Shown here one piece after another: positions 1-32,000 of a stretch of 32,000 nucleotides of DNA. The translations under genes were made by a program, and so were the position numbers. How positions within the stretch are numbered: position 1 is the stretch's first letter; each line of letters begins with the position of its first letter. The notes beneath the pieces are model-generated. The model was not told the origin of the DNA. It did no database searches and worked only from the letters and a program-made list of their open reading frames with translations. This stretch comes from Candidatus Heimdallarchaeota archaeon (GTDB lineage Archaea > Asgardarchaeota > Heimdallarchaeia > Heimdallarchaeales > Heimdallarchaeaceae). The stretch is from assembly GCA_030668875.1 (NCBI GenBank), contig DAOVER010000005.1, forward strand, positions 72,342 to 104,341, in the 5' to 3' direction.

Positions 1-941
1 AGGTCTATCACTTTGTTTGTCTCGATACTTTCGATAGATGCGAGAGCAATCTTTAAAGCTTTAAGCCCATCGACCGAAGTTACAACAGGTTGTTTATTTT
101 CTAAACATGCTTCCGCGAAAGAATTCATTTCTCTGCTTAATGGTTCTTGCCAAGTTGATTTTGTATTTCGTAACCACTCATCGTCTTCAATGATATATTC
201 TTGTGTGATGTAATCAGCTTCTACTATCCCTTGCTCACAAGTAAGCATCAATTTTCTATATCTGTGAGGTGTTAAATAATTAGATTCAATGAAACCAGTC
301 AACCCATTATCAAAATCAAGTAATATTTCAGCATAATCAATATAGCTATGACGTAATTTTCCTCCACGAGCATACACGGAAATAGGATCTTTTGAAGTTA
401 AATATCTGAAAGCATCAATATCATGGATACTCACATCACGAATAACATCAACATCTTTTAACCTATCAGGCCAAAATGGGCCTAGCCTTCTTGCACTCAA
501 CAATACAAGTTCACCTAGTTCCCCACTCCCTATGAGAGTTAGTGATTTGCCAATTATTGGATTGAAACGTTCGATAAAACCTACAGACACAATAACGTTT
601 GAGCTTTTAGCTGCATCAATAATTTTCTCTGCTTCTTCTAAGGTACTTGTCATAGGCTTCTCTATCATAACATGTTTTCCATGCTCTATAGCTTTGAGCG
701 CTATTTCCCCGTGAGTAGAAGTAGGAGAAGCTATACTAACCGCATCTATTTCATTTAGACTCAATAGCTCATCTAAATCTGAAAAAGCTCTAGCACGATG
801 TATCACTGCCAACTCTTTAGCCTTTTCAAGCTGAATATCATAAATACCAATAAGGTTTGTTTTTTCCATTTCTTTAAAAGCTCTTGCGTGGTTTTTACCC
901 CAGCTTCCTACTCCGATAACTGCCATATTGAGTTTTTTCAT
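1..941 (-). CDS. Gfo/Idh/MocA family NAD(P)-dependent oxidoreductase (3' end runs off the window)
   Basis: Not in the ORF track. Manual translation from ATG at 941 gives MKKLNMAVIGVGSWGKNHARAF (Rossmann GxGxxG), then HVMIEKPM (EKP motif), VGFIERFNP and DVSIHDID; the frame stays open to position 1 (...NKVIDL). Confidence 0.9.
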   Translation of the reverse strand, partial: MKKLNMAVIGVGSWGKNHARAFKEMEKTNLIGIYDIQLEKAKELAVIHRARAFSDLDELLSLNEIDAVSIASPTSTHGEIALKAIEHGKHVMIEKPMTSTLEEAEKIIDAAKSSNVIVSVGFIERFNPIIGKSLTLIGSGELGELVLLSARRLGPFWPDRLKDVDVIRDVSIHDIDAFRYLTSKDPISVYARGGKLRHSYIDYAEILLDFDNGLTGFIESNYLTPHRYRKLMLTCEQGIVEADYITQEYIIEDDEWLRNTKSTWQEPLSREMNSFAEACLENKQPVVTSVDGLKALKIALASIESIETNKVID

Positions 942-1046
942 CGAATCACTACCAACTACATAAATTAATTTTACTCGCTTTGAGTAAACATAAGTGAATA
1001 TTTAAAATTTTTTGTATGATTATTCTAAAAAATGAATTAGAGTAAA

Positions 1047-1063
1047 TAAAAAGAAAAGAAAAA
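1047..1063 (-). terminator. Oligo-T archaeal terminator after uL15
   Basis: The + strand A-tract aaaaagaaaagaaaaa is a T-rich run on the coding strand directly after the uL15 stop. Confidence 0.5.
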
Positions 1064-1513
1064 TTAGTTAGAGCTGCTTAGTTGAACTTTGCCACCAGCA
1101 GACTCTATTTTCTTAATTGCTCTTTTACTAGCTTCAGCAACTACAATATTCATCGCAGTGTTGACTTCGCCTTGAGCAAGAAGTTTAGTATAACCAAGCT
1201 CTGTCAAATTGACTTCGTATTTAGCACCCTTCTTTGTGACTTTTCCTTCACGTTCGAGGGTTGTGACCATTGAGTCTAAATGAGAGACATTGATTACAGT
1301 GTTGTCTTTTATGGATTCTCGAGGGCGGATGAAACCATGTTTTCCAATTGGAGGACGCAAACCTTTAATCGTTTGAATCCAGTGATGTGACTTAGGAGCA
1401 GCTTTACCTACTCCCCCGCGCATACCACTTTTTCTGTGGGTTCGTACAACTCCCCAACCATGGGTTCTGTATCCGCGACGTTTTCCGGTTTTCTTCTTAG
1501 TTCTAACTGTCAT
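1064..1513 (-). CDS. rpl15: 50S ribosomal protein uL15 (L15P)
   Basis: RGYRTHGWG...HRKSGMRGGVGKA, GKHGF, INLTELGYTKLLAQG and AIKKIESAGG-type motifs. ATG at 1513 is preferred over the GTG at 1522. Confidence 0.95.
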   Translation of the reverse strand: MTVRTKKKTGKRRGYRTHGWGVVRTHRKSGMRGGVGKAAPKSHHWIQTIKGLRPPIGKHGFIRPRESIKDNTVINVSHLDSMVTTLEREGKVTKKGAKYEVNLTELGYTKLLAQGEVNTAMNIVVAEASKRAIKKIESAGGKVQLSSSN

Positions 1514-1518
1514 TTTGA

Positions 1519-2007
1519 TCACGCCATCCTTACAATAAGCTCGTTTATAGCTGAGCCTCTATAACCTAAATCTCCGCCATCTGCAAAGCTTCTTTTAACA
1601 GATTTGTAACCTTTTCTTGCAGGATGTAATCTGAAAAATTTCTTTAGCTTAGGAACCTTTTGAATTATAGTTTCTCCTGTCATTAGAGCTTTTGAAAGTG
1701 ACTTTATGGTTGGATATTCAGTATTTTCCTTAACAAACTTATCAGTCAATCTAATTTTTCCTTCAGACTCTCCTCTTTTCCTTAGGACATGTTCTAAAGC
1801 TTCTTGGTTTATTTCACCCCAAGTTACATGATCTTTTGCACGCTTTAGCATACCAAGGGTTGAAGGAGTATTAAGAAATAATGACATATAGTTTGTCTTA
1901 CGAATGTTTAACATATCCAAATTTTGTTGAACCTTATAGAAGACGTTAATTCTTCCTCTAATTCTAATAACTGCCAACAATTTTAGAGTATCTTGTTTTT
2001 CACTCAT
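1519..2007 (-). CDS. rpl30p: 50S ribosomal protein uL30 (long archaeal L30P/L7-like)
   Basis: LAVIRIRG, GMLKRAKDHVTWGEI, FRLHPARKGY, GDLGYRGSAINELIVRM. Likely start ATG 2007 (the ORF track start at 2037 overlaps uS5). Confidence 0.95.
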   Translation of the reverse strand: MSEKQDTLKLLAVIRIRGRINVFYKVQQNLDMLNIRKTNYMSLFLNTPSTLGMLKRAKDHVTWGEINQEALEHVLRKRGESEGKIRLTDKFVKENTEYPTIKSLSKALMTGETIIQKVPKLKKFFRLHPARKGYKSVKRSFADGGDLGYRGSAINELIVRMA

Positions 2008-2021
2008 GTTAATCACTTTCT

Positions 2022-2663
2022 TTATCTTCGTGTCCAATCGTATGGAGCCATGATTGAATAGGTGTTTTTCAAAGCTTCAAAAGTTGCTTTTGCAAAATTT
2101 GAAGTAGTTCGTGTTTCACCAAATGTTTTGCTCCAAACATCAGATATTCCTGCTAATTCTAGAACAGTTTTAGCAGTGTTTCCAACGACTAATCCTAAAC
2201 CTCTGGGTGCTGGATAAAGAATAACCTTTGTAGACCCTACCTTACCTGTTGATTTGAAAGGAACAGTGTGTGGCCCTCCACAGTTGCATTCCCACGAACC
2301 GCATCCTCTACGAACAGGTCTGATGTTCAATTTGGCATTAACCATCGCTTTCTTAATAGCTGGACCTATTTCTTTGAGTTTTGCTTCACCTACACCAACA
2401 TAACCGTTTTTGTTTCCAACAACAACAGTTGCACGGAATTTACGTTTTCGACCCGCGTCTGTTTGTCTTTGAACAAGGCTTATATCAATCACATCGTCCT
2501 CTAGGGTGTCACCAAGCAGAATATCAATTATTTCAGGTTCTGCTAAAGGAAGACCTTGTTGGAATAGTTCATCGATAGTTGTAATTCTACCATCTTTTAC
2601 TAATCTTCCAACACGAGTTCGAGGTTCCCATTCTTCTAAATCTAAAAACATTTTATTGCTCAT
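2022..2663 (-). CDS. rps5: 30S ribosomal protein uS5
   Basis: [53 protein letters not shown]. Confidence 0.97.
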
Positions 2664-2673
2664 CTTTTATACC

Positions 2674-3321
2674 TCATTCCATTGAATCAATTTTTGATTT
2701 TGTCTCTTCAAAATACTCGGTTATCTTTTCAGGTTTCTTACTTGCTGCTAAGTATTTGGCAAAGTATCTGTTATACTTGTTTTGATCTTCTTTAGCTAAG
2801 AGTTTTGCATATGATTGAATATGATCCCCTCTAATTCTATCTTCAGAAGGCAACATAGTTTCATTGCAAGGAACATCAACACCTGCGTCAACAACGCCTT
2901 TGAGGGTTGCAAAGATTTTTGTTCCAGAGTATGCGGTGTGTGTTCCGATATCCAGAATAGCATCCTTGATTTTAGCTTTCAAAGCTCTTTTTCCAGCAAG
3001 ATAGCCTGTAAGGTACGATGCAGGCAAATTGGATGTTGCGATATCCCAACCATATTTTTTGAGATCACCTGATGTTATCTGAATGTAAGTTTGATCTCCA
3101 CCAATTTTTGACATAACAAATTGTATCAATACTTGTTTATTGGATGCTCTTGTTACAACCCTTATTTTACCTGATTTCAATAATCTTTTACGCTGACCAT
3201 AATCAGTTTTAAGCTCTCTTCGTCTTCTAAAAGGCACTCTATACAGAGGTCCTTGCCTTTTCATCTTTTGTTGTAATTTTCTTCTCTTCTTTGGTCCTCT
3301 TTTACTTCTTCGACTTGACAT
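2674..3321 (-). CDS. rpl18: 50S ribosomal protein uL18 (archaeal L18P)
   Basis: YRVPFRRRRELKTDY, NLPASYLTG, AILDIG, GVVDAGVDVP, RIRGDHI; SD GAGGTG upstream of ATG 3321. Confidence 0.96.
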   Translation of the reverse strand: MSSRRSKRGPKKRRKLQQKMKRQGPLYRVPFRRRRELKTDYGQRKRLLKSGKIRVVTRASNKQVLIQFVMSKIGGDQTYIQITSGDLKKYGWDIATSNLPASYLTGYLAGKRALKAKIKDAILDIGTHTAYSGTKIFATLKGVVDAGVDVPCNETMLPSEDRIRGDHIQSYAKLLAKEDQNKYNRYFAKYLAASKKPEKITEYFEETKSKIDSME

Positions 3322-3334
3322 AACTTAACACCTC

Positions 3335-3799
3335 TTATAATTCAGGAAGTCTCTTCTTAGAGAGACCGTGTTCGGCTATATAATTTCGGAGATATCTCAC
3401 AGAACGGAATAAACCACCTTTTGACTGTAAATACAGTTTTCGGTAGGTTGTAGTATCAATGTATCCTTCGTCCCTTAATTTCTTCAAGAACTTTCTCTGG
3501 GCACGGATTTTCCCAATCCATCTATCTTTCTTTGAAAGTCTGGAATATTTTGGACCTTTACGGCTACCAGTACCAATTCTTTGACCTCTCCTTTTCTTTG
3601 CTGCTACAGCTCGAGCTCGTCCTCTACTAACACCTTGAATTTTCCTTTTCCTAATATCGCCATCATCAATATGACGTTTTACATCTTCTCTAGTAATAGC
3701 TAGAGAAAGATCGTATAGGCTATCAGGATCAATTTTAACTCTATTGGATCCAACTTTGAGGATTTTTGCTGCTAATCTTCTTTGTGTTTTAACGTCCAT
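3335..3799 (-). CDS. rpl19e: 50S ribosomal protein eL19
   Basis: QRRLAAKILKVG, AITREDVKRHI, GTGSRKG, WIGKIRAQRKFLK, YRKLYLQSKGGLF. Confidence 0.97.
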   Translation of the reverse strand: MDVKTQRRLAAKILKVGSNRVKIDPDSLYDLSLAITREDVKRHIDDGDIRKRKIQGVSRGRARAVAAKKRRGQRIGTGSRKGPKYSRLSKKDRWIGKIRAQRKFLKKLRDEGYIDTTTYRKLYLQSKGGLFRSVRYLRNYIAEHGLSKKRLPEL

Positions 3800-3814
3800 A
3801 ATTCTAACCTCACA

Positions 3815-4354
3815 TTAATTTTCTGCTTTGTCAGAATCTGCTAATTCATCGAGATCAAGATCCTCATCTAATTCGAAATCGTCTTCGAAATCGTCACCAA
3901 TATCATCTTCAAGTAATTCGTATTCTTCCTCAAGCGATGTTGCGTCAAGCATATCACCAATTTCATCTATAGTTGCAGGTGGGTTCAAAACCTTAAGTCC
4001 CAAATCAGCTGCATTGTCTAGAATCATTTGCCTCTTACGAGCACCAACGGTGTGCTTAATCATAACTGCTTCAGTTTCTTTATCTATTTCTTCAAGTTCA
4101 TAGATATTAGCAACATGAACTACTTGATAACCCGAAGGATGCAGACCTCTGACAGCTTTTGGTCCCCGGTATCCTATGCTGACCATAGCAGGATAACCTT
4201 TGCGTTTTTCTTTCATTTTATTATCAATACCCTTAGGTTTACGCCAGCTTTTTTTTACTCTCTTGTAACGCCAGCTTTCTTGCCTAACAAAGTTAGGTCT
4301 ACGAGCACTGATTTCTTTACGCTTTTTTAGTAAACGTTTCTTATCGACTGTCAT
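3815..4354 (-). CDS. rpl32e: 50S ribosomal protein eL32 with acidic C-terminal tail
   Basis: FVRQESWRYKRV, WRKPKGID, GYRGPKAVRGLHPSG, VGARKR, KVLNP; followed by about 50 aa rich in D/E. ATG 4354 (GTG 4360 is an alternative). Confidence 0.96.
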   Translation of the reverse strand: MTVDKKRLLKKRKEISARRPNFVRQESWRYKRVKKSWRKPKGIDNKMKEKRKGYPAMVSIGYRGPKAVRGLHPSGYQVVHVANIYELEEIDKETEAVMIKHTVGARKRQMILDNAADLGLKVLNPPATIDEIGDMLDATSLEEEYELLEDDIGDDFEDDFELDEDLDLDELADSDKAEN

Positions 4355-4409
4355 AGGCACTCACAGTAGAATGTTACCTTATTTTGGTTAACCTATCATC
4401 TGGCTGTAG

Positions 4410-4423
4410 TTTTTAATACTTTT
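4410..4423 (-). promoter_or_regulatory. BRE/TATA-like promoter of the eL32-uL15 segment
   Basis: The minus strand reads AAAAGTATTAAAAA about 55 nt upstream of eL32; an identical 14-mer lies at 10124-10137. Confidence 0.6.
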
Positions 4424-4526
4424 TATTGGTAAGAAAAAATGAAGTGAAAAGTTATACTAAACACAAATTTGGGGAAAAAATTAAAAAATTTGCAAAGGTT
4501 TAAAATGTTTTAAGAGGAAATCAATA

Positions 4527-5906
4527 ATGGAATCGAAGAAATTGGACTTATTTGATTCAATGTCTTCAAGAGTAAGTATCCCATTTAATCTTAAGGTAAT
4601 TTATACTTCTTTGTTTGCTATTCTTTATCTCATATTTCTAAATATACCCATTTTCGGCGTGCCTAGTTCAGGAGGAACTGATCCTTTTTTTGCTTTCAGA
4701 GTCATTATGGCATCTCAGAGAGGAAGTTTGGCAGAGTTTGGTATTTTTCCGCTTGTATACGCATCTTTCATTATGCATGTATTGGTGGGGTTAGGAATTT
4801 ACAAAATGGATTTCACACAAGCAGAGAAGAGAAAGAAGTTTTCGATTATAGTTACTATTCTGGGGTTGTTTTTCTCTCTCACATCATCTTTATGTTATGT
4901 AATTTTTGGTGCTTATGGAGAGATAAGTGTTGATCAAGGTTTTATAATCATTCCTCAATTATTGCTTGCTAGTACTCTTATAATAATAATTGACTATTTC
5001 ATGAGAAAAGGGTACGGATTGAGCTCTGGTGTAAGCTTGTTTATAGTAGTCAGTGTTTCACGAACTATCTTTGATGGTATGTTCAGTTTAAGTCAATTAA
5101 GAGTTGGAGGTTTTGATTGGTACAGAGGTTGTATTCTCGCATTCATTCAAGGTATCTTTAAAGAAGACCCAGATATACTGACACCACTCATCAGACCGGG
5201 TTTAACACCTGATTTTCTGGGATTCATTTTAGCAATTATAGTGTTTGGAATGACGATATTCTTTGTATCCTTTACCATAAAGAGACCATTCTATCAGAGA
5301 GATCAAATTACAAAATCATCGATGACAGCTCAATCATTATACAACTATTCTAATTCCGTAGTAATAACCAGTTCATTTTTTGCAAATATTTCCTTCGTTT
5401 CAAATATGATGTTTAATACATGGAGCTCATTTTCAACGGGATTTAGAAGTTTGTTGGTTAGTTTCTTCGGTAGATGGGAGACGATAGAAGGCACGAATCA
5501 GCTAGCTCCAGTTTCGGGGCTAGCGGCTTTTACAACCCCTCCATATGGGGTTGAACAAATTACACAACATCCGTGGAATACTTCGGTGTATTTTCTATTT
5601 ATGATTGTATATAGTATCCTTATGTCTAGATTATTAGTAAAAACATCAGGAAAGGAAAATGTAAGTATTCTAAAAGGAACAGACATATTTAATCAAGAAA
5701 AATATGAAGTCACTAATTTCCCTTTAGCATTATTAGCTGGTTTTTTCATGGGGTTTTTAGCAGGGTTTTTTAACATCATTTCTCCATTGGGAACAGGAGT
5801 AGGTATTCTAATAACAACGTGCATACTGAAACAACTCTTGGACATCATTTCCCATGAAAAATCCAAATGGAATGAATCAAGAAAAAATACGGAAATTAAT
5901 AAATAA
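4527..5906 (+). CDS. secY: SecY/Sec61-alpha homologue, divergent (probable paralogue)
   Basis: About 10 hydrophobic segments; NIPIFG (TM1), RVIMASQRGSLAEFGIFP (plug/TM2), KGYGLSSGVSLFI, FFANI, LGTGVGILIT (TM10). Several canonical motifs are altered (see findings). Confidence 0.88.
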   Translation: MESKKLDLFDSMSSRVSIPFNLKVIYTSLFAILYLIFLNIPIFGVPSSGGTDPFFAFRVIMASQRGSLAEFGIFPLVYASFIMHVLVGLGIYKMDFTQAEKRKKFSIIVTILGLFFSLTSSLCYVIFGAYGEISVDQGFIIIPQLLLASTLIIIIDYFMRKGYGLSSGVSLFIVVSVSRTIFDGMFSLSQLRVGGFDWYRGCILAFIQGIFKEDPDILTPLIRPGLTPDFLGFILAIIVFGMTIFFVSFTIKRPFYQRDQITKSSMTAQSLYNYSNSVVITSSFFANISFVSNMMFNTWSSFSTGFRSLLVSFFGRWETIEGTNQLAPVSGLAAFTTPPYGVEQITQHPWNTSVYFLFMIVYSILMSRLLVKTSGKENVSILKGTDIFNQEKYEVTNFPLALLAGFFMGFLAGFFNIISPLGTGVGILITTCILKQLLDIISHEKSKWNESRKNTEINK

Positions 5907-5944
5907 AAAATCAAGAAACATTAAGAAAAATAAAAAAAGAAGAA
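5907..5944 (-). terminator. Oligo-T terminator after uL6
   Basis: A-rich tract on + (T-rich on the uL6 coding strand) between the converging stops of the secY homologue and uL6. Confidence 0.5.
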
Positions 5945-5952
5945 TTGGAAAC

Positions 5953-6504
5953 TTATTCGCTTGCCCACTTCCAGATTCCATCCATAAATGTTTCAGGATC
6001 TTTCTTTCTCTTACCCCTTAATCTACAGATTTCTTTCATGTTGGTAGTGGTTTGTCCTACAGCTTCTTTATCGATACCTTCTATGATAACATCATCTTTG
6101 TCAACCTTAACAGTTGTATCATCTCCTACAATAGGAACAATCAAAGGTTTTCTTCCTCCATAGAGGTTCTTGATTGTTATTAGACGTTTCTTGTTATCAG
6201 GTTCAACTGTAATTGGAAAATGGCTGAAGATTATTTTTGATCTATAGACATAACCTTCTGTTACACCTATCATCATGTTTTTGAGATGACCTACAACGGC
6301 AAGCATTTTTGCCTTTTTCTTTTTGTCAACGAAATAGGATTTGACATTGATTTTATCTTTTGACTTCTTTAGTTCTACCTTGAAACCCTCGAAGTTTTTG
6401 ATAAGTTTACCTCTTTTACCTTCCATGGTAACTATAGTTCCGTCAATAGTTATCTTCAAATCCTCAAGTAATTCAACATCTCGTTCAATATATACTTGTT
6501 TCAT
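5953..6504 (-). CDS. rpl6: 50S ribosomal protein uL6
   Basis: VTMEGKRGKL, HLKNMMIGVTEGY, FSHFPITV, DKEAVGQTT, KDPETFMDGIW. ATG 6504 follows SD GGTGA (ORF track start is GTG 6513). Confidence 0.96.
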   Translation of the reverse strand: MKQVYIERDVELLEDLKITIDGTIVTMEGKRGKLIKNFEGFKVELKKSKDKINVKSYFVDKKKKAKMLAVVGHLKNMMIGVTEGYVYRSKIIFSHFPITVEPDNKKRLITIKNLYGGRKPLIVPIVGDDTTVKVDKDDVIIEGIDKEAVGQTTTNMKEICRLRGKRKKDPETFMDGIWKWASE

Positions 6505-6513
6505 TATCATCAC

Positions 6514-6903
6514 CTAATATATGTAAGCTAATAGCCTTCCACCTATTCCACGTTCTTTTGCATCCTCGTGGGTTATTACACCTTCAGATGTTGTCATTAC
6601 AAGGATACCAAAACCTCTTGCAGGTAGGTACTTTCTTTCTTCATCTTCTAGTTTATCATGTTTAACTGGAAATCGAGGTTTGATAACACCACATTTGTTA
6701 ATCCTGCCCATCAATTGTATTTCGAACATTCCTCCACGATGATCTTCTATATATTCAAGTTCACCGAGATATCCTGCTCTTTGAACAGTTCTGAAAACGT
6801 TCGCAATTATTTTACTAGCGGGTTTAACAGTGACGGTTTTCTTACCTTTTTTTTCAGCGTTAAGTATTGCAACTAAAGCGTCTGCTAATGGATCCATTTG
6901 CAT
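6514..6903 (-). CDS. rps8: 30S ribosomal protein uS8
   Basis: MDPLADAL, GRINKCGVIKPRF, LPARGFGILVMTTSEGVITH, GGRLLAYIY. Confidence 0.97.
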   Translation of the reverse strand: MQMDPLADALVAILNAEKKGKKTVTVKPASKIIANVFRTVQRAGYLGELEYIEDHRGGMFEIQLMGRINKCGVIKPRFPVKHDKLEDEERKYLPARGFGILVMTTSEGVITHEDAKERGIGGRLLAYIY

Positions 6904-6917
6904 TTTTCTTTACCTCC

Positions 6918-7085
6918 TTAGCCTCCTCGACTTCCTGTTTTCTTGAAGCCGATTTTGGAATATATTTCTCTAATACAGCGTCTGCAAACATACAAACCAC
7001 CACGTCTAATGATTGCCTGATGTGTTCCACAGCGTCTGCATTTTCTTGAGCCTTTTCCATATTTAATTTCTCTTCGTTCTTGCAT
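6918..7085 (-). CDS. rps14: 30S ribosomal protein uS14 (zinc-finger type, 55 aa)
   Basis: Below the ORF-track size cutoff. Manual translation: MQERREIKYGKGSRKCRRCGTHQAIIRRGGLYVCRRCIREIYSKIGFKKTGSRGG*, with CxxC...CxxC; canonical position between uL5 and uS8. Confidence 0.96.
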   Translation of the reverse strand: MQERREIKYGKGSRKCRRCGTHQAIIRRGGLYVCRRCIREIYSKIGFKKTGSRGG

Positions 7086-7094
7086 ATCCGTCAC

Positions 7095-7661
7095 CTAAAT
7101 TATTTGTACCTCAAACTCTGTTCTAACAAATTCCATAGTTTCAGATGGGGTTAGTAAGTGCTTCTTTGGTATTTTCTTTCGTTTGTGTTGCCTGTACTTT
7201 AACCTATAACCTGGTCTTTCTAACTTAACAACGACATTGAAACCGATTGTTCCTAGCATTGGATCAAAAGGAGCATTTTCAATATCAACGTGCTCAGTTA
7301 TACCAAAAGCAAAATTGCCTTGTTGGTCAAAGGAAGATTCCTTCACTTGATAATCATGAGCATAAAGAAGACGCTTCAACATTATCTTGGCTTCTTCTCC
7401 ACGTAATGTTACTAAAGCTGCGATAGACTCTCCTTCTCTTATACCAAAACCTCTTTCAGATCTTTTAGCTACACGTTCAACTGGTTCGCATTTGGTAATT
7501 TGACGAAGAATCTCTTTTGTTCTTTCAAATCTAGGACCTGATTCACCAACACAACTATTGATGATTAAAGCCTTCAATCGAGGTTTTCGCATTGGATTCT
7601 TTTTCCATTCATCAGCAAATTGCAAAGGAATTGGTTCTTGCTCGATTACTTCGTCACTCAT
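7095..7661 (-). CDS. rpl5: 50S ribosomal protein uL5
   Basis: NPMRKPRL, INSCVGESG, FGIREGE, VTLRG, SFDQQGNFAFGITEH, VKLERPGYR. Confidence 0.97.
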   Translation of the reverse strand: MSDEVIEQEPIPLQFADEWKKNPMRKPRLKALIINSCVGESGPRFERTKEILRQITKCEPVERVAKRSERGFGIREGESIAALVTLRGEEAKIMLKRLLYAHDYQVKESSFDQQGNFAFGITEHVDIENAPFDPMLGTIGFNVVVKLERPGYRLKYRQHKRKKIPKKHLLTPSETMEFVRTEFEVQII

Positions 7662-8416
7662 TTCTTATCACCTTCGTTACCAGCAATTGTTACACTTGGA
7701 GTATCATTGCCCACAATGAAAATATATCTGAACAGTGTAACGAAAATCTCACCATCAGGTGTCTTTATGGTCGCTGTTTTAGTTTTTTGTGTTCCATGAG
7801 AACTGATTTCTTCAATAGTTCCATGCTTACCCATCCACCTTCCACTAGTTACAATACCATAATTACCTATTTTCAATTCGTATTTTTCTAAAATCTTTTG
7901 ATCTGGTAAAGATATCTTAACTGTGTCATGTGTATGGTAAGGAACACTATCGCTTTCAGATTTCTGTAAGATGATGTTTCTACCATCATGGAGATTTAGT
8001 TGTGTTAGACCTCCTTTGAGTGTAGTCTTATTCTTAATTTGGCAGAGTTTAACTTTTGTTTCATCTTCCTTAATTGGAATTGTCCTTAGACCTTTCTTCG
8101 GAGTATATACTAATCTATAATGTTCTTTTATTTTTGGGAAGGAAATAACATCCATGAAACCTAGTGGGTATTTTCTGTTTGTTTTTATTTTTCCATCTAT
8201 GAGAACATTTCTTTCAACCAATATACGTTTAACTTCACTCATGTTTCGAGCTACTCGGAACATATCACGGAGCATAATGGCCATTGGAATACATTCATGT
8301 GCAGCATGAGGACCAGGAGAGGGTTTAACCGTATAAGTATTAGCTTTCTTTTCAATAGGTATATGTTTTGAAACAACGAATCTCTTCAGATGTCGTTTTC
8401 CACCGCCTTTTGTCAT
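7658..8416 (-). CDS. rps4e: 30S ribosomal protein eS4
   Basis: HLKR, PSPGPH, YPLGFMDVI, QLNLHDGRNI; ATGA overlaps with both neighbours. Confidence 0.97.
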   Translation of the reverse strand: MTKGGGKRHLKRFVVSKHIPIEKKANTYTVKPSPGPHAAHECIPMAIMLRDMFRVARNMSEVKRILVERNVLIDGKIKTNRKYPLGFMDVISFPKIKEHYRLVYTPKKGLRTIPIKEDETKVKLCQIKNKTTLKGGLTQLNLHDGRNIILQKSESDSVPYHTHDTVKISLPDQKILEKYELKIGNYGIVTSGRWMGKHGTIEEISSHGTQKTKTATIKTPDGEIFVTLFRYIFIVGNDTPSVTIAGNEGDKK

Positions 8417-9189
8417 ACTAATTCCTCCTTTTTATCTGTTTTCTCAGAAAGCAAATCTTCTGCGTTAGCACTCATAGTTTTTGCTGTACCAGGACCAATA
8501 CCAGGTACTTTTGAAAGCTCTTCTGAGGTTGCTTTGGCAATCTTATCAACAGTATCAAAACCATTTTCTTTGAGAAGCATTGCGGTTTTAGCACCTATGC
8601 CCTTAATCATAGATATGTCAAGGTCAGAAACTTTGGTCTCCTCCTTGGGAGCTGCTTCTACAACATCTTTAGGAGCATCAGTTTCGTCAAGATCTTCGAA
8701 TTCTTCAAAAATATCCTCTTCAAGATCTTCATCTTCTTCTTCGACATCAGATTCTTCTAAAGGCTCATCGAATTCATCAAATAGATCTTCAGTTAATTCT
8801 TCTTCAGTAAGTTCTTTTCTAGAACGTCTCTTAATGATCTCCCTTCTCTTTTTATCACGTAAATTCAGAGAAGTAATTATGATGTTGCTTGGATGAACAG
8901 GAAAACTAGAGACTGTACCATCAGCTTTTTCCTTACTATATCCTTCGATATGAACTGAATATTTCTGAGGTAAAACACGGATTACTTTACCTTTAATCTC
9001 TTGGTCTTCAGATTTAGCTCTGAAAACCAGTACTTTGTCATCTTTATGTACAGGAAGACGTCGAATACCATATTTATTTCTCAATTCACGTGAGAGAAGA
9101 GCAGTCATTTGACGATTGCGAAGATGTAAAGGAGCAGTATAATACCTCTTACGTTGTTTACGAGGTTGTTTTGTTTTTGTATATCTCAT
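8413..9189 (-). CDS. rpl24p: 50S ribosomal protein uL24 fused to an acidic linker and a C-terminal tandem helix-hairpin-helix domain
   Basis: aa 1-120 match uL24 (KQPRKQRK...APLH, ELRNKYGIRRLPV, VHPSNIIIT); aa 126-170 are D/E rich; aa 190-247 read ISMIKGIGAKTA...LSKVPGIGPGTA (two HhH motifs). Confidence 0.93.
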   Translation of the reverse strand: MRYTKTKQPRKQRKRYYTAPLHLRNRQMTALLSRELRNKYGIRRLPVHKDDKVLVFRAKSEDQEIKGKVIRVLPQKYSVHIEGYSKEKADGTVSSFPVHPSNIIITSLNLRDKKRREIIKRRSRKELTEEELTEDLFDEFDEPLEESDVEEEDEDLEEDIFEEFEDLDETDAPKDVVEAAPKEETKVSDLDISMIKGIGAKTAMLLKENGFDTVDKIAKATSEELSKVPGIGPGTAKTMSANAEDLLSEKTDKKEELV

Positions 9190-9200
9190 TTATATTTCAC

Positions 9201-9617
9201 CTATACTATTATTGAAGCTTGATGTGCAATCTTTGGCCACTTTTCGGCTGCCTCTTTAGCAATTGGTCCTCGAATTTCGCTTCCGAGAGGATCTCCTACT
9301 TCGTTGGTAAGAACAACAGCATTCTCTTCAAATTGTATCCAATCACCAGATCGTCTACGGTATGGAGAACGTTGTCGAACAACTACTGCTGGAAAAATTT
9401 GTTTTCTCCTTTGTGGAGTGCCTTGTTTAACAGAAACGACAACCATGTCAGAAACAGAGGCTTTTGGTACTCTGTTTAGTCTTCCTCTATAATTCTTTAC
9501 GGCAATTATTTGAACTATTCTAGCACCAGAATTATCTGCGCTACGAAGTCTTGTCCCTACAATTAAGCCCTTTGTAATATGAACTTGTGTTCGTCCTACG
9601 GATTTTCTTTTTGCCAT
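9201..9617 (-). CDS. rpl14: 50S ribosomal protein uL14
   Basis: ADNSGAR, RLNRVPKASVSD, AVVVRQR, FEENAVV, GPIAKEAAEKWPKIA. Confidence 0.97.
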   Translation of the reverse strand: MAKRKSVGRTQVHITKGLIVGTRLRSADNSGARIVQIIAVKNYRGRLNRVPKASVSDMVVVSVKQGTPQRRKQIFPAVVVRQRSPYRRRSGDWIQFEENAVVLTNEVGDPLGSEIRGPIAKEAAEKWPKIAHQASIIV

Positions 9618-9626
9618 GATACCACC

Positions 9627-9959
9627 CTAATTTAGTTTTTGAACCACAACAAAACTTACTGTTTTTGCAAGTGGTCTGCATTCTGCTGCTAAAACCATAT
9701 CGCCTTCTTTGACATTAAGGCAAGGGGGGTTGTGTGCAGAAATCTTTCCGTGAGCACGTTCATATCTACGAAACTTTTTCACATACTTCAAGAAATCTCT
9801 TCTAATTACCACGGTACGTCTCATTTTATCGGAAATAACTTTTCCAGTAAAAATACGACCCCTTGTTGGAAGTTGACCATGAAACGGACATCTTGGGTCA
9901 TCGCACTCAGTAGCGGGAGGTTCGACTCCTTGAATACCTACATTACGTACTTTACTCAT
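9627..9959 (-). CDS. rps17: 30S ribosomal protein uS17
   Basis: CDDPRCPFHG, RGRIFTGKV, KFRRYERAH, HNPPCL, AECRPLAKTVSFVV. ATG 9959 is preferred because of SD GAGGTGA 8 nt upstream (ORF track start is 9995). Confidence 0.96.
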   Translation of the reverse strand: MSKVRNVGIQGVEPPATECDDPRCPFHGQLPTRGRIFTGKVISDKMRRTVVIRRDFLKYVKKFRRYERAHGKISAHNPPCLNVKEGDMVLAAECRPLAKTVSFVVVQKLN

Positions 9960-10123
9960 TTGTTCTTTCACCTCGGTAATGCGTCTTGCACCCATGTTTC
10001 CCCATCGTTTAGAAAGGATAGAGGAACAATCTTGGCTCCTTAATCAAGGAGTAAGACGTCAATCACCTATAACTGATTCACAGTTATTTTTGTGATATTA
10101 GCAATCCTTTCCCCGTTATAATC

Positions 10124-10137
10124 TTTTTAATACTTTT
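10124..10137 (-). promoter_or_regulatory. BRE/TATA-like promoter of the uS17-uL6 segment
   Basis: The minus strand reads AAAAGTATTAAAAA, identical to 4410-4423. Confidence 0.6.
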
Positions 10138-10213
10138 CATTGTTAAGAGAAAAATATCGCAAGCGAGAAAAAGGGAAATTGTGGAAATGAAGTATCCTAA
10201 AGTATTGGTTAGG

Positions 10214-10948
10214 TTAACCAAAAAAGGTAACCATACCCGCTTGAATAAGGAGAAATGTAACTAGATAAAGCAGTGCAAGGAAACAAATGTAACCGATAAT
10301 AACAAGAGGATATCGAACCCAATATCTTATTTTTTTATAATCTTCAACTTTCCTATGGGTACTAAACAACTTTGGAAAAAACATTCCGGTATTTAGACGA
10401 TATTCAACATAATCATCACCAAGTTTCTTTATTAGTTTCCATTCTTCATAGTCTGACCAAAAAAATAAGATAATACTAAAAACAGACCAAGAGAGTATGT
10501 CGCCAAACCTGATGCCAAGATCAGTTGACCAAGGAACAAAGAGCGAAAGAGACAAGGAAATGAGAATTAGACCGAGATGTTGGGGGTGACGGATTAATCG
10601 ATAAGGTCCTTTTTTAACAAGACTCTCTTTTTTAAGGATAGAATTTGCTAAAGAAACAATACCATAAACAATGAGAACAAGACCAATTAGAAAAAGTAAG
10701 AATTCAAAAACGATTAACACGATGACCCCAGGAGTGTATTCAGTACCCTGTAAAACAATCCATGACCAACCCCAGTTTTCGGTATTAAAGAAGAAAACGA
10801 CTTTCCAAGAAAGTAGAGCAAATGGATAAAGAAAGAACATAGGAGCAAGTATAATGATGATGGTACGAAAATAGGACCAAACTATTGTTAACATATACAA
10901 AAATCTAGTTATGATATCACTGACTTGCTTCTTAATTGGTTCTGCCAT
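10214..10948 (-). CDS. Isoprenylcysteine carboxyl methyltransferase (ICMT/PEMT)-family membrane protein
   Basis: Multi-TM protein with LVKKGPYRLIRHPQHLG and EEWKLIKKLGDDYVEYRLNTGMFFP, matching the family's GPYxxxRHP and EE...YxxYxxx-P motifs. Start is ATG 10948 or the track start 10969. Confidence 0.8.
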   Translation of the reverse strand: MAEPIKKQVSDIITRFLYMLTIVWSYFRTIIIILAPMFFLYPFALLSWKVVFFFNTENWGWSWIVLQGTEYTPGVIVLIVFEFLLFLIGLVLIVYGIVSLANSILKKESLVKKGPYRLIRHPQHLGLILISLSLSLFVPWSTDLGIRFGDILSWSVFSIILFFWSDYEEWKLIKKLGDDYVEYRLNTGMFFPKLFSTHRKVEDYKKIRYWVRYPLVIIGYICFLALLYLVTFLLIQAGMVTFFG

Positions 10949-11081
10949 GATGTGATTCAATGATATCACATATTTATATTATTTTATAATAACTATAGTA
11001 TCTATAAAGTGGCGTAAATAACACCTTGTATGATAGCTGCAATATACAGATGAGGAGAGTGCCTGAAAAGAGAAGCGTAAG

Positions 11082-11097
11082 AAAAAACTTTTAAAAT
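11082..11097 (+). promoter_or_regulatory. BRE/TATA-like promoter of tRNA-Ile
   Basis: aaaaaacttttaaaa lies about 30 nt upstream of the tRNA 5' end. Confidence 0.5.
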
Positions 11098-11125
11098 AAA
11101 GATGCAACGGAACAAATGCTAATAA

Positions 11126-11234
11126 GGGCCATTAGCTCAGTTTGGTTAGAGCGTTCGGCTGATAGTTTAACCGCTAGAGAGCGTGTAATTTCGAAACCGA
11201 AAGGTCCGTGGTTCGAATCCGCGATGGCCCACCA
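11126..11234 (+). tRNA. tRNA-Ile(GAU) with a 31-nt intron (11165-11195) at position 37/38; CCA encoded
   Basis: Acceptor GGGCCAT/ATGGCCC, D-stem GCTC/GAGC, anticodon stem TTCGG/CCGAA, loop CT-GAT-A|A after intron removal, T-arm CGTGG-TTCGAAT-CCGCG, 3' ACCA. Confidence 0.95.
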
Positions 11235-11352
11235 TTCTTCTACTTTTAAGATTTATCACCACGAGATAGGATATTCAAACTGCTAGCGCGCAGAAGATTT
11301 TTATTCCCAAGAGGCATATTATCTATGAATAGATTATTAGTGAGGGAAATTA

Positions 11353-11916
11353 ATGAAAAAACCACTTTCCTTTGAAGAATTTGAAAAAACCAAAAGTAAA
11401 GATATGGCCAACGAATACAATAGATATAGTTGGGTTATCAATAAAGAAGAGGAATATTCTATCAGAGAGATATCAACTCACACAATAACTATGAATCTTT
11501 ATCATCAAGCTTCTTTGTGCTATATCGAAGGCCTATATCTATCATGTATTTTATCTATAGGGGCAACCATTGACCAATTTATTAGGCAATTAGTTGACCC
11601 GACATACAAACAAAGAAACTGGATAGAAAAAAGTAATCTAGATAATGCTGTAGAACAGAAATTTATTGCTCAAGAGCATGAAAAGGAAATTCATGAATTT
11701 AAATACTCTATAAGAGATCCTGTTGCACATCCTAAAGTTCCTGTATTTGGAATGCTAGGTTTACCTTATGACAAGAAAAAAGGTTACTGGGGAGGTGAAC
11801 ATGTTAAACCAGTTTTAACAGGACCTAAACCAAGTGCCGAAAGAGGACTTGAGCTATTTTGGAAAGTAGTAAATTATTATTTTTACATATACAAAAAAGG
11901 AGCACCATCACAATAG
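11353..11916 (+). CDS. Hypothetical protein, HEPN (DUF4145-like) fold candidate
   Basis: The helical pattern ASLCYIEGLYLSCILSIGATIDQFIR resembles the HEPN N-terminal helices; Rx4H motif R121-DPVA-H126. Confidence 0.6.
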   Translation: MKKPLSFEEFEKTKSKDMANEYNRYSWVINKEEEYSIREISTHTITMNLYHQASLCYIEGLYLSCILSIGATIDQFIRQLVDPTYKQRNWIEKSNLDNAVEQKFIAQEHEKEIHEFKYSIRDPVAHPKVPVFGMLGLPYDKKKGYWGGEHVKPVLTGPKPSAERGLELFWKVVNYYFYIYKKGAPSQ

Positions 11917-11966
11917 TATATGTAAAATATCTAGAACTAGGAAAATAATTTGATTGAGAGAATATA

Positions 11967-12644
11967 ATGGAAATAAGCAAAGTAATAGAAGAAATTAATA
12001 CCCTTTTGACAGTGTTATGCAAATATAACAAAGAAACAGATAAAGAACTTGCAAAAATTCAGTTCCCAAAAGGAGTTATCACATCTGTATACCAATATAA
12101 AATAGGAATGCCTTTCATAACAGATGAAGTTCTTCAAAGAAATTTAGCGTATCATTGTATGTTAGATGATGTTTTTACTTGGTTACTAAGACATTTTGCA
12201 TTTTATGCTGTAGTTAAGGAAATGGTAATTAAAATAGCAATTGCAAATATAGGAAATATGATGGAAGCAATTACTCAACATATAGTAAAACAATTTCAAA
12301 GTGATAAACCAGTGGTTTTGTTTTCAAATATAATAGCGATACTATCAAAACGAATCAACTGTTTAAGGAAAAGGAAAAAGGATAGGATAGGCACTCGTAA
12401 AGGACTCAGCAAACTAGTTAGTAATAAAATAATTACTAACAATTTAAAGAAGGAAGTTATGGGGGTATGGGGGGTAAGATGTAAACAGCATCTTGAATCT
12501 CTTAAGAAGAGAGAATTCAATATATACAATACAGATGATTATCGTGAAGCTATTAAAATATGGATAAATTTTAACAAACAGCTTTTTGAATCATGTGAAA
12601 AGGATTTGATAAAAGGCTCAGAAAATATTCTTCGAGGTTTTTAA
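11967..12644 (+). CDS. Hypothetical protein, HEPN-like candidate
   Basis: Long, AT-rich, predicted helical ORF; IGNMMEAIT helix and late R171-CKQ-H175 (Rx3H, one residue shorter than the canonical Rx4-6H). Confidence 0.5.
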   Translation: MEISKVIEEINTLLTVLCKYNKETDKELAKIQFPKGVITSVYQYKIGMPFITDEVLQRNLAYHCMLDDVFTWLLRHFAFYAVVKEMVIKIAIANIGNMMEAITQHIVKQFQSDKPVVLFSNIIAILSKRINCLRKRKKDRIGTRKGLSKLVSNKIITNNLKKEVMGVWGVRCKQHLESLKKREFNIYNTDDYREAIKIWINFNKQLFESCEKDLIKGSENILRGF

Positions 12645-12729
12645 GTCCTTTATAAAATAGTTTTTCCATCTCTATTTATGTTACTTACATCTTAGTGTAA
12701 GATAGAGCAAATAAGATACAAATAATCTA

Positions 12730-12951
12730 TTACTTGCTAGAGCTATTCTTTGATTTGTATGTGTATCTTTTTTTATTATCAATCATTTTGATTAATCGAT
12801 GAGTACCATCTATTTCTTTTACACTAGCTCTAGGTTTTTCCGTCATTAAATCCTCAAGATTCAATATTGCCATTCCCTTATCTTGTTTTGAAGCTTGTTT
12901 TGTTGCTATCTTTGGTATTGAATCTATTGCTCTTTCTATTTCATCTACCAT
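12730..12951 (-). CDS. Small hypothetical protein (73 aa)
   Basis: ATG start with a GTGAG SD-like site; fills an otherwise empty gap; no recognisable motif. Confidence 0.45.
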   Translation of the reverse strand: MVDEIERAIDSIPKIATKQASKQDKGMAILNLEDLMTEKPRASVKEIDGTHRLIKMIDNKKRYTYKSKNSSSK

Positions 12952-13078
12952 ATTCTCACAAACCCAATCTATACTAGTAGAACTTGTTTCTCTTTTGATT
13001 CATTGTATTACTTGGATATTCAATTTGAGATGCAGCAAGGGACAAAAATTTATTATAATTGTCTTTCCCTTTTTACTC

Positions 13079-13516
13079 ATGCCTCCTTCCAATGATTCTG
13101 AAGAACAAGTTAAAATTGGTGCAGATTTGTTATTGAAGGGTTGGGTGATGCTCAATCGCGCATGTCCTACCTGTTATTTACCACTTTACAAAAAACAAGA
13201 TAGAGTAGTTTGTGTGAAATGTAAGCAAGATTATGTTTTAGTTGATTCACCCTCGGAAATACCACAACAACAGAGAAATAATGCTCAACAGAAAGTGATC
13301 TCAGCTCCATATAGTAATTCTTCACCCCAATCCAATCTATCTTCACTTGACTTTTCGTCACTCCCTCCAGCATTGGTTGATACAGCTAAAATCTTACTTG
13401 AGAAAATAGAAATGCTCAATGTCCAATTAAAGGAAACAACTGATCCTAAAGAAATCACGGATATTTCTAACTCTATTCGTTCTCTTGTTGATTCTATTCG
13501 TTCTCTGACTTCTTAG
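13079..13516 (+). CDS. UPF0148 / Sjogren's syndrome-scleroderma autoantigen 1 (Auto_anti-p27) zinc-ribbon protein
   Basis: KIGADLLLKGWVMLNRACPTCYLPLY...CVKC matches the family's L(L)xGxxML...CxxC..PL...CxxC pattern. ATG 13079 is preferred over the track start 12995. Confidence 0.85.
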   Translation: MPPSNDSEEQVKIGADLLLKGWVMLNRACPTCYLPLYKKQDRVVCVKCKQDYVLVDSPSEIPQQQRNNAQQKVISAPYSNSSPQSNLSSLDFSSLPPALVDTAKILLEKIEMLNVQLKETTDPKEITDISNSIRSLVDSIRSLTS

Positions 13517-15962
13517 AATCTTGTTGAGGTTCAGGCCTTAGACTATCCAACTCCTCTTTTATTCCACTTAATTCTTTCTCTGCAGTTAGTTCATTATAAT
13601 CAGCATAGATAAAATCGATAATGTCAGAAGCAATTTTTTCTCCTACTCCTCTTATCTCAAAGAAATCTTCTCTGTTTGCAGTTACAATTCCTCTGAACGA
13701 CCCAAAGTGTTTCAGTAATCGTCGAGAGATTTTATGCTCAATGTGAGGTAGTGCAGAAACTGCTTCTTCTAGTTGGATTTGTAATCCCAAGCCCTTTCTT
13801 TTACCGATAGATAATCTTCTTTTTCTTTCAACTTGTTCTCTTTTTGCAAAAGCATATAGCATTTCAGCTGTTTCTCTTTGATTCTTCGTATGGATTATAG
13901 GAATTCGAAAATCAGTAATCAAAGAGGTTAGTGCTCCAGATAAAGCATGAGGATGCAAGGTTGAACCATGAAGATTAAACTCTCCTTCAATTAATATAAC
14001 TGGTTTAGCACAATTTTCTACAAGGATTTTTGTTTGAGAGAATAAACGTTTATCCATAATAGATTTAACAAAATCATCTTGTGTCTTTCGCTCTACTATA
14101 ACTTGGTCTGAACAGATATAATCGCCAATTTCTAATCTTTCGAAACCAAGGACAACATCTTTTCTCATTAATTCTTTAATAACTGTAGAGTTCCTTTCCC
14201 TACTATCACAAATTATTTTTATTTCCCCTTCATCTGCTAATTCTTTGCTCTCATCAACGTTCTCGTCTTCAATAACTGACAGTGCTTCTACCGCTTCCTC
14301 TTTTTCTTCAATTTCTGTTTTTTTGGATGATTCTGTTTCCGCTTCTTTCAGAAAATCAAGAATGCCTTTTTGTTGCTCCTTTTTCTTCATGGCTTTTACT
14401 GAGGGTGATTTTTCTAATTGTTTCACAATTTTCTTCATTTTCTGAGCCTGTCTCTTCGACGCCCACATATAAGCTACATCCCTAGTTCCTTCAGCTATCA
14501 ACATTATTACCTTGCCCTCCTTTCTTCTACCTGTACGACCTTTTCTCTGAATCAATCGTATAGCACTAGGAACGGCATCATAAAAAATAACAAGCTCACA
14601 TTCACCAATATCTAATCCTTCTTCGGCAACACTTGTTGAAACAAGAACATTGTATGTTCCATCACGGAATTCTTGCATAATTTCGATCTGTTTTTTCTGA
14701 GATAGCCCTTTTTCACCTTTCATTGATGATTGACCCACAAACCAGTGCGCATTTATTCCTTCAATTTTATTTATTTCTTTACTGATTATTTTGGCAGCGA
14801 CTCTGAAATGGGAGAAGATGAGTATTCTATTGTTAGCATTGTTTTCTACTTCTTCTTGGACTATTTCTTTCAATCGCTCTACTTTGGGATGAATTACCTT
14901 TTCCTCTTGTAATATGTGAACAGCTTCAACAACTTTTCTCATTTCATCAGAAAACATCATGTTCTTTAGAGCTCGACTCCCTCTTCCAAACTTAATTTCA
15001 TTAATATGACCTTCTAGATATTTATTAAGGGAAGGAACACCTTGAGTCTCTATTAATTCAATGGCGTGAGATATCCTAATCGAGTTCCCAACAAGAGCCA
15101 TTGCTTTAAAAAAATCTGTTCTATCTTCATCAGGAGAACTAGAAAATTTCTCATTTACTCTTCCCCGTAATTTCAATAATTCTCGTCTAGGATTATTTCT
15201 AGGAACTGCTGAGTTAATAATGCCGAGCTCCTTTAATCCTTCTAAGATAATTTTAAAGAAGTCATTTAGTGTCGAGATTATCACACTAAATGCTTCAGAA
15301 AGAGGGATGATTTCCCAATTTTCTTGAATCTCGTGGATATATTGTTTAACATCATCAGAGCTTTCATCTCTCATTTCCACATTGAAAGCCTTCAAATTTT
15401 CTTGTACCTCTTCAATCCTTTCAATATTAGCTCCTGGACTTGCAGTGATGCCAAGCAGAAGAGGATTTTTTGCCTTCAAGTTATATTGTTCAGCAATGAA
15501 AACGTAACTATGGTCACCAACAGCCTTATGAGCTTCATCTAGGCACATAAAAACGAAATCTTCAAGTTTTACTCTACGTTGGATGATATCGTTTTGAATA
15601 GTTTGAGGTGTACAGATGAATACTTGTCCCTCTTCCCAGATTTGTTTTCTTGTACTGGGATCAGTTTGACCAGAGATTTGTATGATTTTATCTGAATCAA
15701 TATTTAAAGAAGATCTAGTAGTTTGTTCATGTTGTTCAAGTAGTGGTTTAGTTGGAGCGCAAAATACAATTTTTCCCTCGGGAAATTTCTGAATGCGATG
15801 TGCAGCAATCATGATAAAAAGGATTGTTTTACCCAAACCCGTTGGTAAAATAACCAAAGAATTTTCCTTAACGCATGAAGCAAATAATGTCTGCTGGTAC
15901 AATCTCGCTTCAATTTTATCAGGTTTAATCAGAGGATGGTTAATATATTCTGCTTGATCCAT
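13494..15962 (-). CDS. hef: Hef (FANCM/XPF-like) DEAH helicase plus ERCC4 nuclease
   Basis: LPTGLGKT, DEAH, TASPG, STSVAEEGLDI, QRKGRTGR; C-terminal CDSRE, GDYI, VERKT and HhH. ATG 15962 (track start is TTG 15974). Confidence 0.95.
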   Translation of the reverse strand: MDQAEYINHPLIKPDKIEARLYQQTLFASCVKENSLVILPTGLGKTILFIMIAAHRIQKFPEGKIVFCAPTKPLLEQHEQTTRSSLNIDSDKIIQISGQTDPSTRKQIWEEGQVFICTPQTIQNDIIQRRVKLEDFVFMCLDEAHKAVGDHSYVFIAEQYNLKAKNPLLLGITASPGANIERIEEVQENLKAFNVEMRDESSDDVKQYIHEIQENWEIIPLSEAFSVIISTLNDFFKIILEGLKELGIINSAVPRNNPRRELLKLRGRVNEKFSSSPDEDRTDFFKAMALVGNSIRISHAIELIETQGVPSLNKYLEGHINEIKFGRGSRALKNMMFSDEMRKVVEAVHILQEEKVIHPKVERLKEIVQEEVENNANNRILIFSHFRVAAKIISKEINKIEGINAHWFVGQSSMKGEKGLSQKKQIEIMQEFRDGTYNVLVSTSVAEEGLDIGECELVIFYDAVPSAIRLIQRKGRTGRRKEGKVIMLIAEGTRDVAYMWASKRQAQKMKKIVKQLEKSPSVKAMKKKEQQKGILDFLKEAETESSKKTEIEEKEEAVEALSVIEDENVDESKELADEGEIKIICDSRERNSTVIKELMRKDVVLGFERLEIGDYICSDQVIVERKTQDDFVKSIMDKRLFSQTKILVENCAKPVILIEGEFNLHGSTLHPHALSGALTSLITDFRIPIIHTKNQRETAEMLYAFAKREQVERKRRLSIGKRKGLGLQIQLEEAVSALPHIEHKISRRLLKHFGSFRGIVTANREDFFEIRGVGEKIASDIIDFIYADYNELTAEKELSGIKEELDSLRPEPQQDSKKSENE

Positions 15963-16108
15963 TGGAAACCACAATCATGTCATCGTACAATGATGGTTTT
16001 TTTACTATTTAAATTTTAATTGTTCTTTGTAATATATTCTCTTTTCTTAATTATTTTGCACAATTCTTATTAGGGGGGTACATTGAGAAGGATTGTGATT
16101 GCTTAGAA

Positions 16109-17605
16109 ATGGACAATGTTACTAACTCTTTGGCTTCATCAGATGCGTCTCTGAAGGTTCCAATTGTTCAACTTGTTAGTTCAATAGGAATAGGCACTTT
16201 CATGGCAACATTAGATGCTTCGATTGTTTTTATTATCACTAATCGGATAAAAGAGTTCTATGTCGTAACTCCAAACATCGTTCAATGGATAGTGTTAGCT
16301 TATCTGTTAGTGATGATGGCCTTTACTGTTATTGCAGGGGACTTAGGAGACAAGTATAGTAATAAATTAGTCTTTCAGATTGGCATGGTAATTTTTGCTT
16401 TGGGGTCGCTGTTCTGTTACCTTGCTTTGAAATTTCTTGTTAATTCTATTCTTTGGTTGATTTTTGCTAGAATCATCCAAGCTTTTGGGGCAACAGGTAT
16501 GGTTAGCAACAGCATGGCTTTAATTACTATGTTCACCACTAAAAAGAATCGAGGAACAGCCGTAGGATTCAATAATCTACTCATATCAATTTCCGTAATA
16601 TTAGGTCCCGTGCTTGGAGCAGTTATTGGTCAATACTGGGAAGTAGGGGGGGTTTTTCTTATCAATGTTCCAATTGGAATTGTGGGTTTCATAATGGTAC
16701 ATAGGAATATACCTAAAACAAAACCTTTAGAGAAAGGCAGAAAAGCAGATTACATAGGATCTATACTGCTCGCAGCAGCTCTATCATCCTTAATATTGAG
16801 CGCCAGTTTATTTGTAGATATGGAATTATCAAGCTCAAATATCTGGGCAGCAGTTTGCCTAGGGATAGGTATTCTGCTTGTTCCTGTATTTCTTGTTTGG
16901 GAGAAAAGAGCTCCAAACCCATTAATTGATTTTAAATTGATTAAGAACAGGAAAATTTCAATCGGATTATTTACAGCTATAACAAATCATCAAGGGTATA
17001 TTGTTATTATATATCAGGTTAATCTTTTTCTATTATCATTAACTATTGTTCAAAATGAAATCCAAGCTGGTTTGATAATTGCAGGATTACCAGTAGGGAT
17101 GGCTATATTTGCAGCAATTTCAGGTAAACTGTCTAACACGATTGATGCTAGATATCTTTGTACTGTAGCCATGTTTTGTGTTGCTGTGTGTTTAGGGATA
17201 TTAGCTATATTCATTTCAGCAAGCGCCCCCACTTGGTTGTATGGGGTGATTTCCACAATAATTGGAGTTTGTATTGGGTTGTTCCAGTCTCCTAATGCTA
17301 ACTCTATTATGTCAGCAACGCCAAAAGAAAAACTAGGGATATCAAGTGGTCTTTTAGGGTTGACAACAAGCATAGCTATAAACTTAGGAATTGCTCTTTC
17401 AACCGCAATTTTAACATTTGTAACAACCTATCTTTCCAATTCAAATGGTTTGGATCCTTTTGCTTCAAGCAATTATGCAATAGGGTTGAAATGGGTTTTT
17501 GCAATATTTGCGGTAGTCACAGCTGCAGGAGCAATCTTATCCTATTTCAGAGGTCCAGAAGACAGAAAAGAAGAAACACTAACTTTGCGGATGGATACAA
17601 TATAG
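16109..17605 (+). CDS. MFS transporter, DHA2 (14-TMS drug:H+ antiporter)-like
   Basis: FMATLDASIV, GDLGDKYSNK (motif A), ARIIQAFGA, GPVLGAVI, FLINVPIGIVG, FQSPNANSIM. Confidence 0.9.
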   Translation: MDNVTNSLASSDASLKVPIVQLVSSIGIGTFMATLDASIVFIITNRIKEFYVVTPNIVQWIVLAYLLVMMAFTVIAGDLGDKYSNKLVFQIGMVIFALGSLFCYLALKFLVNSILWLIFARIIQAFGATGMVSNSMALITMFTTKKNRGTAVGFNNLLISISVILGPVLGAVIGQYWEVGGVFLINVPIGIVGFIMVHRNIPKTKPLEKGRKADYIGSILLAAALSSLILSASLFVDMELSSSNIWAAVCLGIGILLVPVFLVWEKRAPNPLIDFKLIKNRKISIGLFTAITNHQGYIVIIYQVNLFLLSLTIVQNEIQAGLIIAGLPVGMAIFAAISGKLSNTIDARYLCTVAMFCVAVCLGILAIFISASAPTWLYGVISTIIGVCIGLFQSPNANSIMSATPKEKLGISSGLLGLTTSIAINLGIALSTAILTFVTTYLSNSNGLDPFASSNYAIGLKWVFAIFAVVTAAGAILSYFRGPEDRKEETLTLRMDTI

Positions 17606-17757
17606 GCTTTATATTATTGTTCTAACTAAAGAAACTTAGCGAACTTCTTAATATTCGTGTAAATAAACCGTTATAAGAAGACGACAAATAATTTTGAGTT
17701 AGTAACCACTCAATTTTTAAATTAAGAACAATCGTCCATTACGTCAAGGTGACTTAA

Positions 17758-20226
17758 TTGAGTAAACGTGACCCTAAATTACCAGAGCGAACATATGACC
17801 CGCAGAAACAAGATATTAATCTATTTAATTCTTGGCAAAAAGAGAAGTTATTTCATTTCAATAAAGAATCGGGTAAGCCAATTTATAGCATTGATACTCC
17901 ACCCCCTTATGCAAATGCCCCGTGGCATATGGGAGGAGCGATTCATTATAGTGGCATCGATATGATTGCTCGTTATATGAGAATGAAAGGTCATGAAATT
18001 TTGTTTCCCATGTGCTTAGATCGCAATGGTTTGCCTATTGAAGTTCAAGCTGAAAAAGAATTCAGAGTTTCTATGCACGATATTTCACGTGAAGAGTTTC
18101 TAAGTATGTGCAAACAAATTCTAGACAGAGTAGGTGACATGATTTTGAACATCTGTAGGATTCTTGGATTTAGCAATAACTCATTTGAATGGGATGATGT
18201 GTATAAAACTGATCAGGAACAATATAGGGCACTCACACAGTCCACTTTCATTAAACTGTTTGAAGATAATCAAATCTATGAAGATAATAGACCAAATAAT
18301 TACTGTACTAGATGTAAAACTACCATAGCAGATAATGAAATTGATTATAGGTCTGGTTCCCATATTCTGTATGACATAAAGTTCAAAGTAAAAGAAACAG
18401 GAGAGGAATTAATTATCTCAACGTCTCGTCCGGAACTTATTCCAGCTATTGGTGTTGTAATTTATAACCCAAAGGATGATCGCTATAAACACTTAAAAGG
18501 CAAAACAGCTGTTACTCCAATTTTTGAGGATGAAGTACCAATCCTACCACATCATTATGCAAAAATGGAATTTGGAACTGGAATTTTAATGGTTTGCGCA
18601 TATGGTGATTCTGGAGATGTACACATATTCAGAGAACTTAAACTTAATCCAAGACCAATCATAAATACAGACGGGAAAATTACAGATGCTGTTCCTGAAT
18701 TTGAGGGATTAAAGGTTAAAGAGTCTAAAAAAGAGATAGTTAAACAATTGGAGGAACAAGGATTTATCCTTGAAAAAGTAGATACAGCTCATAATTTTCC
18801 AACATGCTCAAGATGTGGGAAGGATGTCGAATTTCTAGCTATGCCTGAATATTACTTGAAACAGGTAGAATATTTACCTAAACTAAAAGAATATGCTGAC
18901 ACAATGAAGTTTTTCCCAGACTTTATGAAGAAAGTATGGATGGATTGGCTAAATACAGTATCAATAGATTGGCCAATAAGTAGAAGAAGATACTATGGAA
19001 CAGAAGTACCAATCTGGTATTGTAAAAAATGTAATCATCCAAACCTTCCTGAACCTGGACCTTATTATCAACCTTGGAAAGACAATCCACCGTTCGATAC
19101 GTGTCAAAAATGTGGTTTTTCAGAGGGATTTGAAGGTGACAAACGAACTTTTGACACGTGGATGGATTCATCAATAAGTGAAATTTACATTAGTCTTCAT
19201 CCTCATAATAGAAGAGATGATGATTTATTTGATCAACTAAATTCCAGGGATTACATCTGTGACATTCGACCACAGGGCAAGGACATTGTAAGAACTTGGC
19301 TTCATTATACAATGTTAAGAGGTCATCAACTTTACGATAAACCCGCCTTTAACCATGCGTGGATTTCTGGACATGTTGTAAATAGAAAAGGAGAAAAAAT
19401 GTCTAAAAGCAAGGGTACTACAATTTATCCCGAAGAAATGATTGAGAAATATGGTGGAGATTCTGTTAGACTGTACGGTGCGATAGAGGCCAGTCATGGA
19501 TCTGACATTAGATTCAACCAACAACGGTTACAAGGTGTTTCTAAATTCATAAACAAGTTATATAATATCTCTAAATTTGTTAGTTCGTTTCCTTCAATCG
19601 ACAATGGTGAAATGGAATTACAACCAGCAGATGAATGGATTCTCTCAGAATTAGCACAAACAATCGCTGAATCTATTCAAGGGTATGATGTTTATGATTT
19701 CAATGTTCCAGCAAAAGTGTTGAGGAAATTTACAATTGACCTTTTTGCTTCTCAATACATTGAGATGGTGAAAGGAAGGGCATATAACAGAAATGAGGCC
19801 TTCAGTGAAGGAGAACAAAATGCAGCTCATTATACCTTGTATAAAATCTTGAATACAGTGATTAAAGCTTTTGCACCTATTGTTCCCTTTGTTACAGATT
19901 TCATTTATAGAGGACTAAATGATAAAACAGTTCATACAGAAGAATTTCCAGATCCTGAGAAAATAATCAAAGAAACAAAATTTACAGAGTTAACAGATAT
20001 ACTACTTGAATCAAATTCTCTGATTTGGAAATTTAAGAAGGATATGAAGTTGCCTCTTAACACACCAATCAAGAAAGCCATGCTACCCAAGAGTCTTGAA
20101 GTGTTTGTTTTAGATTTAAAAACAATGCATACAATTGAACTAATTAGTTCTGAAGAAAGTCAACTAGGTTCAGAGGCTAAAAAGTTCTTTTTAGCAAATG
20201 GAGAAGAGCTGATTATTTCTCTCTAA
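17758..20226 (+). CDS. valS: Valyl-tRNA synthetase (archaeal type)
   Basis: YSIDTPPPY, HIGH-equivalent HMGG, FGTGILMVCAYGD, DWPISRRRYYG, KMSKS; TTG start after SD GGTGA. Confidence 0.95.
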   Translation: MSKRDPKLPERTYDPQKQDINLFNSWQKEKLFHFNKESGKPIYSIDTPPPYANAPWHMGGAIHYSGIDMIARYMRMKGHEILFPMCLDRNGLPIEVQAEKEFRVSMHDISREEFLSMCKQILDRVGDMILNICRILGFSNNSFEWDDVYKTDQEQYRALTQSTFIKLFEDNQIYEDNRPNNYCTRCKTTIADNEIDYRSGSHILYDIKFKVKETGEELIISTSRPELIPAIGVVIYNPKDDRYKHLKGKTAVTPIFEDEVPILPHHYAKMEFGTGILMVCAYGDSGDVHIFRELKLNPRPIINTDGKITDAVPEFEGLKVKESKKEIVKQLEEQGFILEKVDTAHNFPTCSRCGKDVEFLAMPEYYLKQVEYLPKLKEYADTMKFFPDFMKKVWMDWLNTVSIDWPISRRRYYGTEVPIWYCKKCNHPNLPEPGPYYQPWKDNPPFDTCQKCGFSEGFEGDKRTFDTWMDSSISEIYISLHPHNRRDDDLFDQLNSRDYICDIRPQGKDIVRTWLHYTMLRGHQLYDKPAFNHAWISGHVVNRKGEKMSKSKGTTIYPEEMIEKYGGDSVRLYGAIEASHGSDIRFNQQRLQGVSKFINKLYNISKFVSSFPSIDNGEMELQPADEWILSELAQTIAESIQGYDVYDFNVPAKVLRKFTIDLFASQYIEMVKGRAYNRNEAFSEGEQNAAHYTLYKILNTVIKAFAPIVPFVTDFIYRGLNDKTVHTEEFPDPEKIIKETKFTELTDILLESNSLIWKFKKDMKLPLNTPIKKAMLPKSLEVFVLDLKTMHTIELISSEESQLGSEAKKFFLANGEELIISL

Positions 20227-20330
20227 CTCTTTCTTTCTCTGTTTCTCCCCATTTTTTGAAACCCACTCATCAAAGCAAATTGTTTTATACAAAAATATAT
20301 CCGTCGAATTACGGGACCATAAGGGTTTGT

Positions 20331-20340
20331 TAATATAATA
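20331..20340 (+). promoter_or_regulatory. TATA-like promoter of the uL22-rpp29 segment
   Basis: taatatataa lies about 90 nt upstream of uL22 and is followed by a hairpin at 20368-20398. Confidence 0.5.
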
Positions 20341-20427
20341 AGTGTGAAAAAACAAGCCTTAAAAATTATGCTCTTACCCGCTTATTAATCAAGAGCATGT
20401 ACAAGATAGCTGAAAGGAGAATTAAGA

Positions 20428-20892
20428 TTGCCAACTTACAAATATTCCATTCAAACAGATCCTGATAGATCAGCAAAAGCTTCAGCAAGAGATATTGATG
20501 TTAGTCCAAAAGCAACAAGGGAAATCTGCAATACAATTAAAGGTATGACAATTCACAAGACCATTGATTATCTTGAAGCAGTCATCGAGAAGAAATCTTC
20601 AGTTCCATATAGAAGACACAAGAGAAATGTTGGTCACAAAAGTGACTTAGTCGGTTGGGCTGCAGGTAGATACCCCGTTAAAGCTGCCAAAGAGATTTTG
20701 AAAATAGTGAAAAATCTAGAAAATAACGCTGAAAATAATCAACTTCAGTTAGACAAATGTGTAATTGTTCATGCTGTTTCATTACAAGGGTCAAGACAAC
20801 GAGCAATATTCTACCGAGCACACGGGAGATCTTCTCCAAAAACTAGGCAAAATATGCATATTGAATTAGTAGCTGAAGTAGCTGAGGTGTAA
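20428..20892 (+). CDS. rpl22: 50S ribosomal protein uL22
   Basis: VSPKATREICNTIKGM, VPYRRH, GRYPVKAA, RAHGRSSP, HIELV; TTG start after AAGGAG. Confidence 0.96.
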   Translation: MPTYKYSIQTDPDRSAKASARDIDVSPKATREICNTIKGMTIHKTIDYLEAVIEKKSSVPYRRHKRNVGHKSDLVGWAAGRYPVKAAKEILKIVKNLENNAENNQLQLDKCVIVHAVSLQGSRQRAIFYRAHGRSSPKTRQNMHIELVAEVAEV

Positions 20893-20896
20893 AATA

Positions 20897-21799
20897 ATGC
20901 CTACAACAAAAGATTACCTATTAAAAAAATACCAAAAAAACGCAATTGACGAATTTTTAGCATTTGAATTAAAGAATGCAGAATATGGAGGAGTTGAAGT
21001 TCGTAGAACTCCTTTGGGAGATCGCGTAATTTTACGTGTTGGGAGAGTGGGTTTAGCCATTGGTGGTCGTGGAAGGAATATTCATCGTATCACAGATGCA
21101 CTTAGAGAGAAATTTGAACTTGATAATCCTCAGATAGAAGTAACTGAAGTTGATAACCCTGAATTGGATGCAAGAATTATGGCATTCAGACTCGCTTCAT
21201 CTTTAGAAAGAGGAAGACATTTTCGCCGTAGCGCTCATGGTATTATTCGAAGAATTTTGGCTAGTGGAGCAAAAGGTGTTGAAATAAAGATTAGTGGAAA
21301 AGTTACAAGCCAAAGAGCAAGAGTAGAATCATTCAGAGCTGGTTTCGTAGCAAAAGCTGGTGATCCTGCAATGACATTTGTAGATGTAGGAAAAGCCACC
21401 GCCATAATCCGCAGAGGTTTAATTGGTGTTCGAATCAACATAATGAGAGGAGATGCCATCTTACCAGATGATATTGCAATTGTTGCAGAACCAACTTCAA
21501 CCTCAATGATAGTTGACACTGGATCAGAAGTTGAGCCAGATATAATTGAAGAAATCAGCGAAGAGGCAATCGAAGAGCTTGATGAATATCCTGAAATAGA
21601 AGAAAAAATCATAGCTGAAATTAAAAAAGAAGAGAAAATCAAATCTGATGAATTTGGAGAACTTGACGAAGTTGATAAGAAAACAAAACCAAAAGACAAA
21701 ACTAAAACCAAAAACAAGGGCGATAAAAAAGTCAAAACCAAAGACGAAAACGACAAGAAAGCAAAAGACAAAAAAGCTAAAAAGAAGAAAGAGGAGTGA
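20897..21799 (+). CDS. rps3: 30S ribosomal protein uS3 with a long acidic-then-basic C-terminal extension
   Basis: IDEFL, RTPLG, IGGRGRNI (KH domain), GAKGVEIKISGK, LPDDI; about 100-aa tail. Confidence 0.96.
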   Translation: MPTTKDYLLKKYQKNAIDEFLAFELKNAEYGGVEVRRTPLGDRVILRVGRVGLAIGGRGRNIHRITDALREKFELDNPQIEVTEVDNPELDARIMAFRLASSLERGRHFRRSAHGIIRRILASGAKGVEIKISGKVTSQRARVESFRAGFVAKAGDPAMTFVDVGKATAIIRRGLIGVRINIMRGDAILPDDIAIVAEPTSTSMIVDTGSEVEPDIIEEISEEAIEELDEYPEIEEKIIAEIKKEEKIKSDEFGELDEVDKKTKPKDKTKTKNKGDKKVKTKDENDKKAKDKKAKKKKEE

Positions 21800-21804
21800 T
21801 AATT

Positions 21805-22008
21805 ATGGTTCTAATACGTCCTAGTGAAATCAGGAAAATGAATAAAGAACAACGAATACGAAGGTTAGAAGAATTCAAACAAAAACTCTTCAATGTTAAA
21901 TCAGAACTTGCTTCAGGTGGGTCAATACAAAATCCAGGTCAGATTCAAGAGTATAAAAAAGCAATTGCAAGAATTCTCTCTATTATGACTGAATTAGATG
22001 AGATTTAA
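21805..22008 (+). CDS. rpl29: 50S ribosomal protein uL29
   Basis: LIRPSEIRKM, NPGQIQEYKKAIARILS; follows uS3. ATG 21805 (track start is GTG 21796). Confidence 0.93.
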   Translation: MVLIRPSEIRKMNKEQRIRRLEEFKQKLFNVKSELASGGSIQNPGQIQEYKKAIARILSIMTELDEI

Positions 22009-22316
22009 TGAAACCTAATACAGGTAAAACGAGTAAGATTCTCAAAGTTTGGGGAAATCTAGCAACCAGTGTTGAAGGACTCCCTATTGTAATTTTAAAA
22101 AGTTCCTCAAAAGAATTAGAGGGAGTAAAAGGGACAATTATTAATGAAACTACAAATATGATAAAAATTCGAACCTTGAAGAAAGACTTCTCTATCCAAA
22201 AGAAAGGAAGTGTATTCAAAATACAACTTATTGATGGTTCAAATTACATCATAGATGGTAACATTTTGAGCGGATTACCAGATGCGAGAATAAAGAAAAA
22301 AATGCTGTCTTGGTGA
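22008..22316 (+). CDS. rnp1: Ribonuclease P protein subunit Rpp29/Pop4 (Rnp1)
   Basis: GVKGTIINETTNMIKI, KKGSVF, IDGNILSGLPDARIKK; canonical position after uL29; TAATG overlap. Confidence 0.85.
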   Translation: MKPNTGKTSKILKVWGNLATSVEGLPIVILKSSSKELEGVKGTIINETTNMIKIRTLKKDFSIQKKGSVFKIQLIDGSNYIIDGNILSGLPDARIKKKMLSW

Positions 22317-22329
22317 TAAATTTAGTAAT

Positions 22330-23085
22330 TTACAGAACAAATAAGCTTGGATCAGGTTTGATTAGTGATTTAAAATGGTGAGGGTTGTACGTATATGAGT
22401 TGTAGATTGGAATTCCTCTTTTCAGAGATTTCCACTTGTTTTGTGGTTCACCAAGCCTTAGAATTGGAATCTCTTCATAATCAGGATTGTAATCCCATTT
22501 CCCTTCTGCAAGTCTATAATAGCAACCTCCTTTAGTATTGTGAAAAGGTTCTTTAATTTCTTCAGCATCAGAAGCGCGTATTCTAGAAATAATTGCTATC
22601 TTGTCACTTGGATTAATTATTGTTACCCCATAAGAAGGAGGAACCACCAGAATGTCATGCTTCTGCATTCTTATAATAATAGCGTCTTTGACTTGTTCAT
22701 GGTTTTCTCTAGATTGCTGAAGTAAAAACTCAGCATAGCCTTGTGCTAGTTGAAATATTTCAGGATAACAATAGCCATTTTCAGCTAATGATCTGTAGTA
22801 ACCAAGTGTATTGAAATATCTCCCATTTAGTTGACCTGATTGTAGAATAACTATAGAATATGTGATATCGTTCCATAATTCTTTATCTTGAATCTTTCTA
22901 ATTCCCTCATATGTTCGATAGACCTCTAAATCTGTTCCATTTTCATCTTCATTCATTTTTAAAATTCGTTTATGTTCTACTAAATTTTGAATATAGAGTG
23001 AAGTTGAGATTATCTCTGAATCAGTATATGATATAGTTGTCTCATTGCTTTTGATAGATAATCCCAAGACATCCCGCAAGTCCAT
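22330..23085 (-). CDS. Cupin-type glucose-6-phosphate isomerase homologue, probably catalytically degenerate
   Basis: ITYSIVILQSGQLNGRYFNTLGYYR, YPEIFQLAQGYAEFLLQ and DILVVPPSYGVTIINPS align by eye with the cupin PGI family, but the metal-binding His positions are substituted. Confidence 0.75.
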   Translation of the reverse strand: MDLRDVLGLSIKSNETTISYTDSEIISTSLYIQNLVEHKRILKMNEDENGTDLEVYRTYEGIRKIQDKELWNDITYSIVILQSGQLNGRYFNTLGYYRSLAENGYCYPEIFQLAQGYAEFLLQQSRENHEQVKDAIIIRMQKHDILVVPPSYGVTIINPSDKIAIISRIRASDAEEIKEPFHNTKGGCYYRLAEGKWDYNPDYEEIPILRLGEPQNKWKSLKRGIPIYNSYTYNPHHFKSLIKPDPSLFVL

Positions 23086-23110
23086 TATTCTCGTCTCTTC
23101 TAATCAATTA

Positions 23111-23374
23111 TCACAAATCATAGAAGTAATCTTCTCCCTCTTCAGTAATTTTCCAACTGTCAAGGGCTCCTACTTTGAAGGTTTTTAAATAACCATCAGC
23201 TGTAAGTTCATTGATAATTTCAATTAGCATATGTTGATCAACTTTCTTCCCTTGGGTCTCATAGATGTTGTTCAGTTGAAAATTAACATCAGTTAGATGT
23301 AGTCCTCTCTTTAAAGATACAAAAATATCCAAAACGTCAACAATTACTTTAGTTTTCTCTAACATATTCCTCAT
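23111..23374 (-). CDS. Small winged-helix protein (putative DNA-binding)
   Basis: Helix pattern followed by IINELTADGYL and WKITEEGEDY, typical of the wHTH recognition helix and wing. Confidence 0.6.
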   Translation of the reverse strand: MRNMLEKTKVIVDVLDIFVSLKRGLHLTDVNFQLNNIYETQGKKVDQHMLIEIINELTADGYLKTFKVGALDSWKITEEGEDYFYDL

Positions 23375-23535
23375 TTAATGTATTTCTCTATCTTTCTAAA
23401 AATATTTCTGAAAAAAATAGTATTGAACAAAAAACAATAATAATAAACCCTCTTTCTTTATTTTAAGTATTAAATCATGGAACTTATTTAGTCTGTAATA
23501 AGAACTTAACCAAAGCCATTACCGAGGAAAATAAC

Positions 23536-24810
23536 ATGTCACAACAGAACAATCAAGAAGATAAAAGGTCCTCAGTTGAACGTTACATGCTCAAACATGA
23601 AATTGAGAAACTCGAAGCAAAACGTAGTTTTAACATGTCAACAAGCCTTGTTACTATTTATATTCCGCCTGGAGCAAGAATTCCAGACATCACATCACAA
23701 CTCAGAGATGAATATGGGACAGCCACAAACATCAAAGATAAGAGTACAGGAAAAGCCGTACAAGCTGCTCTTTCATCCATTCTATCAAGAATAAAGAATA
23801 TGCAAAAGACTGGGGAAAACGGGTTAGCTATATTTTGTGGAATAACACAAGGCAATAAGGTGGAGTTCTTTATGATTGAGCCGCCAGACCCAGTGTCGAT
23901 AAAATTGTATCTTTGTGACAATGTTTTCCATGTCAAGCATATTAAGGAAATGTTAGAAAGTAAAACAAGATATGGTTTGGCTTTAGTTGCCAGGGGTGGA
24001 GCTACTCTAGCTATAGTGCAAGGTCCTCGACTTGATATCATTAGAGATGAAGATTCATTTGTTCCCGGAAAACACAAGATGGGTGGTCAATCACAGGCAC
24101 GTTTTCAAAGATTAACTGAAGAAGCTGCACAAAGATGGTATGGAAAAGTCTCTGAGATGATGAACAAAATCTATCTAGAAGATTTTCCAGTAGAAGGAAT
24201 TGTTGTTGGTGGACCAGCACTTTCTAAAACAGAATTCTTAGAAAGCAAGGGACTAGATTATCGGTTACAAGAAAAAGTGATAGGTATTTTTGACGTGGGT
24301 TATACAGGGGAGGTAGGTATAAGAGAACTCTTAGAAAGGGCTCAAGACAAATTAGCAGATTTTGAGTTGGTTAAGGAAAGAGTATTGATGCAAAAATTCA
24401 TGGAGCATCTTGGGAAGGATACAGGTTTAGCAACTTATGGTGAGAAACAAGTAAAAGATGCTTTAGGAAAAGCTGCAGTTGAAATTGTTCTCGTAAGTGA
24501 AGATGTTGATCGTGTAAATATGGAAATAAAGTGTGATGGTTGTGATTACTCTACTACGGAATCTGTTAGAACAAAAGATTACAACGAATTCTTCAAAAAA
24601 CTCTCAGATAGGGACTGTTCTCAATGTAATGAATCAAAACTCTTTATCGAAAAGGAAACTGATCTCATTACAGAATTAAATGAATTAGCTGAAAATACAG
24701 GGGCTCGTTTAGAGGTGATTTCGAGCGCTCATGAAGATGGTGCAATGCTGTATGGTGCTTTTGGTGGAATCGCTGCGATACTCAGATACAAATTGTACGA
24801 TGGATATTAA
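23536..24810 (+). CDS. prf1: Peptide chain release factor aRF1
   Basis: IYIPPG, TATNIKD, YLCDNVF (YxCxxxF), PGKHKMGGQSQARF (GGQ), GGPALSK, YGEKQV, FGGIAAILRY; CxxC/CxxC insertion in domain 3. Confidence 0.97.
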   Translation: MSQQNNQEDKRSSVERYMLKHEIEKLEAKRSFNMSTSLVTIYIPPGARIPDITSQLRDEYGTATNIKDKSTGKAVQAALSSILSRIKNMQKTGENGLAIFCGITQGNKVEFFMIEPPDPVSIKLYLCDNVFHVKHIKEMLESKTRYGLALVARGGATLAIVQGPRLDIIRDEDSFVPGKHKMGGQSQARFQRLTEEAAQRWYGKVSEMMNKIYLEDFPVEGIVVGGPALSKTEFLESKGLDYRLQEKVIGIFDVGYTGEVGIRELLERAQDKLADFELVKERVLMQKFMEHLGKDTGLATYGEKQVKDALGKAAVEIVLVSEDVDRVNMEIKCDGCDYSTTESVRTKDYNEFFKKLSDRDCSQCNESKLFIEKETDLITELNELAENTGARLEVISSAHEDGAMLYGAFGGIAAILRYKLYDGY

Positions 24811-24848
24811 ACTAAAAATTTGGAAGAAGATTAAGCTTCCAAACTCTT

Positions 24849-25544
24849 TTAGCCATGAATTATAGTACCTACAGGCTCGCCTTTTACAGCTTTTATGATG
24901 TTTTTTGGATCAGAACCATTTGTAATAATGAGTTTGATATTAGATCGACGAATTATCTCGCAACCAACTCTATCAAAAAGTTTGTATTTTCCTGGTTCTT
25001 CATCTTTTTCAGTAATAACTTTCATGAATTCATCTGTGGTCATTGTATCAAGTGGTTTTGCATCTGGATATATCTTAGGATCTTTATCAAAGACTTTATC
25101 CACATCTGTAAGATTTATTAAAAGATCGGCACCCCAATATTCTGCGATTAGAGCTGAAACTGCATTTGTAGACTGACCAGGCTGGAATCCTCCTGTAACA
25201 ACAATTTTATCTGAAGACAGTGCCTTTCCAACCTCTTCAAATGAGCGAGGAACTAGCATGTATGCTTTGTCTTTCAGCGATGCAATTACTAATAGTGCAT
25301 GAATTCTAGTTGATTCTACAGCTAACATATCCTTGATGGTATTCACATGGCCAAGCTCATCACTTGCACGAATAAGTACTCGGGCCAATACGCCTCCCCC
25401 AACAACGATTGTTATTTCATTACCTTCTTCATGGAGTGTATTGATAATAGAAATAATTTCTTTAATATTATCAACTTCTAAGAGCATATTTTCTTTGTAA
25501 AGAACAGATCCACCAAATTTCAAAACAATTTTCTTTGTAGACAT
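24849..25544 (-). CDS. pyrH: UMP kinase (archaeal PyrH)
   Basis: VLKFGGSVL, VVGGGVLAR, VTGGFQPGQSTNAVSA, TDVDKVFDKDP. Confidence 0.95.
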   Translation of the reverse strand: MSTKKIVLKFGGSVLYKENMLLEVDNIKEIISIINTLHEEGNEITIVVGGGVLARVLIRASDELGHVNTIKDMLAVESTRIHALLVIASLKDKAYMLVPRSFEEVGKALSSDKIVVTGGFQPGQSTNAVSALIAEYWGADLLINLTDVDKVFDKDPKIYPDAKPLDTMTTDEFMKVITEKDEEPGKYKLFDRVGCEIIRRSNIKLIITNGSDPKNIIKAVKGEPVGTIIHG

Positions 25545-25698
25545 CGTTAGAGACTATTATTATTACAAGCTAAATAATGTTTTTTCTCTGAAAGTGATTT
25601 TTTAGTCAATTTATTCTTTTTAAGAGTAAGTTCTACTCAGAACTGAAACTTTTTTAACATAATTGCGGAAAATCAGTCAAAATATTGAGGATTGCAGC

Positions 25699-32000: not shown

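Follow-up and report, generated by a model that had tools for sequence, protein, structure and literature searches.

A selectively maintained second SecY/Sec61-alpha gene, antisense in the spc operon of a Heimdallarchaeaceae genus, with most ribosome-docking features apparently lost

Archaeal SecY/Sec61-alpha is normally single-copy, slowly evolving and essential, and ribosome contacts are also made by SecE. Few archaea are as closely related to eukaryotes as the Heimdallarchaeia. Second alpha subunits are known from the SecA2-SecY2 system of Gram-positive bacteria and, as Ssh1 and Sec61A2, from yeast and vertebrates. The main ribosome anchor of the channel is loop 8/9 with its universally conserved Arg405 (PMC4081569; PMC4588681), and in the Sec61-alpha of Giardia, its sole copy, the loop 8/9 arginine is replaced by lysine in a loop of full length (PMC4588681). 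Asgard archaea encode homologs of OST and TRAP (PMC10307638), and a paper on Asgard ribosomal-protein clusters reports that in some Heimdallarchaeota the spc cluster is interrupted between uL6 and L32e, with secY unmentioned there (PMC10833476). We found no description of an archaeal SecY paralogue in the literature, and the spc-antisense SecY2 (Y2) family of one Heimdallarchaeaceae genus that we report here is undescribed. Our best explanation for its member in the window (the whole stretch of 32,000 nucleotides that was analysed), which we call SecY2A, is a live, non-housekeeping SecY paralogue that kept the channel core and lost most ribosome-docking features, with an accessory and presumably ribosome-independent role; we put its probability at roughly 0.55.

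The original prediction placed a SecY-fold gene on the plus strand between uL6 and eL32, and not after uL15, and both the open reading frame and its neighbors proved to be as claimed. The locus is laid out as follows:

3815..4360, minus strand: eL32, which opens the downstream half of the split spc operon (Pfam Ribosomal_L32e, 2.1e-41)
4361..4526, no strand: divergent spacer between eL32 and SecY2A, 166 bp, in which a TATA-like TTTAAAAT (4499-4506) and GAGG (4514-4517) precede the ATG
4527..5906, plus strand: SecY2A, divergent SecY/Sec61-alpha paralogue, open reading frame intact, 459 aa plus stop
5953..6513, minus strand: uL6, which closes the upstream half of the split spc operon and is convergent with SecY2A (Pfam Ribosomal_L6)

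Around SecY2A the minus-strand run reads uS17-uL14-uL24-eS4-uL5-uS8-uL6, then eL32-eL19-uL18-uS5-uL30-uL15. The gene beyond uL15 codes for a GFO/IDH/MocA oxidoreductase, so secY is absent from its usual position at the end of spc, and SecY2A lies instead antisense between uL6 and eL32. The spacer probably serves as a promoter: the aligned stretch 4340-4560 is 94% identical in the orthologous locus of a sister species (G016), where the block directly 5′ of the SecY2A ATG is kept. The only neighbors of SecY2A are ribosomal-protein genes, and no gene for a dedicated partner, a motor or a substrate adjoins it, which counts against our reading. So does a search for RNA sequencing data at positions 4300-6000 of the window, which yielded none.

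SecY2A is not the only secY of its genome. A six-frame search with PF00344 located a canonical copy, SecY1, 5 kb away and just beyond the window edge (G000:C68:~70837-72291), which scores 231 bits and carries IPGFR, TSNIP and LGIGPIVTAG; SecY2A is 49% identical to it. The canonical secY is likewise inverted relative to the ribosomal-protein operon. The one other PF00344 match (G000:C66), a possible third secY, is noise, as it has 16 bits and an internal TGA and sits among HepT/MNT and VapBC toxin-antitoxin genes. SecY2A reached 53.1 bits in the same search, where the cut-off is 32.2. The Pfam list for its protein (P0001) includes PF00344, whereas hmmscan of the protein itself gave the Plug domain and did not list PF00344; Plug_translocon (PF10559) covers residues 32-66, after TM1, with 40.5 bits (E 2.2e-10). 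Both housekeeping equivalog models place SecY2A below their cut-offs, at 190.2 bits against 300 for the NCBIfam archaeal SecY model NF006341 and 91.8 bits against 253.6 for TIGR00967. SecY1 and SecY2A should not share the name "preprotein translocase subunit SecY" in annotation.

The AF2 model of SecY2A (pTM 0.80, pLDDT 78) has the ten-helix fold of SecY/Sec61-alpha, and the top Foldseek match of this predicted structure is a Sec61-alpha chain (7tm3_1, TM 0.82, E 5.6e-25), with 1rhz_A at TM 0.74. The positions that align with the pore ring, which we take to be I81, V85, I179, I183, I292 and L449 of human Sec61A1, are hydrophobic throughout (I/V/V/I/V/I, the last also I/L); the pore-ring and gate assignments are based on alignment and not on structure, a point against our reading. 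In the TM1-plug region SecY2A and SecY1 agree at 80-85% of residues, yet synonymous sites there are saturated (4 of 17 codons identical), and for that reason we attribute the likeness to selection and not to conversion. SecY2A may bind SecE: the predicted complex scored 0.55, with the best of three controls at 0.00, contact agreement between runs of at least 92% and partner pLDDT of at least 71. Overall, 58 of 80 solved complexes passed the mark, as did 2 of 110 mismatched pairs, but only 7 of the 80, and both of the passing mismatches, did so at 0.60 or below; since a like complex is already solved, the pass may reflect memory of it.

Against this core stand the rewritten or shortened segments, listed here together with two that resemble SecY1 closely, all on the plus strand:

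4734..4790, plus strand: TM2b / lateral-gate helix, residues 70-88, rewritten, AEFGIFPLVYASFIMHVLV (alignment with SecY1)
5037..5201, plus strand: putative conversion tract 1, residues ~171-225, end of TM5 and outer loop L5/6 (87-90% nucleotide identity to SecY1)
5268..5360, plus strand: loop 6/7 and TM7 entry, residues 248-278, RYPIK..YTSNIP motif replaced (alignment; pLDDT <50)
5457..5576, plus strand: putative conversion tract 2, residues ~311-350, outer loop L7/8 with a eukaryote-like insertion (83-85% nucleotide identity to SecY1)
5649..5717, plus strand: shortened loop 8/9, residues 375-397, with a 12-residue deletion, no Arg and net charge −1 (alignment)

The strings that had been quoted for TM2b, the TM7 entry and loop 8/9 (FGIFPLVYASFIMHVL, MTAQSLYNYSNSV and TSGKENVSILKGTDIFNQEKYEVTNFP) are all present in the translation. 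Loop 8/9 had been described as short, devoid of IPG(F/Y)R and without arginine, and so it is: its 12-residue gap relative to the SecY1 of the same genome falls exactly on IPGFRRNPRIV, no Arg occurs in residues 372-399, where the universally conserved arginine (IPGFR / GHR) would stand, and from SecY1 to SecY2A the whole loop goes from 41 to 28 aa, from a charge of +4 to −1 and from five Arg to none. Every housekeeping SecY of the genus retains the loop, so the short form is not shared with the housekeeping form of relatives. The charge of the N-tail falls from +9 to +2, and both the basic N-terminal helix and the C-tail of SecY1 are replaced. In TM2b, LGIGPIVTAG of SecY1 became FGIFPLVYAS, and in place of the (R)YPIK..YTSNIP motif of the loop 6/7 hairpin and TM7 entry SecY2A reads SSMTAQSLYNYSNSV. 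Ribosome independence of SecY2A, like a regulatory or substrate-specific role, is something we infer from what has been published on loop 8/9 (PMC4081569, PMC4588681). Loop 6/7 still has a net charge of +3, and with this and the SecE contact some ribosome binding by SecY2A may occur, which would speak against our reading.

Comparison with the orthologue of G016 shows purifying selection on SecY2A, which is not a dead copy. Both frames are open; 337 codons give a dN/dS of 0.235 and 118 codons one of 0.315, compared with 0.018 for SecY1 and 0.09-0.18 for ribosomal proteins of the same species pair. Identity is 93% in residues 74-88 of TM2b (dN/dS 0.06) and 91% in the shortened loop 8/9 (dN/dS 0.21); because these new segments are themselves conserved in the orthologue, the copy cannot be regarded as dead. 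The suggestion of a second, non-housekeeping secY is borne out by the presence of SecY1 and by the intact loop of every housekeeping SecY in the genus. Other observations weigh on the opposite side: dN is roughly 29-fold that of SecY1, and loop 6/7 (residues 248-274, dN/dS 0.65) and TM3 (46% identity) seem to be under hardly any constraint. The two genomes match at 90-99% of nucleotides in the flanks but at 64-66% within the gene, where dS exceeds the flank level. A swap of the N-terminal half from another known Y2 lineage was considered for the high dS and rejected, as the two copies are mutual nearest relatives in every segment.

Ten paralogues, all from one Heimdallarchaeaceae genus, form one clade (100/100 in the first tree, and 99/99 with conversion tracts removed, long branches being the remaining caveat), and SecY2A branches within the SecY radiation of the Heimdallarchaeaceae. 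The arrangement eL32(−), Y2(+), uL6(−) is common to four lineages (G000, which is the genome of the window, G016, L049 with P0015 and L051 with P0075); in a fifth, P0016 is still convergent with uL6, while Y2B members have moved elsewhere in the genome, where they adjoin recombinase genes. Local likeness of SecY2A to its own SecY1 hinted at a recent duplication in its clade, but this was rejected on the grounds of saturated synonymous sites outside the tracts, the tract-free tree, the AU test (p 0.03) and the insertion site common to distant congeners. The family shares derived residues (AELGIGP to AEFGI[FIL]P, with Leu retained at the AEL position in P0075 and P0086, and MRA to FRx) and is without the N-terminal SKFLMLFKPF helix and the C-tail. 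IPGFRE is retained in most members; in P0075 and P0086 loop 8/9 is gone too, through different and larger deletions, so that, judging from the alignment, three Y2 lineages deleted the ribosome-anchoring loop independently. A 472-aa polytopic membrane protein beside the Y2B relatives was considered as a partner and set aside, since five full-length paralogues of it are scattered over G000 with no specific linkage. The older genus-wide family, the conversion of the outer loops described below and the inversion of the canonical secY all go beyond the original prediction.

Y2 genes are patchily distributed, and their absence from most congeners implies that SecY2A is non-essential: they occur in 5 of 24 species genomes, the other 19 having one secY only, and the site is empty in the close relative G021 as well as in the other genomes of the genus examined (G001, G009, G004 and G018). 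Branches are 0.4-2.4 long in the Y2 family versus 0.003-0.1 for SecY1. These features count against our reading, and together with the repeated, independent loss of loop 8/9, the near freedom from constraint of loop 6/7 and TM3 and the sub-threshold equivalog score they are what one would see in a slowly dying duplicate, that is, a redundant copy under relaxed constraint with eroding motifs, whose open frame and dN/dS below 1 would reflect residual selection against a toxic misfolded membrane protein. We consider this the strongest of the rivals, though an unlikely one: ten intact members survive from about the base of the genus radiation, across 455 codons dN/dS stays at 0.24-0.32 while the AT-rich genome is prone to stop codons, the promoter-proximal spacer is conserved, and the derived, non-SecY1-like TM2b and loop 8/9 are among the best-conserved parts of the protein.

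The two outer loops have a different history. In tract 1, 15/16 to 16/17 of the identical residues use identical codons and an exact 28-nt match with SecY1 occurs; in tract 2 the figure is 13/16 to 13/17. As the tracts are nearly identical to SecY1 even at synonymous sites, gene conversion is indicated, and in SecY2A it is confined to the outer loops. G016 has one further tract; a chimera of the assembly at a contig end is the less likely source of it, as the SecY1-like stretch is 95.5% and not 100% identical, as expected from a real conversion tract. In G004 and G006 a weak signal hints that L5/6 and L7/8 were converted there too. The limitation of conversion to two exoplasmic loops points to surfaces that would need to match shared partners. 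On the side of the small subunits, the genome holds a single SecE (L040:1486-1686, minus strand) and a single Sec61-beta (L046:1444-1635, plus strand) above the cut-off, and we found no paralogue of either able to pair with SecY2A. One SecE and one Sec61-beta for two alpha subunits, outer loops held identical to SecY1 and the loss of ribosome-docking features would also suit a channel-dead SecY look-alike that competes with SecY1 for SecE/Sec61-beta or OST/TRAP-like partners and so tunes translocon capacity, or a passive second subunit paired with SecY1, and the site in the ribosomal-protein operon could tie its expression to growth. We hold this to be improbable, given that a mere sink would need neither the plug and pore ring conserved under selection nor a strongly constrained TM2b, and given that competition or dimerization with SecY1 is hypothetical. 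It is most unlikely that SecY2A is a dispensable outer-face decoy showing the external loops of SecY1 so as to lure away some agent, such as a virus or a toxin, that uses the outer face of SecY, for although this would account for fast, patchy, arms-race-like evolution, for conversion that keeps precisely the two exposed loops SecY1-like while the remainder diverges, for the identity drop and raised dS relative to the flanks and for the recombinase genes next to Y2B relatives, it is purely conjectural, we know of no Asgard virus or toxin that exploits SecY, conversion tracts may merely persist wherever tolerated, and a decoy would not need a conserved TM2b and plug.

For SecY2A as a live, non-housekeeping paralogue, the following course of events would fit. 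Early in the genus radiation, a single old duplication would have placed a copy between uL6 and eL32, in antisense. This copy would have retained the parts of a gated channel (TM1, plug, hydrophobic pore ring, the ten-TM fold and probably the SecE interface), recurrent gene conversion would have held both outer loops in register with SecY1, most cytosolic ribosome-docking features (the tip of loop 8/9 with its Arg, the RYPIK hairpin of loop 6/7 and the basic N-terminal helix) would have been lost, and the lateral gate (TM2b and TM7 entry) would have been re-made. In the membrane SecY2A would then have SecE/Sec61-beta in common with SecY1, as well as its outside partners, possibly OST/TRAP homologs. 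It would handle its substrates with no canonical docking of ribosomes, be it as a channel or insertase of a post-translational or specialized kind or as an accessory module beside SecY1, with a threshold for signal sequences and TM segments unlike that of SecY1. A point against this is that we know of no post-translational Sec motor in archaea. In its most specific form, which we regard as doubtful, the proposal is of a ribosome-free Sec61-alpha channel in one Heimdallarchaeia genus, sharing SecE/Sec61-beta and exoplasmic (OST/TRAP-like) partners with the housekeeping translocon, with loop-restricted conversion keeping it compatible with those partners. If true, this would be the first accessory, post-translational-type translocon in archaea and a natural experiment separating co-translational from ribosome-independent Sec transport.

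Compared with housekeeping archaeal SecY and eukaryotic Sec61-alpha (PF00344), SecY2A shares the ten-TM fold, plug, pore ring, GYGLxSG and eukaryote-like L7/8 insertion, and its best solved matches are Sec61-alpha chains. It differs in lacking the loop 8/9 tip with its Arg and RYPIK/TSNIP, in its changed TM2b, N-terminal helix and C-tail, in its antisense place in the spc operon, and in being non-essential, with a dN some 29-fold higher. Like SecY2 of the bacterial SecA2-SecY2 system it is a second, divergent, non-essential SecY, presumably for non-canonical transport; the analogy is one of role only. Its origin is independent, inside one Heimdallarchaeaceae genus, and no SecA2, Asp, glycosyltransferase or (serine-rich) substrate gene adjoins it; to our knowledge archaea are without SecA. 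Yeast Ssh1 and vertebrate Sec61A2 are likewise lineage-specific duplicates of the alpha subunit that share the small subunits of the main channel. However, Ssh1 has been solved on the 80S ribosome (PDB 2ww9) and kept its docking, whereas SecY2A lost the docking loop, and in the tree SecY2A is unrelated to the eukaryotic Sec61-alpha duplications. Giardia Sec61-alpha resembles it as a natural exception to the otherwise universal loop 8/9 arginine; in contrast, SecY2A is a second copy in which the whole tip is deleted and the remaining loop is net negative. What we describe is a family of archaeal second SecY copies, three lineages of which appear to be without the ribosome-anchor loop, with a channel core under selection. 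If SecY2A is active, it would offer a natural dissection of the Sec61 features needed for ribosome docking, for gating and for outside partners. It bears on the diversification of Sec61-type translocons in the lineage that gave rise to eukaryotes, although SecY2A is ancestral to no eukaryotic paralogue.

An open frame of 459 residues between uL6 and eL32, antisense to a minus-strand run of ribosomal-protein genes, bears out the SecY-fold gene that the original prediction placed there, here called SecY2A, and the strings quoted for it (FGIFPLVYASFIMHVL, MTAQSLYNYSNSV and the Arg-free TSGKENVSILKGTDIFNQEKYEVTNFP) were all found in its translation. It converges with uL6 at a stop-to-stop gap of 46 bp and diverges from eL32 across a spacer of 166 bp. 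Its position is non-canonical, as had been claimed, and the gene beyond uL15 is an oxidoreductase, not secY. The main features are as follows.

4527-5906, + strand: SecY2A
minus strand, flanking SecY2A: upstream half of the ribosomal-protein run, uS17-uL14-uL24-eS4-uL5-uS8-uL6
minus strand, flanking SecY2A on the other side: downstream half of the run, eL32-eL19-uL18-uS5-uL30-uL15
3-941: GFO/IDH/MocA oxidoreductase
8413-9189, minus strand: uL24
G000:C68:~70837-72291 (L001:1270-2724), + strand: canonical SecY1 of the host genome G000, stopping just 5' of the window

A TATA-like TTTAAAAT lies ~21-28 bp 5' of the SecY2A ATG, inside the stretch of the eL32 spacer that aligns at 94% identity with that of G016, a sister species. 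The uL24 protein carries, besides its Ribosomal_L26 domain (residues 6-122), a C-terminal extension with the helix-hairpin-helix domain HHH_5 (residues 191-239, E 1.8e-13); this extension is also found in the uL24 beside the metagenomic relative P0016 and is absent from those at the P0015 and P0075 sites (L049 and L051, 188-190 aa).

SecY2A is a Sec61-alpha-fold protein by its fold, plug and Pfam matches. Pfam matched the Sec61 plug domain (E 2.2e-10) and, in a six-frame search, the SecY model at 53 bits against a cut-off of 32.2, although the latter was not listed when the protein alone was run through hmmscan. AlphaFold2, run on a 27-row alignment, gave a model of pLDDT 78 and pTM 0.80, in which low confidence was confined to both ends of the chain, loop 6/7 (252-271) and loop 8/9 (377-395). 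In Foldseek, Sec61-alpha chains ranked first (7tm3_1, TM 0.82) and Methanocaldococcus jannaschii SecY came next (TM 0.74); by sequence, too, the best solved relatives were eukaryotic Sec61-alpha (182 bits, versus 95 bits for archaeal SecY). The protein departs from SecY/Sec61-alpha in loop 8/9, in the loop 6/7-TM7 motif, in its gene position and in its score against the NCBIfam archaeal SecY equivalog (190, under the cut-off of 300).

The same genome (3.23 Mb, 99 contigs, 92% complete) encodes a canonical SecY1 of 484 aa, scoring 231 bits on PF00344 and carrying LGIGPIVTAG, YPIKFLYTSNIP and IPGFRRNPR, so that SecY2A is indeed a second copy beside the housekeeping channel. The only further candidate was a weak match judged to be noise; it lies at L003 (G000:C66:5031-8192), where nucleotidyltransferase/HepT and VapB/PIN toxin-antitoxin pairs are clustered. 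SecY1, too, runs against the direction of the spc operon, with the oxidoreductase between it and uL15. This inverted arrangement, SecY1 convergent with the oxidoreductase, recurs across the genus, where in most species uL15 is separated from the pair by a further 3-4 kb that includes a methyltransferase gene.

The two proteins of G000 are 49% identical. Their alignment is interrupted by one long gap, a deletion of 12 residues that takes IPGFRRNPRIV out of SecY2A; loop 8/9 is short, without IPG(F/Y)R or Arg, as originally read. At the lateral gate, in the numbering of human Sec61A1, the alignment places Tyr at the T86 equivalent and Ser at the Q127 equivalent, while the N300 equivalent is retained in G000 and is Ser in G016; NIP of TM7 has become NSV. 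Hydrophobic character is retained in the plug and at the six pore-ring positions, with conservative changes in the alignment.

Parts of the channel in SecY1 and SecY2A
Loop 8/9: SecY1, 41 aa, +4, 5 Arg; SecY2A, 28 aa, -1, 0 Arg
N-terminal tail charge: SecY1, +9; SecY2A, +2
Loop 6/7: SecY1, net positive; SecY2A, net positive, RYPIK hairpin motif gone

In mammalian Sec61, loop 8/9 and Sec61-gamma form the most extensive ribosome contact, where Arg405, which is universally conserved, stacks on rRNA, and loop 6/7 contributes K268 and R273 (PMC4081569). The loop 8/9 Arg is reported to be kept in all characterised orthologues except in Giardia, which has Lys (PMC4588681). SecY2A is without this canonical ribosome anchor.

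No extra SecE or Sec61-beta was found in G000, which encodes one of each. A co-fold lent weak support to a putative pairing of SecY2A and SecE, with a score of 0.55 (best of three controls 0.00), at least 92% contact agreement between runs and partner pLDDT of at least 71, a result that may reflect the model's memory of solved like complexes. The co-fold mark was reached by 58/80 solved complexes and 2/110 mismatched pairs, and at 0.60 or below by only 7/80 solved complexes and by both passing mismatches.

Comparing SecY2A and SecY1 of G000 codon by codon, we found two tracts of unusual likeness.

Residues ~171-225: tract 1, end of TM5 and outer loop L5/6, 87-90% nucleotide identity
Residues ~311-350: tract 2, outer loop L7/8, 83-85% nucleotide identity

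Identical residues use identical codons at 15/16 to 16/17 positions in tract 1, which holds a 28-nt exact match, and at 13/16 to 13/17 in tract 2; outside the tracts, even where protein identity is 80-85% (TM1-plug), codons agree at only 4/17 to 6/16. Since protein-level selection cannot hold synonymous sites, the tracts are the product of gene conversion, and the outer loops of SecY2A have been homogenised with those of SecY1, which lies 5 kb away in direct orientation. G016 has an additional tract, 95.5% identical to its own SecY1, and a weaker L5/6 signal of the same type occurs in the shorter, relocated form (Y2B) of G004 and G006. Conversion makes each paralogue locally resemble its own host's SecY1 despite the age of the family.

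The names carried by database relatives put the organism in Heimdallarchaeaceae. Among 24 species genomes of its genus, all have canonical SecY1 and five have a second secY: the SecY2A form in G000 and G016 (at the same site, split across two contig ends in the latter), and Y2B, of 428-433 aa, in G004, G006 and G018. Y2B retains IPGFRE, has no L7/8 insertion and is located elsewhere. In G018 and G004 it adjoins a recombinase-domain gene (PF07508; L027:2273-3169 and L028:3549-4523, respectively). In G006 and on the contig of the relative P0069 it diverges from a ~164-aa ORF and a metallo-beta-lactamase-fold gene; a Lactamase_B gene is also close to P0016. Immediately 3' of Y2B in G018 is a relative of a polytopic membrane protein (~480 aa) that Pfam does not match; G000 encodes five full-length paralogues of it.

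G000:C29:47851-49227
G000:C10:27996-29366
G000:C98:7502-8839
G000:C22:10637-12031
G000:C3:43636-44973

Four metagenomic relatives lie on contigs whose ribosomal proteins are as distant from G000 as those of other genus members. P0015 retains IPGFRE and sits exactly at eL32(-)/SecY2(+)/uL6(-); P0075, at the same site, has lost the entire loop 8/9, which P0086 also lacks; P0016 is convergent with uL6. All family members have lost the N-terminal SKFLMLFKPF helix and the C-tail, and most carry AEFGI[FIL]P in place of AELGIGP and FRx in place of MRA; at the AEL position, Leu is kept in P0075 and P0086. In a tree of 46 sequences with both conversion tracts taken out, all ten paralogues form one clade (99/99). 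The clade emerges from a basal polytomy of the genus SecY1 radiation, with branch lengths of 0.4-2.4 versus 0.003-0.1 for SecY1, and a constraint that makes SecY2A the sister of SecY1 from its own clade lowers the log-likelihood by 30.5 units (AU p 0.03). Long-branch attraction may affect this grouping. The common insertion site supports a single origin independently of the tree. The closest relative lacking SecY2 is G021, which has the same synteny and a SecY1 with 95% identity to the G000 protein; its 191-bp eL32-uL6 spacer (L029:6553-6743) shares ~85 bp of left and ~35 bp of right flank with G000, and ~88 bp in the middle are probably a deletion scar. Because the family is old, the empty site is best read as a loss. 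The SecY2 family is old, patchy and fast-evolving.

A slowly dying duplicate is a possible but less likely reading of SecY2A. Against G016, dN/dS of SecY2A is 0.235 (337 codons) and 0.315 (118 codons), compared with 0.018 for SecY1, 0.064 for the oxidoreductase and 0.06-0.18 for ribosomal proteins (including uL5 and eS4), and its dN is ~29 times that of SecY1. Loosely constrained parts are loop 6/7 (0.65), TM3 (46% identity) and TM1. The rewritten TM2b (93% identity, 0.06), TM6 (0.08) and the shortened loop 8/9 (91% identity, 0.21) are better kept, per-segment values being rough for such short segments. We read this as real but relaxed purifying selection, in which the derived features themselves are maintained. 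At the nucleotide level, G000 and G016 are 90-99% identical over the oxidoreductase-to-eL32 block and spacer. Within SecY2A the figure is 64-66% for the 5' half (4601-5000 versus locus L024) and 77-88% for the 3' half, and dS of the N-terminal segments is 0.8-2.7 versus 0.07-0.36 in flanking genes; the two genes are nonetheless mutual nearest relatives in every segment. The collapse may reflect either pre-speciation allele divergence with recombination from an unsampled SecY2A, or a raised local mutation rate.

SecY2A is a second Sec61-alpha-fold protein maintained by selection. In the membrane it would join the small subunits that it shares with SecY1, and it would present the same outer face as SecY1. 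The OST and TRAP homologues encoded in Asgard genomes (PMC10307638) could be partners common to both channels. SecY2A would work with a changed gate and independently of canonical ribosome docking; the three independent deletions in SecY2A, P0075 and P0086 argue that the family role does not need loop 8/9. Besides the dying duplicate, a regulatory sink for the shared subunits and an outer-face decoy are possible, less likely readings.

We found no archaeal SecY paralogue described in the literature searched. The bacterial SecA2-SecY2 system is analogous, but SecY2A is not a member of it, is without the partner genes and arose inside one Heimdallarchaeaceae genus. The eukaryotic Ssh1/Sec61A2 proteins are likewise unrelated and retain ribosome binding (2ww9).

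Follow-up and report, generated by a model that had tools for sequence, protein, structure and literature searches.

The window analysed here, a stretch of 32,000 nucleotides from the Candidatus Heimdallarchaeota archaeon assembly GCA_030668875.1 (contig DAOVER010000005.1, positions 72,342 to 104,341), contains a gene for ribosomal protein uL24 which is extended by an acidic segment and a tandem HhH domain. The open reading frame (9189..8413, minus strand) encodes 258 amino acids, is free of internal stops when the frame is checked and is located between the genes for uL14 and eS4. Two Pfam families match the protein above their cut-offs, Ribosomal_L26 (PF16906) at residues 6-122 (E 9e-30; 103 bits against a cut-off of 28.8, profile positions 1-82 of 82) and HHH_5 (PF14520) at residues 191-239 (E 2e-13; 51 bits against a cut-off of 27). 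The fused protein is the only PF16906 match in the source genome, which is 92% complete, and is therefore present as a single copy. The features of the locus are as follows.

8818..9189, minus strand: uL24 core (residues 1-124)
8983..9048, minus strand: atypical KOW turn (residues 48-69)
8674..8817, minus strand: acidic segment, predicted to be disordered (residues 125-172; 60% D/E, 2% K/R)
8626..8673, minus strand: short variable spacer (residues 173-188)
8449..8625, minus strand: (HhH)2 domain of the HHH_5/RadA-NTD fold (residues 189-247)
8607-8581, minus strand: hairpin 1 motif, IKGIGAKTA
8508-8482, minus strand: hairpin 2 motif, VPGIGPGTA
8413..8448, minus strand: C-terminal residues, the KEE codons of which carry a Shine-Dalgarno-like sequence, AAGGAGG, at 8430-8424
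4527..5906, plus strand: second SecY, between uL6 and eL32

An earlier note, made from the sequence alone, had described about 45 D/E-rich residues after the uL24 core at 8680-8814 and a two-HhH module at 8449-8622; the former lie inside the acidic segment as measured (8817-8674), and the latter spans about 8625-8449. The KOW turn, also described there as atypical, does depart from that of Thermococcales uL24, with an insertion of 2 residues and loss of the usual glycines. At its 3' end the uL24 stop codon overlaps the eS4 start (ATGA), and this overlap, together with the Shine-Dalgarno-like sequence, is a layout common to fused and unfused uL24 genes. As both elements occupy the last codons of uL24, insertions would be confined to positions upstream of them.

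The fusion is real. A 7.3-kb Logan contig spans positions 8200-9400 with 0 differences and 0 gaps, although the run behind it may be the source of the assembly itself and so would give no independent support. Independent support comes from 22 other protein clusters (90% identity; NCBI, JGI, ENA and Logan) in which L26 and HHH_5 are found in one chain. The proposal that the gene is an assembly chimera, or a read-through of two genes, has nothing specific in its favour beyond a similar uS4 copy on the same contig, and it is refuted by the spanning contig, which crosses the gene unchanged, by the occurrence of the fusion in those clusters from four sources, and by the uL24 and uS4 HhH copies, which differ at 38 of 186 bases. 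The check for a stop, frameshift or assembly artefact that the earlier note had called for thus came out in favour of an intact gene. In the one metatranscriptome compared, contigs from a relative cover only 9020-9398, the linker lying outside this coverage, and a search of the gene for promoters and terminators brought up no signal above chance, its sigma-70 model being unfit for archaea.

In the AlphaFold model of the protein the core and the last 60 residues are folded and the linker between them is of low confidence, with pLDDT below 50 over most of residues 140-188; the HhH domain is modelled as four helices with a pLDDT of 86. Its best fold match is to the RadA/Rad51 N-terminal domains (1XU4, TM 0.85, rmsd 0.7) and its best sequence match is to RadA (1PZN, E 3e-5). 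The likeness to the RadA N-terminal/HHH_5 domain stated in the earlier note is therefore borne out by profile and fold alike, and the HHH_5 match, the low-pLDDT linker and the RadA-type fold agree with the description of a flexibly tethered arm on a ribosomal protein. No Pfam match to a RecA-fold ATPase was found in the 258 residues.

The three unusual features of this uL24 differ in their taxonomic range. The genus is represented by 24 species, of which 22 can be scored for the uL24 HhH (the gene is cut in G006 and was not found in G010). The HhH is present in six of these 22 (G000, the source genome, and G016, G021, G014, G003 and G020) and missing from the other 16, so that it is not routine across the lineage. 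Outside the genus no uL24 HhH was found among 150 genomes drawn across the phylum, where the open frames of the uL24 matches are too short for the domain, apart from five long ones (G117, G118, G119, G042, G051), which were cut out and carry no HhH. Every complete uL24 frame examined has the acidic tail, whether it comes from this genus, from two further genera of the family or from the order's other families. Fused and unfused uL24 alike show the odd KOW turn throughout the family; in the remaining families of the order the turn is canonical. By their distribution the three oddities are separable, and the KOW turn and the acidic tail are older than the HhH and not tied to it. Two further observations concern such tails: G008 (L020) and P0034 have Pro/Lys/Ala tandem repeats after the acidic part of uL24, without HhH, and the eL32 of the window ends in some 50 residues of which 51% are D/E (3815-3970, minus strand), a second acidic tail in the operon.

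The source genome contains ten HHH_5 matches. By far the closest to the uL24 HhH, agreeing at 79% of residues, is the C-terminus of ribosomal protein uS4, which lies 29 kb from uL24 and outside the window.

G000:C68:51608-51793: uS4 C-terminal HhH

The uS4 gene itself (L001:4520-5815 = G000:C68:50519-51814, plus strand) encodes a protein with a leash of 186 amino acids in Pro/Lys/Glu tandem repeats and the sister HhH, an arrangement found nearly genus-wide. Between uL24 and the organism's own uS4, 174 of 218 bases are identical (80%) and the likeness starts in the last residues of the linker; the last residues of the uL24 spacer match the end of the uS4 linker and, in some relatives, occur as repeats. 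In the genus, 11 uS4 frames extend far enough to reach the HhH and carry it; most of the other uS4 frames are cut in the repeat linker, with matching HhH pieces at contig ends. In the other families of the order uS4 is without HhH.

On a tree of the uL24 core the fused proteins form three groups, A, B and C, and on a concatenated ribosomal-protein tree of 991 columns the fused genomes form two separate clades, the third group being found among metagenome proteins. G003 is placed inside this Heimdall genus by the ribosomal-protein tree. The HhH tree, which rests on 62 columns only, pairs each of the uL24 groups A, B and C with the uS4 of its own lineage (supports 80/93, 91/96 and 98/87), and a single clade of uL24 HhH domains is rejected (AU p=0.005). 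In group C the HhH sits just ahead of terminal residues that are also found in the unfused uL24 of G004. The gene order around uL24 varies as well: in the window (9627-21799) the S10-spc cluster is split, with uL22 and uS3 (20428-21799, plus strand) facing away from uS17-uL14-uL24 (minus strand) across about 10 kb, and the cluster is contiguous in groups B and C.

A possible trace of later exchange is seen in G003, where 77 consecutive bases are identical between uL24 and uS4, while the same span differs at 14 sites in G014 and at 12 in G020; under a simulation of uniformly distributed differences such a tract has a p of 3e-4 or less. The tract would fit gene conversion, with assembly collapse as a possible alternative. 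No recent conversion tract was found in group A (G000, G021 and P0011/P0084, the latter two on one contig), where the longest identical runs are of 16-20 bases and the uL24 and uS4 copies differ at half of the four-fold sites; the exchange there is consequently old. By the trees and the G003 tract, the uL24 HhH either was copied from rps4 or is being kept similar to it. Both repeated gain and a single gain followed by conversion and losses are consistent with the data.

Further HhH proteins are encoded in these genomes. A protein of 276 amino acids (L002:4982-5812, minus strand) has an N-terminal HhH, a basic linker and a divergent eL33-like C-terminus, and proteins resembling it are encoded in further families of the order; its eL33-like identity is drawn from weak PDB matches (E 0.07, all four of the top four) and from the JGI name of a homologue, and Pfam L35Ae does not match it. 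About 6 kb away lies a gene for 468 amino acids (L002:11932-13338, minus strand), in which an unassigned N-terminus is followed by a low-complexity stretch and then, at the C-terminus, by an HhH; throughout the family there are HhH proteins of similar size, a part of them with two modules. In a frame of 242 amino acids (L003:4461-5186, minus strand) the N-terminal part is helical and the HhH is C-terminal; many genomes of this genus have HhH frames of 227-260 amino acids. The RNA polymerase subunit Rpo6 (PF01192) carries a C-terminal HHH_5 (L084:253-825, plus strand) in a genome that belongs to another family of the order, and P0117 is an eL32 preceded by two or more HHH_5 domains at its N-terminus. 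P0166 was rejected as a ribosomal S13 fusion, since its S13 match overlaps its HhH repeats. A RadA-like frame with two HhH-type N-terminal modules is present in the source genome (G000:C68:39337-40704, plus strand), the ordinary RadA being on C32.

Estimates of dN/dS, which are rough because they come from four group-A genes in pairs that are not independent, are 0.18 for the uL24 core, 0.15 for the acidic segment, 0.72 for the spacer, 0.12 for the HhH and about 1 for the last 11 residues. None of the fused proteins aligned has a truncated or decayed HhH. By these measures the uL24 HhH is under purifying selection and is maintained rather than decaying. It has to be considered whether the domain is a near-neutral passenger, the uL24 tail being a tolerant insertion hot spot in which a harmless folded appendage stays. 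The 16 scorable genomes without HhH would agree with this, as would the relatives G008 and P0034, which have Pro/Lys repeats in the same tail and no HhH; the low ratio for the HhH, the lack of decayed copies and the recurrence of the domain on the same host gene in three lineages speak against it, and we regard a passenger as quite unlikely.

uL24 rims the peptide exit tunnel, and the earlier note had suggested an arm co-adapted with the divergent SecY encoded in the same locus. The second SecY after uL6 and the fusion do occur together in G000, G016 and L104, and the P0017 contig probably has both. In L104, a group-B contig, this divergent SecY follows directly after uL6 (L104:8270-9660) but is split by a frameshift; it is 48% identical to canonical SecY and 39% to the paralogue of the window. 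However, the fusion is found without a paralogue at that site in G021 and at the loci of P0005, P0008 and P0011 (also listed as L098/L099, L102 and L103), whereas in G004 and G018 uL24 is unfused and a second SecY is encoded elsewhere. One SecY each was found in G003, G014, G020 and G021, all of them fused, in genomes that are 72-88% complete. In the gene contents compared, the fusion neither requires the SecY paralogue nor follows from its presence. A like module is also carried by uS4, on the other ribosomal subunit, and by the eL33-like protein of the same genome, which weakens any role specific to the exit tunnel. The distribution of the genes thus largely refutes the idea that an exit-tunnel arm co-adapted with either the divergent SecY or SRP, and we hold it to be highly improbable.

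HhH hairpins of the GhGxKT type bind the phosphate backbone of nucleic acids without sequence preference. Hairpin 1 of the uL24 HhH keeps this motif as GIGxKT and aligns with the HhH of polymerase X, while hairpin 2 is without its lysine. Residues G197, G199, K201, T202, G230 and G232 are invariant in all 53 uL24 and uS4 rows of the alignment, G230 being the equivalent of RadA Gly52. In SsoRadA, K27 and K60 of the basic arch are both important for dsDNA binding (PMC1964548). Their equivalents in the uL24 HhH are L205 and T238, groups B and C keeping that of K60 only, and the domain is slightly acidic overall (7 K/R, 9 D/E). For these reasons strong, RadA-like DNA binding is unlikely, and weak binding of a nucleic-acid backbone, by analogy with the motif, is our best guess for its function. 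The coupling to RNA polymerase or DNA put forward in the earlier note would have to work without these RadA lysines.

The main competing explanation holds that the HhH is a protein-docking module for a shared partner, such as RNA polymerase, a histone-like tail or another factor, with uL24 as a second docking site. The fold also matches NusA AR2 bound to the RNAP alpha-CTD (2JZB; Z 9.3, rmsd 1.6, 60 aligned residues) and the N-terminal lobe of RAD51 in complex with the H4 tail (8XBW), and the net acidity, the lost RadA lysines and a methionine that is invariant in the uL24 and uS4 rows where RadA has glutamate would all suit such a role. Set against this is the invariant hairpin 1, whose GxGxKT motif is typical of backbone binding; any partner is putative, and likeness of fold is no proof of function. 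Docking is an unlikely explanation, if a serious one. A complex prediction for the uL24 HhH with the uS4 HhH scored 0.00, which gives no answer and is weighed neither way.

Compared with known systems, the core of about 120 amino acids matches archaeal uL24/eukaryotic L26 end to end (PF16906; PDB 6SKF chain BX, 4V6U; E 3e-35), and the gene is a single copy in the usual uL14-uL24-eS4-uL5 order. Solved archaeal chains, however, are 118-128 amino acids long; the fused protein adds about 135, and its KOW turn is altered. Haloarchaeal eL32 (Haloarcula marismortui L32e, 1JJ2 chain X and 1S72 chain Y; 9L94 chain Q) is the closest precedent: there too a single HHH_5-type domain (profile E 1e-10 and 9e-8) is appended to a ribosomal protein, and in 9L94 this domain also is without the lysine equivalent to K27. 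The two systems differ in the host protein and in the position of the HhH, which in eL32 is N-terminal rather than C-terminal. The RadA/Rad51 N-terminal (HhH)2 is the best match in sequence and fold and shares the G52 equivalent, but uL24 is without the ATPase domain and has Leu and Thr for K27 and K60. NusA AR1/AR2 have the same fold (2JZB; 1U9L, Z 7.5) and are likewise appended and net acidic, but with 18-22% identity, and they are located on a transcription factor and bind proteins. The uS4-HhH of the genus is the donor or exchange partner of the uL24 module; its leash is a basic Pro/Lys repeat of 65-186 amino acids whereas that of uL24 is acidic, and it is present in nearly all of the genus whereas the uL24 HhH is confined to a minority. 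In the literature searched, which covers few subscription papers, no description was found of a uL24-HhH, of HhH with Asgard ribosomal proteins or of module exchange between ribosomal genes, nor was a paper found on the function of the haloarchaeal eL32 HhH domain or on the uS4-HhH of this genus. The uL24-HhH exists and is maintained by selection, and it appears to be undescribed; it varies a known design and is optional within the genus.

The explanation we favour, to which we give an even chance of being right as a whole, is that the uL24 arm duplicates a surface module with which uS4 already equips these ribosomes. The data show that the acidic tail of uL24, itself older, received the 3' end of rps4, comprising the linker end and the HhH, upstream of the eS4 ribosome-binding site; this transfer took place either separately in about three lineages, or once, followed by homogenisation through gene conversion and several losses. 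uL24 would assemble normally into the ribosome, and a leash of roughly 65 residues would let the HhH reach well beyond the exit tunnel. As the contour of such a leash is, by our own estimate, about the width of the ribosome, the HhH would not be held at the tunnel exit. The intact hairpin 1 would then grip the backbone of duplex nucleic acid weakly and without sequence preference. As ligand, RNA, of a neighbouring ribosome or a structured mRNA, would be likelier than chromosomal DNA, on the admittedly weak argument that ribosome and DNA signals are apart in such cells: in Loki- and Heimdallarchaeota the two lie 50-280 nm from each other (PMC8776820). The presence of the module on uS4, uL24 and the eL33-like protein in one genome suggests that copy number counts for more than site; several HhH arms per ribosome would add avidity, the attachment site would matter little and the uL24 copy would be optional. 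Against this explanation stand the net acidity of the domain, the replacement of K27 by Leu and K60 by Thr, the hairpin 2 without Lys, and the binding of proteins by the same fold in NusA AR2 and the RAD51 N-terminal lobe; furthermore, the backbone grip is read from a motif and the HhH trees have 62 columns only. Most likely the uL24 arm gives the ribosome surface one more general-purpose grip and is no special partner of the protein-export channel.

A broader reading, which we consider unlikely, is that mobile HhH hooks, homogenised by gene conversion, move among the genes for both subunits of Asgard ribosomes and tie ribosomes to each other, to RNA polymerase or to the nucleoid edge, helping to set ribosome placement relative to DNA, with the uL24 copy as a spread in progress. 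If true, it would bear on ribosome placement in the lineage closest to eukaryotes.

To our knowledge, core ribosomal proteins seldom acquire complete folded domains. In this case a domain has passed between small- and large-subunit genes, apparently more than once within a genus and with a sign of later exchange. The uL24 copy alone looks optional and redundant with that of uS4, and natural pairs with and without it, such as G000 and G002, offer a means of probing the function of an HhH arm on archaeal ribosomes. The ligand of these arms would bear on the organisation of Loki- and Heimdallarchaeota cells.
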